A DNA stretch of 63,869 nucleotides, counting the filler, from Dimorphilus gyrociliatus (lineage: Eukaryota > Animalia > Annelida), in assembly GCA_904063045.1 (NCBI GenBank). It is 4 parts of 4 records of this genome, joined end to end, with 100 filler letters (N's around TTAATTAATTAA, not from the genome) between each part and the next. Parts side by side here need not be neighbours in the genome. Positions count along the whole stretch, not along the records: positions 46,441 to 56,977 come from CAJFCJ010000272.1; 3 more parts are not named here. One strand, 5' to 3'. The position numbers and the translations under genes are program-made. The notes under the pieces were generated by a model. That model did no database searches. It was not told where the DNA came from and was given only the letters and a program-made list of their open reading frames with translations. Positions 1 through 63,869 of this stretch are shown piece by piece (position 1 is the first letter of the stretch; every line of letters starts with the position of its first letter).

Positions 1-1682
1 AAAATTTTCAAACGGTAGAAAATGGTTTTAAAATGGTGTGTAAAGGATTAAAATCCTCTTCAAACACATTAAAACATGTCTATTTTAGTTGTTGCGAATT
101 GAATTCTAAGCAAGCAGATTATCTTGGAGAAGTATTTCAATACTGTTTTTCATTGGAACACATTGATTTATCTTTTAATTCCAAAATGAATAATGACGAT
201 AGAGAAGGATTCAAAAAGATATGCCAGAATTTAAAATCATCCTCCCACACTCTTAGAAGTATCAATCTGAAAAAGTGTAATTTGAATAAGGACCAGGCTA
301 AATATTTAGCGGAAATATTAAGTAAATGCTCCTTCTTAGAAAATGTAAACTTGTCGAAAAATTTTAAAATGAAACATAGTTTTGAAAGCATTTGTAAAGG
401 ATTGAAATCATCTTCGAACACTTTAAAACATTTAAATTTAAGCAAATGCGAATTGAGTAATTTCCCAGCTACTTGTCTTGGAGAAACACTTGGAAAATGT
501 TCTTCATTGGAAAGTCTTAATCTATCTTACAATTTTGAAATGGGAAGTGGATTTGAAAGTATTTGCCAAGAACTTTATTCGTCTTCAAGTACTTTAAAGC
601 GAGTGATTGCAACTAATTGTAACTTTGATCAGGATCAACAACAAACCAATCATCTAGGGGAGCTATTTGAAAAATACAACAAACAAATTGGAGGAACAAA
701 CTAATTGTCTTGGAGAAACTTTTAAAGAATGTTTTTCTTTGGAGAATGTTGATTTAGCTTTTAATTCTAACATGGGCGACAATGGAATTAAGATGATTTG
801 TAAAGGACTCAAATCATCCTCAGACAGTTTACAACAGATAAGAGTTGACTCTTGTGAATTGAGCGATAATGGAGCAAAATATCTAGGAGATTTATTTGCA
901 AAATGCTTATCATTAGAGGAAGTTAATATGTCGAATAATTCAAAAATGGGTAATGAAGGATTTGAAAAGATTTGTAATGGACTGGAATCATCTTTCAAGA
1001 CTTTAAAGCAAATTAAAATGAAAGATTGTGAATTGAATGAGAATTGTATGAAAAATTTTACAAAAACAATATCAGAGTGCACTTCAATAGAATTTCTTGA
1101 CTTGGCTAACAATTCTAAAATGAAGGATGCATTTTCATTATTTTGCCAGGAACTCGGATCCTTTTCCTACACTCTGAAGCGTATTAGCGTAAGTAACTGT
1201 AAATTGAGTAGTAGTCAAGCAAGTGATCTTGGAGAAGCACTCAAGAATTGCTTACAACTGGAAAATGTTGATTTAGATCATAATGCTGAAATGGGAGAAA
1301 ATGGATTTGAAAAAATTTGCATAGGACTCGAACCTTCTTCAAACTCCCTGGAAGAAATCCGATTAAGTTCATGCAAATTGAATTCAAATCAAGCGAAACG
1401 CCTTGGAAAAACATTTGAATGCTGCTCTTCATTAGAAGTTGTTGATTTGAGTAATAATTCTATAATGGAGATGATGGATTTCAAATAATTTGCCAAGGAC
1501 TTCAATCCTCTTGTTTAACTTTAAAAGAAATTAAAATAAATGATTGTAAATTGAACGCAAAGCAGGAAAAATGCCAGAAAGAATTATTTGAAAAATGTTT
1601 TACTCTGAGGAATCAACCTAAAATGACACATGGAATCCAAGGCAAAAAAAAAGTTGTTAAGAAACAAAATGGTAGCAAATAG
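1..1682 (+). pseudogene. Ribonuclease-inhibitor/NLRC3-like LRR gene, 5'-truncated by the window edge, with two frameshifts
   Basis: ORFs 33-704 and 667-1488 contain 57-61 aa alternating repeats (LExVDLSxNxxMGxxGFxxICxGLKSSSxTLKxIxLxxCxL). The frame switches near 690-700 with no GT-AG intron. A second switch at about 1468 (atggag for atgggag) resumes GDDGFQIICQGLQSSCLTLKEIKINDCKL to a TAG at 1680-1682. Confidence 0.85.
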
Positions 1683-1740
1683 GCTTTGTCTGATGCTGGA
1701 AACACTTTTTACAGCTAGACAAGATGATAACAAGGCAACA

Positions 1741-1900
1741 AGGTTCCCAGGCTACCAAACTTGTGTCCAATGTTGAAGAATTAGCAAGGTCCTGATGGAT
1801 GTTGTTTCCAGTTGATCCTTCCAGGTTGTGGTTAGATGATTGGAGTGAAACAGTGAGGATTTATATACTTGAAGACTTTTCTCTACTGTCCAATCACCAC
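1741..1900 (-). repeat. LTR/promoter-like dispersed repeat, copy 1 (homologous to 16467-16628)
   Basis: Colinear similarity with 16467-16628 (ccaatgttgaa..gtcct..ttccagtt..atcct..gagtgaaa..gaggatttatata..cttgaa.acttttct.tact.tccaatcacca). The minus strand carries ATTGG followed by a TATATAAA box. Confidence 0.6.
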
Positions 1901-2143
1901 TTTACAGCTACGAACCCAGCTAGTTCATATTTGTCATTAGAACAATATATTACAAAGTCAGTACACTATATTCAATACAAAAATATTTTAAATATATGAA
2001 ATTCTTTATCATTTATAATTTTTCAAAAAGATGAGGTGTGCTATCAATTTATTCATTTAGCATATTATGCCTACAACATTAAAAATACAATATAGATATT
2101 GATTTTCAAATGAAAGTTGACATTTTTGTTTTATGCCTTATTT

Positions 2144-3287
2144 TCAAAGCTTTTTATAGATCATATCAGAAATTGTAGTTGGAGCGTAAGACAATGGAAT
2201 TATTAAGTATTTCGGTAAGAAACCAACTGTATAACGATTCCTCGGCCATTTTGAAAGTATTGAATGTTCATAAGCGTCTGTAACTTTGTATAAATCATTT
2301 GATCCAGATTTCTTGGTTTTTTTTTTGTTATATGTTTTTGAAACTGTAAAAAAAAACTATATAAATATTTTAGCTCTAAAACAAAAAAAACCACCAATTT
2401 GATGGACAATTTTTACAGGTTTTAAGGTACATTTCTTCACTTGGATATTTTTCCTTTACCCATTTCGAAGCTCTCTTGTAACTGTTCAAAACTCTTTGAA
2501 TATCCGAATTGTTTTTACGTATATCCGTTCGAAATTTTCCAGGTTCGATTGTATGAACAGAAACATTCCAGTCTAGGCATTTTAGATGAAATCTGTTTTT
2601 GGTTTTATGCATTTTTTTTTGCATTGAAATTTCTAGAATTATTGTTAAGCTTACCCTAAAATGCTTGACAGACCCTCAATACCATTTTTAGACATACCGT
2701 AGTATAAATTTGCAGATTGACTTCGTCCAGCCATAGATCCCATGTTAATAATTCTACCTTTAGCTCTATTAATTAATTCGAGAAATTTAAAGCACATTAC
2801 TGCGGGTGCAACTGCATTTACTCTTAAAACTTCCACTAATTCTTTTACTAAAAGAGTATCTGGAGTACCGCAACAGTTTCCAATAATTCCTGCATTGTTT
2901 ACTAAGGCGTGCAAACCTTTATCCCCTACCTTTTTTGCTACCGTTTCTTTTAGATTATCAATTTCCGCTTCATTGCAAACATTTAAAATGTACGTTGTCA
3001 ATTTACTTGAACAGGATTCCGTAAGCTCCTTAGATCCATTTTCAGTTAGGCATGTTGCAATTACATTCATTCCTAAGCCGTCTAGACGCTTTGCCAGTAA
3101 ATTTCCAAAGCCTGTGGAGACGAAATAGTGTACAATAGACAAATAAAAGTATATAATTACCAGTATCGCATCCCGTTATTAGAACGTATTTGTCTTGTAT
3201 ATTTTCGATATAGAAAGACCTTATGAACCATTCTATAAGCCTTGCGAAAACTATTAAAAGAATAACCCAGCCAATGATAACAAACAT
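2144..3287 (-). CDS. Short-chain dehydrogenase/reductase, SDR9C type (RDH/HSD17B6/DHRS9-like), 4 exons, intact
   Basis: Exons 3287-3161, 3111-2655, 2592-2417, 2343-2144 joined by GT-AG introns of 49, 62 and 73 nt. N-terminal hydrophobic anchor, TGCDTGFG, VNNAG, catalytic YGMSK, IEPG, and the family C-terminus KWPRNRYTVG..IIPLSYAP. Confidence 0.93.
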
Positions 3288-4869
3288 AATGTTTTCACCG
3301 CCCTGATGACAAGCAGACTGTAATTTTTTAGCAGGGTTTTTTTTTCAACAAACAAACAAACAAACTCAAATTAAAGCTCAATGAATTGAATGGTAACATA
3401 TTTTTATTATTATTATATTTTAATTCATTATCAGTTGATATGGAAGATTTTTTAAAGGTTATCTACTACTTCTGCTTGTAATAAATACCATACTAGGAAA
3501 CAGCTGCTCCCAATTTTTTAAATCTTTTCAATACTAATACAACTTACGCCATCTGTTTGCATCTATGGAAATAATAACACTGCAATAATTGTAAACCTAA
3601 CCTAGAAGAGCCTATTCTCTGTTTCTTGTATTCGTAGAATAAATAGGTCAAACAGTTATTTGAGAAATTGAGTATTAAAATCTCCAATTTTTAAATGCGA
3701 GACTATTACAATTGTAAGAAGCTTTTTCGTATTTAAAGCCTAAGCTTGAATATTCTGAAACATAAACGTTCAAATTTGATGATGACGACACTAATTTGAA
3801 GCCAAATAATGTAGATCAAGAAAATCTTTAGATAGCACAATTCGGCATTTTTCCTTTTTACTTCTTTCCTTGCTATACATTCCGAAAACTTTGACATCCC
3901 AAAACTGTAAATTAACACCCAGATGTTCGTGTTCAATGTATTCGAATGAGCCATCTAGTGGCAAACTACACGTTAATTTATTCCTTGCAATATCATCATC
4001 GCAATTTATTGCTATATCGACTGTAAATTTTAACAGGAGTATAGGGAAAACTGGTAATTGTATAGGGAAGAAAATAGCTGCAAAGCTGAAAATTTGAATA
4101 TGTAAAAGGTATTTATACAACTCATGATCAAGTAACTAAATGCAAGAAAACTGAAACTGAAGATTTTTCCTTGATCAAATAATAGATATATCAATTATAG
4201 ATATGTAGATAAATAGAAATATTCATACCAATTCAATTCTGAGGGATTATTAGTCAATATGAACGATAAAAGACAAACTTATCAATCTATCTAAATTGTT
4301 TATCAAATGGAAAAAGAACAAAAAGAAAGTGTTGACAAAATTCTATTTGTAATATTTTTTCCAGGATAATCTAGGACATTTAGAACATTGAATAATCAAT
4401 ACATTTCTGTCATTTAGTAAAATTCTAAAAATAGAAATTGATAGAAGAAGAATGAAAAACCAATCAATCAGTTTGTACTGATAAATCTTACAATTGTCAC
4501 GTGGTATAGAGTTCATAAAGAGAGCAGTCTTTTTGATTATACCAAGAAAATCCTTGGTGTGTTTTTCTAGTGTATTCTAAAATAATATATTTCGTAATCT
4601 GTGTTTTTTGTATTAAAATTGCCAGAAATAATTAATTGTTTAAATAATTTATTTGTAATAAGGTAAATTTAATCATAATATAATTCTTTTGTAGTGTCTT
4701 TTAGAATGTTTTTTATCCTCTTCCTATAGGAAAAACTTTCTACTGATTGGCTATTTTTCTAACCAATCAGAGTTAATTTTAAAGGTGAAGGAAAACAATG
4801 ACCATCATCTGTTTATCAACAAAAGTTTGAGCAACTGAAAGGAGAACTCTGAAAAGAAATTATTTGTGG

Positions 4870-5110
4870 ATTAGCTTGAATACATTGAAGAAACATTGAT
4901 TAAAAGCAGTGTGTGGCCTCCTCAATTTTGGTCTGTTTATCAATTAGTTGTGAGGACAAACAACTATGTTGAGGCATGGCATTTCAGAGTTAACAGAAAC
5001 TTGAAAATGGATGAGGTCTTTTATTCTCTAATAAAAGAATTAAGAAGAGAAGCTGAATTAGTAGAGAAGAAGTATAAAGATTTACAATTTAAAATATTTC
5101 AGTTATGGAG
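4870..5110 (+). mobile_element. MULE/Mutator transposase C-terminal relic
   Basis: LEYIEETLIKSSVWPPQFWSVYQLVVRTNNYVEAWHFRVN..FYSLIKELRREAE matches the W-S-V..RTNNxxExWHxxLN motif of MULE transposases. No TIRs seen. Confidence 0.75.
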
Positions 5111-5407
5111 TAAATTCGAAGAAAGAGAAATGAGTTTGGATGAATTATTGGATACACTCTTAATACTATTGATATTTCTTGCTCTGCATTTTATTTTGTT
5201 ATATTTTCTACTAAGTTTTAATTAATTGTCAGAAGATAATGTCCTGTAGTAATTGCTCAACTAACATTTATAGAAATGCGAAATATAAGATTTTCGAGTA
5301 AATGTCAAATCTATAGAATATTTAAAATTTTATATTAAAAAAATAGTAATGAAAAATATTTTAAAAGCTAAAAACAATTGTCATTTAAACAAAATAAATC
5401 TGATAGA

Positions 5408-8400
5408 ATGCTATTCATACTAGTATTGTTATTTTGTTATTTGAATAGAGCTGAGAAATTTGAAAGTGAAGGAAAATATTTTTTAGATATTATTCAAGAA
5501 ACTGAACAATATGCTGAAGGATATTTAAAAATTTTCATTAAAAATAAAGTCTATCCTATCCATTTTGAATTTGGAAAGAGAGATTTTCCATCAAGCATGT
5601 GTGGAATTATGGGATATGATGATCTATTTACCCTTTCCTATACAACTGGCAAAGAGACACCTAAAAAAATTGAAATAGTTTATGATGATGAAAAATGCTG
5701 TTTTCTGTAAATTAAAAGAAAATTATTGCAGACTCATCTATTTTATGGTCAATTAATTTGTCCATTAATAGATGGTTTGTTACCATATATACTATAAATT
5801 CAATTGAACTTTTCTTTAGGAAATACCACAAAAGTAAATCATATGACTATGAATTAATAGTGAAATGTTCCAAAAATAATTCTCAATGTCGGCAATTAAT
5901 TTTTTCAGTCTTTTATTAAGAAAATACAATTATAAAATGTAAATGTATACTTTAAAATAGATATTTTTAGTATGGCAACTTCACGGCTGAAATTCCATAA
6001 ACTTTATCTAAGAAGAGAGAAAACTGTATATGAAATTTTTACCCTAAATGATTATGATAAAAAGAGAATATGTGAAAAAACATTACTGTCAATAAAAAAA
6101 ACATTTGAAAATAGATTACAGTTACAAAGTCTTCAAAAAGTACTTTTATTGATAAATAACGATACTTTCAAATTTGTTTACAACTACTCAAAATCAATGA
6201 CAAATGGTTATGAAATATTTTGCACACAAAGTGATTTAAAAGGTGTCGATTTCACTTATTTTATAAAAACAAAACAACTAAAATTATTTTCCAGAGATAA
6301 AGAAAATTTTGAAAGGAATTGCTTTATCAAGTGTTTATGTTCATAAATACCAACTTGATCTATTTCCATACAGCGTTGAATCAAAATCTTACGGAATAGT
6401 GCCTTTAGCATTTAGCCTATTTCTTAAAAATGACGTTTGTTGTTCATACATATGTTGGGGTATCGATAAACTAATACCCATAAAATCTACTTGTAAATCA
6501 ACTATAATTTTTCCAAAGGTTTCCAACTTCTACACCAAAAAGAAATCAAACTTAATAATTTAAACATTTGAAATTTCCAGAAAATGTTGCCAGTTATACA
6601 ACCTTGCAATGATACTTTTACAAACATTCTTGATTGTTCTATATATAATTTGCCTAAAATAAATAAAATCAGAGTAATAACAATTGATTGCGAATACAAT
6701 TTTGAAAAAGGTAAATGTTTGTTTTAGTAGACTTTTCGGGGAAAAGAGGAAACTTCAAATTTCTTTAAACTAGTAAATAATTATAAAAAGTGACTTTTCA
6801 GTGCCTGGGATGTTGAATTTAAACAATATTCAATTACTGTTCAATAAATATAGAATGGAAGCTAAATATGATATTGGAGTATTAAAGCTAAGATTAAAAA
6901 ACAATCAATCAGATATATTTAACATTCAATACAAAAAATTGCCTAATAAAATACTAGCACAAATTTGTTCAACAATTGGCTATGATAATCTTTTTTCTCT
7001 TATGTATCCTTGGCAAAACTCTCTAACGAAAAATAATCATAAATATTATGATATTTTTTCAAAATCTTTTACATTTTGTTGCTATTTGTAAGTTTATTTT
7101 AAACTAATAAATCATTTTTGAATTTACTTGGAAAAAAATTCAAATTTAAAAAATTTAATATAGTCTACCTGGAAAGAAAGTTGATACATATAATGGAATG
7201 AGTTTAAAATGTTTCAAAAGAAATGTTTCCTGTATGTACTTCCACTTTTTTTTGCATATATATGAATAGGAGGGGAGTAAAATAGCCAAGATAAGTAGAA
7301 ATGTTGAGAGTAGGAGATAGAGGTGGAGATAGAAGGAAAGATAGAGCAAAAGACAGAGTAGTGTAAGAATTAAAAGAGAATTCTAAAATTTTAAAATAAA
7401 AAGATAAGAAAAAACACAACTGATTCTTTTCTATCTTTGAAATAGAAATTCTACAATATGTTTTTTTCAGATATTTTTGCAAATTCCAGAACAAACAGTA
7501 AACTAACTGATCTATATTTTAGAATAAATACAAAAAATTTTAAAATTTATGGAAATGCTAAAAAAAGAAAAAGTTTTTGCAAGAAAAGTGAATTTCTTCT
7601 ATTTAAAAAATTGTCTAAAAAATCCCATAAGAAAATATATTTTGATGAAAATATGGCTATTTTGAACATTAGTAGAAAAAAATCCAAAGAAATTCTCTGT
7701 CCCATGAAATATTTAAATGGTAAAGAAATTTCAATATTTGATTTACTGCCCTCTCTTTCTCTTTCTGTTTTTTCTGTGTGACTGTTTCTTTATATCTGAA
7801 TTTTTTTATTCTGTTTTCTCTATGAGCATAGATCTCACACCTATCCATTCTAATATGAACAACTACTCATCTTTTCAACTATTCTCACTTTTTGGAAAGA
7901 AATATGACATATTTTTTGAATCAAAAAACTATGGTCTAGTACTACCATATTTTAAAAAAAAGGTCAACATATTCAAGTTGTGTAAAAATGTATGCAAGAA
8001 ATTATCAATGGCTCTAAATTCCTTATCATGCTATAGAACAAATCGTTATTCATCAGCAGTTAATACTAAACATATTTTAGAACTTTTTAAGTGAATTTTT
8101 TTGCAGCAATTTAAGCAGAAGCGATTGTTAATTGGAAATTGTAAACAACCTTCAAAATATGAAAGATGTACTTTGAATAGAACAGAAGGAAATTTTTATG
8201 AAGCCTTTATGTTTTGCGATACAATTCAAACAGAATATAGTAACTCTTTCATTTTTTTCTTATATTTAAAGAATGGCTGATTCTTAAGTAGAATCTGTAA
8301 TTGAATAGGAGATAAGCAAAATTAAAACTTCTTCAAGCATATACAATTTCTTTTACTTATTGTAGAATATCGTTTCTACTCTATAAACGAAGATACTATT

Positions 8401-11400
8401 AAATATAAAATTGATAGGAAATATAAGAAATATGCAAGTATTTTTCAAATATTATATAAAAATGTCTGGTACAATTTTCGATTCATTGAGTACTTTGAAA
8501 TTCAAATTATATGTAAATATTTTGGTTTTAATTATGGGAAAATTATTCAAGAATCAAATATCCTTGATTATATAACTGCTTTTAAAATATATAAAATGAA
8601 GAGTGTTGATGCTTTTGAGACATTAATATGTAAGAATGAGTCACTTCCACATTGTACTTTGAAAAAGAAAAGGTAATAGATATAAGTTCTTTGTACTATT
8701 TTTTGTACAAAATCAATACTTGAATTAATTATGTCAATGTTAAAAGCAAATCAAAAAATTGGCTGCCTTTTCACATAGAATGTTCCAATGATGAACCTCT
8801 TGAAAGTAAGACCATTGCAATTAATTTATTTGTATAATTAATCTAATTTTCAAATAAAATTTACTGATTGCCCAACAAAATCTGCCCTTTTAATCTATGA
8901 TGTTTGTTATTATACATTCAAGTATAATAAACTACTATTAATATCGGAAATGAAAGAGTTTTGTGCAAAAAAGAATTTGACATACTCTGATTATCCAACA
9001 TTTAATTCACTATTTGTCATGCTGTTCTTATCTTCTGTCAAAGAGCCAAAAGTTGATATGTTTTCAAAGAATAATCCATTTAGTTTTCAAAGTGAGGCTT
9101 TTGATGTTTTAAAAATATATTGTTAAAGAAAGGTTGTTTACAATTCTTTTAGTTTTTGAGAAGAAAAATTATAGAAGAAATACTTACATTTTTGTATCAA
9201 CAAGTGGAAGAACATTAACTGTTCCTCCGTATTTCAACAATGATGTATGTATCTTGAGAGATTGTGTCGAGTGTTCCACTATTTTGTTTCCATAGAGAAA
9301 TACACAACTGACACATTTAAATAAACATTTATTACTACCTGCTGATTTCACTGGAAAAAATTTTGAAACATGCAAAACTGTATTATATCAAATTGAATTT
9401 CAAGTAAATATTTGTAACATGAGTATTATAATCATAAATATTTGCAATTTGATATTAGATATATGAGATTGAATATATAGACACCCTGACCATTTCGCAA
9501 TCACAGTTAAACTGCTTAGAAGGCTGGCAGCAGTATATAGTTTGCCAAAAGATTTTAAGTATTAAAAGGATATGAATTGAAATTATTGAACTTATTCTAA
9601 TTTCTTTTTTGAATAAAGATTTTAAATTTGATTTAAACTATATTAACAATATTTCATTAACAAAAGATATAACAAAACATCCAAATGCATTCTATTGTTC
9701 ACAATTTGAAATTTACATAAATATTATTTATGTGTCTGATGGAAATAATGATTGTTTTTCAAATGAAGATGAACAACAGGAAAACAATTCAATCAACTTT
9801 TTCCAATGTTTTACAACAAAACAAAAAATCTCTTTAGTTAATGTTTGTAACTTTAAATATGATTGTCAGGATAGATCTGATGAGCTACATTGTGGTTGAG
9901 TACTTTAAATAGAATTGCTAGAGAAGGGTGAAGGGTAAAAGTAGACTGGGCAATGATTTTTGAAATTAAAAATGTTTAATTTCTATTTCTTGTTTTTATT
10001 TTTTTCATTGTTTCAGAATATAAGAAATGTACTATTGGGCAAAGGTAATTATTTAATTAGTTTTCTTTATCATTAACTAACTGAATTAGAATAAGTGAAA
10101 ATTGATTTGGATCATGTACAGTCAGTCACAAGCAGTATTTTTCGTTTATAGATAGTTCGTAGAGGTAGTTTCCCAAGGTTCTCAGTCAGACACTCATGCA
10201 GCTATTTCAAGCAATTTTTTCAATGCATCCTAAAGTGCTGGAGGATAAACCCTCCTGGCATTCTTCTTAATACAGAAGGGTAAAGTCTCTGTCTTTAAAA
10301 AATTCAGGAATAATACCTAGGAACACTTCTTTTGTATTTATGAAATTAGTCAACATAAAAGTAAAAAAATTCTAAAAGTGAGAGAAAATAGCTTAAAATA
10401 AAAAAGCAACAATAATCTACTTATATGGCCATATTAAAAGCATAGGGTATGTGATCAGAAAAATCAAATATTTTTTTTCAAAAAAACATCTCTCTAGTTA
10501 TTATATATTTACATTGTATCAATTCCCTATTTTTGGCCACCCCCTATTTTCTTTAATTATTAAGATTATTTTTGATTAACATTAATTTTACTCAAGAAAA
10601 ATATGACATGACAACTGTGCCTTTATAATCAACATATTCAACTAATCAAATCTTAACACACAAGAAATTAAAAGCTATTTTGCGAGACGACATTGGATAA
10701 GAACCAAGATATTGGGAAGAGTATAATATTTTTAGCTGAAAGTTCCATAGAGCTTTATCTAGAAAAGAAAATTTGGCTATGCAGGGGCTGCAGCAAACAA
10801 TATGAGCCCAACTTCATAAAAAAAGCCATAAGAACAGAAAATGCATCTATTTTCATTTGGAGATGAATAAAGTCAGATAGGACAAGATCAATAAAATTAT
10901 ATGATGGATACATGAATAGTACCTTTACAAAGAGATCCTCAAAGATGAGCTGTGTCCAATTTATGATACAGATAACCTGCTTATCCAGGATGGCTAAAAA
11001 ATAAGGATATTGGGTATTTTTCATGATTATTTCAGAATATAAAATATTTTGTTATTGAAAGAGTGAAATTAGTTGAATATGTTGACTATAAAGCCACAAT
11101 TGTCATATGATATTTTTGCAAAGTAAAATGAATGTTAAACAATAATAATGTTAATTATTTTAGAAAATTGGGAGGTGGCCAAAAATGGGGTATTGGCACT
11201 GGATATATCTATTCCTCATGCCAATTTTAGTTAATAGATAAACTAATGATCTCAATCCTTCTTCAACTCTTAGATCATGCCATAATAAACAATGCATTCC
11301 CAATGAACATATTTGTAATAATGAAAGAAATTGCCTTGATTATAGTGATGAAATCTGTAAGAGTTATCAATCAATTTCCAAAGATTTTAACAAAGGTAAA

Positions 11401-14191
11401 AATTGGAATCCAGTCTTAACTGTCTTTAAACCTTGGTTTTGATTAATTCATACAATTTACTTTTCCCAGCCTGCAACAAAAATACACAATTGGATTGTGA
11501 TGATTATTGCATTCCAAATTTCTTAATTAACGATGGAAAAATAGATTGCTTTGATAAAGATGAGGAATATAATTCTAAAGAGAATTCCATTGAATGCTTC
11601 TATAGAGTGAGTTCAATGGGGATCTCAATAACTAACTTGTATAAAAGAAGAGCAAATTGTTTAACATTAAATTGTAATGTTGGTGAATATTTATGCCATG
11701 CAAAAGACTTTTGTATATCAATTGAACAAGTTTGTGATGGAGTTAGTCAGTGTTACCTTGGAGATGACGAAACAGATTGTGGTAGAAAATGAACACAATA
11801 TTTTAAAGAACCAGTCTAAAATTATTTATATGATTAATTAATATTTTCCAGGTAATTTCATCCCAAAAGGATATTTTAAATGTTGGAATACATCTGTTTA
11901 TACAAAAATTGAAAATCTTTGTAATGGAGAAATCAACTGTTTAGATGGAAGTGATGAATTAAATTGCCAAGCAGCAAATCATACTGAAAGAGATTATAAT
12001 AGAAATTGCAAAAAACTTGGATATTTTCAATTAGAATGCAATTTTATAAATAATCAAACAGTTGGAGACAAATTCTCAATTGAATATATAACTGAAATAA
12101 AAATATATGGCAATGTTCAAATATTTATTCAAAAAGTTTCAAATACTTTAATCTATTTACACATTGAGAATGGCTTACATTTAAATACTTTAACAACAAA
12201 GCTCTATCCAAATTTGGTTTATTTATACATAAAAAACACAAAATTTAATGTGTATGCTTTTTTTCTATCAAATTTGAATTTATTACAAAATTTAACAGTA
12301 ACAAATACAAACATAAACTCTATATCGTTTCTAAAACAATTAAATAGTACAAACTTAAGATATTTGGACCTTTCTTCAACAAAACTCTTAACGTTGTCTG
12401 CTAACATTTTCAAAAATTTAACTTTTCTAAGAGCATTAATACTTGATAATAATCCTATAAAAAGGATAGAAAAAGGTGTATTTAAATTTTCAAAAAGGTT
12501 AAAATATCTATCAATGAAGAATATTGTTTTTAGCATGGAGAATTTTACTCAAATGATCAATAGTTTAAATACTGTTCACAAAATGTATTTTGATTTTTTT
12601 AAATATTGTTGTTATGTATGGAAAAAGTTGAGTTCTGATGTAATATGTAAATTTCAATTTCAAACATTACTTCACTGTGAAAATATTTTGAATTTAAATA
12701 TTGTTGTTTATATATTTTGGCTGTTTGGTATTTCTGGCGTTTTTGTTAGTTTCTGTTCAATTTATATATTTTCAATGTCAGAAATGTCATTTAAATATCA
12801 CAATATGTTATTAAGTATTGCATCATTGTCAATTTCTATATATGTTCTATCAATTCCTTGTGTTAATCATTATTTTGAAGGAATGTTTATAGAATCAGAG
12901 TACTTTTGGAAGAATAGCTATTTTTGCCATTTTCTTGGCATACTAGTTACATTATCTTTTTATGTTTCTTCTTTGGCTTTACTTTTTATAACAATTGAGA
13001 GATATGCAACAATTTGTAGTATGAATAGACAGACATTTCTCAAGAGTAATATTAAACTCATTGCCTGTATGATCTTCTGTTCTTCCTTATTATTGTCAAG
13101 TATCTCTTTTATCCTTCAAAGGGTATATAATCTATGGCACAAAATTATTCATCTATAGATTTGTCCCTCTTTCCAGACAAACCCGCATAGATCACCTATA
13201 TGTATTGACATTGCAACTGCATATGCTGATAAGAACATCAAGATATTCTTTGTTTTTTCCTATTGTATTTTTAATCCAATAATAACATTATTAAATGCAA
13301 TGTTTTATTTAAAAATTATATTTTATGTAAAACGTTCATCAAGAGAAACTGGTAGTGGTGCTAACATTTCTGTCAAATCATTTAAATTATATTCAAAAGT
13401 CTGTATAATTGTTCTTGTTGATATTTTTAGTTCATTTCCATTGGCAGTTGCAGGTTTGACTTTCAAAAATATTGGTGTTTTTTCAATACTATGTAATAGA
13501 ATCTCTTTGTCATTCTACAGGCTTTCTTTTCTTATTTGATGAATTTGATGGTAGAAATGATACAGATAAATTAATCCCAATATTTATATATTCCAAAATA
13601 TTGCTCAACCTATTCATCTTTTTAATTGATGAAATTTTCATGATAATTCAAAGGAGAAAAGATAAAATTCTGAATGAAAGGCTGAAGCTGAAGAGAAATG
13701 TTGGTGAACTTTGGTGTACAAAATGTAAATGCAATAAACATTCTTTCTTTATAACATTTTGAAGTTTTATGTCTTTTCATTGAAAAGTATTAGAGATTGT
13801 AAAATATGCTGAAAAGCACTTCTTAATAATATCTTGTGAAGAAAAAATTTTAAAAAATGATAAACAATCGTTCTTTTGTGAAGACTTTTATAATAATTTC
13901 AAATATTTACACTGCTGTTTAAAACTGACATTGGCTTTAAAATATTTACATGATCAAGAATTATCAATAAAAAATTCTTTTAATTTAGATTCAATACATT
14001 ATGAGGTAGAAATATTTATTGATCTGGATAAGGTGTTATTTATTTCTTTCCCCTTCTAGAAAAAATATAATAGATACTTCCTCTGTGTAAGTGATCTTTG
14101 TTTAAAAACATCAAAAAGTGAACAAAATGACATTTCCAATTTTGGTATTGTTATAAGGAAAATTCTTCAAAAAAGAAAGCAATTTATCTGA
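5408..14191 (+). CDS. Receptor A: LGR type C2/GRL101-like GPCR (signal peptide, SRCR-like repeats, CTLD-like, 6 LDLa, LRR, 7TM, pseudokinase-like tail). Multi-exon, with a frameshift in the tail
   Basis: Signal peptide MLFILVLLFCYLNRA. SRCR-like AEGYLKI..MCGIMGY and IICKYFGFNYG..LICKNESLPHC. CTLD-like CPTKSALLIYDVCYYTF..EFCAKK (~8870). LDLa motifs at 9720-9895, 11275-11360, 11470-11780 and 11852-11970. LRRs 12214-12560, hinge CCYVW..C..HCENIL, TM3 ITIERY. Introns 13123-13176 and 14006-14059 fit the reading frame. Not every internal exon boundary was resolved. Confidence 0.88.
10512..11201. mobile_element. Non-autonomous Tc1/mariner-like TIR element (MITE) in an intron of receptor A
   Basis: About 125-bp imperfect inverted repeats (10512-10645 vs 11068-11201; core atttttggccac...aacatattcaactaa). 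Termini CA(t/g)TG. TA on the left flank, GA on the right. Confidence 0.8.
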
Positions 14192-15329
14192 AAAAAAATT
14201 TTTAAGTATAGTAATAAATTGATTCTCGTGTGAAGAAAACAATTCAAGAAAGACTAAATAAAAGAAAAACTGGTATGAAAAATTTGAATTTTTGTTAACT
14301 TTTTTTGTTGTATACAATTTAATATAAAAAAGAACAAATAGTTATGTTAGTTACAATTTCAACTGAAATCAATGAGATATTTTGCGGAGTATCTTCGCCA
14401 GTAGTCTCTCCATCTTCCCCAAAAATGTCTTTTATATTGGTGTGGAGAATAGTCAATAACAATACATAAGGATTTTACCCTAACCTCATTTTCATTTGAA
14501 ACCAAAACCAATTCAAATTGAATCTAATGATATATCTACAATAGCCATTAAGATTGTTCAAGGTCACACAATAGCTAATACTCTTTCCAATAGTATCAAG
14601 TCCATAACATATTCAAAATTGCTTAATCACTCAATTTGTAAAATAATTTTGAAAAAATTAAACATATTATTTCAGTAAATTTATAAATGTAGATATCAAA
14701 ATTGCAACTTTGTTAAATTCAGGATATAAGTCAGTTTCTGAAAACATCACCAAAAAAGTTATTGATAGAATTTGGGTTACTATATACCATGGTAGAGGTC
14801 ATAAAAGTTTATCAGGACAGTAGATAGTTCGTAGTAGCAGTAAAACTCATCCACAATAATATTAACCTTTAGAATGAATTGAGTTTGAACTATTGCCAAT
14901 GTAAAAATGTCATGAAGTAGTTACAAATATGGGTTATGGTTCAAACAAAAGTTTTAATTGTGGTGTGATAGGATCAGTCTTTGATAGGTGTGCCATAAAA
15001 ATTTTGACCAAATAGCATTGAGTGATTTAAACATTATATTCTTTTTATTTTTATCTGGGATAGTTCAAAACAAATCATTGGCATTAAGGTTAAGGTTGAC
15101 TAGGATGAAAAAAGCTTTGGTGCAAGGTTTTACTTTCAATAACACAGTATGAAATATTTGTTCATTTTGAATATTTCATTACAAAACTACTGATACAAGA
15201 AACTATGATTCAAGATTAACGAGCAAAAATAAACTTTCACATTAATATTTTATTGGAATCTGTAAAAAAGATAAATTTTTTACAACCTTGTCACTCAATG
15301 CTAGCAAAGTTTTAGCATTAGCATTTACT

Positions 15330-16200
15330 GCTAAGATGGAACATTTTTGCTATCCGTGAAGGACTTCGGCATCAGCAAACACTCTCAAGGGTCTCGAATT
15401 ATATGAATGTGATTTGAATGAAGATCAATGCAAAAAGTTAATAAATTTGCTAAACAATTGTTCTGATATACAAACATTAGATTTAGCATTTCATAGAAAG
15501 ATGGGAAATTGATTTTTTGGTATATGTGAAGGACTTTAAAAATCAGCAAACTCTTTGAACTTAGTTTCCTGTTTTGTGCTTTGAATGAAAAGCAAGGTAA
15601 AAAATTAAGTATCTTTATTTTTTAATTTGTTTAAAAGTAAAAAGAATAGATTTAGGTGGAAATCCTGATGTGCTCTTTCAACTTTTTAATATCTTTGACT
15701 GGAATGCTGACGGAACACTTTAAAGAGTCCTGATGTGATTTAGGAGGCAATGTTAATGTGGAAGATGGATATTTTGACATCTTTACAGAACTTCACCAGT
15801 TTAAGAAATTAAGAAATCTTAATTTGAGTAACTATGGCTTGAATGAAGAACAAAGTAAATAATTAGGAGATATCCTCATAAATTGCTTTAAAATAGAAGA
15901 AATAGATTCAAGTGAGTTGCAGGACATGGATTGTGGATTTGTTGATATTTTTGAATGTCTTCAAAATTCATCCGAAATTGTAATGAATATGAATTCTGAT
16001 GACCTCCATTTAAATACTAACCAATGTGAATATTTGGCAAAATTGCTTTAAAACTGTTGTAAAATAGAAACATTTACTTTTGCATTGAATATTTTAATGG
16101 AGGATGGGCTTTATGATACTTGTATAGGGCTTCAGAGTCATCAAAGTCCTCAAAGAAAGCTCATTTCAATTATTTGTCATTTAAATAAAAATGAAATATA
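15330..16200 (+). pseudogene. Decayed RI-like LRR pseudogene
   Basis: SANTLKGLELYECDLNEDQCKKL..IQTLDLAFHRKMGN*FFGICEGL*KSANSL and LGDILINCFKIEEID..LAKLL*NCCKIE. Same repeat family as 1-1682, with multiple stops and frameshifts. Confidence 0.85.
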
Positions 16201-16466
16201 CAATACTACTAACAGCATACAATAATCAGACATGCTTCCTCCCTATATGCTTATAATAAACTTATATGCCAAAACAAATAACAATAGTTATTAAAGTATT
16301 GTACTGCTCTTGTCTATCCAATTGATGTGTTTGTAACTTAAAACAGTACTGGTTCTACTCTAACCTTTAAACAAAGTGTTTAAATTGAGGTGCTTTATTC
16401 AAAATACAATACTTGAGCAAGTAACAATATGAAAGTTCAGTAGCAGAGTAGATAGTAGGTAATACT

Positions 16467-16628
16467 AGGTTGCCAACCTACCGAACTGGTACCCAATGTT
16501 GAACAAGTAGAAACGTCCTAATAGCTGTTGGTTCCAGTTCATCCTCCCACGTTGAGCTTAGATAGATCGAGTGAAATGGCGAGGATTTATATAGACTTGA
16601 ATACTTTTCTTTACTATCCAATCACCAG
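16467..16628 (-). repeat. LTR/promoter-like dispersed repeat, copy 2
   Basis: Homologous to 1741-1900. The minus strand has TATATAAA, and downstream AATAAA...TTTAAACA (to ~16377) resembles an LTR end. Confidence 0.6.
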
Positions 16629-17059
16629 TGGAAAAAAGTACACTATGATCCAATGTTAAAAGCTATCTAATGTCTACCTATTTATCAACCACAATTAAAA
16701 CTTGGGTGAAATATATTTATTTTCGAATAGAAAGAAGACATAAATAAAAAAGATAGCAATTTGAATACTGAAAAACGACATATAAGAAGAATAAGACAAG
16801 TCGTAAAATGCTTGTTTTCATTTGAATATGAACTTAAAGCCTTTCTTTTTCACTTCTACTATTTAAAAATTGTAGATTAATCAAGTTAATTCCATTTTGA
16901 ATTTTTGAACAAGTTTCAAAAGATTTATCGATTGTAGCGTAATATTCTTTTGATTGGCAAGTATTTGTGCTTAGTATAGAAAGTTTTTGCCCTTCTGGAA
17001 GAGAGAAATTTTAAATATTATCCTTACTTCACTATTTATAGAGGATTGAAAAGACAATG

Positions 17060-18647
17060 TCAACAACCAATATCTATAATTTGAAAATTATTGATCATAT
17101 TCGCTTCATTATTTTTCAACAAAATTTCAATTAAATTTAATGCTTTGATTGTTTTTGCAGTGGCCAAAACATTTAAACCATATGCCTTTCCAGATCCAAA
17201 TCTAATTTGGCCATTTAAAATATCTATCCAATATTCATTCCATATTTCACAACTAATTAGTTTCTTTTTGAAATTGAACCTATTGACAACCAAACTAGGC
17301 TGAAATACATCAATAATAAGGTTGTTATCAGTGTTATTTTCTCTTACATCCATCTTTATAGAAAATTGTACAGAGTCAGTATTTTGAAAACTGATTAGAA
17401 ATGATGTATTGCATTCAGATTGGTTATTAATTTCGCCTAGAATTTTGAATTTTAGACTATAAAATCTTTTTGAATTGTTTTTGGTACATAATAGGCAACA
17501 TGATTTTCTGATTGAACAGAATAAACTCTACCAACAATTCCTTTAAAAGAAATTCAAATAGAATGACAAAACAGTAGGATTATAACAAATCTGTGCCTAC
17601 TTTTTGAAAATATACGGACAACTCTTAATCCAAGATTATTTCCAGAATGAATATCTTTAATCTTCAAAGTTAACCCAGACTCAATATTTAGATCATTTGT
17701 AGAATTTAAACAACGTATGTATCCATCACTTTCTAAATTTATTAATTGAGTATAACCAGAATTCCATACAACTTCAAGTGTTTTTATATAAGTGTTACCA
17801 AGCCTGAAAAATTGTTAGGAAAGGGGAGTATGAATAAAATAATGAGTATATTACCTATTTGCTGTACAAAGAATTTTTGGTTGTGCAGCCATTGTAAAAT
17901 TTATTGTCATGTATTCACCTACACATAATGCACCTGTAGAACAACTCGCTTGCCAACTTGGAAAATATGTCCAGTCAATTGCATCAGAACGAGTCATACC
18001 AGCACGTGATGATGAATGAGTACAAGTTGCTCCTGATTCCAATTGAGCAATGTTGATATAGTCTTCATAATTCGTTATTGAATTTCCTATTTCTATATCG
18101 AAAAATATATGTGAATATTGAAAAACCAATAGAGTTTATGACATCAAAGCAAAGACTTTTAATACTAATCACATCCAAAAGAAATAAAAAAAAACTAACC
18201 CTTCTTCATCATATGCGAAGCCAGTTTTTCTAAACCTGTATTTTGTCCTGGAGTTTTTACCTTTTCAACATTTATTCTTAAACTTGTAGAATTTAAACCA
18301 AAATCTTTTTCCAATAAAAATCAGGTAAGGATATCATTTAATGCAATAACTGTTTTCTTGGCATTCATTTCTATTCCAATTTTATCTATTCTTTTAGAAA
18401 TTTCATGAATTATCTGATAAACACAGAACTCTATTACATTATATTGTTTTCTAAAAGTAATGCTATGCCATTCTTTTGAACAGTAAGAGTCTGAACATGG
18501 GGTAATCCAACCATAATAATTTATCCATAAAGGTTCTAATGCATTTTCACACTTATAGGTATAATACTCTAAATTTGATTTGAAGCCTGATGCATGACAA
18601 GTTGCCCCATTTTCTCTACTGGCTACATCCATAAGATTTTCTCCATC
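17060..18647 (-). pseudogene. Two discoidin/galactose-binding-like domains plus a FAMeT (Methyltransf_FA)-like domain; disabled or mis-assembled
   Basis: DVASRENGATC..CENAL..W..C..EWHSITF and NIAQLESGATC..AIDW..W..C..VGEYMTINF..NNLGLRVVRIF are F5/8C-like. LISCEIWNEYWIDILNGQIRFGSG is FAMeT-like. In-frame TGA at 18321-18323 and an apparent frameshift near 17470. 5' exon not found. Confidence 0.6.
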
Positions 18648-20259
18648 TGTGTTAAGAAATTTTTACATTATCACAAAATAAAAAAAATATTGTTTGAAAT
18701 TTTTACTTAAAACATCAACAGATTTTTTATGATTTTGGAAATTATAAAAAATATTAATGTATATTTGCAAAACATATTTTCAAAAGTTTTTTGTGAATGT
18801 TCAATTTTTGAACAGAATTTTCTTTTTATTAAAGAATATTTATTGAATTTTTAAGCTAATGCTTAAATGTTAGACATTTCAAAAGTTAATGCTAATTATT
18901 TTCATCTGAGATAAATCAATGCTCACTTATGAAGAAAATTTGTGAAAAAGCTCTTAAAACCATATTCTCTTCAAAACCATATTATAAAATTGATCTACAT
19001 ATTGATTGGTGTGTATTTTAATTTTACATGATAAAAAGAAATAAAAGATTTTTGAACAATGTGTCTGCAACTTGCTTTGGCCAACCAAGGGCAGTTCAGT
19101 ATGATCGGTTTTTTGAATTTCTTTCAATATTACACAAATATAATTCTTTTTCCATATACATTTACACAAAAAAAACAAACTTGGACCGAACAAACAATTT
19201 TCGGCATTAATTTAAAATTGGTGTATCAAAATTTGTGGTGTCCATATTTTTCAGACCAATACTTTTCACTTTCGAGTTTAAGGATTCTTTCTGAACTTTC
19301 ATTTCATTTTGTAGACTGTAACAACCATCTCCAAAAAATCCTTCCCTTGACAAACAGTTTTCTTTTGAGGAGTTGTTGACACCAGTTCAATCTAACTTGA
19401 TAATAGAAAATACATGAATATTCATTTTATAATTATCCTACAATTTTTCCATAGCGTTTTCCTGTTTTTCTTTGTAAGTTTTAAATGCAAACGTTTGTTC
19501 ATGCTACATAAAAACTATCAAAAACATTTCTTTGACGATTCCAGCCAACAACAGCTTTTTGGAAGAGAAATTATCAGACTTTGTATAAGAGAAGGCTTTT
19601 TAATGACAATCTCAAAGGAAGACAAATTGCTTTGGGATATATCTTATATAGTAAAGGGAAGACAGCAGTTAACAGTTACTCAACAGGGAAGGTCTTTTTC
19701 TTTAGTCCTTAGTCACTTATCTCCTCAATGTAAACTTGGTAAACTGTTAATTTCCAAACTAACAGTTATATCAAAATAAAAACAAAACAAATATTTGTCA
19801 AGTTTCGTTATGTTTATTTTGTAAAAATAAAAATTTAAAATTCTTATAATTTGATTTCAAATTCCTAGATTCAAGGATTAATTTTCTTGATGAAAATGAT
19901 TTTTGTAATATTTTTGTTAAGGTGTCTCCAAAGGCAAAGATATCTTGCATATCAAGATTATCTGTAATTCTGTAGACTCTATCTATCAATAAGCACACTG
20001 TTTTTTTTCTTTCTCTAGATCCTTTCATGAGAGAAAATTGATGAAAAATTATTTGAGAGAAAGTCAATATCCCCAAATGAATCGCTTTATCATAAGCCAA
20101 TTTAGCTTTTTTTCTAGGTTTAAACATTTTTCATAACCTGTGCTAATCCTCTAAATACAAATAAAGTTAGCTGCTGTATTCATTAAAACCATTACTTCAA
20201 ATCCAAAATGTTGCCTTCTAATTAATCATTTAGGGACATTTTTTCTCAATCCTGAATAA

Positions 20260-20268
20260 TCACGTGAC
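20260..20268 (+). promoter_or_regulatory. Extended E-box TCACGTGAC upstream of the LRR gene
   Basis: Palindromic TCACGTGA 40-150 nt upstream of candidate starts (20302/20408) in an AT-rich background. Motif match only. Confidence 0.3.
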
Positions 20269-20339
20269 ATTGTATTGTTTTAAATGATATGTTTCCTTTG
20301 CATGACAAATGGAAATTATGACAAAAGAGAATTGTTGTT

Positions 20340-22050
20340 ATTATAGATTTTGATATAATCAAAATATTTTCAACATTAAATATAAATGGATTAGTTTTGA
20401 TAGAATAATGAGAGAAATAACAAATAAGAAAAGAATATTAACATTGGAGAATGTTCATGTATATGATTCAATTCTGCTATTTTTAAATGAAAATTGCTTT
20501 TTATCACTTAAAAGACTGGAATTAATTTATACAGATATTAATTTGTTACTTTTAATGAATTTACTCATTGAAAATGGGAAAAATGTAGAATTTTTATCAA
20601 TATTGTCAGAGGGCTTGAAAACTCTTGATTTTAAAGAAAATTTATTGAATACTATTGTAAAGTTTGTATTTTAAAAAGTTAAATATTTCTCAATAGAAAA
20701 TGTAATATGTGAAAGAAATGACAATATTGAAGTTATTAAAATATCTAGTAGGCAAAGAAGATTTGAACTTGAGTTAATCCCTTCTTATGAACAATACCAA
20801 TATGATATTGAAACATTAGTAAATCATAAAGTCAACACAACTTCAATTTTATCAAAGTCATTAATATTCAAAAAATATGAAGCAATTATCCTTGAACACA
20901 TTCTTTCAAAAGGAGATATTCATAGTTTCTCTTTAAAAACTCTACACTTGTCTTCAATAACTATGCAAAGTCTTTTGAATATACTTACAAATAGAAAATG
21001 TGAGTTATCTAAAATTCAAATTTCAAATGTAAAAAATTCTCTTAATGAAATAACATTTCAAAATTTACAAAATTCATTTCAAAATTTAAAAATCATTAAA
21101 TTTAATTCATGCAATTTAAATGGGAAAGGACTAAATAATGTTTGTTATTTAATATCTATTTGTGCTCATTTGATAGAAATTAATTTAAATGGAAATAGAA
21201 ACATGGATAATGATATTCTTAAAGAATTATTCTATGAACTCGAAAAGTCATGCCATAGTTTACAGTGTTTAAATATTGCTGATTGTAATTTGAATGCTCA
21301 GCAGGCAAGATGTGTTGGTGGAATGTTGCAAAAATGCTCCTCCATTTCTAACATTAACATTAGTGATAATGAAAATATGAAAGATGGTCTAGAAGATATT
21401 TGTAAAGGATTGGAAAATTCATCAAATGCATTGAAAATTCTAAATTGCAATCTAGTTCAAAAATATTTCAAATATTTTGGTGAAATTTTGTCAAAATGTT
21501 TGAAAATTGAAAAAATTGATATAAGTAAAAATGCTCATATTGGAGTTGATGGTATTCAAAATTTAATCAAATTACTTCCAAATTCAACTTTGAACAGTTT
21601 GGAGTGTGTAAATATTTCAGCTTGTAATCTAACAGAGACAGAGCTGTGTTCTATTAGTCAAATAATATCCAATTGTTCTAACATGAAAATAATTGATGTA
21701 GACCATAATCAAATAATTGGAAATGGTGTAAAATATATTTGTAGCAGTCTTTTAAACTCTTCCAACTCTCTAGAAGTTTTAAATATAAATAACTGTGATT
21801 TGAATGGAGAACAAACAGAATATACTGGATGTAAATTATTGAGGTATTGTCAATTAAAAGTATGCAATTTAAGTGGAAATAGAAACATGTCATATGGTAT
21901 AAATGCTTTTTTCAAACAATTAATAAGGTCATACAACAGACTAACAGATTTAGATTTAAGTTATTGTGATCTAAGTCCAAAGCAAGCAGAAGCTTTAGGT
22001 GATATGTTGAGATATGCTTCTAGTATTCAAAAAATTAATATCAGTGGTTG
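20340..22050 (+). CDS. RI-like LRR protein (no NACHT seen); 3' end interrupted by an insertion
   Basis: Exon ~20340-20656, intron, then an open exon from ~20697 with about 6 double LRR units (LIEINLNGNRNMDND..LQCLNIADCNL). Homology stops at IQKINISGC (~22050) and the ORF runs on into non-LRR, TG/CA-rich sequence. Confidence 0.8.
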
Positions 22051-22274
22051 TACACATACAATAGCTAGATGTATTGTATTCATAGATTTAGTACGTAGCA
22101 CAGTGCTGCATGCCTGTACATTGTACCACATTACCACGCACGTATGCACCGTTTTACTATGCACGTACATTCTGCATTGTTTTACTGTGTACGCGCATTG
22201 TGTACTCTTGTACCATGTACGCACATTGTGTACTGTGGTACCAGGCACACATACTATGCACTCAAATTGTTACA

Positions 22275-22506
22275 TGTAACAATTTACACTGATAAGCAAC
22301 TGATAGAGTGCTATGCAGTGATACTGCATACGCCCTATACACATTGCCTTTTAAAGCTAATTTCAACATAGTAGTTTGACTTGAGTGTTCAAGTTAATTA
22401 ATTAGTATCTGAATTGTGTAGATATACATTTACTTTAGAAAAGAGACAAACATACAACTGCCATATGTTTGCTGACCACTGGGCAACCTCTACTCAAATT
22501 GTTACA
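22275..22506. mobile_element. 232-bp solo-LTR/MITE-like element with 11-bp terminal inverted repeats
   Basis: Starts tgtaacaattt and ends aaattgttaca (22496-22506). The preceding DNA ends with the same actcaaattgttaca. No TSD identified. An adjacent LTR-like tract with gTATATAAAccc lies at ~22650. Confidence 0.5.
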
Positions 22507-23329
22507 TCTTATGCAACTCTCTAACCCCTCACATCTTATGGTGAAAAGTAACAAAATATGGATCTATATTCAGACATTATTCTTTGTCTTGTATGTTACA
22601 TTTCTTTATCCAAATGTGTTGTCTGTGAACTGTTGACTTGTTGGAAAAGTATATAAACCCCTCAAGTTCAACAGTAAGCAGCTCAGTTCTCTAAACGTTA
22701 GCTTGGTGTTCTAACTACATTTATAGAAAACTAGTAGCTCGGTTTTTACTCAATACATATTCCAAGGCAAAATATTCGTTATTTTGTTGATAAATTTCAT
22801 TTGTTCAGATTGTTTGTGGACGAATTCAAAGGTTCTACTTGGACCAGTACTTTGGTGAATTGGTAAATGATTGGAAAGGAGGAATATACGTGGGATGAGC
22901 CAGAAAAACCTACAATTGCAATCCTACAAAGTACACCCTCTTTTCTTTTACAGTATTTCCGATATTTGCAAATGTAAGTTCGGTATTTTCAGCTAATCGT
23001 GTGCCTCTTATATTACATTTAGACTCTCCATCAAGTGAAAACTGTTATATCTTTGAATAATGCTGGCTGGGCATCTCTGTTTTTTTTTGATATTTCTTAC
23101 ATTTCATATTAATTCTTGTACTGTCCTTTTACAAGAAAAGAATTACCATTGTGTACAAGTAATTCTTCAAATGAGTCTTCATCCATGGTTTCTATTCTAT
23201 GATCTGGATATGAAGCTTGATTGATTTCTGATACTTCTTTCCTGTAGTCTCTTTTGGATGAACAATTTTTAAAGCTATTTAAGATCCTCATTAACAGCCT
23301 TTATAATTCAAGATACAGTAAAGTATAGA

Positions 23330-23560
23330 TGTCTGGAGATTCACCCAAATTTTTGGACAGTGGATTGGGTAGGATGTTTTCACTTTTTACCTCGAGTAGA
23401 TTTTTAACAGCTACGAAGTCATCAACTTGTACAATCATCATAGAAAACCCTCCAAACTTCAAACACCCTATCTGAGGTTATTAGTCCCCAAACCATTACT
23501 CCACCCCTCGCCATATTTTTTATCAGTCTTAAGTCCATCAAAATTTACGGTGTCAAGATT
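23330..23560 (-). mobile_element. Tc1/mariner transposase relic
   Basis: Fragments NFDG, RGGVMVWGLITS and SPDI in shifting frames, resembling FNLDG..GGSVMVWG..SPDLNPIE. Confidence 0.45.
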
Positions 23561-24349
23561 TGTTAGACATTTACTTTATATGTTTGAATATTCAAAGCAG
23601 TAATGTAAAAAAAATATTTTTATCAGAACCCATACTTGAACATAGTTACGAATATGATGAAGGTCCTATTTCCAGCAAGAATGATAAATATATTCACTTT
23701 TAACGCTCCATATACGTAGGTGGCACTTTCCGTACAAACGTGAAATCCGTATTGAACACACTTTGGATCATAGAGGTTACAAGGGAGGTTGATTGGAGAA
23801 AAAATGCATTGATTACAAACAAATAAAGACATAGAATAGTATAAAAGTGAAAAAGATCAGAAACGCATGACAAATTGCAAACATTTCATTGAATGAAATT
23901 AGATTTTCGTGGCAAAAAGCAATGGCCTGACAAACCTTTTGAAGTTTGTCATATAGTAATATTCCTTTTTATAACATTTTATTAAATATTCAGTATTTTG
24001 AACATTCATCATACTTGAATATCCATAACTAAAAGAAAGAAAGAAAGACAATTCTGTTTACAATCAACATGAAATTTTTCATTCATAATTTTTGATGCGT
24101 ACGTCTTTGCTTGTATTTACGATATAAAATTGGAGAAAAGTTGTCATTCTATACTTGATTCTAATTGGTGATTGGTTAAAATAACTATCTAATTTTAACT
24201 GAGAACCCGTATATTATATCAAATTGATATTAAATATCCAATTTAAATAATTAAATCTAGTTAGAATGTCACATTTTAAAATTTAAAAAGGTCATTTTAT
24301 ATCTCTAGGATTAATTAGTAAAATTTTGCAATTAGTATCATTACGCTGT

Positions 24350-24379
24350 CATTGGTTAAAAATTGTCTTTTAGCCAATG
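24350..24379. promoter_or_regulatory. Inverted CCAAT-box pair upstream of the melatonin-receptor-like gene
   Basis: cATTGGttaaaa..ttttagCCAATg, 60-90 nt before the ATG at 24439. A similar pair occurs at 4743-4770. Motif match only. Confidence 0.3.
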
Positions 24380-24438
24380 AAAATTAAGGTTAGTCTCTAT
24401 TTGATATCAAACGGTCGAGTATTGAAAAATAACCGAAA

Positions 24439-25585
24439 ATGGATTTATCATATTTTCTAGAAAATTCATCAACAGTTGAATCAGGATTCGTGAACAGAAG
24501 ATCCGATATTGCTATTCCATATCTAATTATTATGGTTACCTCAACTTTCCTTGGAACAATAGGAAATATTTTAGCTATTGGAGCAGTTTGTTTCAATAAA
24601 GTTTGTAATTTAAAATTTTAAAAATCTCTTTTATTATTTCATTCCGTTTGTTTGTTTGTTTTTTTTTTTAAATTGATAGCATTTAAAAAGAATTGGTAAT
24701 ATTTTTATTGTAAATTTGGCTATTGCTGACTTGTTAGTTTCTAGTTTTGTAAACATCTTTAGTATAATTGGTCTGGTTAATGGTGAAAAATGGTTCATGG
24801 AAAGAAACGGTATTTGCCAAATTGTAGGTTCAGTATGCATAATTGCTTGTTTGGCATCCCTATTCTCTATTGGAACTATAAGTGTCAATAGATATTTTCA
24901 TATTGTTCAGAGAAGTTTGCACGATAGGTTAGTGAACTCTATTTTTTTTATTATCTATTCAATTACAAAACAATCTCCTCCTTCTTCTCTTCCTCTCTTT
25001 AGAGTCTTTACTCTTCCTAATACAGTTGCAATTGTTACTCTCTTATGGACTGTATGCTTTCTTATCCAAATTCCTAATTTACACTTTATCAATTGGACTA
25101 GATATACGTTTGATAGAAAAACAATGACATGTTTATGGGATAGGACTAATTCTCATTCCTATTCAAATGTCTTAATCATAGTTGGCATTTTTTTCCCAAT
25201 AGTTATAATTGCATTCTTCTATTTGAAAATCTTTCTCTACGTCATAAAACGAAAGGCGAAAATACCGGGAAAAAAGGTGCAAAGAACAGCAAGGAATATA
25301 AGGTATAGGAAAGAGAGGAAAAACTCTATGCGTCTCGCAAGAACTCTGTTTGTCATCTTTATTGTATTCGTTTCCTGTTGGTTGCCATATGGAATTGTTA
25401 TTCTATACGATAAACACGATCAATTACCCCTTGAAGTCCACATGTTCACGCTTATCATTGCCCATTTTAACTCCAGTTGTAATAGTATTATCTACGGTAT
25501 CATGAACAAACATTTTCGCAGATCCTATATCCAGTTGTTGGGCATACGCAATTTTGGAAAACTCGACCATCGATTTGGTAAATGA
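24439..25585 (+). CDS. Class A GPCR, melatonin-receptor-like, 3 exons, intact
   Basis: Exons 24439-24600, 24680-24927, 25003-25585. GNIL (TM1), NLAIAD (TM2), NRY in place of DRY, CWLPY (TM6), FNSSCNSIIYG (non-proline NxxxY) and NKHFR. NRY plus loss of the NPxxY proline are melatonin-receptor hallmarks. Confidence 0.88.
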
Positions 25586-26249
25586 CCATTCTTGGAAACT
25601 TTCGTCCACAAGAAACAGCATAAAATGCTTGAATGCAGGTTATAAGACAAGAAATTATCAAGTGATTTGTTTATTCAGAATTGAACAGAGATTTGATAGT
25701 TGAATGTAGCAATATTACTCTTGGTGTGTAAACATAACCAAGCTCTAACTCTTAGTTACGCAATCAGAATAAACCTAATAAAGTAAAATGAAAAATCTTA
25801 CATTGCAGTTGCGGTAACATTTATTTTATCTGTTGCTGTTGATAGACTAGTAGAAAAAATATTTGCAGTTTTTATGAATAATATTATAAATTCTCTTTGA
25901 AATTTTCTCTCGCTCAGACGATAAAAATAGAAATTTAGAGAGCTTTTCGATTTTAAAATAACCTTTGCAACCAAATGTCAATTCGGGCAATAAATGAAGA
26001 TCGTCCATATCCGGTTGTTGCAGATAATATTCTACAGATTTAAACAATACTACACTCGGTTTGATACAATAATGAATTATGTTGAAATAGCAACGTAAGA
26101 TAATTGATGCATTCTTTCCTTTATTCTTCTTGCTTTATTCTTTTTGCCAAACCCTAACTCTAACCCTAACCCTTCTATTCTTCATAATTACAGCAATATC
26201 CAGTGTTGTCTATGTTAAATAATCACTGAAGTGCTTTATTAACGTATCA

Positions 26250-27070
26250 TTAACAACCAATAATAATACTTCGTCAAGAGTTGAAAAGCAAATATGCAAT
26301 GTACTGGAAATTCTCTCTTTTTGTCAATTTTCCTGCAATTTTCATTTGTTGTTGCGGAAGTACAAGTTTCATTTGAGCATCCTCCAGCGAATGTTACTTG
26401 TCAAAGACTTTTCGTTCGATAGGCCCAACTATCTCCAAAAGAATAATCAACTACCTTTAACTTACTAATACCATTCTTTAAATTTGTTACGTCATTTCCG
26501 CAATCAGCTTCATTTCCTTTGCATTCGTAGCATTTTTAGCAAACAGATACAACAATGTTCTGCGTATAGGAGGAGACTTTAAAGCTACTCACAAGCACAT
26601 TCCGTGCTATAATTGGTCGATTAGAATTCTGATTAACATTCTAAACAAATGTTACCATGGATACATGCACATACTTTTAGCTATGGAACGGTCATTGCAA
26701 CCTTCCCCATCATTTTGCATAGATAGCAACTAACCTTGCCCTTGAATGGGTTAGGACTGCATGTTGCGCAATTAGCAAATGTTACTTTCAAACAACTTTT
26801 TGCAGATTTCTTGAGTAGATACACTTTTAGGAAGCAACCAAGCTGAACACAACTCTCCAATCTCTAAAGGAATGTAGAAAAATTAAGGAAATGCTGTTAA
26901 TAACAAGAGATCACTGTATTATTAACTTTGACAGTGCGTTGGTATAATACCAGCATCTTTTTCGTTACCACTTTGACAAACTTTTACGCTAGGTGTAGGT
27001 GTCGTTCCATTTACTTTAGCACATTGCACAGCAGTTGAAAATTCCTCCGAGCAGGCTGTTTTCTGGAAAA
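26250..27070 (-). pseudogene. Cys-rich secreted-type gene fragments, three-finger (Ly6/uPAR)-like
   Basis: KCYECKGNEADCG (~26500-26537), VSCYLCK(fs)NDGEGCND (~26700-26735) and ACSEEFSTAVQC..VCQ..HC. Stops and frameshifts present. Confidence 0.4.
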
Positions 27071-27075
27071 TTTGC

Positions 27076-27130
27076 GGTTAGGGTTAGGGTAAAAGCAAAG
27101 TTTTGTGCACGTTTTCCATGACAGCCGTGT
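27076..27130 (+). repeat. TTAGGG-seeded short dispersed repeat, copy 1
   Basis: ggttagggttaGGGTAAAAGCAaagttttGTGcAcgTTTTCcaTgaCAgCC, similar to 35045-35147 and 38739-38845. Confidence 0.7.
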
Positions 27131-27145
27131 CAAAGTACCTGGAAA

Positions 27146-27211
27146 AGTACTGTATATATTTTCAATTGGGCTATGTATTCAAAAAGCCCAATTGAAAATA
27201 TATACAGTACT
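27146..27211. repeat. Perfect 27-bp inverted repeat with a 12-nt loop
   Basis: agtactgtatatattttcaattgggct (27146-27172) pairs with agcccaattgaaaatatatacagtact (27185-27211). Confidence 0.9.
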
Positions 27212-27456
27212 GGCAATTAGTCCTTGTTATAACATGAAAAAAATGTATTTTTTTGATTTTCTATATAGACCTGAAGATAAAAGAACATTATAAGGTGTTT
27301 CTAAGCAGATAACAATGATAGGTTGGTGAAGAAGCAAGGAGGAACTGCGAGTGGTGTTCAAAGGCAATTTTTTTTTAAATTTCAACCTTTGAAATTGGAT
27401 TCTTGCATGATAATTGTATGATAGAAGGCTGAGAGAGCAATTATTCTTAACAGTTT

Positions 27457-28038
27457 TTAGATTTTGACAACGACTGTGCAGATTCTACTTTCCTCCATAG
27501 GATCATTTAGAACAAGAAAATGTTCACAATGACTATTATTTTTTAAAATATAAATGGTAATTTCAATAACTCCAGTAATGTTTTTCGAAGAGGAATACTT
27601 AATTTTGCCATCTATTGGAATATTGTATCTATCTATTGGACATTCAAGTACTCCATCACCAATTGATGTAATCAAACTCTTAGGGGAATAGTTAATGCAA
27701 AAATTCTCAATAGAAACGGTAAATTTGCCTAAATATCGATAAAAAGAATATAGGTCATATTCAATGTTTCCGTAATTGAAAAACAATAACATACTTAAAC
27801 AAGTTGGTTTCTGAGAGTATAAGTAGTTTTCCTTAGCAATTAATACAGAAGATGTTACAACAACTCTATGCAAAGTGTATGTTCCATTAGTCAATCCAAT
27901 TGAGAAACATTCAGGATTGTCAATACATTTTTCCTTGCAAATCATTTCAGAAGAATTTTTAAAGATTGTAATTTTACAAGGATTACAATTATTCAAATGA
28001 TATCCGGAGAAATCATTCCAATTTTCACAGTTGTCCAT
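27457..28038 (-). CDS. Exon(s) with a PAN/apple-like Cys motif, probably upstream exons of the 26250-27070 gene
   Basis: 193-aa ORF containing CKEKCIDNPECFSIG. It likely reads through an intron. Confidence 0.35.
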   Translation of the reverse strand: MDNCENWNDFSGYHLNNCNPCKITIFKNSSEMICKEKCIDNPECFSIGLTNGTYTLHRVVVTSSVLIAKENYLYSQKPTCLSMLLFFNYGNIEYDLYSFYRYLGKFTVSIENFCINYSPKSLITSIGDGVLECPIDRYNIPIDGKIKYSSSKNITGVIEITIYILKNNSHCEHFLVLNDPMEESRICTVVVKI

Positions 28039-28287
28039 TTTTATAACACATTTTTAATTGTTTAGTTGTGTTCAATTTGTTTGAACAGTGATTAGTTGAA
28101 ACTTTATTGAAATCCACTTTTTTTGTTGTTAACAAAAGAAAAAGAGGTGAATAGGACTAATTAGGTAATTTAATTCTTTAACTATATACATATCTTAATT
28201 AACCAGTATTTAATTAGTAAACTTTAGATTGTCTTTTATGCTTGTTGGGAATATTTGCTCTTATATTTTGTTACGTTCTATTATTTT

Positions 28288-28387
28288 NNNNNNNNNNNNN
28301 NNNNNNNNNNNNNNNNNNNNNNNNNNNNNNNTTAATTAATTAANNNNNNNNNNNNNNNNNNNNNNNNNNNNNNNNNNNNNNNNNNNN
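28288..28387. other. Assembly gap with six-frame-stop linker
   Basis: 44 N + TTAATTAATTAA + 44 N. Confidence 0.97.
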
Positions 28388-28410
28388 TTCACTCAACAAA
28401 TGTCTTTCAG

Positions 28411-31400
28411 GTTCAGGTGTAAAAATGGGCAATGTATCAATCAAGAAGAACAGTGCAATGGTGAAAGAAATTGCTTAGATTTATCAGATGAAAAATGTCC
28501 TGATAGTCAGTAACTGAGTCATTCATTGTTAAGGTTAACTTGTATTTGATTCTTTCCTTTTATTTCCATATTTCTAAAGGATGCCAGGGTGGACTATTCC
28601 ACTGTTTAGAGGGTTGCGTATCGACTGAAAATGTGTGCGACTTTAAAAATGATTGCCAAGATGGCAGCGATGAGATATTGTCAAGCTGTGTTGAAAAATA
28701 CAAGGAATATGTGGTTGGAAATGGTAAGAATTTAGAGTAGTAAAAAGAGAAACCAGTTGGAAATCTGTAAATTTTGCTGTATTATGACTTGATTATCAAG
28801 AAAGAATTAATTGTCAATTCAATTCAGAATATTAAAGTCTATCTTTACCCTGATTCATTTAGATAACAGTCTTCATTACTCTAATTACATTCTTCATAAA
28901 CAATCGTCGTTTTCTTGGAAAAAGACAAAATGTAGATTATTGTATTCTTCTATGGGTGTGATGCTTACAAAATCATATCCTATTTTTAATGATTTACGTT
29001 ATTGTATGAATCACAAGTGTTTAGTTGGAGAATTCCTTTGTAAAGACATTTCATATTGTATTCCAATCAAACACGTTTGCGATGGTATATGGCCTTGCAG
29101 TATGGGTGAAGATGAAGATTTTTGTGGTTGTTGTTGTTCTACTTTTCCCCGTCTCTTCTCTCATAACCTTAACAACTTTCATTCTTTCGCAGATAATTTC
29201 CATCCTTCTGGTTATTTTAAGTGTAAAAACGAGTTGATGTATTTAAATACTAGCCAAATATGTGATGGAATATACGACTGCAAATCTGGAGGGGATGATG
29301 AGCTCTACTGCAATTCTACATTTTACTGTCCGAATGGTTGTATTTGTCTAGTAAAGTACCAAATTCAATGTTCAGATATGGTCTTTTCTAATACAACAAA
29401 ACTGAATGAAAGATTTATAGTGAAACTATTGAATCTAAAGAATATTTCAAATTCAGAGATATTTTTAGATATGATAATAGAAGCAGAGATTGGTTATTTA
29501 AATATAACAAAAACTTTGTTAAGAAAACCTGAAAGCATATTTAAATATTTTAAATTAGTTTTTCTAGATTTGAGTGAAACAAATTTAACAAAAATTGAAC
29601 AAACATGATTTCAAAATTTAACAGTTTTACAAAATTTATATCTGAAAAAGACTAATTTAAAAGATATCTTTGACTCATCTCTTCATTTAAAACAAATCAT
29701 TTTCATTGATTTTTCCAATTTAAATTTGAATTTAATTACAGGAGATGATTTTCAAAATATGTCAACTTTACAAAAACTAATTTTTTCTTATTGTTCAATT
29801 AGTAAAATTCATTCAAAATCATTCAAAAGTCTTATTAATTTAAGAGAAATTCATTTTAAAGAAACAAGCTTTTCTGAAAAAATGGAATTAAACTTTTTAA
29901 AATATTGTAAAAATTTAAAATTGATCTACACGAATTTATTTTCAATTTTTTGTTCATCAAAAAAATACTTGAACAACTTGAATTGTGGCTCAACAATGAA
30001 AAAATTTAAAAAATGTTATAATCTCTTAAATGGTATTTATCTAAGAGTTGCTATATGGATATTTGTGATTTTTCTACTTTGTGGAAATCTTTTTGGTTTG
30101 TGTCTGAGAATAATAAGCTTTTCAAAATCAACACATTTCATTCAAATCACACTTTGTCTAAGTGATTTACTAATGGTTATCTACCTCCTGATTATTGCCA
30201 ATGCAGATAGTTACTTTAGTAACAATTATAATAGTTTTGATTTAGTTTGGAGAAATCACTGGCTCTGTAAATTCAGTGCGATCCTATTAAACTTTTCAAT
30301 TCTTACATCTTCATTTTCAATTTTACTAATAACTGGGGATCGTTACTACTCAATCAAATATTTAATGAATAAGAAACAATTTAATTACTATTTATTCATT
30401 TTTATAGGGCTAGTACTAATTACTTTTTTAATACTAGTACCAGTTTTCATATTTCAGGTATATTATTTTTTGGAGGGGAGGAAAGGGAAACAAAGAAAAT
30501 TAAAATGTTGATTTGTTTTGTTTTTTTTTATAACTAGGACTATATGAATTCAAAGAGAACTTGCAATAGTATTTTTTCAACAGATAGAAAAGAAATGAAT
30601 GGATGGATTTATTCATTTATTCTCAATACTTTAATTGTATATTTGATTTATATTTTGTTTGAGAACCTGATCGCGATCAGTAGGTGTTGTTGTGGTGGTC
30701 AGACATCTCGTATATATATATATATATATATATACATAAGTATCAAGTCTCATGTGTCATATGACGAGATGTAATCTTGTAGTTACGTAATCACGTGTAT
30801 CCACACATGATAATTATTAACTTTGGTTATTAGAATACAGCAACCGTTTGATACGGTTACCGACAGTAAATATACATAGTTCGTAATCATAGAAGAACCG
30901 ATCTTCAACAGTATCAAACGTAAGCAAGGATATTCTAAGCAAATATATGAGAATCCAATTAAGAAATTGTTCTGCAGTTCTTTTTTCTTTTCTTTTTTTT
31001 GGAACGTTCGAAAGAAAAGAATCGAACATTCTTTTTTTCTCAATTGGACAATTCAACCTCCTCTCCTGGAATAAGTCTAAGTTATATTAAGTGAGCGTAA
31101 GAAATTAACATGATGAAACCTCAAAGAAGGCAAACTATGAAAAGGAAGAGTGGAGAAATACCAGAGAAGGAAGTTCTCCGTTCTCTTAGAATGTCATTAG
31201 GACATATTGGGAATAGTATGGAGAGAGGAAGGGTGACGCAAGATATACTCAAGAGACTCGAAAATGCCTTGGATAAAATAGATGAACTTCCGAGTACAAG
31301 TACGTCCTGACCTATGAGTATGCAAAAAATCCCTTTCAGGACATATGGAAGGTGTGGAAGAGTGGAATCAGAAAGGATGGACCAACCATCCATGACACCA

Positions 31401-34400
31401 TAGAAAAGATAAAATTAGGCTTAGGTCAGACTTTGGAAGAAGGAATGGTGGTATCATTGGCTGTCTTATAGAGATATCTAATGGTAGAACATTTGGAGAA
31501 CAGAGCTACTTCAGAAGAGGTATCCTTCCTTTGTTCAGCTATTTTATCTCTGCTGCCTAAAGGGCTACGCAGCAGGTTCCTTGAAAAGTTCAGCTTGGAA
31601 GTTAATGAGTCCTTTCAATCAGCACCGCTTTGAGAGGAACTGCTGAAATTTATAAACTCAACATGTAAGAATGAAGAAGCAATGACGATGTACAAGAAAG
31701 ATGACACTCATAAGAAATTCAAGCCAGCAGCAATAGCAACTCACAGGAAGAACAATTGTCCAGCTTGCAAATGCCAGCATGACATCAGAAACTGTGAGTT
31801 TTTTAGGGACTGTTCCTATGGAAGCAAAAATGGGATCCTACGGGAGAACAAACTCTGCTTCAAATGTTTCGGAGCAGGACATCTGGTTACAGCTTGTAAG
31901 TCTGGTGTCAGATGCAACAAGTGTAAAGGAGAACACAATACCTTAATGCATGTTCCAAAAGAGGACCTTATATCAGGATCTGGGAATGGGCACAATACTC
32001 CTAGGGTTAAGCCCAAATACAAAAAAGTGAGTGGAGTAACTGCTACAAACTCTCCAACTATTTCACAATTGCCTCTGACAGTCTTCGAAGTAAAGAATGA
32101 GAGGATATTGGCATTAATGGATGCAGGCTCACAGATCTCAATGGTATCAAGAGAGTGTGCCACAAGACTTAAGCTGGATAAAGTTGGAGAAGTAGGCTTG
32201 CAACTAAGAACACTCCTCGCAGAGAAAAGGTTCACTGCAGATGTAATAGTAATTCCTCTACCAAATGGGCTGGGTCTGATAGAGGCAGTTGTTAGAGATA
32301 AACTCATAGAGGTCTAACAAGAAGAAGAGAACATAGAGATAGAATGGGAAGGGAAGACTACCCTTATAAGAATCCCAGAAGTAATGGGAGATTTAGATTT
32401 GGTAATAGGAGTAGACAAGCCAGATCTACACCTGCAGCAAGGCAATATGTCCCTTGATAGCAGGAGAATAGTAAAGTATCCATTAGGTTGGGTCTGTATT
32501 GGTAGAAAAATGCAGGATCCATTAAGCCTACTTACTCAAGTGGAGCTGGGAGCCAATGTCTGCATCACTACGCAATCAGTTGAGCAACAGGAATCTCTAG
32601 TGGAGGATGATGAAATCAAAGCTAGAGATACCTATGAAGGAGAAAAGCTCAGCATAAACTATGTTAAAGCACTGGAGCAATTCAAAAATTAATTTGACAT
32701 CCAAGAGCTAAAGGCTGCTGTTCCTTTCAAAAGGAATGTCAGAGATCTGAGGCTGAACTGTTTGCTAGCAGAGTGTAGGTTGAGGAGTCTCTTAGTGAGA
32801 TTTAAGAGAGATCTGGTATATGAGAGAGAATATGACTGGTCTGTCTATGAATACATAGAACAAGGGTTTGCTACTGAAGCAGGCTCCATAGAGGTGGCCT
32901 GGTATATAGCTCATCATGGGGTCTCCAGCCCTAAAAAGGATACCATAAGAATGGTGTTTGACTGCAAGGCGCAGTATAAAGGGTTGGGACTAAATGATGT
33001 TATAATGACAGGTCCAAATCATTTGAATGGTCTGTATGACATTCTAGTTAGCTGGAGGAGAGGTCTCTTTTTTATAGTGGCAGATATCAAGAAGATGTTC
33101 TGTCAGGTCAAATTAAAAGAGAAGGACCTACCCTATTTCATGTTTCTATATTGGGATAAGATAGTGCCCAATAAGACAATGAGAAATGTCAAGACATTTG
33201 TCATGACAAGACATGTGTTTGGGGCAACATTGAGCCCGTTCATAGCATGTTGGACTCTAAGTACATTGCTCTAGGAGAGTGATTTGCTCTCGCAGGAAGC
33301 AAAACAAAGAGTTACTAACCACTTCTATGTGGATGATCTATTGCTGCCAGGCAGTAACTGGCATAAATTATTAGAAATTACCATTTACACTGATGAAGGT
33401 GAACAAAGATTTGTTCTACTCATAGCCTGCTACCAAACGAGGGCAGTACACTTGGAGATCTGTACATCAACATCCTTTGGACACACAAAGGAGGCATGGA
33501 CTAGGTTTATGGCAAGACGAGGTCACCCAGAGAATGTACACTCAGATGGAGCTGGAGCATTTAGGAGATTGTCTGAGGAAATGGAGAGAGCAGGAATCTG
33601 CTGGAAACGAATACCAGCTAATTCTCCTCATAGAGGAGGATTATGGGAATCTTTAGTAAAACCAGTTAAGAGCACATTACAAATGCTAAATAAGGAGACA
33701 CCGACAGAGGAAAGCCTAAGGACAGCAATCACTGTGACCGAAAGTATTGTCAATCAAAGACCATTGACAACTATCCTGGAGGATCACACAGAAACCCTCC
33801 TCACTCCAGCATCCTTCCTCTGGATTCAATCCAAGGAAAGGAACGAAATAAGAAGCTCCTATGAGCAAATCAAATCTATCAGGTCTATTCTGGAGAAAAG
33901 ATGGTTCCAGGAATATACCTCCACTTTACAGGCTACCTCGAAATGGCACAAACACAGTGGGCAAATCCCAAAGGTCAACGATCTGGTAGTCCTAGCCAGT
34001 GACTCCTTAAGATGCCATGATTGGAAAATAGGGCGCATATGGAAGATAAAAAAGTCAGCAGATGGGCAACCCAGGAATTTGCAAATTCTAACAGAAAGGT
34101 CCTTAGTGTGGCGAGATCAGAGAAGGGTAGTCCTATTCTAAAGAAACACGAGGTTCTTTGGGGGGGGGGGAGTGTTTGAGAACCTGATCGCGATCATAGG
34201 TGTTGTTGTGGTGGTCAGACATATATATATATATATATACATAAGTATCAAGTCTCATGTGTCATACGACGAGACATAATCTCGTAGTTACATAATCACA
34301 AGTATCCACACGTGATAATTATTAACTTTGGTTATTAGAATACAGCAACCGTTTGATACGGTTACCGACAGTAAATATACATAGTTCGTAATCGTAGAAG

Positions 34401-34805
34401 AACCGATCTTCAACATATTTCTGTAGCCATAATGTATATTTTACTTGTCAGAGAAATCGCTTCACAAAGAGATCAAATTCATGTAGATAATTCATCAAAT
34501 TTTCAATTTACCATAACCCTTAATAGCATTATCATATCCCTTTTGAATATGATGGCTTGGACACCACTTGTCTATATTGGTTGAGTAGAATTATAATAAA
34601 AAACTGAAAAATACTTTTTTTATAACAAACTTTCCAGGGAATTTCAAATATACTAAATGATACTAGTGATAAAGCACCATTAGATGGACTAGTTATTGGA
34701 ATTATTCTACCTATAAATGCAACAATTAATTTAGTAAATTACTCAGTTAGAGATTTCATCAAATATTTTACAAATAAAAAAGAGAAATTAAAGAAAGAAA
34801 CGTAA
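28411..34805 (+). pseudogene. Receptor B: 3' half of a GRL101-like LGR (4 LDLa, LRR, 7TM), disrupted
   Basis: LDLa CKNGQCINQEEQCNGERNCLDLSDE and three more; LRRs; ITGDRY. In-frame TGA at 29606-29608. BEL/Pao insertion in the TM5 exon. 1-nt phase mismatch at the last intron (34580-34637). 5' part lies in the gap. Confidence 0.88.
30656..34415 (+). mobile_element. BEL/Pao LTR retrotransposon, internally deleted and degenerate, with 5-bp TSD TATTT
   Basis: LTRs 30656-30910 and 34173-34415 (TGTT..AACA). G-rich PPT at 34160-34172. TSD at 30651-30655 and 34416-34420. Gag knuckles CPAC..H..C, CFKC..GH..C and CNKC..HNTLMH; protease LMDAGS; RT RMVFD..ADIKKMF..FYVDD; integrase TRAVHLE..SDGA..GGLWE..NQRPL. 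Several stops. Confidence 0.95.
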
Positions 34806-34807
34806 TG

Positions 34808-34811
<4 letters not shown>

Positions 34812-34849
<38 letters not shown>
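34812..34849 (+). repeat. (CT)19 microsatellite
   Basis: Direct reading. Confidence 0.9.
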
Positions 34850-34853
<4 letters not shown>

Positions 34854-35044
34854 TTGGACTTGATTCTAATTTGTTGTTCAAGTTTCATTATTTTTCAGCC
34901 TGGGCTTATTAATGTTTGAACAACAGAGGAGAACTTTGTTAGGTTAACTAACTTTTTTCTATTATACAAAACTTTTACTTATCTTGTACTTGGGAGTGTC
35001 ACATCTAGCGGTTAGGGGTAATGAACAACGTGGGAGAAAGACAA

Positions 35045-35147
35045 GGGTAAAAGCATAATTTTGTGGATGTTTTCTGTAGCATCCACTTTCAACAAACAAT
35101 ACTTTTACTTTCACTTCATTCAACTTTCTAACCTTCTAAAAGTATTG
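35045..35147 (+). repeat. TTAGGG-seeded short dispersed repeat, copy 2, with an 11-bp stem
   Basis: GGGTAAAAGCAtaattttGTGgAtgTTTTCtgTagCAtCC..ttcaaca, then caatactttta/taaaagtattg (35097-35107/35137-35147). ggttagggg lies at 35010. Confidence 0.65.
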
Positions 35148-35149
35148 AA

Positions 35150-35350
35150 CAATTACATTGAAGAAGAAAAGAAATATAAAAAATATGCAGCTATATTCAA
35201 AACTCTAAATAGAAATTTTTAATCTATCATTTCATAAAACGATGGGAAATGGATTATTTGATATTTTTATAGGACTATAAAAACTATCAAATACCTTAAA
35301 AGATATTAAATAAAGATATTATCTTTAGGAATTGTTATTTAAATACATTT
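35150..35350 (+). pseudogene. RI-like LRR relic
   Basis: IEIFNLSFHKTMGNGLFDIFIGL*KLSNTLKDI..DIIFRNCYLN, aligning with the 15470 relic (LDLAFHRKMGN*FFGICEGL*). Confidence 0.65.
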
Positions 35351-35879
35351 AAAGCCATTTAGAGTTACAAACCTGGGCTTAAACTTTTTCATTTACAACA
35401 TAATGTACAATATATATATATGTATTGTCAGTCAAAAAACAACCACTACTTAGTTGTTTGTAGCAGTTCTTACATATTCACTGTAGGCCTATACTATTTA
35501 ATAATTTAAATTTTCGTGTGTATTAGAAATTGTTGATTTGTCTTAAAATGAAAAATGGAAAATAGGTTTTGCACGATTTGTGATGAACTCAACTTCTTTT
35601 GATAGAGTTGTAATTTAAGTGTTAAACAAGCTATGTGTCTAGGAAAGTTTTTCTAGTTTGTTCCTTATTGCAAAAAATTCAATTGTCTGATAACGAAAAT
35701 CAATCATTCAAGTTTTCCTTAGCAGTCTGTATAAGTTTGAAATTACATGCAAAAGTAAAAAGCCTGTTGTTTAATGCTTTATCAGAAATCAATTAAAATA
35801 TTTAGTTTCAAAAATATTTTTATTCATTTGCCTCAAATTGTTTTTTATGCAATCTAACTTTTAGAAAAGAATTTATACA

Positions 35880-36060
35880 GTCATTTTGTGGAATATATTC
35901 AAAAAACCTATATTGATGATAAAATTTGGAAATGAAAAGTTTTGGTCTGTCTATCAAGTTGTTATCAGAAAAAAATAATAATAAGATTAAATAGTGGGAA
36001 TTATGATGAAAATTTCTACAATCTTATCAAAGAATTAGCAAGAGAAGCTGACCTAATACT
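35880..36060 (+). mobile_element. MULE transposase C-terminal relic, same family as 4870-5110
   Basis: HFVEYIQKTYI..IW..FWSVYQVVIR..NFYNLIKELAREAD, with clear nucleotide similarity to 4925-5060. Confidence 0.7.
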
Positions 36061-36248
36061 AATATAATATCTTCTCAAAGTCAAAGTTATTATTGAAATT
36101 AGCATCAACCAGAATCAATTGCATATAATGTATATAAAGATGAAATTGTAGATTATTTGCCAAGTAGAAGGTTTCGAGTTTTAGCAATTACTCAATAGGC
36201 TTAGAAAAGGCTGTCACATCTTTACATTTCATTATTTCTTATTACAAA

Positions 36249-39200
36249 ATGGATAATAAAATAATTATGCTCCTAATGATATTGCTTTATTCCAGTGCAC
36301 GTCCCACTAATATCCTTGATTTTCTGGAATTTAAAACTATTGAAGAGAATCAAATTTTAACAAAATACTCTATTGGTGTATTCTATAAAGGCAAATTGTA
36401 TAATAGAATATACTATGATTCTTATACAGTTTCAAAATTTGAAAATTTAAAATTACAATTTTGCAAGAGATTATCAATCAACAATTCACTTTTTTCCCAT
36501 ATTGACTATTTAGACACTGATAAAAAAAACTCTACTATTAAACTGAACAGAAGATTATCATGTTGCCAATTGTAATTTTTTTAAATTACAGACTGAAAGT
36601 TTATTATAAGAATTTTCATTTTCAGTAAGAAATCGAATTATTTTTCATCCCTGATAATGATTTTAAAGTGTTTTAAAAAAAATTCATCTTGTAAAAGACA
36701 CCAAATTTTCAAAATATATTATTTCATAACTACTGTTTGCATTTTTTCTCTTCAGTTATCTTTGCAATGAGGATTAAAAAGTCAATCTATTCTTTAATTT
36801 TATACAAAAACTATACATTTTTCAAAACCTCTTCATTAGAAAGCGAGAGAATATTTCTGTGTCGAAAGAATGAAATAATTGTAGATTTTCAATTGAAAAT
36901 TGAGAACAAAGTTGAATTTTTAAAATTGAACAAAAATAACAGCTTTGTGATAATGAATGATTCTATAAATGATAAGAAACATTTGATCAAAGTTATACAA
37001 TGCTCATATTTTGAAATAGATGGTACTTTTGACTTTCAGTGCTGCCAAAAATGCTCACTTTTTGAATAGTTGCTTACTAAGGCTTAGGCTGATAATACAC
37101 AAAAAACTTTGAGGCATTTTCAGTAGCATATCTATTTAATGTATTCCATAATTTTTTTCCCAACATAAGCAAGTTTTTCTTTGTTTAAATTGCAGAAGTT
37201 AGATCATTAGATAGAAGGTCTATTTTGTCCCGCGATGTGAAAGTTTCATTGATTCATTCTACAACTACTATCTACTCTAAAAGATATGGATATAGGAGAG
37301 TAGTATTTCACAAGAGTATGCTGCATATGACTGCAAACGTTTTCTATTGTTACATTTCTAAAGGCATGTCCGCAGGACCTCAAATTTTTCAGCCATTGCC
37401 ATTTACAATTAAAAATGTTTCGTTGATTCCATAGCCATTGATTTGTTTATAACGGAAATTTATTGCATCATTTTACAGATGATAACATTAGTTTTAAAAG
37501 GATGCTCACCTAAAGATGACAATGCATATTTTGGATGCTATCTAGAATTAGCTAAAAAATCAAATGATTATCAAGAATATTATGATATTCCTGACGTGCA
37601 ATGTAAAGATTTCAGCCATCTACCAGGTTGTTAATTGTTTAAATTCAAGAAAATTACCTCTTTTTCTTCTTAACTCTTCAGTGTCAAAGTTTTACTTAAT
37701 AAGTTCTAAAATAAAAGTACTACATGGTCAGAGTCATAACTATACAGATTTTACAGGATTTGTTGAAGTTGCTCTACAGAAGTTCCATTATTTAGTTAAA
37801 GTTTATCAATCAATTGACATTAAATTACTATGCCAATATTTTGGTTTCAATGATGGTAGAGTAGTAGTATCTCAACGGAGTAGTTTTGTGATTGATATAA
37901 GCTTAAGACATTCTCTTCATAATGTATTTGTCAGTTTCGACTGTTCAAAAGATGATACTAATATTGAAAATTGCCAAATTAATAAAGTGTTAGTTTACAA
38001 AATCAGTCAATTTCAGTTAATCAATCAATCAATTAATATCTTTGGTTTTTTTTTTATTTTTCAATAAAGAAATGAGTTCACTGTGTCTGGGCAAATTGTA
38101 ATAAATTGTTATCGCATCAATAAATCTATGGAATGTATGGAAAAAAATATGATCTCCTTGGAAAGTCTTTGCTACAAAATATTCTATTTTGAAAAACCTA
38201 GAAAAGTGGAAGAACAACAGCAATTTTGCAAAAATCAAAATATGACACAACTAACTTTGTCAACTTTTCAAAAGCACGTTGTTGCTGATTATCTTAAAAA
38301 ATTAGCTGATACAGTTTTACCACAACATTACACAAAGAAATTCAAGCATTTTAATCCATTTTCAAGTAAAACTAAATATGAAGTTTTTAAACATTTTACT
38401 ATCATTTCATTTAAATTTTGTTTATTCATGAAGATTTTATTGAAAAAACTTACAAAAATAGAATTATCTCAGTAACCTCAAGCAATCTACATAGTCGTTT
38501 TCTTCCATTTAGTGAACACTTATTCAGTTATTCAGTCATTAACAGGAGGATTAAATCTCTGTCAACGTTTTTTGACGAGAAAGTTGAATTTTTACAAGTA
38601 TTACCAAACAAGGTCAAAAATGACTGCTTTCAAGTGTATATGAAAATGAAACCGTTCTTATATTTTTGTTCCAACTATAAATTACTATTGAACAGTGCTG
38701 AAAATGCTCACAAATTTGTTGGATTTAAGTGAGGTCTTGGGGTTAGGGTTAGGGTAAGGGTAAAAGCATATATAAGTGGACATTTTCCATCACATCCATT
38801 TTCAACACTCTTTATTATTAATAGACGATAAGGAATAAAAAGTGTATTGTTTTCAGATCAGCTCATCTCTATGTAGAGATTATTTCATGCAGCAAAAAAA
38901 CGAACATATTTTTTTGTGAAGAGTTTTTAGGTTTTTCTGATCCCAGTTTTCTTTTATTCCAAACTGTGATTTAAAGATTTAATTCTTTTTTATTAACAAC
39001 GTTTTAGCGAGTGAAGTTCAATCAATTGCACAGTATTCCTCTCTAGCTCTCCCTTTTCAAGGTATTAACTGTTTAAAATGGCATTTCTATTGCCTACAAG
39101 ATGGCTATTGTATTAATTCTGTATATCTTTGTGATGGAATTTTTGACTGTATATCTGGTGATGATGAAACAAATTGCATCAATAACGTTGACAGTGTTTC

Positions 39201-42200
39201 TTATTATAAAAGAGAAACATTTGAATGTTTCACTTCACACAAACTCATTAGCTATTCACTACTGTGTGATTTTTTTCCGGATTGTCAGGATCACTCTGAT
39301 GAAATTTACTGTTGTGAGTCAATAATTGCAATGCCTACATATTAATACATCGAAATGTTTGTAAAGCATTTCAAGAATGCAGTGAAAATTCAAGGTTATA
39401 ATATTTTGATGGAATAGTGTTCACTATAAAACATAAATAATAAATTTCAGCGTTTGTCATAATGGACAATGTATCAATGAGAACAGAGTTTGTGACAATG
39501 AAAGAAACTGTGTAGATTATAGTGATGAGTTTTGTTTTAGTCCAAAATCTATTCATGAATTGTATAAAGAAAGTAAGAAACATTCTCTATTCAAAACGTA
39601 GTTGTTATGCTGTACTACTTCTACTTTAAATCTTCATAATTTATTGAAAATAGATATTTAAGCAAGTAGTTAGTATTTGTAAGAAAGTTCAATAGCAGGA
39701 TAGGTGACGTTTTGCACCAAAATATTAAACCAGAACCTAAGTAGACATCATGAACATTTTCAATCATGAATTCATTTACTTGTATCCATTGCTAGCTGAT
39801 TATTTTCCAATTATTGGATTTCAGTGCTGAACTTACTTAGTTGGTGTTTATCAGTTAGAGTATAATTTCACAAAGTCCAGGAATGAATTTTTTGTCAAAC
39901 TGAATTTTGAGTTCAGCCAAAAGTGCTGATATTTTATTAAGTAGTTTTAAAGGGATTTTTCGTATCATTCTATAACATGTTTGAATTATAATTATTGTTG
40001 TACATTTCAATTAAATGAACAGGTTGCAATAGTAAAACACAATGGGAGTGTGATGACTCTTGCATTAGTAGTGAGCAAGTTTGTGACTTTACCGTTGACT
40101 GCAAAGATAAATTGGATGAAATGTATTGTGCCAAGTTCGATCATGAAGAATGGTTTAACAAATATAAATCTGAGAGCTCGTGTAGAATTAAATACAACTC
40201 AATGAATAATTTCAACGCAAGAATTCAAAAACCTTATTCTCAATTATATAATTGTAAAAATAATATTTGTTCACCTATTGAATACAAATGCTATCATGAA
40301 AGTTACTGCATTCCCCTTATTCTTGTTTGCGATGGTATAAATCAATGTTTGTATGGAGACGATGAAATTAATTGCGGTAAATTTTACGTAGAAAATGATA
40401 CTTTCTAGTCCAAAATGCTTTTGTTGTTGACAAACAGAAAATTACATTGCAAAAGGATTTTTCAAATGTAGAAATGAGACAATATTTCTACCTGACATAA
40501 AGTTATGTGATGGAAATGTTGATTGTCTCCAAGGAAGTGATGAAATCTTTTGTTCAATCCCTAAAATTCAATATAATAACACTCATTCTTGTCATAGCAA
40601 ATATCTGTATGACATAAATTGCATATTCATCAATTCAATTACAGTGACAGTATTGGAGATTGATGAAAATCTAAAGAAAATTACATTGAATGGAAATTGT
40701 ATTATTCAAAATGGAAAAAAAGTGAACAACCAACTGCATATTTTAAAAATTAATAACAATTTCTTATTAAAAGATATAAGAAATAAATTTTCAATACCAA
40801 ACATTGCTTATTTAAATTTAACAAACAATAATATTTTTAACCTTGACATTATTTTAAAGGAAAAACTGGCTTTACTTCAATCTTTAGACATTTCAAAAAA
40901 TCCTATTGAAAAATTAGATTTTTTATGGAATTTCCAAACTCAAAATCTTCTATTACTGGATTTTTCATCAACTGAAGTAAAAGAATTGGAAAAGAAAGAC
41001 TTTTCTATTCTAAAAAAATTAAGAATTTTAAAATTAAAGAATTCCATTTTAAATTTTATTGAAAAAAATTCATTAATTTACTTAAAAAATGTTGAAAAAT
41101 TTATTGCTACTCAAACTATTATTTCAGCAAATTATCTTAACCCAATTGTCAATAATATGGTAAATTTAAAAGAAATAGAAAGTGGAAGTTTTCAATTATG
41201 TTGTTTAGCCTGGAAATTTTTAGCTCAAGATGTTTATTGTAAACCAAAACCCCAGGTTTTCTTAACATGTCATAATATCATTCCATATAGATCTTTGAAA
41301 ATTCTGTTTTGGATTTTTGGAATTTGTGGAATTATAGGAAATTTAACATCCTTTTGTTTAAAAATCACAGCAAAGAACAAATCTTCCAAACTATATAGAT
41401 TAAGCTTGAATGTTGGAGATTGTTTAACAGCTCTATATGTTTTGATTGTAGCTGCAGTTGATTTACACTTTTCAGATGAGAAGTATATTTATGCAGAACA
41501 GCTGTGGAGACAGAGTCCACTCTGTTCATTTTTAGGAACAATTCTATCATTTTCATTACTGTTTTCAACCTTTATCCTCTTGTTTATAACTATTGAACGC
41601 TACACATCAATATCTAATCCACTAAAGCAGTCATTTGTGATCACAAATAGATACACTATCCTAATCATATTAACATTACTATGTTTAGTAATTTCAAATC
41701 TACCCTTAATATTTTTCAATGTATAAGCCATATTAACAACATTTTCTTAAAAGATTTACTCCTTATTCCAAATTTACAGAAATATTATGAAAAATCAACA
41801 ATATGCTTTAACATGCCAATAAGATCAGATAAAACTGGTGGTTGGTATTATTCATTTTTTACTTTTGGTGTCCTCACATTTTTGTTGAGCTCAATAATTT
41901 CAATTTTATATATTAATTTGATAAAGTTGATTAAAGTGTCCATTGCATCTGGAGTATCAAAGACAGTTAAGCAGAAAACAGTTTCCAAGAGTATTTATAT
42001 TATTGTAATATCAAATTTATTGTGTTGGTTGCCAACTTCAATTTTGTGTAGGAATCTTTTTTAATTCAATTTGTTCAATCAAAAAGTAGCTTTCTATATA
42101 TATTTTTAAAGCTATTGTGTCCGAAATTAGCAATATTCACTTGAAAAATGATTTCTATGTTGCCATTTTCATTGGTATTGTTCCACTAAATTGTTTATTG

Positions 42201-42844
42201 AATCCTTTCATTTTTTCAATGCAAGAGTTTCTTGACAAGCTTCGGTTAATGAAAAAACAGAGAAAAGAAAAACAGTTAAGTATCATTTTGTTTTCACCAC
42301 AACAATAACAAAACTCATTTAACTCTTAGAGAGAAGCTCATCAAACATGAAAGAGATCAAGTTTTTAACAAAAGTAAAAGTGTTTTCATTTTTCTCTGCC
42401 AAAACAAAATTATTCTTTTTTTCAGTTTTATCTTTTTTTAATAAAAACTGCAAGAAATTTTTCATAAGTTCAGATCATAAACATCTTTTACAACAGTTGA
42501 ATTTCTGTGAAATGTCATTTCTTCAAAATTCTAAATACTATTTGAAATGTTTCAAAAATATTTCTAATGCTATTTCAGCAGCACATAGCAATGAACTTTC
42601 CCCTGTATGCTGTGAATTTACTAATTCAATTTACTATAAAGTAAATAATACGAGATATTCTATAAAATCCTTAATGAACTTTTAACATCTCTCCTTGCTG
42701 TTATAGGTTAAAAATATGCAGTACTATGTTGCTTATGAATATTTCGAGGAAAACACTTTGCACAATGAAAAGAAGGATATTATGAAAATAGGAAATTTCA
42801 TTCGGAAATTTCTCATACAAAAAAGTTTATTAAATAAAAGTTGA
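36249..42844 (+). CDS. Receptor C: LGR type C2/GRL101-like GPCR (SP, SRCR-like, CTLD-like, 6 LDLa, LRR, 7TM, pseudokinase-like tail); appears intact where checked
   Basis: SP MDNKIIMLLMILLYSSA. SRCR GFVEV..LLCQYFGFNDG..FDCSKDDTNIENC. CTLD LCYKIFY..QFCK. LDLa 39060-40550. LRR 40644-41180; hinge CCLAW..CKP..TCHNII. ITIERY, SNLLCWLP, LLNPFIF. In-frame introns 42280-42329 and 42641-42706; stop at 42842-42844. Confidence 0.9.
38739..38845 (+). repeat. TTAGGG-seeded short dispersed repeat, copy 3 (intron of receptor C)
   Basis: gggttagggttagggtaaGGGTAAAAGCAtatataaGTGgAcaTTTTCcaTcaCAtCC..ttcaaca, then an 11/12-bp stem at 38805-38816/38834-38845. Confidence 0.7.
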
Positions 42845-43320
42845 TTGTGAATAAAACCTAAGTTCTGGACTTAAGGATTTGTGATTAACTTTTACAAAAC
42901 TATAAAGGCATTAACATGAGATCATAGGTGTCTAACCAATACCTTCTTTATTTCTGAATGGGATCAAAAGAAAAAGTAAAGTTGGGCAATGGGAAAAAGC
43001 TATTTCTTTGACATTTGGGGAATTCTTAAAAATAAATTTCCCTAACCTTACCCTGTAAGATCTACTTAGGTTTCAGACTCCCTCTCATAATAAAAGGTTA
43101 AGAATAGTAAATCAATATCACTACTGGAAGGTGCTTAACAAAAGAGAAAATGAAGATTACAAGAATCACTAGCATTTACCTAAAAAAGTTCGAATCTAAT
43201 ATAAATTTTAGCACATAACAAGTTTTGTGAGTGGAATGCTAACCCAGAACCCCAACAAAAACTCAAACCAAATCTAATCCACACCATGAAAATTAATTTT
43301 AGAATTTGAAGAAATGAATG

Positions 43321-43438
43321 CAATTTGTAGGCAATTGTATAGAAGGTAGAATGAGTTCAGTTATATGAACTGCAATTGTATAATTTCATTATCAAAATGT
43401 CTAGAACAGCTACCTTCTATACAATTGCCTACAAATTG
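43321..43438. repeat. Perfect 29-bp inverted repeat enclosing 60 nt (MITE/foldback-like)
   Basis: caatttgtaggcaattgtatagaaggtag (43321-43349) pairs with ctaccttctatacaattgcctacaaattg (43410-43438). No TSD seen. Confidence 0.9.
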
Positions 43439-45081
43439 AGACAATAAAAATAGGGGAGACTGTCTGGTGAAAAAACTCATTCAGTTTTTTTTAATGCATT
43501 TTTCATTGTAATAACTATTGCAATGCTTCAATTGACAAGCTGTTTTTGTTTATTTTACATAGGGCAGTACCTGTGTAAACATATATATAAATAATAATAC
43601 GATAATAATTTCGACTCTCTGTAGCTTGTTTTCCTTCTTAAAAGGGGGCTGTTGAGGGATTTTCTTAGCTTCCTCCCTTCCAGCTTGATACTAGAAACCT
43701 TTCCGTTCAAGATAGACCTTAGCCTACGAACACCTTCAATCTTTTAGTATATTGATCTCAGAATATACTGTTATACACAGTAATTCTGAGACCTCCTTAT
43801 AAGATAACCTATCTTTATGTTTTTTCTTTCTTACAAAGTCTTAAAATCTTGATCAATATGCCAAATGTTAAATATATCTCTGAATACTGTATACAACGGA
43901 AGGCGTTCAGTAATGACAAAGTTGAAGAGAGGGCAAATTGAATGAAAGAGAAAGAGAGAGAGAGAGAGACGGTAATTCTGCAGAATAATGAATAATTTTG
44001 TTAGTTATACAATAAACTTCGTAATTACCTGTCTATTAAAGGAAAGTTTTGGTACAGGATTAAATTTTAAACACTGTCTTAATTCTTTATACTCTCTCTG
44101 TCTCTTTCCCTGGAGACTTTGTGTGTATTACCATCATCATCGTCATTATCATAATCTAGTTGGATGGGTAGGTAGATAATCACCTCCTCCCCCCTCCCCC
44201 ACTCAACAATTCTCTTCCATCAACAATCCTCATTTATAGCATTTTTTCTAGCTTCATCATTTATTTTGAGGAATAATTCAAAATTCTTTATTATTTTATA
44301 TATGAAAATTTATATCAAATTATTAGAATTTGATTGAACAAATACAATTTCAACTTTTAATGATTTGACCTTCGATTCTTATGTAATTTGGATGATATTT
44401 CATGCTTTCTGCACTATAAATTCGTAAATTGAATAGAAATGATAAAATAATCATAAATTTTGTCAATATCAAATTAGCAGTACAGATAAAAGTGACATAT
44501 TTATCAATAATACAATTGTAATATAGCCAAGACACTTTCTAGTATTAATATCAATATTCTCGCAATCTTAATAATAAGTCTTTGTTGGGAGTTGATTTGT
44601 TTACACTTGTCTTTTTATTGAAAATTGTATATGCAGTTATAAAAATTGAAGTAGGTATTAGGTTTAGGGTAAAACTTGCAAACTTTTCAAAACTCTTTTA
44701 AAAATAAATTACTGTCACAGTAGCTTAATAGCATTTTTCCAAGACTCTATTCTCTTTGCAGTACTTTCTATCTGCTTTCAGATTAAAGCTGGTTTTTTTT
44801 TTCTAAAATGGGGCTTGTCGTATTTTGGAATCAAGTAGAAAACAAAGAAAGTCAGAGAATTGGTGGACAAGTGAAATTTTTAAAATTATCTTGTTATGCT
44901 AACACTAACCTCTATAAATAATTTAAACAATATTCACCTACTTAAAAATTTAATATGAATGAAACATCGCATATTTATCAAAACACATTAATAAATCAAA
45001 CTATTTAGTTTCCATGGATACTTTGGTAAGACAAAAATCAGTTTCTATTTCTTACTTCCCTTTCATCAGAGTTAAAACTTT

Positions 45082-46250
45082 ATGGCTCTATTTAAATATC
45101 TTTTGAAATCAATCTGCTTCTTTATATTGGTCCTGGATGGAGATACTGCAGAACAGAGTGATAATAAAAAAACGTGTCCATCTGGTTTCCTAATTTTCCA
45201 TGAAAAGTGTTATTCACTCATAGAAACTATTGCATCATCTTACTTTTCTCCAAATTCAACTGATCTATTGGGAGGAAGCAAAGTTAAAGTTAATTCAACT
45301 GTGTTCAATTCATTTTTCAAATGGTTTGCGCATAAGGATTCTACTATTTTCTTGGGTCTAGAGAGAAAGAATTTCAGTTCAAATTGGACAAAAGATTTTG
45401 AATGGTTTAACGGAGACAAATTAGATTTTCATGATTTTGACAATGCTAACTTTTCATCAAATTCTTCTTTTGTATTTCTCGGTGTTGATACTTGGATTTT
45501 AGAATCGGAACTTCCATCTAGATTCCATACATTCGTCATGATTGAAAAAAGTAGTCTGCAACATAAGAAAATAATTAAATATTCCATCACTAATAAGTTC
45601 CATTTTCAATCACACAGCAGCTACTGATGATAACTGTGCTATAGCTTGGAGTAAATATCCAAGATTTCCTTCAGTTTCCAATGCTTTGAAGCAAGAAATG
45701 TCTTTTCTGAATTGTCTTAAGGTAGGCTGTTCAAATTTGTTTGAATTTTTTAAGATAAAAGAGAAGTAAACGCTCTCTTCTGTCATTCTAGCTTAATAGA
45801 CATGTCAAGAAGGAACAAGCTGCAAAACTGTATCTTATAATAGAGATAAAGGGCTTTGTAGTCATTATAGATTTGAATTCATTGATGAATACCACCCTAC
45901 TGTAGTTTCTTCTACACGTGATGGAATTCTTTATTCTTTTCAATGCAAAAATTACATCGATTCTTCTTGTTTGGGTGATCCCTACTCTACAAAAGATCTT
46001 CCAAGCACCTCTTTTACATCTTCATCTTTCTATCCAAATTTTGAACCGTACAAAGCAAAATTTTTTTATTCAGATGACGATCCCCCTTTCACCGTTCCAC
46101 AAGCATTTCGACCTGCGATTACTGATGTTAATATATGGTTTCAGATTGAGCTGTATACTTTAACAGCTGTAAAAGGATATATCATAAAGGGTGGTGGATA
46201 TATTGAACAAAAGCATTTTATAACTTCTCATTACTTTTTGTATGGTACAA
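45082..46250 (+). CDS. Secreted CTLD-like + PAN/apple + FA58C (discoidin) protein, 3' end lost in the gap
   Basis: SP; TCPSGFLIFHEKCYSL..FLGL..FEWFNG. Introns 45551-45617 and 45722-45799 keep the frame. NCLK|TCQEGTSCKTVSYNRDKGLC (PAN). SFTSSSFY..WFQIEL..VKGYIIKG (FA58C). Confidence 0.85.
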
Positions 46251-46340
46251 GTTGTAAATATCTCATGAATTTGAACGATTTAGGATTGAAGAGAAGGGTT
46301 AGGAGTTCTTAGTTTGCACATGCACAATTTGACTATATAT

Positions 46341-46440
46341 NNNNNNNNNNNNNNNNNNNNNNNNNNNNNNNNNNNNNNNNNNNNTTAATTAATTAANNNN
46401 NNNNNNNNNNNNNNNNNNNNNNNNNNNNNNNNNNNNNNNN
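46341..46440. other. Assembly gap with six-frame-stop linker
   Basis: 44 N + TTAATTAATTAA + 44 N. Confidence 0.97.
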
Positions 46441-49400
46441 TTTACTCCTCCTGCCGATCCTGTGTGTGTGTGTGTGCCTGTTTCGGACAACAACTCTCCC
46501 ATCTCCGTTCCCGTCACCTCTACACCTGTCTCGCGTGTTATGGACATATACCGGTTCTCCCTCCCCTCTTCTACCTCTACTACCTCTACTACTACTACCA
46601 CTGCTACTACGGCTGCATCTTCTTCCTCTTCGGTTCTGGTGCCCCCTCTGCCGTCCTCTCTTCCTCTTCTGCTACTGCTGATCCGGTTTCGTCGAGGGTG
46701 AGTACGGCTGTTCCTGGCGGTCATGTTTCTGTGTCTGTCCCTCCTTCTCGTCCCCCGTCCAAGTCCCGTCCCGCCCCATCTGTTGTTACTGTTGCTGTCC
46801 CTGTACCTGACCGTTCCCCTATCTATACTCGTTCCCTCGCGGCCAAGAAGAAGAAGGCTGCTTCTTCTCCTGCACCCGCAATAGCCCCCATAAGGGTTGC
46901 TACGCAAACTTTTTACAACTCCGAACGGCGTCGTTCGGTTGGTGGTGCCTCTGCTGTTGTCGCCGCTGTTCCTCCCTCGTCCGCCATTGTACCTGTTGAT
47001 AATTCAAAATCATCCTGTGGGACTTCGGTTAGCGTGGCCGGTACTCCGGTTAACGCTCCCACAGATAGGCCTCAGCCAACCGCTAATCCCTCCGCTGCCC
47101 CTGTCTGTGAGAAGAATCTTTCTCCCACGAGTAGGCCTGCGCCGGCCCCCTGTCCTAATCAGGCAGCGGCTGACTCAGACCGTGTGACAATTCCTCCCAA
47201 CGCGCCTAGGCCTCCGCCGGTCGTTGCTTCTGTGTCCGCGCAATGTCCTTGCAAGGTGTCGCCCTGCGTGTGCATTTCCGGAGCTAATGTCTCCGCCGCG
47301 TCTCCTCCTACCGTTCCCCTTCTCCCTACCGACATCCCGTTAACCTATCCTCTTCTGGATAGAATGTGCCCTGTTTGCAACAACTTTTCCGGCACTACCA
47401 ACAGGATTTCAGCCCACATCCGCTCCGTCCACGCTAAGCAAGTGACCTTTATGTGTCGGGGCTGTCGCCATTTCTTCCGTTCACTGGGGATTGTGAAGAG
47501 ACATTTCAACCGCGATCATGGGGTCATCCCTCGTCCATCTATTTAGATGACTCGGACTCTCCTGCCGCTGCATCCCAGTCCCCCCCTTCCCAGCCCATTG
47601 TCCAACGCATCTCTGTTGGGCCTTCCCCCGCCACCATTCCCACTCTTCCCGCTCTGCCGAATGGCTCGTTTGCGAAAGTGGTCAAATCTCCCCCCCCGGC
47701 TCTTCCTTCCGCAAAGGCTCTCTTGCCGCTCGCCACTCTGCCGCCGTCGCCTTCTAAAAACAAAAATAATAGTAAGATCAGGAAACCCCGTCCCCGTAAG
47801 GTTATCTCCTCCTCAGCACTCGTCCCAAAAATACCCCCGGCCAGTGCGATCCCAGATTCGGGTTCGGTTGTTTCTTCCTCCTCTTCTAGGGCCACCCTTG
47901 CACGACCGACGGAGGCTGGGAAACCTCCTCCTAAAGTCGGTGCTCCGACCAAGACAGTTCGTTCCCCCCCAACTACAGGTCCGAACCCCTCTGCCCAAGC
48001 TCGGATTTCCCCTCCTAAAGAGCGGATTTCCCCGCCTAAAGGTCAGATTTCCCCGCCTAAAGTTAATAAGGGTTGAGCTCTCCGGACTCGGCCGCTGGTC
48101 CTGCCTCCGTGATGTCTCCCCCGCCTCCCCCGCGCCCTTCTTCCACAAGCCTAAGTCAACTTATCCGTGAAGAACGCGTCGCCTCTAATCCCTCCCCACC
48201 TAGGCCTACCCTTGCCCCCGGTATCGACTCGTCACCGGTGGCGCCCCTGGTGGTCCCCGATTCCCCCCCGCCGCCTTCGTGCGATACGGAGAGGGATGGT
48301 TCCTACGACGAGGACGCTGACATTATCCCCAGTTCTCTCGTCCCTTCTTCCTCTTCTCCCCCCCGCTTTCTTGTCCCCGCTCTCCCGCTCGAGATTGGTC
48401 TCCCCCTCCGCGGTTGGATCGGTCGGTGTCCCGTGACCACGAGGTTACTAATGATAATAATAATAACAGTCTCCTCCCCGACCCCCCGTCCCCTCCTCCT
48501 GCGCACGTGTCCCATCAACAGCTTGAACGGGAACGCGAGGAGCAACTTTCGGGTTTCGCTGCCGCTATCCTAACTGAGTTTGCCCCCAAGATTATTGGAA
48601 GTCAGTCCGAATGGTCCCGCGTGGAAGAAGTTTTCGACGCCTGGGTTCTCGCCATTTCCAACGCCAAGTCCAGGGTGCATGAGAGTGCTGGCGGTAGAGT
48701 CGCGAATAGGAACTTTGCTCGCCCCCTCCGAATGCGGCTAACAATCAATGGCAAGCGGCTACTAATATCCAAAGGGCCTACAAGCGTAATCCGGCTAGCA
48801 CTTTCCGCCGTATCGCTAACCCTGAGGAGACCAAGTGTTCCGCTTCCATTGAAGATATGACCTCTTTCTTTATTGAATCGGTCGCCCCTCCTCCTCCTTC
48901 ATATCAGTGGTCTCCCGACAGGAGTTTCTTCCGGCCGCGGCCCCACCGCCTGACCCAGAAGACGTTCAACTCGCCAATGAAATCCCCCCTGCTCTCACCC
49001 CCGATACCTTTAACTTCGAAAGCAGGGCCATCGACGGCATAGAATTGACCGACCCTAACCACCCCTTGCTCCGTCCCCCATCCCGCGCTGAGATTGTCGG
49101 CCAGCTTAAGCGAACCAACAACTCTGCTCCCGGTCTTGACGGCATCACCTACAAGGATCTTAAGAAATTCGATCCGAAAGGCTTAACCCTCAGGGCTTTC
49201 TATAGGTTGTTCTGGCGACATGGACAGATTCCCTCCTGTCTGAAGCGGTCTCGCACTATAATGATCCCCAAAAAGGATCTCGACCCTTCGCTGCCGGCCA
49301 ACTGTAGGCCTATTGCCCTCCTCTCTACCATTTACAAACTTTTTAGTAGTCTGCTGGCCCGGCGTCTGAGTAGATGGGCCAGAGACAATGATATCCTTAG

Positions 49401-51878
49401 CAAGGAGCAAAGGGGATTTACTACGGCCCCCGGTGTCTTCGAGCATAACTTCGCCTTGACCTCGGCCCTTGACGAGGCCAAACGTAGTGATAAACGCATC
49501 TGCCTAGGATTCGTCGATATTGCGCAAGCCTTCCCCTCTATCCCCCATTGCGTTATCTTCGACATGTTGTCCCTTGTAGGAGTGCCGCCCAGTCTCGTTA
49601 ACCTTATCCGGAATGTATATACCAACGCCACTACGGAGGTTATCACGACGGAAGGATGCACAGCACCCATTTCCATCCACAAAGGTGTTAGGCAGGGCGA
49701 CGGTCTCAGCCCCTTCCTCTTTAATCTCTGCTTTGAGGGAGCTCTACGTAGCGTTAACGCCTCAAAAGACAGAGATGGGTTCAAGATCGCCGCTCAGGCG
49801 GCTGTCCTAGGTCTAAGGTCCGTATCCATTTGCGGTCTAGCCTATGCCGATGACCTTGTGGTGGTCGCAAACTCTCGCCGTGGTCTGCAACACCTCCTCA
49901 ATGTTGCCGAGCGGTCGGCGGGTCTGGCAAACCTAAAATTTGCTCCGCGTAAATGCGCTACCTTGTGCCTCCATCGTGGAGTCGCCGACCCGACCCCCCT
50001 ATTCGTGGCTAACGAACCTATTAAGGCGCTAGGCCTTGAGGAGACCTACACCTATCTGGGCACGCCCATTGGCTTCAGGAAGGAGCTTCTCAAGGATGAT
50101 GGGGTGATTGAGAGGATCCGCTCCCTTCTTCGGCTTACTATGGAGTCCAACCTCGCGCCCTGGCAAAAGGTGTCCTCCATCAAGGCCTTCATTCTCCCCC
50201 GTATTCAATTCGCACTGCGAACCCACCGTTTCCTTAAGGAGGAACTAGCGGACCTCGATTCGATGGTTATTCGCGCTATCCGCACCACCATGGCCACCAC
50301 AAACAACGCCGCTAGGTCGTTCTTTGCCGCTCCCGCTAAAATGGGCGGTGTAGGCCTAATCCCCACTAGGGTAGAGGTGGACATAGCCCGTGTGGGACAC
50401 ACTTTTCAACTCCTCAAATCGGAGGACCCTACCATCCGCTTTATCGCCTGCGCAACTCTTGTTAAGGCCGCTAAGGCCAGAGTGGCCCGCGGCACCGCTC
50501 TTACAGGGGACGTTTTGGCCTCTTACCTCAACGGGTCAACGACTCCTCCTTTCTCCTCTTCCTCCTCTTCCGCTCAGACGGTGATGTCAGTCACTAGGTC
50601 GGCCTCCAGGCGCTTGCACAAATCTATAAACCTTGAATGGCACCTTGATGACGCCCTTACGCCTACCATTACCGCCACGGTGAGTAGGAGTTGGCACCAG
50701 AACCAGCCGCAATTTCGCCACGAGGTCCAATCCAACTGGCAGGAATTGTCGTTTGGGGATGACGAACGCAACCTCGAACCCCTAGCTATCCGTATCCGTC
50801 GCACCCACGAACCTTTCCCATTACTTAGGTCGGCGGTCACGGAGCTCAATGTTAGAGAGTTCGCTAAATTGGCGGAGCAGGGCAGGTCCTTCCAGGACAC
50901 CTGCTTGCACCCTGTCTCCAACCATTTCCTTTACACCGGCTTCGGCTTGCGGTATAAGGACTACCGATTCATCTTTCGGGCTCGGCTGGGTCTTCTCCAG
51001 ACCAATGCCGTCAAGTCCAGATACAGTGCCCGGGTTAGGCCTGATTGCAGGCGGTGCCACTTCCAAGTGGAATCAGTGCGGCATGTTCTAAACAACTGCC
51101 GTACTGGGTATGGCCTGTACGGTGATCGACATAACGCCATCCAGGATCGTCTGGTCAAAGGTGCCCGCCTGGCGCCCGGTTCCACCATTACGGTAAACAG
51201 GACGTTGCCCGAATCCTCCACTGCCCTTCGCCCTGACATAGTGATTAGGTGCGCGGATGACAGGGTGGTGCTGATCGACGTCACGGTCCCCTTTGAGAGG
51301 CCTGGCGCCCTTGCTCGCGCTGCCCAGGAGAAGATCAACAAGTATGCGGTCCTAAAAACTGAGCTGGAGGGACAAGGCAAGGCAGTAGAGATTCTACCAT
51401 TTGCTGTTGGTTCTTTGGGCGCCTGGTGCAGGGGGAACTCCAAGGTCTTTCGGGCTCTGGGCATAGCGTTCGCTTACCGGGGTATGCTGTCCCAGCTGTG
51501 CGTGGCGGAAGCGATTCGTGGCTCAAAGGACGCCTACGACGCGCACATTAACGGTCATTAAAATAAAAATGTACTGGCTATCAACTGTTTATTCGTTTTT
51601 TCGTCTGTTATGTGTCTGTGATATGTTAAGGGTGTCGTAAATTATTGTAAAGTGCCTGTGTCACTGGGATTTACCCCTTTTCCCTTGCTTCTACATCAAT
51701 CCTATTCTGCTATTTGTTCTCATGTGCCGGTTCCTGTTGGTCCACATTGGCCTTTAACTCCTGTCGTCTATGTCACTTATACCCCTCTTTTTTGTTTACC
51801 TAACTCCCTCTATGCCATTCATCCTGCAATTGAAAAACACTGTCTCCTCCTTTTACCTGTATAATACATTTAAATAAC
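46441..51878 (+). mobile_element. Utopia/NeSL-clade REL non-LTR retrotransposon, copy 1 (unspliced; 5' end in the gap)
   Basis: Two C2H2 fingers (CPVC..HIRSVH and CRGC..HFNRDH, 47367-47520) and a Ser/Pro-rich N-terminus, then RT and REL (next feature) and a ~317-nt 3' UTR. LAPWQKV..KAFILP, YRFIFRARL, IDVTVPFE and the terminal SKDAYDAHINGH resemble Utopia proteins. Confidence 0.9.
48907..51561 (+). CDS. Reverse transcriptase + CCHC + restriction-like endonuclease (C-terminal 884 aa of the element ORF)
   Basis: SAPGLDG, RPIALL, GVRQGDGLSPFLF, YADD, YTYLG, CRRC..ESVRHVLNNC, RHN, RPDIV..D..KINKY. Confidence 0.95.
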   Translation: MVSRQEFLPAAAPPPDPEDVQLANEIPPALTPDTFNFESRAIDGIELTDPNHPLLRPPSRAEIVGQLKRTNNSAPGLDGITYKDLKKFDPKGLTLRAFYRLFWRHGQIPSCLKRSRTIMIPKKDLDPSLPANCRPIALLSTIYKLFSSLLARRLSRWARDNDILSKEQRGFTTAPGVFEHNFALTSALDEAKRSDKRICLGFVDIAQAFPSIPHCVIFDMLSLVGVPPSLVNLIRNVYTNATTEVITTEGCTAPISIHKGVRQGDGLSPFLFNLCFEGALRSVNASKDRDGFKIAAQAAVLGLRSVSICGLAYADDLVVVANSRRGLQHLLNVAERSAGLANLKFAPRKCATLCLHRGVADPTPLFVANEPIKALGLEETYTYLGTPIGFRKELLKDDGVIERIRSLLRLTMESNLAPWQKVSSIKAFILPRIQFALRTHRFLKEELADLDSMVIRAIRTTMATTNNAARSFFAAPAKMGGVGLIPTRVEVDIARVGHTFQLLKSEDPTIRFIACATLVKAAKARVARGTALTGDVLASYLNGSTTPPFSSSSSSAQTVMSVTRSASRRLHKSINLEWHLDDALTPTITATVSRSWHQNQPQFRHEVQSNWQELSFGDDERNLEPLAIRIRRTHEPFPLLRSAVTELNVREFAKLAEQGRSFQDTCLHPVSNHFLYTGFGLRYKDYRFIFRARLGLLQTNAVKSRYSARVRPDCRRCHFQVESVRHVLNNCRTGYGLYGDRHNAIQDRLVKGARLAPGSTITVNRTLPESSTALRPDIVIRCADDRVVLIDVTVPFERPGALARAAQEKINKYAVLKTELEGQGKAVEILPFAVGSLGAWCRGNSKVFRALGIAFAYRGMLSQLCVAEAIRGSKDAYDAHINGH

Positions 51879-51898
51879 TCTGTTCTAGTTAGTTTAAT
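51879..51898 (+). other. U2 snRNA-like 20-mer at the unit junction (repeated at 53706-53725)
   Basis: TCTGTTCTAGTTAGTTTAAT vs U2 nt 39-58 TCTGTTCTTATCAGTTTAAT (recalled from memory): 17/20 identical. Confidence 0.65.
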
Positions 51899-53705
51899 CG
51901 CTAGCTGGCAATCCATTGGGTTGCCTTAATAACGATTACGGGATTTTTGTGTGGTCTGGGTTCCTAGAAGCTTGCTTCAAAGAATCCTGGGTTGACTTGG
52001 TCTAGCAGTACCTCCAAGTTCGGCCCTTCTTCTCAATGGAGAAGGCCTCACTTAAGACCTCCAAGGTGGAACAGTTACAAAACAGCCCTTTTCAGGGCTA
52101 CCGGAGGAGCAGATGACGATGGGCAGGGCTGTACAAAGTAACGACGGCTCCTCTCTATCTGAGCTCATGGACAAGTCTCCTGTTCGACGTGAGACGAGAT
52201 GGAAGACGCGGCAAAGCAGGATGCGGGCTCTTTAGCTAGCGTCCCCGCGGAACACAACGGCCTGGACTTTGGTCCGGCAGTGGGCGCTGCAGAGGACGAG
52301 GATGCTGGATACATGGCGGATATGTTATGTGCGGCTGATGTGCGGCTGGCCTCTCAAGAACGTCTTCTCTGCCTTCCCGCGGCCCGACGCTCCTTCCCTC
52401 CTCGTTCTTTGTTTATTCCCCTGCCGATCCTGTGTGTGTGTGTGTGCCTGTTTCGGATAACCTCTCTAACTCTCCCATCTCCGTTCCCGTCACCTCTACA
52501 CCTGTCTCGCGTGTTATGGACATTACCGGTTCTCCCTCCCCCTCTTCTACCTCTACTACCTCTACTACCACTGCTACTACGGCTGCATCTTCTTCCTCTT
52601 CGGTTCTGGATGCCCCCTCTGCCGTCCTCTCTTCCTCTTCTTCTACTGCTGATCCGGTTTCGTTGAGGGTCGGCGGTCACGGAGCTCAATGTAAGAGAGT
52701 TCGCTAAATTGGCGGAGCAGGGCAGGTCCTTTCAGGACACCTGCTTGCACCCTGTCTCCAACCATTTCCTCTACACCGGCTTCGGCTTGCGGTATAAGGA
52801 CTACCGATTCATCTTTCGGGCTCGGTTGGGTCTTCTCCAGATCAATGCAGTCAAGTCCAGATACAGTGCCCGGGTTAGGCCTGATTGCAGGCGTTGTCAC
52901 TTCCAAGTGGAATCAGTGCGGCATGTCCTAAACAACTGCCGTACTGGGTATGGCCTGTACGGTGATCGCCATAACGCCATCCAGGATCGTCTGGTCAAAG
53001 GTGCCCGCCTGGCGCCCGGTTCCACCATTACGGTAAACAGGGCGTTGCCCGAATCCTCCACTGCCCTTCGCCCTGATATAGTGATTAGGAGCGCGGATGA
53101 CAGGGTGGTGCTGATCGACGTCACGGTCCCCTTTGAAAGGCCTGGCGCCCTTGCTCGCGCTGCCCAGGAGAAGATCAACAAGTATGCGGTCTTGAAAACG
53201 GAGCTGGAGGGACAAGACAAGGCAGTAGAGATTCTACCATTTGCTGTTGGTTCTTTGGGCGCCTGGTGCAGGGGGAACTCCAAGGTCTTTCGGGCTCTGG
53301 GCATAGCGTTCGCCTACCGGGGTATGCTGTCCCAGCTGTGCGTGGCGGAAGCGATTCGTGGCTCAAAGGACGCCTACGACGCGCACATTAACGGTCATTA
53401 AAATTACTGGCTATTAATTGTTTATTCGTTCGTTATGTGTCTGTGATATATTAAGGGTGTCGTAAATTATTGTAAAGTGCCTCTGTCACTGGGATTTACC
53501 CCTTTTCCCTTGCTTCCATACTATTTCCTAATTCTGCTATTTGTTACTCATGTGCCGGTTCCTGTTGGTCCACATTGGCCTTTAACTCCTGTCGTCTATG
53601 TCACTTTTACCCCTTCTTTTTGTTTACCTAACTTCCTCTATGCATTCATCCTGCATTTGAAAAACACTGTCTCCTCCTTTTACCTGTATAATACATTTAA
53701 ATAAC
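51879..53705 (+). mobile_element. Utopia-like copy 2: complete 5' and 3' ends, lacking the 4131 nt equivalent to 46698-50828 (spliced form)
   Basis: 5' UTR/ORF start (ATG 52036), junction gagg|gtcggcgg at 52668/52669, REL region 52709-53401, 3' UTR. Confidence 0.9.
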
Positions 53706-56700
53706 TCTGTTCTAGTTAGTTTAATCGCTAGCTGGCAATCCATTGGGTTGCCTTAATAACGATTACGGGATTTTTGTGTGGTCTGGGTTCCTAGAAGCTT
53801 GCTTCGAAGAATCCTTGGGTTGACTTGGTCTAGCAGTACCTCCAAGTTCGGCCTTCTTCTCAATGGAGAAGGCCTCACTTAAGACCTCCCAAGGTGGAAC
53901 AGTTACAAAACAGCCCTTTTCAGGGCTACCGGAGGAGCAGATGACGATGGGTAGGGCTGTACAAAGTAACGACGGCTCCACTCTATCTGAGCTCATGGAC
54001 AAGTCTCCTGTTCGGCGTGATGACGAGATGGAAGACGCGGCAAAGCAGGATGCGGGCTCTTTAGCTAGCGTCCCGCGGAAGACAACGGCCTGGACTTTGG
54101 TCCGGCAGTGGGCGCTGCAGAGGACGAGGATGCTGGATACATGGCGGATATGTTATGTGCGGCTGATGTGCGGCTGGCCTCTCAAGAACGTCTTCTCTGC
54201 CTTCCCGCGGCCGACGCTCCTTCCTCCTCGTTCTTTGTTTATTCCCCTGCCGATCCTGTGTGTGTGTGTGTGCCTGTTTCGGATATCCTCTCTAACTCTC
54301 CATCTCCGTTCCCGTCACCTCTACACCTGTCTCGCGTGTTATGGACATTACCGGTTCTCCCTCCCCTCTTCTACCTCTACTACCTCTACTACCACTGCTA
54401 CTACGGCTGCATCTTCTTCCTCTTCGGTTCTGGGTGCCCGCTCTGCGTCCTCTCTTCTCTTCTTCTACTGCTGATCCGGTTTCGTTGAGGTCTCCTCACT
54501 GACCCCTCGTCCCCTCCCCTGCGCACGTGTCCCATCAACAGCTTGAACGCGAACGCGAGGAGCAACTTTCGAGTTTCGCTGCCGCTATCCTAACTGAGTT
54601 TGCCCCCAAGATTATTGGAAGTCAGTCCGAATGGTCCGCGGTAGAAGAAGTTTTCGACGCCTGGGTTCTCGCCATCTCCAACGCCAAGTCCAGGGTGCAT
54701 GAGGGTACTGGTAATAGATTCGCGAATAGGAACTTTGCTCGCCCCCTCCGAATGCGGCTAACAATCAATGGCAAGCGGCTACTAATATCCAAAGGGCCTA
54801 CAAGCGTAATCCGGCTAGCACTTTCCGCCGTATCGCTAACCCTGAGGAGACCAAGTGTTCTGCTTCCATTGAAGATATGACCTCTTTCTTTATCGAATCG
54901 GTCGCCACCTCCTCCTTCATATCAGTGGTCTCCCGATAGGGAGTTTCTTCCGGCCGCGGCCCCACCGCCTGACCCAGAGGACGTTCAACTCGCCAATGAA
55001 ATCCCCCTGCTTTCACCCCGATACCTTTAACCGAAAGTAGGACCATCGACGGCATAGAATTGACCGACCCTAATCACCCCTTGCTCCGTCCCCCATCCCG
55101 CGCTGAGATTGTTGGCCAGCTTAAGCGAACCAACAACTCTGCTCCCGGTCTTGACGGCATCACCTACAAGGATCTTAAGAAATTCGATCCGAAAGGCTTA
55201 ACCCTCAGGGCTTTTTACAGGTTGTTCTGGCGACATGGACAGATTCCCTCCTGTCTGAAGCGGTCTCGCACTATAATGATCCCAAAAAGGATCTCGACCC
55301 TTCGCTGCCGGCCAACTGTAGGCCTATTGCCCTCCTCTCTACCATCTACAAACTTTTTAGTAGTCTGCTGGCCCGGCGTCTGAGTAGATGGGCCAGAGAC
55401 AATGATATCCTTAGCAAGGAGCAAAGGGGTTTACTACGGCCCCCGGTGTCTTCGAGCACAACTTTGCCTTGACCTCGGCGCTTGACGAGGCCAAACGTAG
55501 TGATAAGCGCATCTGCCTCGGATTCGTTGATATTGCGCAAGCCTTCCCTCTATCCCCCATTGCGTTATCTTCGACATGTTGTCCCCGTAGGAGTGCCGCC
55601 CAGTCTCGTTAACCTTATCCGGAACGTATACACCAACGCCACTACGGAGGTTATCACGACGGAAGGTTGCACAGCACCCATTTCCATCCACAAAGGTGTT
55701 AGGCAGGGCGACGGTCTCAGCCCCTTCCTCTTTAATCTCTGCTTTGAGGGAGCTCTACGTAGTGTTAACGCCTCCAAAGACAGAGATGGGTTCAAGATCG
55801 CCGCCAGGCGGCTGTCCTTGGCCTAAGGTCCGTATCCATTTGCGGCTAGCCTATGCCGATGACCTTGTGGTGGTCGCAAACTCCGCCGTGGTCTGCAACA
55901 CCTCCTCAATGTTGCCGAGCGGTCGGCTGGTCTGGCAAACCTAAAATTTGCTCCGCGTAAATGCGCTACCTTGTGCCTCCATCGTGGAGTCGCCGACCCG
56001 ACCCCCCTATTCGTGGCTAACGAACCTATTAAGGCGCTAGGCCTTGAGGAGACCTACACCTATCTGGGCACGCCCATTGGCTTTAGGAAGGAGCTTCTCA
56101 AGGATGATGGGGTGATTGAGAGGATCCGCTCCCTTCTTCGGCTTACTATGGAGTCCAACCTCGCGCCCTGGCAAAAGGTGTCCTCCATCAAGGCCTTCAT
56201 TCTCCCCGTATTCAGTTCGCACTGCGAACCCACCGTTTCCTTAAGGAGGAACTAGCGGACCTCGATTCGGTGGTTATTCGCGCTATTCGTACCGCCATAG
56301 CCACCACAAACAACGCCGCTAGGTCGTTCTTTGCCGCTCCCGCTAAAATGGGCGGTGTCGGCCTAATCCCCACTAGGGTAGAGGTTGACATAGCCCGTGT
56401 AGGACATACTTTTCAACTCCTTAAATCGGAGGACCCTACCATCCGCTTTATCGCCTGCGCAACTCTCGTTAAGGCCGCTAAGGCCAGAGTGGCTGCGGCA
56501 CCGCTCTTACAGGTGTTGTTTTGGCCTCTTACCTTAATGGGTCAACGACTCCTCCTTTCTCCTCTTCCTCCTCTTCCGCTCAGACGGTGATGTCAGTCAC
56601 TAGGTCGGCTTCCAGGCGCTTGCATAAATCCATAAATCTTGAATGGCACCTCGATGACGCCCTTACGCCTACCATTACCGCCACGGTGAGTAGGAGTTGG

Positions 56701-56977
56701 CACCAAAACCAGCCGCAATTTCGCCACGAGGTCCAATCCAACTGGCAGGAATTGTCGTTTGGGGATGATGAACGCAACCTTGAACCCTTAGCTATCCGTA
56801 TCCGTCGCACCCACGAACCTTTCCCATTACTTAGGTCGGCGGTTACGGAGCTCAGTGTAAGAGAGTTCGTTAAATTGGCGGAGCAGGGCAGGTCCTTTCA
56901 GGACACCTGCTTGCACCCTGTCTCCAACCATTTCTCTACACCGGCTTCGGCTTGCGGTATAAGGACTATCGATTCAT
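53706..56977 (+). mobile_element. Utopia-like copy 3: lacks the 1772 nt equivalent to 46698-48469 (spliced form); 3' end in the gap; many 1-bp indels
   Basis: ATG 53863, junction gagg|tctcctc at 54490/54491, RT motifs in shifting frames 55060-56977. Confidence 0.9.
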
Positions 56978-57077
56978 NNNNNNNNNNNNNNNNNNNNNNN
57001 NNNNNNNNNNNNNNNNNNNNNTTAATTAATTAANNNNNNNNNNNNNNNNNNNNNNNNNNNNNNNNNNNNNNNNNNNN
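56978..57077. other. Assembly gap with six-frame-stop linker
   Basis: 44 N + TTAATTAATTAA + 44 N. Confidence 0.97.
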
Positions 57078-59445
57078 TGACTTTTCCAAAAAAAATTTGT
57101 ACTGCATTATACATACTCACCAAAATATGTTAATAATTCGTAAACTAGAAGAGGTAGAAGGCATCTGAAAATTACTAATAAAACTAGACAAAATTTCCTA
57201 CACAGTAGTCAACTTTTTGTAAAAAAAAATCCCATTTATTACCCTTCAAAATAGCCCTTTTAAAAAAAAGTCGGTTGTATGGAACATTTTTGTTTCAGCA
57301 CTGTATATAAATCTCTTACATATGCATCATAGAAATTTGTTTGGCATTTATACAAAATTGGAAAATTGCTTGGTGTAACAGTTATAGGTCTATTGTTTCG
57401 CATAAATGTATCATAACCTCCTAAAAAGAAAAAAAATGGAAAAATTAAAAATAAAATCACACCAAGAATTATCCATTTATACTTGTATAGAATTTGTACC
57501 TATTACTTGGTTGTTCATTCTGTAGAATTGCTAAATATCTAATTGTGAAAACCATATTGTGGCTTGGAATGTCAGTTAATGTTAAATTGTCTTTTTGACA
57601 TCTCTCTTCAATTTCATCAAGTGTTAGAAGGACAGAACTTTTGAATGCATAATAGCATATATGATTTATTGTATGGGCATTCTCTCCTGAACACTGATTT
57701 CCTAAAAATAGATATATTTTTCAATTTTTAAACAACTTAGAAGATTGAAATGGTATGTCAACTTTCAATATTTGAGCATTCAATATAAAGTAGAAATTTT
57801 GCGCTGTAACTGTATATTTGTAAATATTTAAACAGTGTTTTTCTTTTTGATTGTAAAACCTTATTTCCGCCATCTGTCCAAAATGACATTCACTTAAATT
57901 TGCTTGGGAATGGGGACAAAGCCATGTTTTATATGCCACAAACTCAAAATTAGATGCTTCATTTAAATATTTAACTAATGTAGGTTCTACTAAAGTTCCA
58001 TAGAAAAAACCAAAACTTTTACAAATAATTTGAACTTCCTTGTTTCTTAAAAGTTGAAAATAGGCTGCTTCATATGAATTCACAATAAAAAATGATCCGA
58101 TATAGGAGGTATAATTATGCTGTTGGTCAGAAAACAAAGACTGCCTCTCTTCATTGTAAAGTAAATATGTTGTTACTGGAATGTAAATATGAGGCTGTAA
58201 TAGCATAACAACTTAAATATCTTATCCATCTTTTGTTCTTTCCCCACAAATGGGATTTATAAAACATGCTTCAAGCTTTTTAAAATTTTCTGGATAACAA
58301 CCTTTAACTGTTCCATTTAAATATTTGCAATTTGTAAATGCTATAGTCTATTTATATAAATAAAAAATTTGTAAGTTTGATAATTATGTAATCAAAATTT
58401 TCAACTTCATTTTCAACTTTATTTACTCATGTACATGTACACCAAGCGAGTGGAAATTCTTATTTAATGTTTGACAAATAAAATCACTTGAAATGTTATA
58501 GATCTTTTTTGTACAGTTAAAAAATGTAGGAAATAATCCATAACTCTTGGAGTAAAATGAATATTTTTAGACTGTGTAATCTAGAAATTGATGTCTAAGT
58601 GTGGTTGCATAGAATGGACTTGAACTTATAACCTTCACTTCAACATCTAGTATTAAAAACTTTTTTATTTATAGAAGAAATAATTTTACACTACCATTTA
58701 GATCAAGATAAGTGCACCAGAAGTAGTGAGAAGGATTATTTGATTCTTTAATTCTTCTTAAATGAATTACAGATAAATTTGAATTGAAAATGGCTAAAAA
58801 ATGTTTTTCCTGAATAAAACTGTATTTTTTCAAATAGATAAATTGTGATTTTTTGCAAACTGATTCAACATTGCCATTGGATTTTTTTAATCTATAACTT
58901 TTTCCTTTACTTCTAAAGTATAAATAGTACATTTTTATTCCAATCATTTTGAATTGTCGAGCAAATATATCTGAAAAAATTCTTAGAAATTTTACAATAA
59001 AGAATTGTTAGTTTTTAAACAAACAAACATGATGGAGTTTTCTTGTAACATTTTAATAAAGTTCCATAGACTGCTTTTCCCTTTGAAAATAAACTAAAAA
59101 AAATTATAAAATATATGCCAAGCTAAGTGTTAAAAAGCCTACAAATTGCAGCATTTTGAAACACTTAAATGTGCATAAAGCATTGTCTCCTGATCTTAAC
59201 TTATATACATGTATGATGGAATGAATTGAGTCATATCCCATATAAACACATAAATCATACTTTACTTGATCAACATCATAAAAATGAAATTTAAGCCAGT
59301 GTGCATCTGTCATATTTCCTTTATTTTTTATTTAGACTAGTCCTTCAGCAAATATTTCATTTTCCTTAGTTATGTTTAAAAATACAGATTGATGGCATAC
59401 TGAAAATAAAGAAAAAACCAGATATGTTAATAGTTCTCTCATCAT
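57078..59445 (-). pseudogene. Receptor D: 5' half (SP, SRCR-like repeats, CTLD-like) of the same receptor family; disabled; runs into the gap
   Basis: MMRELLTYLVFSLFSVCHQSVFLNITKENEIFAEGLV*IKNK aligns with A (FLDIIQETEQYAEGYLKIFIKNK); TAA at 59332-59334. LCVYMGYD vs MCGIMGYD. +1 shift near 59155. EVQIICKSFGFFYG vs A EIQIICKYFGFNYG. HICYYAFK..ERCQK vs A DVCYYTFK..EFCAK. Confidence 0.8.
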
Positions 59446-59472
59446 GCCAACAAAATCAATAGAAGATATTTG

Positions 59473-59535
59473 AACTAATAATGATGTGCAGGAATTTCAT
59501 AATTGCTTAAATGGAAACTTGAACAAAAAAGGCCA
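59473..59535 (+). mobile_element. Possible short MULE transposase relic
   Basis: *TNNDVQEFHNCLNGNL resembles RTNNDVEGWHNRLN. Short match only. Confidence 0.35.
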
Positions 59536-60167
59536 TTTGTTTAGAAATATTTAAAATTAATAAATAGTCTTTTCAATGTGAATATCTTTATCAAGTTTTC
59601 ATCCTGGATATACACAGAGTGTATCCAGGATACATTCAACCAAAACGAAACATGTGCAAGCAAATGAAAGTAACTTCTGTGAATTCCCATCAAAAAATGT
59701 AGATATTACTCACAAAATATACTGTTAATCTTTATTATTATACACCTTAAGATACATTTTTTAAACAACTATTAAAAAAATTCTGATATAACAGATGTCA
59801 TTTTCAAACAGTTAAAACATTGCTAGAACATCAGTCTATAAATCATTGATGCTCATTTGTATCATTTTGAAAACTTATACTCCATCTTTTTAAGTTATAT
59901 TGGTATTGGTTTATGATTCTTTATTATCTAATAAAGAATGATTAAAATTTTAAGTCTGATAAACTTGTTTTTTTTCTATTTATACAGTGAAAACAAGCTA
60001 ATAAACTTCCTGTTCCTAAAAATTTGAAACAAATGTGGGAGAAAACATATTGAATAAGACAGCAGCTGATATCAAAAGCACCATATTTATGCCTGTTCTC
60101 ATAAAAATTTACATTTATATCAAAATTTTTAAAGCTGGTAGGTAGCTGTACTAGACGCCTTAAAGAC

Positions 60168-62112
60168 ATGAACAAATCTTTATTAATATCTTTTGGTAAG
60201 TAATTATTGTTCTGTCAACCTTTTCACAATTTTTCTACTGCTATAACCTTTTGCAGTTTTCTTCCATACTTGTCTACTACAAGTTGGTTATGCCCAGTTC
60301 AAATGCCCACTCGATTCCCAGTCAAAACCTATTGATGGGACATTTGCAGATCCAGACAATTGTGGCATTTACTACCAGTGTGTTAATGGAACTGCTCATC
60401 TTCAAGCTTGTCCACCTGGCCTTCACTTTAAATTTTCCATTGAAAATTGCAGTTACATAACATGTGTACATCCAGATTTCTCAGATTGTACATCAAAGTC
60501 ACATATTCAAATGTTGGATGAACACAAAGTATGCAAAGAATCAAATCAGGATTCATCTATTCCATGCTTTTTAAATAATAATGACATTGATGAATGTTTA
60601 CCAAATAAAAATGAAACTGTTGCCAATGAAATTGATTGTAGAATTTATTACCATTGTGTGAATGGTGTTGCTTGGCCACAACGTTGTCCAACCGGATACT
60701 TTTTTACACCAAATATCAATGTCAAAAAGTGCAATGTGAAAATGTGTGTTCCTTTCAATGAAGCTGGCTGTTCAATTCCTGGAGGATGGTCCGAATGGTC
60801 GGCATGGAGCAGTTGTAATACACCTTGTCAAGAACAAAAAAGAACTAGAACAAGAGAATGTAATAATCCTCCTCCTGCAAATGGCGGATTATACTGTCAA
60901 GGTGACTCAATAGAAGTAGAACAATGCCCAGTAATTTGCGAACGAAATCCAGCATTTATGGTATCTTTAGCAACATCTCGAACTTTGCAATATGGAAGAG
61001 TAAATTGGACATCTATTGATATAAATCGGCGGGGTTTATATGATGAATCAGATAGTAGTCTAAGGATTATCCAATCTGGAATGTACTACTTTTCAATGAC
61101 TGCATCAATCGAAAGTAATAGTAGTACTTCTCTGGAGCTTACAAATACAGGAAGAAGCATTGGTTTATTTAAACATGGTTCCTCAAGTGTTACAACTGAT
61201 TCTTCAACTAGAGCTGGATTGTTCTCACTCAGTAGACTTACTAGACCGAGTGTCAATCAGCGTCACACTTACTCAGATCTTATTGGAAGTGAAAATGGAA
61301 AGGAAACATCCTGGTTAGGTTTTTATTATAAAACTAACAGCTATTTATTTGCTGCTCGTGACTATTCAATAAACTATACTGATAGTGAGATATATTTACC
61401 AAGTGTTATTGCCTCGAGAAGTTTTTCAGTATATGGTTCAAAATTTAAGGTATTTGAAGATGGATACTATTTTATAAACTTTGGATCATCATCTAGAAGT
61501 TATAACCAATCTACAATCAAATTTATGACTAGTATTCATGGTTCAAAACTGCATAGCAGTATTACCGTTTCCAGCAGTGATAGACAACCAGTTTCACAAT
61601 CAATAAGTTTTGTTCAAAGACTAGTTGCCAATGAAGATATTTATTTATATAACTCTGAAGGCTTCCATTATTCAGATACTAATTCTCTAATTTATCTATG
61701 TTTATTCAAGTTAAATGAAAGTTTACCACTGTTTTCAATCTCTACAAACACACTGGGTTGTTCTTGGGAGGATTCCACAGTCACTTTTAGAAGAAGTCCT
61801 ATTGTGGACACTGAAAACAGTTGGCATAACAGAAGTACATATAGAGTTCCTGTTACTGGTACTTATTATATTGCATTCAATATACCAAGTGAAGATGAAA
61901 GAAAGAAAATTGAGATCTACGTTGACGTTAATGGATACAAAAAATCTCGAGTCTTCAAATCAAATAATTTTGATGGAAATAGATATCCTGGTTATGCATC
62001 TGGTGGAGTACTATTGAGTTTGTCAGAAAATGATAATCTAAAGTTGAAATTCAGTGGATGTATAGCTGATCATTTGAATGAAGGAACATTATCGATAATA
62101 TTAATACCTTGA
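60168..62112 (+). CDS. Secreted CBM14 x2 - TSP1 - C1q-like x3 protein, 2 exons, intact
   Basis: Exons 60168-60195 and 60257-62112 (phase 1). SP MNKSLLISFVFFHTCLLQVGYA. CBM14 DPDNCGIYYQCVNG..CPPGLHF and DCRIYYHCVNG..CPTGYFF. TSP1 GGWSEWSAWSSC..RTRTREC..C.G..C. Three C1q-like units (PAFMV..SGMYYFS; DGYYFINF; TYRVPVTGTYYIAF..LSENDNL). Confidence 0.88.
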
Positions 62113-62375
62113 TTATTGACCAATCAACATTAAAAATTAAATAAAATAATAATGATTTGTGTTGAAACACTTTTAGGTTATAGATTACTTCTTTGTAGAA
62201 GATATTTGTGTTGCCTTTAGTGATAATTTCATATTTTCTTTTCCTATTAGGATATTGATATTGAACTTGAAAACTTCAGCTTGTTTTAAATGCTTCTGAG
62301 AAAACTATAGACTTAACTTAATACTTGTTAATAGGAATGCTTAACAATGGCATTGTGAGTGAGGTTTTCACAATA

Positions 62376-62582
62376 CTATTTTATACAGTAGAGTAGTTTA
62401 CATTTAGAAAAGTTAATTTGTTTTAATGAAGAAGATAAAGATTTTAAAACATTGCATAAACTCTCGAATGAATGACATGTGCTTTTTATATCAATTATTG
62501 AGATTGATGTTAAGTGAAGACAATTTAAAAAAACATTTTCCCAACTGAACAAAAGCATCAGCTGTAAATTGAGTTTTCTCAA
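62376..62582 (-). pseudogene. RI-like LRR relic
   Basis: CHSFESLCNVLKSLSSSLKQINFSKCKL vs 1-1682 KHSFESICKGLKSSSNTLKHLNLSKCEL. Confidence 0.7.
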
Positions 62583-62986
62583 TCAATAGATTTTCAATTT
62601 GTGACACAATAGGTAAGCTATTAAATAAACTACAGTCTAATTTATAGATAATGTCTTGATTGGATGATCAGCCAGAAACTTAAAATTTCTTATTTTAGGC
62701 ACCTGAAAGTGGCTAAGAGTTGTACTTTTCCAAGATAATTTGTAACAAAAATAAATGCTTATCTAAGCAAAATACTAATAAATACTCTTATCAACTAATG
62801 TAAAAAAAGTAGGTTCCTTTATCAATGCAGCTAAAGTTCTTATAGTAAATTTCATGCGCATGTGAATCATTTTTTGAACTGTACCGTTAACATAACGAAG
62901 GAAAAAGTACCAGAATTGTTTCTGATAGCAGTTGCTATATATATATATGGAAAAGATAAATATGAATCATAATTTAAACTGTGCTG

Positions 62987-62996
62987 GTCATGTGAC
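62987..62996 (+). promoter_or_regulatory. GTCATGTGAC (M-box/E-box-like) about 105 nt upstream of the GNAT ATG
   Basis: Motif match only. Confidence 0.25.
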
Positions 62997-63101
62997 AAAA
63001 GAGAATGTAACATGTATATAAGGCGGTTGTAAATATTAGCATATGATACAGTATAAAAAAAATTCCAATATCTAAAATTTTAAAAGATAATAAGAATCAG
63101 G

Positions 63102-63869
63102 ATGTTTTTTATACAGTTCTTCTTAAATATTATCCGTGTCTCTAAGGATGATGATTTCTCATTAAAACCCCAATATAGGAAAACTAAAAATGTCTCTATA
63201 CGATACATGAGAGAAGAAGACATTGAAAGTGTTGCCGACTTATTAATAATTGGCTTTGAAAAGAAATTTAATTATGCGGTCGGAAAGGAAAATTTCAAGC
63301 TAGCACGTGATTTATATATACATCATCTAAGAAGCGATCAAAACTTGAGAGAAAGTCATTTAGTTGCTACTGTCAATAATAAAGTTAAAGGATTATGCAA
63401 AATGAAAACGTATAAATCGTAAGGAAAACTTTTTTCTATGGAAAACTAAAGAAACTAACAAACACTGTTTTTTTTTCACATTTCCTTAGAGATAAAGAAA
63501 TTTTAACAATGAAGTCACTGAAATTAATATTTAAATTACCTATATTATCAATCATCAGGACTGTATTAAGTTTTTGGGTGTTGGATTATATTTCAATATG
63601 TGAGCATGGAGAAGGCTATGTTGATTTATTTGCTGTTGATAGGGAATCTAGAGGTCTAGGTATTGGTCAAGCTCTATTAACCAGGGTAGAAGACTTGTAC
63701 AAAAGCATGGGCTGTGACGTAAGTAAATATAAAAGGCTATGTTAGCTATATAACCGTGTTTTTGCTTCTAACATTATAGAAAATATCACTTTATGTTGTA
63801 TTGCATAATTATGGAGCAAGACGTTTGTATGAGAAACATGGATTTATTACCACTAAAGTTCTTCTGGCA
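63102..63869 (+). CDS. GNAT family N-acetyltransferase, 3 exons visible, 3' truncated by the window edge
   Basis: Introns 63419-63489 and 63719-63779. Motif A YVDLFAVDRESRGLGIGQALL and motif B NYGARRLYEKHGF. Confidence 0.9.

Follow-up and report, generated by a model that had tools for sequence, protein, structure and literature searches.

The stretch of DNA analysed, here called the window, comprises 63,869 nt, filler included, from the small annelid Dimorphilus gyrociliatus, for which both DNA and RNA data are public, and was compared with the public assembly GCA_904063045.1; about 31 kb of the genome were covered in all. The piece starting at position 46441 contains three copies, all on the (+) strand, of one non-LTR retrotransposon that targets U2 genes, the third copy reaching position 56977. 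Compared with the public assembly, the contig in the window lacks 33 single bases. The order of copy 1 before copy 2 was seen in the window's contig only and is not present in the public assembly.

Copy 1 is cut by the start of the piece and begins with the final 257 nt (46441..46697, +) of a 212-codon N-terminal open reading frame, here called exon 1, which match L004 10379-10636 without substitutions. Downstream follow two C2H2 fingers (C-x2-C-x12-H-x4-H, 47367-47432 and 47454-47519) recognized by motif reading, N-terminal fingers not being reported by Pfam at E≤0.01, and a reverse transcriptase (RT) domain (49264-50037, RVT_1 E 3.5e-29) with YADD at 49843. The C-terminal part (50829..51561, +) contains a CCHC knuckle (51046-51099) and a restriction-like endonuclease (EN; RPDIV at 51229, D..E..K), both identified by motif rather than profile, with the stop codon at 51559. 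The 3′UTR (51562..51878, +) ends with AAATAAC, has no poly(A) and abuts nt 39 of a U2 sequence. This element-type (E) U2 nt 39-end (51879..52033, +; Rfam U2 66.8 bits) makes up the 5′ end of copy 2, as revealed by alignment with the G-type U2. The N-terminal ORF of copy 2 (52036..52668, +), with its ATG 2 nt past the U2 end, is broken in the window by missing single bases and intact in the public assembly. The remainder of the copy (52669..53705, +) consists of the endonuclease region, with an ORF to 53401, and the 3′UTR (53402-53705). A second element-type U2 nt 39-end (53706..53861, +; Rfam U2 69.9 bits, same alignment) starts copy 3, followed by the N-terminal ORF (53863..54490, +) and a body (54491..56977, +) that includes the RT and the first part of the endonuclease before the piece ends; in the public assembly its frame is open for 1,031 codons. 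The 3′ junction AAATAAC|TCTGTTCTAG is found at both 51878/51879 and 53705/53706, each at an Rfam U2 match.

The element is best classed as a Utopia-type, U2-targeting, R2-like non-LTR retrotransposon, judged by the RVT_1 match, the best PDB matches (R2 proteins, E 1.7e-58), the CCHC/PD..D..K and C2H2 motifs, the U2 nt-39 junction and the relative L001, which also has a U2 nt-39 junction. The best relatives are ~35% identical and include Trichinella proteins with a Ulp1 protease domain. The features common to Utopia are the nt 39 junction, N-terminal fingers (one to three in Utopia, two here), and an RT followed by a zinc knuckle and a PD..(D/E)xK endonuclease. All searches were made with natural sequences, none of them joined, mended or turned into a consensus. 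Those with the RT and EN ORFs retrieved no protein relatives above 41% identity, tblastn with these relatives matched nothing upstream of 48979, and exact-pattern metagenome scans gave no match. No ribozyme was detected in the element.

The U2 target and growth of the array

An empty site is provided by an intact G-type U2 gene (L004 7927-8119) with both flanks common to the occupied units, from which it follows that the sequence between U2 nt 38 and G-type nt 39 is an insertion. The flanks in the U2 cluster are 97-100% identical. Each copy has its own U2 nt 39-end at the 5′ end, and this segment upstream of the ORF travels with the element, so that a complete U2 gene is rebuilt on insertion. 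The mobile unit is composed of its own U2 nt 39-end, a 2 nt gap and the ATG of one long ORF, and targets nt 38/39 of U2 snRNA genes, where the rebuilt upstream U2 can be struck again. The array thus grew by serial insertion into the rebuilt U2 gene, with copy 3 inserted first, then copy 2, and copy 1 last in the window's contig. An earlier note on this DNA had described a tandem array; the arrangement is not plainly head-to-tail, an element-borne U2 nt 39-end separating the units. A remnant of U2 nt 1-38 was also considered between the copies and rejected, the best match, CGTCTTCTCTGCCTT at 52361-52375, not being significant (p 0.3-0.5).

Junctions in the DNA and their coding consequences

Copies 2 and 3 each lack an internal segment of copy 1, and both missing segments start at the same sequence. 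In copy 1 direct reading revealed a 5′ splice donor, CGAGG|GTGAGT, at 46697/46698 (GTGAGT 46698..46703, +; context AGG|GTGAGTA) and two acceptors, AACAG|TCTCCTC at 48469/48470 (acceptor 1) and CCATTACTTAG|GTCGGCGG at 50828/50829 (acceptor 2). Just ahead of the donor the full-length copy carries the variant TCGAGG in place of TTGAGG. Copy 3 reads GAGG|TCTCCTC at 54490/54491 and lacks 1,772 nt (46698..48469, +), a coding segment with both C2H2 fingers inside. Copy 2 reads GAGG|GTCGGCGG at 52668/52669 and lacks 4,131 nt (46698..50828, +; 4,132 nt in the public assembly), a segment with the fingers and the RT domain inside that ends with CCTTTCCCATTACTTAG. Both segments end with AG. Collinear blocks in self-BLAST break at the junctions, 48469-50972 corresponding to 54490-56977 and 50828-52668 to 52668-54490. 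All of the coordinates given in the earlier note proved exact, as did the base-precise losses from one donor that it described and its statement that one form has lost the zinc fingers and the other the RT as well. Both junctions are also present in GCA_904063045.1 (L005 19756/19755 and 17924/17923).

Microhomology of 1 to 3 nt (G; GGT) at the junctions leaves a placement ambiguity of 1 nt for copy 3 and 3 nt for copy 2, and GT..AG is the only canonical placement. A generic donor matrix ranked the donor second of 285 GT sites, tied for best. For a deletion placed at random in copy 1, the probability of fitting GTRAGT..AG is 7e-5. The end of the shorter segment (48446..48469, +) contains a branch-site-like TACTAAT, one of only two TACTAAY motifs in copy 1, followed by an A/T-rich tract and CAG. 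The median intron of D. gyrociliatus is 66 bp and long introns are spliced inefficiently (PMC7854359). Two counterpoints are that the putative introns of 1.8 and 4.1 kb far exceed the norm of the species, and that acceptor 1, with 35% pyrimidines, is without a pyrimidine tract.

The reading frame of exon 1 was set by codon usage together with a natural intact ORF, that of protein P0126, which extends for 374 aa from its ATG and is continuous across the donor. The codon-usage score was significant in all 5′ segments and negative in the 3′UTR and U2 controls. Setting the frame by ORF length was rejected, the CT-rich region being open in all three frames. In the public assembly the N-terminal ORF has 212 codons and ends exactly at the donor in 3 of 3 copies, while both acceptors fall at codon position 3, in agreement with the donor phase 0 and acceptor phase 2 assigned previously. 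The ORF downstream of the boundary runs for 222 codons before any ATG of its own. In the shortened forms a stop codon is reached 3 or 12 codons past the junction, which bears out the proposal that both are frameshifted and encode the N-terminus only. The junction of copy 3 appeared in frame with the RT in the window, but only because a base is missing there; the public assembly has this base, and its junction is out of frame.

Origin of the shortened copies

Copies 2 and 3 are very probably spliced retrocopies, comparable to the SpIREs of LINE-1 (L1), in a new LINE clade. As in SpIREs, the internal deletions are bounded exactly by GT..AG at consensus-like sites, and the insertions have otherwise normal hallmarks of retrotransposition, namely the nt-39 3′ junction, a complete 5′ module and U2 flanks identical to the empty site. 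The element is R2/Utopia-like and not LINE-1, so the likeness is one of working. The shared strong donor and the two AG acceptors make reverse transcription of spliced RNA into the array, as the earlier note proposed, the best explanation of both deletions. We infer the RNA steps from these DNA features. In RNA of the element, probably co-transcribed from the U2 promoter, the strong donor behind codon 212 would occasionally be joined by splicing to either cryptic acceptor, 1,772 or ~4,131 nt downstream. The spliced RNAs would retain the 5′ module and 3′UTR and would be reverse-transcribed at the U2 target by the protein of full-length elements acting in trans. The predicted products code for no more than the N-terminal 212 aa and a further 3 or 12 codons out of frame, and copies 2 and 3 would be defective by-products, comparable to L1 SpIREs. 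The inefficient splicing of long introns in this species fits rare splicing beside mostly full-length RNA. No transcript-derived protein with either junction was found in the protein collections searched.

Copy 1 itself is not the parent of copies 2 and 3, contrary to what had been suggested. Between copies the RT/EN parts differ with dS 0.08-0.12 and dN/dS 0.06-0.17, the differences being mostly synonymous. For copies 2 and 3 compared with copy 1 the values are 0.09-0.12 and 0.06-0.09, pointing to other lineages. The RT-EN region of copy 3 differs from that of the full copy by 86 synonymous and 25 nonsynonymous changes (dN/dS 0.088), and the EN comparisons gave dN/dS 0.08-0.17. These low ratios indicate that the copies derive from separate, functionally constrained, active lineages, and in-situ tandem duplication followed by neutral decay was rejected on the same values (0.06-0.17). 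The 5′ module is far less diverged between copies than the bodies (dS 0.012-0.024, dN/dS ~1), so that within each copy the 5′ part has had a different history from the 3′ part.

A mosaic of this kind was not predicted by simple cis-splicing and lends itself to an alternative in which the reverse transcriptase switched templates during target-primed reverse transcription, from the RNA of a broken body to one that ends at 46697, or in which read-through splicing joined exon 1 to the body of the next copy. R2-type enzymes do make such jumps, and divergence changes from low to high right at the junction, as if the two halves came from different molecules. Gene conversion in the homogenised U2 cluster can explain the mosaic equally well, however, and a pure template jump would leave GT..AG, the branch-site-like TACTAAT and the repeated landing point unaccounted for, while splicing between copies would still be spliceosomal and is a sub-case of the main explanation. 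Overall, this alternative is improbable, though it fares better than those that follow.

Two independent deletions at the DNA level in full-length copies, by end joining, microhomology or replication slippage, are less probable again. The 1 to 3 nt of microhomology would suit such events, but the common GTRAGT breakpoint combined with two AG ends has a joint chance of ~1e-9, and because the copies belong to different lineages the same breakpoint would be needed independently in each.

Ordinary 5′-truncated insertions, common for R2-like elements, would make the donor part of an upstream target flank and the acceptors random truncation points. Copies that share their upstream sequence but start at different points are what 5′ truncation classically leaves, and the upstream module is more uniform than the bodies, as expected of host flanks. 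The upstream module nevertheless lies between U2 nt 38 and G-type nt 39 and is inserted DNA, and the ORF is in frame across the boundary in P0126, with the downstream ORF lacking an ATG for its first 222 codons. The chance that a full-length element starts at GTGAGT and that AG precedes both truncation points is about 1e-5 to 1e-6. Truncation at a shared target flank was rejected on the empty-site comparison and ORF continuity, and we regard it as very improbable. Least probable of all is an assembly artefact or contamination with cDNA. The contig in the window does have many errors, and its order of copies 1 and 2 is at odds with the public assembly, but the junctions recur with identical bases in a polished public contig of 596 kb, amid normal genes, although the assemblies may share raw data, and the copies have precise U2 nt-39 ends with genomic flanks and no poly(A) or adaptor traces.

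The spliced-retrocopy explanation might be extended to a target-repairing element, in which each insertion restores a functional U2 gene by means of the element's structurally conserved U2 nt 39-end, the U2 promoter yields a U2-led co-transcript, the rebuilt gene becomes the next landing site, and the two isoforms, encoding the 212-aa N-terminal protein only, are made regularly, perhaps with a regulatory role, and not by accident. Taken jointly, these propositions are speculative and more likely wrong than right.

Comparison with known systems

Spliced retrocopies have until now been described mainly for mammalian L1 elements. In human LINE-1 SpIREs the L1 donor at position 97 is joined to position 622, 790 or 976, and forms that lose coding sequence need protein in trans and have no evolutionary future (Larson et al. 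2018, PMC5860796). The copies described here resemble SpIREs in having internal deletions at donor and acceptor sites, one donor with several acceptors, and otherwise normal insertions; the L1 sites are functional, whereas those here are read from DNA. Unlike L1, the element is R2/NeSL/Utopia-like: it inserts at a specific site, has one ORF and a restriction-like endonuclease, and lacks poly(A). What is excised is entirely coding sequence, with loss of the fingers or of the fingers and RT, and the copies form a serial array in one U2 gene. Beyond mammalian L1, the phenomenon would thus reach a distant LINE of an annelid, one with a restriction-like endonuclease and site-specific insertion, and LINE replication in general may leak, or be filtered by the host, through spliceosomal processing. 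The earlier note had raised host restriction or self-regulation of the element as possible roles of the splicing. The literature searched contained no report of spliced retrocopies for REL-endonuclease or Utopia elements, in line with the earlier note.

The element shares with Utopia (Kojima & Jurka 2015, PMC4640811) the 3′ junction at U2 nt 39, the fingers, RT, C-terminal finger and RLE, and arrays in U2 clusters. In Phytophthora, intact U2 genes rather than 1-38 fragments lie upstream of Utopia, for which target deletion or recombination was proposed; no spliced derivatives are described (PMC4640811). Unlike that account, the empty site and the G and E types of U2 show that the U2 nt 39-end is element-borne. 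This clean comparison of empty and filled sites, in which a Utopia element carries part of its target gene and restores the target on insertion, bears on the question left open in the original paper of why intact U2 genes lie upstream of the elements.

R2 is the closest system by solved structures. It is likewise a site-specific RLE LINE without a promoter of its own, co-transcribed with its target gene, as is probable here, and with target RNA flanks that aid the junctions. That forms without fingers, or without fingers and RT, inserted precisely at U2 nt 38/39 implies that the determinant directing the RNA lies in the retained parts: the 5′ module, the 3′UTR and the U2 sequence. In R2 a self-cleaving ribozyme frees the RNA and the occupied 28S unit is inactivated, whereas in the present element no ribozyme was found and the target is rebuilt. 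Target repair is a concrete mechanism by which a low-copy essential gene tolerates a specific parasite.

Probable splice junctions and reading frames

The donor and acceptor coordinates of the earlier note all proved exact upon re-reading of the piece CAJFCJ010000272.1 (window 46441-56977) and extraction of the sequence contexts. In copy 1 of the three Utopia-type, U2-targeting retrotransposon copies, the donor CGAGG/GTGAGT is located at 46697/46698, acceptor 1 (...TACTAATGATAATAATAATAACAG/TCTCC) at 48469/48470 and acceptor 2 (CCTTTCCCATTACTTAG/GTCGG) at 50828/50829. Copy 2 reads GAGG/GTCGGCGG at 52668/52669, joining the donor to acceptor 2, and copy 3 reads GAGG/TCTCCTC at 54490/54491, joining it to acceptor 1. 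Self-BLAST yielded collinear matches that break exactly at the junctions, confirming the claimed absence of 4,131 nt from copy 2 and 1,772 nt from copy 3. Placement is ambiguous by 3 nt in copy 2 and 1 nt in copy 3, with a single GT..AG placement for each. The donor tied for best among the 285 GT sites of copy 1 with a generic donor matrix. The probability that a random deletion in copy 1 can be written as GTRAGT..AG was 7e-5, and the joint chance fell to ~1e-9 once a second deletion with the same donor and an AG end was added. A TACTAAT motif lies 24-18 nt upstream of acceptor 1, where a pyrimidine tract is absent; acceptor 2 is preceded by a tract of 70% pyrimidine. A second consensus donor, ACG/GTGAGT, is found 149 nt upstream of acceptor 2 and delimits a would-be short intron (50680-50828) of species-typical size that is frame-shifting and unspliced in all copies seen.

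The piece was compared with ~31 kb of the public assembly GCA_904063045.1 (stretches L004 and L005) using natural copies exclusively, in place of consensus, mended or artificially exon-joined ones. Copy 1 corresponds to the unspliced full copy at L004 10379-15817, from which it differs by eight 1-nt indels and 0 substitutions. The counterpart of window 51879-56977 is L005 20549-15419 on the minus strand; the two differ by one substitution and by 33 single bases within 5.1 kb, most of them C, that the window lacks. This substitution-poor, indel-rich match indicates that the piece belongs to the same species and that its contig is rich in errors; most of its frameshifts are evidently consensus errors rather than decay. 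The public contig contains both junctions as well (L005 19756/19755 and 17924/17923), which is not fully independent confirmation since the two assemblies may share raw reads.

In the cleaner public assembly, the full copy, copy 2 and copy 3 each have an ORF that starts with an ATG 2 nt past the U2 3' end and reaches the donor, in phase 0, after 212 codons. The ORF of the full copy passes the donor in frame into the finger region. A natural ORF of this kind is the 374-aa P0126, a protein recorded for Dimorphilus gyrociliatus, the species to which PMC10212961 assigns GCA_904063045.1. It is encoded on contig CAJFCJ010000029.1 of that assembly, and a 69-aa peptide translated from the sequence immediately following the second U2 fragment matched it at 97% identity. 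After the junction the frame continues for 12 codons in copy 2 and three codons in copy 3 before a stop. Further on, copy 2 has an open endonuclease frame of 244 codons and copy 3 an open RT-EN frame of 1,031 codons, both in the -1 frame relative to the 212-codon exon 1. Thus, the phases claimed in the earlier note hold. An apparent in-frame continuation of copy 3 past the junction was specific to the window and due to one base absent from it.

Element identity and U2 target

Rfam searches placed the 3' part of U2 snRNA, from nt 39 (TCTGTTCT), directly after each 3'UTR, a junction that defines Utopia elements (PMC4640811). The long ORF contains an RVT_1 domain, with R2 proteins the best solved relatives (E 1.7e-58), and the element carries YADD, CCHC and two N-terminal C2H2 motifs and the endonuclease motif RPDIV...D..E..K. 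The nearest proteins in public collections were only about 35% identical, and one of the nearest relatives, L001, has the same U2 nt-39 junction. A hairpin, AAAACAGCCCTTTTCAGGGCTACC, identical in both units (window 52079-52102 and 53907-53930), lies ~45 nt past the U2 3' end within the N-terminal ORF; with a 6-bp stem, a UUUC loop and an ACC tail, it is very similar to the stem-loop at the 3' end of histone mRNAs and scored 18.9 bits for Rfam Histone3, under the threshold of 34. The same ORF contains a short (TG)n microsatellite, reading CVCV, at window 46461-46476, 52430-52447 and 54258-54273.

Two U2 sequence types, G and E, were distinguished. Near-identical E-type U2 nt 39-end segments (window 51879-52033 and 53706-53861; L004 9804-9998; L005 20588-20394 and 18749-18562) precede copies 2 and 3 as well as the full copy; the E type differs by ~20% from the genomic G type and keeps the U2 fold. 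The segments trailing the full copy and copy 3 are G type and match exactly both the intact gene and the flank downstream of it. The E type ahead of the copies and the G type behind indicate a mobile unit composed of E-type U2 39-end followed by the ATG, ORF and 3'UTR. Insertion of such a unit at nt 38/39 rebuilds a complete chimeric U2 upstream under the native promoter and leaves a G-type 39-end fragment downstream. The chimeric U2 scored 140 bits, with compensatory changes that keep the stems. The array order, G-type 1-38, E, copy 2, E, copy 3, G-type 39-end, is consistent with one insertion after another into the rebuilt gene at the head. This agrees with a remark by Kojima and Jurka that Phytophthora Utopia elements have intact U2 genes rather than 1-38 fragments on their upstream side (PMC4640811).

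Only in the window does copy 1 precede copy 2, joined exactly at U2 nt 39 (51878/51879). At this point (L005 20549-20588) the public assembly carries U2 nt 1-38 with the promoter, and its full copy lies ~15 kb away in opposite orientation. Either the full-length copy inserted here very recently and is polymorphic, with 0 substitutions over 5.4 kb, or the contig is misjoined. In a fourth U2 repeat unit (L005 9280-10656), U2 is absent and the promoter flank (97%) leads into a remnant, 411 nt long, of the element 5' module (91%). The gene model P0127 (L005 10001-10765, 'unnamed protein product') begins in this flank and enters the remnant; P0126, too, is only part of the element ORF.

Origin of the copies

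Compared with the full copy, copy 3 showed 86 synonymous and 25 nonsynonymous differences in RT-EN (dS 0.123, dN/dS 0.088), and dN/dS of the endonuclease region was 0.084 for copy 2 against the full copy and 0.17 for copy 2 against copy 3. Overall, the RT-EN bodies downstream of the junctions had dS of 0.08-0.12 and dN/dS of 0.06-0.17. Since in-frame dN/dS was 0.084-0.17 as opposed to 1.1-2.8 in out-of-frame controls, the body differences arose before insertion, in functional lineages. This divergence refutes the claim that copy 2 or copy 3 was derived from copy 1 and rules out in-situ duplication; the two are independent insertions.

The 5' module (E-type U2 and 212 codons) differs by merely 1.3-1.7% between copies (dS 0.012-0.024, dN/dS about 1), with 2-4 synonymous differences where 12-19 are expected at the dS of the bodies (Poisson p 4e-5 to 5e-4). 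Low divergence in window 52036-52668 and 53863-54490 gives way to high divergence in the bodies at the splice junctions. The most economical reading of this mosaic is gene conversion within a homogenised U2 cluster, the flanks of which are 97-100% identical; a conversion tract would end where homology to the full copy ends. Alternatively, read-through transcripts may have been spliced between neighbouring copies. Under either reading, gene conversion or inter-copy splicing, the junctions would still be spliceosomal in origin.

In R2-like elements, copies that share an upstream boundary but begin at different points are usually the result of 5' truncation at the target site. Three results exclude this explanation here. 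The first is an empty site, an intact G-type U2 (L004 7927-8119, 159 bits) recognized as such because both flanks match those of the two occupied units, in which all sequence between nt 38 and G-type nt 39, including that upstream of the junctions, is insertion. Second, the ORF is in frame across the boundary, and the first 222 codons of the downstream frame contain no ATG. Third, a codon-usage score trained on the finger and RT-EN regions was significantly positive for all 5' segments (p 0.000-0.007, with 0.08 for a single short one) and negative for 3'UTRs, the U2 fragment and reverse strands, except one reverse-strand, low-complexity exon 1 segment.

Proposed pathway and known cases

Transcription would start at the U2 promoter and proceed through the rebuilt U2 into the ORF, and the strong donor would on rare occasions be spliced to one of two cryptic acceptors. 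The median intron of Dimorphilus gyrociliatus is 66 bp and long introns are spliced poorly (PMC7854359). Element protein supplied in trans could then bind the retained 3'UTR and carry out target-primed reverse transcription at U2 nt 38/39, with the 5' end presumably joined within U2 1-38.

Spliced retrocopies of REL-endonuclease or Utopia elements did not turn up in the papers searched, an absence that is not proof of novelty. The closest known case is the spliced integrated retrotransposed element (SpIRE) of LINE-1, in which one donor is used with several acceptors and trans complementation is needed (PMC5860796). The present copies share this logic. The clade and target biology differ.

Follow-up and report, generated by a model that had tools for sequence, protein, structure and literature searches.

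The window, that is, the whole stretch of Dimorphilus gyrociliatus DNA that was analysed (63,869 nucleotides, filler included), contains a 10.5-kb piece (positions 46441-56977, from CAJFCJ010000272.1) that is the subject of this report, and all searches were run on the window pieces as assembled. Three Utopia-type retrotransposon copies lie head-to-tail in this piece, spaced by the 3' four-fifths of U2. The features are as follows.

46441..51878, plus strand: copy 1, of nearly full length and unspliced; it is collinear with copies 2 and 3 save for their internal deletions, and the piece edge removes its 5' end.
46698..46703, plus strand: splice donor GTGAGT after AGG, the left boundary of both deletions, read from the sequence.
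47367..47519, plus strand: two zinc fingers of the C2H2 type (C-x2-C-x12-H-x4-H) in copy 1, within its N-terminal ORF, from the translation of 46464-47546.
48468..48469, plus strand: acceptor AG used in copy 3 (acceptor A), closing an intron-like segment, 46698-48469, of 1772 nt.
48907..51561, plus strand: open frame of 884 aa with a reverse transcriptase (RT, with YADD), a CCHC finger and a restriction-like endonuclease (RLE), from Pfam, translation and alignment.
50827..50828, plus strand: acceptor AG used in copy 2 (acceptor B), preceded by a pyrimidine-rich tract and closing an intron-like segment, 46698-50828, of 4131 nt.
51562..51878, plus strand: 3' UTR of copy 1, without poly(A), with the terminus ...CATTTAAATAAC, read from the sequence.
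51879..52033, plus strand: first U2 piece, from nt 39 through the 3' terminus, including stem-loops IIa, IIb, III and IV as well as the Sm site (Rfam RF00004, 66.8 bits, E 9e-12).
52034..53705, plus strand: copy 2, of spliced-RNA origin, with the donor joined to acceptor B at 52668/52669.
53706..53861, plus strand: second U2 piece, again from nt 39 through the 3' terminus (Rfam RF00004, 69.9 bits, E 1.6e-12).
53862..56977, plus strand: copy 3, of spliced-RNA origin, with the donor joined to acceptor A at 54490/54491; the piece edge removes its 3' end.

Two junctions are thus visible, both at full-length 5' ends, and the ends of the array fall outside the 10.5-kb piece. Copy 2 retains the 5' segment, the CCHC finger, the endonuclease region and the 3' UTR (53402-53705), and copy 3 is devoid of the zinc-finger region and has its RT region broken by many 1-nt indels.

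The proteins encoded by copy 1 are those of a non-LTR retrotransposon with a restriction-like endonuclease. The RT domain is recognized by Pfam (RVT_1, 3.5e-29), and the CCHC finger (~51046-51099) and a PD-D/ExK endonuclease (~51232-51345) are found C-terminal to it, as CRRC...H...C and RPD...D...K motifs in the translated frame, with residues C714, C717, H726 and C731 of the former and P776, D777, D791 and K809 of the latter invariant in an alignment across 13 relatives. Solved structures of R2 proteins match at E 1e-58, over a region that includes the endonuclease, pointing to homology of both RT and endonuclease with those of R2. The two N-terminal C2H2 fingers are not scored by Pfam at E 0.01 or better. 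No Myb domain was matched by Pfam in the N-terminal pieces, where the interval 47546-48907 shifts frame several times in this assembly and Pfam may miss such a domain; likewise, Pfam found neither an APE-type (Exo_endo_phos) domain nor an Ulp1-like protease (Peptidase_C48).

As to the classification, this domain set, along with U2-flanked relatives in the same clade, supports the assignment of the element to the Utopia-type non-LTR retrotransposons (NeSL group), at the canonical Utopia site in U2. In a quick LG+G4 tree (of trimmed sequences, with no labelled Repbase references among the rows) the RT-endonuclease falls inside a clade of 61 rows with SH-aLRT 95, which includes six U2-flanked loci, Trichinella proteins of the Ulp1 type, oomycete-type RNase H-RT proteins and Ciona Q76IM9, and which is apart from an R2-like clade with a support of 100. 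More than 25 of the related loci fetched have U2, from nt 38/39 and on the same strand, directly 3' of the element. By definition, the U2 sequence downstream of a Utopia element begins at nt 39 (Kojima and Jurka, 2015, PMC4640811), and the window element agrees with Utopia in this, in the junction without poly(A), in the order of domains (N-terminal zinc fingers, of which one to three are expected and two are present here, then RT, CCHC and the restriction-like endonuclease) and in its nearest proteins, which are from species with reported Utopia families (Ladona, Ixodes, Trichinella). It differs in being a deep branch, at most 37% identical to the closest protein retrieved, with a placement within the clade that the tree does not fix, as well as in the whole U2 3' part between copies, an ORF starting ~10 nt after U2 and two copies of spliced-RNA origin. 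As its target is U2, not a spliced-leader gene, and as an Ulp1-like protease match is absent, the element stands apart from NeSL sensu stricto. It is also distinct from R2, which targets 28S rDNA: the window element lies outside the R2-like clade and is flanked by U2 and not by the 28S site, the 10.5-kb piece yielding no rRNA match. A Myb domain is considered a hallmark of R2 (PMC13188248); Pfam detected none here, although one may be missed in the frame-shifting interval. With E up to 1, Rfam recognised neither an HDV-like nor another ribozyme, nor any other family, at the 5' end. Keno is specific for U2 and shares this insertion site, with an APE-type endonuclease (PMC4640811), in contrast to the C-terminal PD-D/ExK endonuclease of the window element.

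The pattern TCTGTTCT-NNNN-AGTTTAAT, with up to two mismatches, has exactly two sites in the window, 51879-51898 and 53706-53725, against a chance expectation of 0. At both, this 20-mer is directly 3' of ...CATTTAAATAAC without poly(A), both junctions reading ...AAATAAC followed by TCTGTTCT, with the Rfam U2 alignment beginning at model position ~40, and the two junction regions are near-identical across more than 640 nt. An earlier note on this DNA, made from the sequence alone, had described these junctions and a 17/20 identity of the 20-mer to U2, and both observations hold, the latter as three mismatches to the Rfam U2 consensus; its assignment of the element to Utopia, with the 3' end at U2 nt 38/39, is supported by the Rfam alignment, by the domains and by the relatives described above. 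The note had also taken the 20-mer for a drifted mimic of the target, carried by the element, and here the data point elsewhere. Homology to U2 extends for ~155 nt, from nt 39 to the U2 3' end (51879-52033 and 53706-53861), scoring well above the Rfam gathering score of 46 bits, and both pieces, which differ by one substitution and two single-base indels in the alignment, keep stem-loops IIa and IIb, the Sm site and stem-loops III and IV. The three differences from human U2 sit in stem IIa, and the opposite arm compensates for them, suggesting that they fit the species' own U2 and do not represent drift. The extent of homology, the presence of all the U2 helices and the compensated stem rule out the drifted mimic, and from the U2 structure we infer that the pieces between the elements are real host U2 sequence. 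The statement that no real U2 gene is present stands for the 5' part (nt 1-38), none of which was found in the 10.5-kb piece, but not for the remainder, from nt 39 to the 3' end. An exact 30-mer scan for an intact U2 in the collections of genome and of viral contigs returned 0 matches in each. Another candidate, in which the 3' tail of the element would imitate the half-site lying upstream (U2 nt 17-38) and rebuild a full pseudo-target at every junction, was rejected, with local-alignment scores no better than those of shuffles (p 0.05-0.77, the window element giving p 0.05). In the insect elements, the cmscan and blastn alignments do run on into the tails.

The history of the array can be read from the internal deletions. 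Those of copy 2 (4131 nt) and copy 3 (1772 nt) start at a common AGG/GTGAGT donor and end at two different AGs, that of copy 3 with a branch-point-like TACTAAT ~20 nt upstream, indicating that these copies were made from two differently spliced RNAs. The presence of spliced copies, also proposed in the earlier note, is thus upheld, and it calls for retrotransposition and not for crossing-over alone: differently spliced copies imply at least three separate insertions, and, as the donor is destroyed in copy 3, copy 2 cannot descend from copy 3, so that at least two RNA-mediated events must have reached equivalent positions. As assembled, neither spliced join keeps the frame of the ORF downstream, and no sign of a fusion protein designed by splicing is seen at these joins. 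One parallel is the SpIREs, copies of human LINE-1 that originate from RNAs spliced at internal sites and are non-autonomous (Larson et al., 2018, PMC5860796). These are likewise genomic copies of element RNA spliced at an internal donor and acceptor, whereas the window element is site-specific and of the RLE type, with spliced copies situated beside an unspliced relative in a target array.

Overall, the array has most likely grown by repeated insertion into a U2 locus, with U2 from nt 39 to its end duplicated each time, and we assign this reading a probability of roughly 60%. An insertion would nick the bottom strand at U2 38/39 and prime reverse transcription there, and the 5' end of the new copy would be joined beyond the U2 3' end, either through a very long staggered break, resulting in a target-site duplication of ~155 nt or more, or, alternatively, through homology with a U2-element read-through transcript. 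As an outcome, the U2 39-end would flank the new copy on both sides, an insertable U2 would stay upstream, and repeated insertion into the latter would give the succession of element, U2 39-end, element, U2 39-end. Copies from spliced RNA, being non-coding, would have been mobilised in trans through the common 3' UTR. In R2, internally deleted, non-autonomous derivatives are mobilised via the 3' UTR. As to the length of the duplication, R9, an element of the R2/RLE type, reportedly generates one of 126 bp. An exceptionally long target duplication is reported for R9 of bdelloid rotifers (Gladyshev and Arkhipova, 2009, Gene 448:145); the target of R9 is, however, 28S rDNA, and the duplication of ~155 nt or more at the window locus is one that we infer.

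The main question is whether the U2 segment comes from the target or travels with the element. According to an alternative that we consider unlikely but worth weighing, the element would be self-targeting: the U2 39-end would be its transcribed 5' leader and a copy of its target at once, so that new copies would insert within the array and spare the U2 genes. The first ATG of the next copy is indeed ~8-10 nt past U2 stem-loop IV (first ATG past the junction at 52036 in copy 2, and at 53863 in copy 3), the U2 piece itself is free of ATG, and the linkage of U2 to exon 1 is kept in both spliced derivatives, at 99% identity; an ATG is, however, also absent from 7% of shuffles, and the U2 piece is undrifted, with the complete 3' part and compensated stems, nor is the match of the 3' tail to the upstream half-site significant. 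Further evidence comes from insect-associated metagenome contigs, whose elements are ~35% identical in protein to the window element and have 5' junctions at positions from U2 nt 30 to ~100 nt beyond the U2 end. One of these loci, L003, repeats the layout of U2 end, short leader and ORF, and tandem copies spaced by just 4-29 nt of U2 in three others (L009, L023, L026) show that a single half-site can be enough for insertion, both in line with self-targeting. Against it, 5'-truncated copies of the insect relatives, which could not carry a 5' leader on their RNA, still follow a whole U2 3' part and its flank (in L058, L059 and L067, the whole of U2 39-187), and the leaders of L059 and L003 are, by estimate, ~70-75% identical while their RT regions are 96% identical; neither is expected of a piece borne on the RNA. 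With truncated copies retaining upstream U2, and with a leader that diverges much faster than the body, the comparison with these distant relatives favours a long, target-derived duplication rather than an element-borne mimic. A start of the ORF right after U2, as in the window and in L003, fits U2 as a transcribed leader equally well. A 13-mer common to the window 5' region and the L003 leader was dismissed, as ~1.7 such matches are expected by chance.

Less probable still, and in our opinion poorly suited to the spliced copies, is a single insertion into U2 followed by amplification at the DNA level, through unequal crossing-over or segmental duplication, with the deletions arising in DNA. 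Unequal exchange and gene conversion readily affect tandem repeats, little distinguishes the two junction regions, and copies 2 and 3 are 1% apart in their 5' parts, versus 3-5% for the other parts compared, which could reflect homogenisation. But both deletions run precisely from the AGG/GTGAGT donor to an AG, and copy 2 is not derivable from copy 3; crossing-over may have played a part but cannot account for everything. An artefact of assembly, with collapsed or mis-joined repeats, can hardly be credited: many 1-nt indels lie beside homopolymers (10 of 11 in the 5' part), which does suggest an uncorrected long-read assembly, but the three copies differ in their internal deletions and by 1-5% substitutions with a transition bias, which is not what assembly duplication would produce, each junction falls precisely at U2 nt 39, and independent metagenome contigs repeat the architecture.

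Parallels to this array are known from Utopia in other organisms. Intact U2 genes are present upstream of Utopia copies in Phytophthora, where arrays of Utopia with U2 39-end fragments are also found, and tandem copies occur in Nasonia (PMC4640811). Head-to-tail arrays of Utopia and U2 fragments are, therefore, already known, and the locus mainly carries the published pattern into a new, deeply branching lineage, the copies from spliced RNAs being an unusual extra. The persistence of Utopia in a gene family that is essential and low in copy number has been called a puzzle (Kojima and Jurka, PMC4640811). We tentatively suggest, while considering it more doubtful than repeated insertion as such, that the element may be a hitch-hiker that preserves its target: the U2 39-end would be duplicated with each insertion, the upstream U2 would remain functional, its promoter would drive read-through into the element, and the array would grow at its head without loss of the essential, low-copy gene. 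R2 likewise lacks a promoter and is transcribed along with the gene that it targets.

In conclusion, this locus, along with the insect relatives, shows that the complete 3' part of U2 is left on the 5' side of some Utopia insertions, with the ORF beginning almost directly after U2. The copies of spliced-RNA origin show that a site-specific RLE element can have its spliced RNAs integrated at the proper target, which bears on mobilisation in trans through the 3' UTR. If the hitch-hiker reading is true, it would explain how Utopia persists in a target of only ~10 copies, and it offers a testable idea: each insertion would restore an intact U2 with its promoter, and this gene would both survive and transcribe the element.

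Three head-to-tail copies of a single element, all on the plus strand, occupy the Dimorphilus gyrociliatus piece at positions 46441-56977 (CAJFCJ010000272.1), and what separates them is the 3' part of a U2 snRNA. The features are:

46441-51878, plus strand, copy 1, unspliced, 5' end cut by the piece edge
47367-47519, plus strand, two C2H2 fingers of copy 1
48907-51561, plus strand, open 884-aa frame of copy 1
51879-53705, plus strand, copy 2, a 1827-bp unit
51879-52033, plus strand, first U2 piece, nt 39 to end, RF00004 match
53706, cut at 56977, plus strand, copy 3
53706-53861, plus strand, second U2 piece, nt 39 to end, RF00004 match

An earlier note had described a U2-like 20-mer joining the copies, directly after a 3' UTR without poly(A). 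Sequence search bears out this observation: exact matches in the window are found only at 51879 and 53706 (chance expectation 0), preceded at both sites by ...CATTTAAATAAC, without poly(A), and the 17/20 identity to U2 corresponds to 3 mismatches over 20 positions against the Rfam consensus. The reading of the joining sequence as a mimic does not stand; these are instead genuine U2 3' parts, matched by RF00004 (U2; cmscan) at 66.8 and 69.9 bits (gathering score, 46). At each junction the confident alignment begins at UCUGUUCU (model position ~40) and reaches the U2 3' end, through stem-loops IIa and IIb, the Sm site (AUUUUUG) and stem-loops III and IV, with only one or two non-canonical pairs. 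The three differences from human/consensus U2 are in the 5' arm of stem IIa, the 3' arm being changed to match, and 6/6 pairs form despite them, a signature of the species' own U2 and not of a decaying copy. As the alignment runs to the U2 3' end with compensated helices, the spacer is U2 nt 39 to end, and a 20-nt drifted mimic is ruled out. One substitution and two 1-nt indels distinguish the first U2 piece from the second; no U2 5' part was found within the piece. Directly 3' of stem-loop IV lies a hairpin (52022-52047, with an equivalent after 53850; -14.1 kcal/mol, z -2.35), with the first ATG in its loop.

The 884-aa frame matches Pfam RVT_1 (3.5e-29), aligns with the RT and endonuclease of solved R2 proteins (E 1e-58), and possesses a YADD motif, a CCHC finger and a PD...D...K endonuclease motif, whose residues are invariant among relatives in the alignment. 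The closest database proteins, only 35-37% identical, include some from Ladona, Ixodes, Trichinella (with a Ulp1 domain) and Ciona (Q76IM9), along with oomycete-type RNase H-RT proteins; Utopia/YURE families are known from those hosts or close kin, and in Utopia insertions U2 on the downstream side begins at nt 39 (Kojima and Jurka, PMC4640811). A scan of metagenome contigs with the relatives' alignment matched 73 loci, mostly insect-associated, more than 25 of which have U2 from nt 38/39 directly 3' of the element end, on the same strand. A quick LG+G4 tree built from 71 RT-endonuclease sequences places the window protein inside a clade of 61 rows (SH-aLRT 95), together with the U2-flanked loci and with sequences of the Ulp1 type, of the RNase H type and from Ciona; R2-like sequences form a clade apart, with support of 100. 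The window protein is a deep branch, whose placement inside its clade this tree does not resolve. Judged from sequence, by the canonical U2 38/39 junction, the domain set and this clade (in a tree without labelled Repbase references), the element is Utopia-type, as had been proposed.

The copies, analysed as assembled, without consensus, frame correction or exon joining, are 95-98% identical (blastn). Substitutions amount to 1% when copies 2 and 3 are compared in their 5' parts and to 3-5% against copy 1, the majority being transitions. Numerous 1-nt indels, in the 5' part mostly beside same-base runs, may reflect decay or uncorrected long-read errors, and the frame from N-terminus to endonuclease is interrupted in every copy. 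In copy 1 the zinc-finger ORF stops at a TAG followed at once by an ATG in the same frame (47544-47549), either an in-frame stop or two ORFs in a stop-start arrangement, and the open frame switches three times across 48073-48907. A short (TG)n run has the same place in each copy's 5' segment (about 46463-46478, 52433-52446 and 54259-54272).

Published Utopia 5' junctions are family-dependent, with no duplication in arthropods and 20 bp in reptiles; in Phytophthora intact U2 genes, not U2 1-38, lie upstream, within Utopia/U2 arrays, and Nasonia Utopia is sometimes tandem, with 20/94 3' flanks being another Utopia (PMC4640811). Among the fetched relatives, the 5' junction lies at U2 nt 30, 36 and 43, with U2 from nt 1 to that point upstream (L022, L069 and L028), at about nt 66-68 (L007, and L023 behind another copy), at about nt 61 (the tandem L026) or, at some loci, past the U2 3' end. 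The last is seen in full-length L003, in which a short leader separates the U2 3' end from the ORF. In structure this locus comes closest to the window's unit: its apparently intact 1477-aa Utopia ORF (L003:155-4588) has the U2 3' end 55 nt before it, and U2 nt 38/39 follows on the downstream side. L002 matches L003 at 99.7% identity. Inverted U2 fragments occur in L041, L055, L017 and L026, and in many 3' tails of the relatives an AATAAA-like motif lies within 5-12 nt of the junction.

Three relatives, L058, L059 and L067, are 5'-truncated near L003-equivalent positions 3280, 3134 and 3107 and still have all of U2 39-187 upstream, with some 25-95 nt more. Since L023, L028 and L069, with junctions inside U2, truncate in the same region, these are ordinary 5' truncations, unable to carry the RNA 5' leader; moreover, the leaders of L059 and L003 are about 70-75% identical (an estimate from alignment), against 96% for their RT regions. 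Together these observations suggest that the U2 piece and the leader are not element-borne but come from target DNA that was duplicated during insertion. Most likely, the bottom strand would be nicked at 38/39 and reverse transcription primed there, and the 5' end would be joined just beyond the U2 3' end, through a distant top-strand break or through pairing with a U2-element read-through transcript. This would leave U2 39-end on both sides and the upstream U2 whole, and repeat insertion into that U2 would produce the observed order. The rotifer rDNA element R9, which reportedly makes an exceptionally long target duplication of 126 bp, is a precedent.

The earlier note's version, that the RNA carries the U2 piece and new copies cut the 3' UTR/U2-39 junction, is at odds with both the truncated relatives and the diverged leader. 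In its favor, relatives in which as little as 4-29 nt of U2 separates tandem copies indicate that a half-site can suffice; insect-type spacers measure 4 nt (L009:3150-3300, only ATCT), about 23 nt (L026:3925-4500), 29 nt (L023:1590-1740) or the whole 3' part (L058:700-960). We consider it unlikely, at roughly one chance in five, a share it keeps because only two junctions are visible in the piece, both at full-length 5' ends, with both array ends outside. U2 alignments (cmscan, blastn) reach back to about nt 17 over the last 22 nt of 3' UTRs (L014:2245-2280, L009, L022, L026, L057, L067). The resemblance of the 3' tail to U2 nt 17-38 is not above shuffles, and its role as a half-site rebuilding a full pseudo-target was dropped.

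Compared with copy 1, 4131 nt (46698-50828) are missing from copy 2 and 1772 nt (46698-48469) from copy 3, both gaps starting at a common AGG/GTGAGT and ending in AG, with a TACTAAT motif ~20 nt 5' of one acceptor and a pyrimidine-rich tract 5' of the other. Copy 2 is not derivable from copy 3, as the donor is gone in the latter, and thus the two copies go back to two RNAs with different splicing, each reverse-transcribed and inserted at an equivalent position, bearing out the suspicion that spliced copies were among those inserted; LINE-1 SpIREs are a counterpart (PMC5860796). Neither assembly duplication nor pure unequal crossing-over, the alternatives named at the outset, can be the sole origin of an array with two differently spliced copies. 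Since neither join, as assembled, keeps the reading frame of the ORFs downstream, copies 2 and 3 are non-autonomous, presumably mobilized in trans via the common 3' UTR.

Past each junction, an ATG is first met about 8-10 nt beyond stem-loop IV (52036 and 53863), the U2 piece being ATG-free (as in 7% of shuffles). With the ATG so close, there seems to be no space for the element to have its own promoter, which suggests transcription from upstream, as in R2 in rDNA. Within the 5' region of the copies, ~55 nt 3' of the U2 3' stem-loop, lies a histone-mRNA-like 3' stem-loop (52084-52099 and 53912-53927), nearly identical to the metazoan version. Its stem has 6 bp and its loop is UUUC; the 5' side is rich in A, and on the 3' side ACC comes first and then a stretch rich in purines. 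The hairpin scores under the RF00032 cut-off (18.9 bits, E 0.34), its fold stability is not unusual, and it might be where read-through transcripts from the unit before it have their RNA 3' ends processed.

Overall, the array extends the published Utopia pattern to a new deep lineage, adding spliced-RNA copies and a probable duplication of the whole U2 3' part, which together make a "target-preserving, promoter-borrowing" strategy testable.
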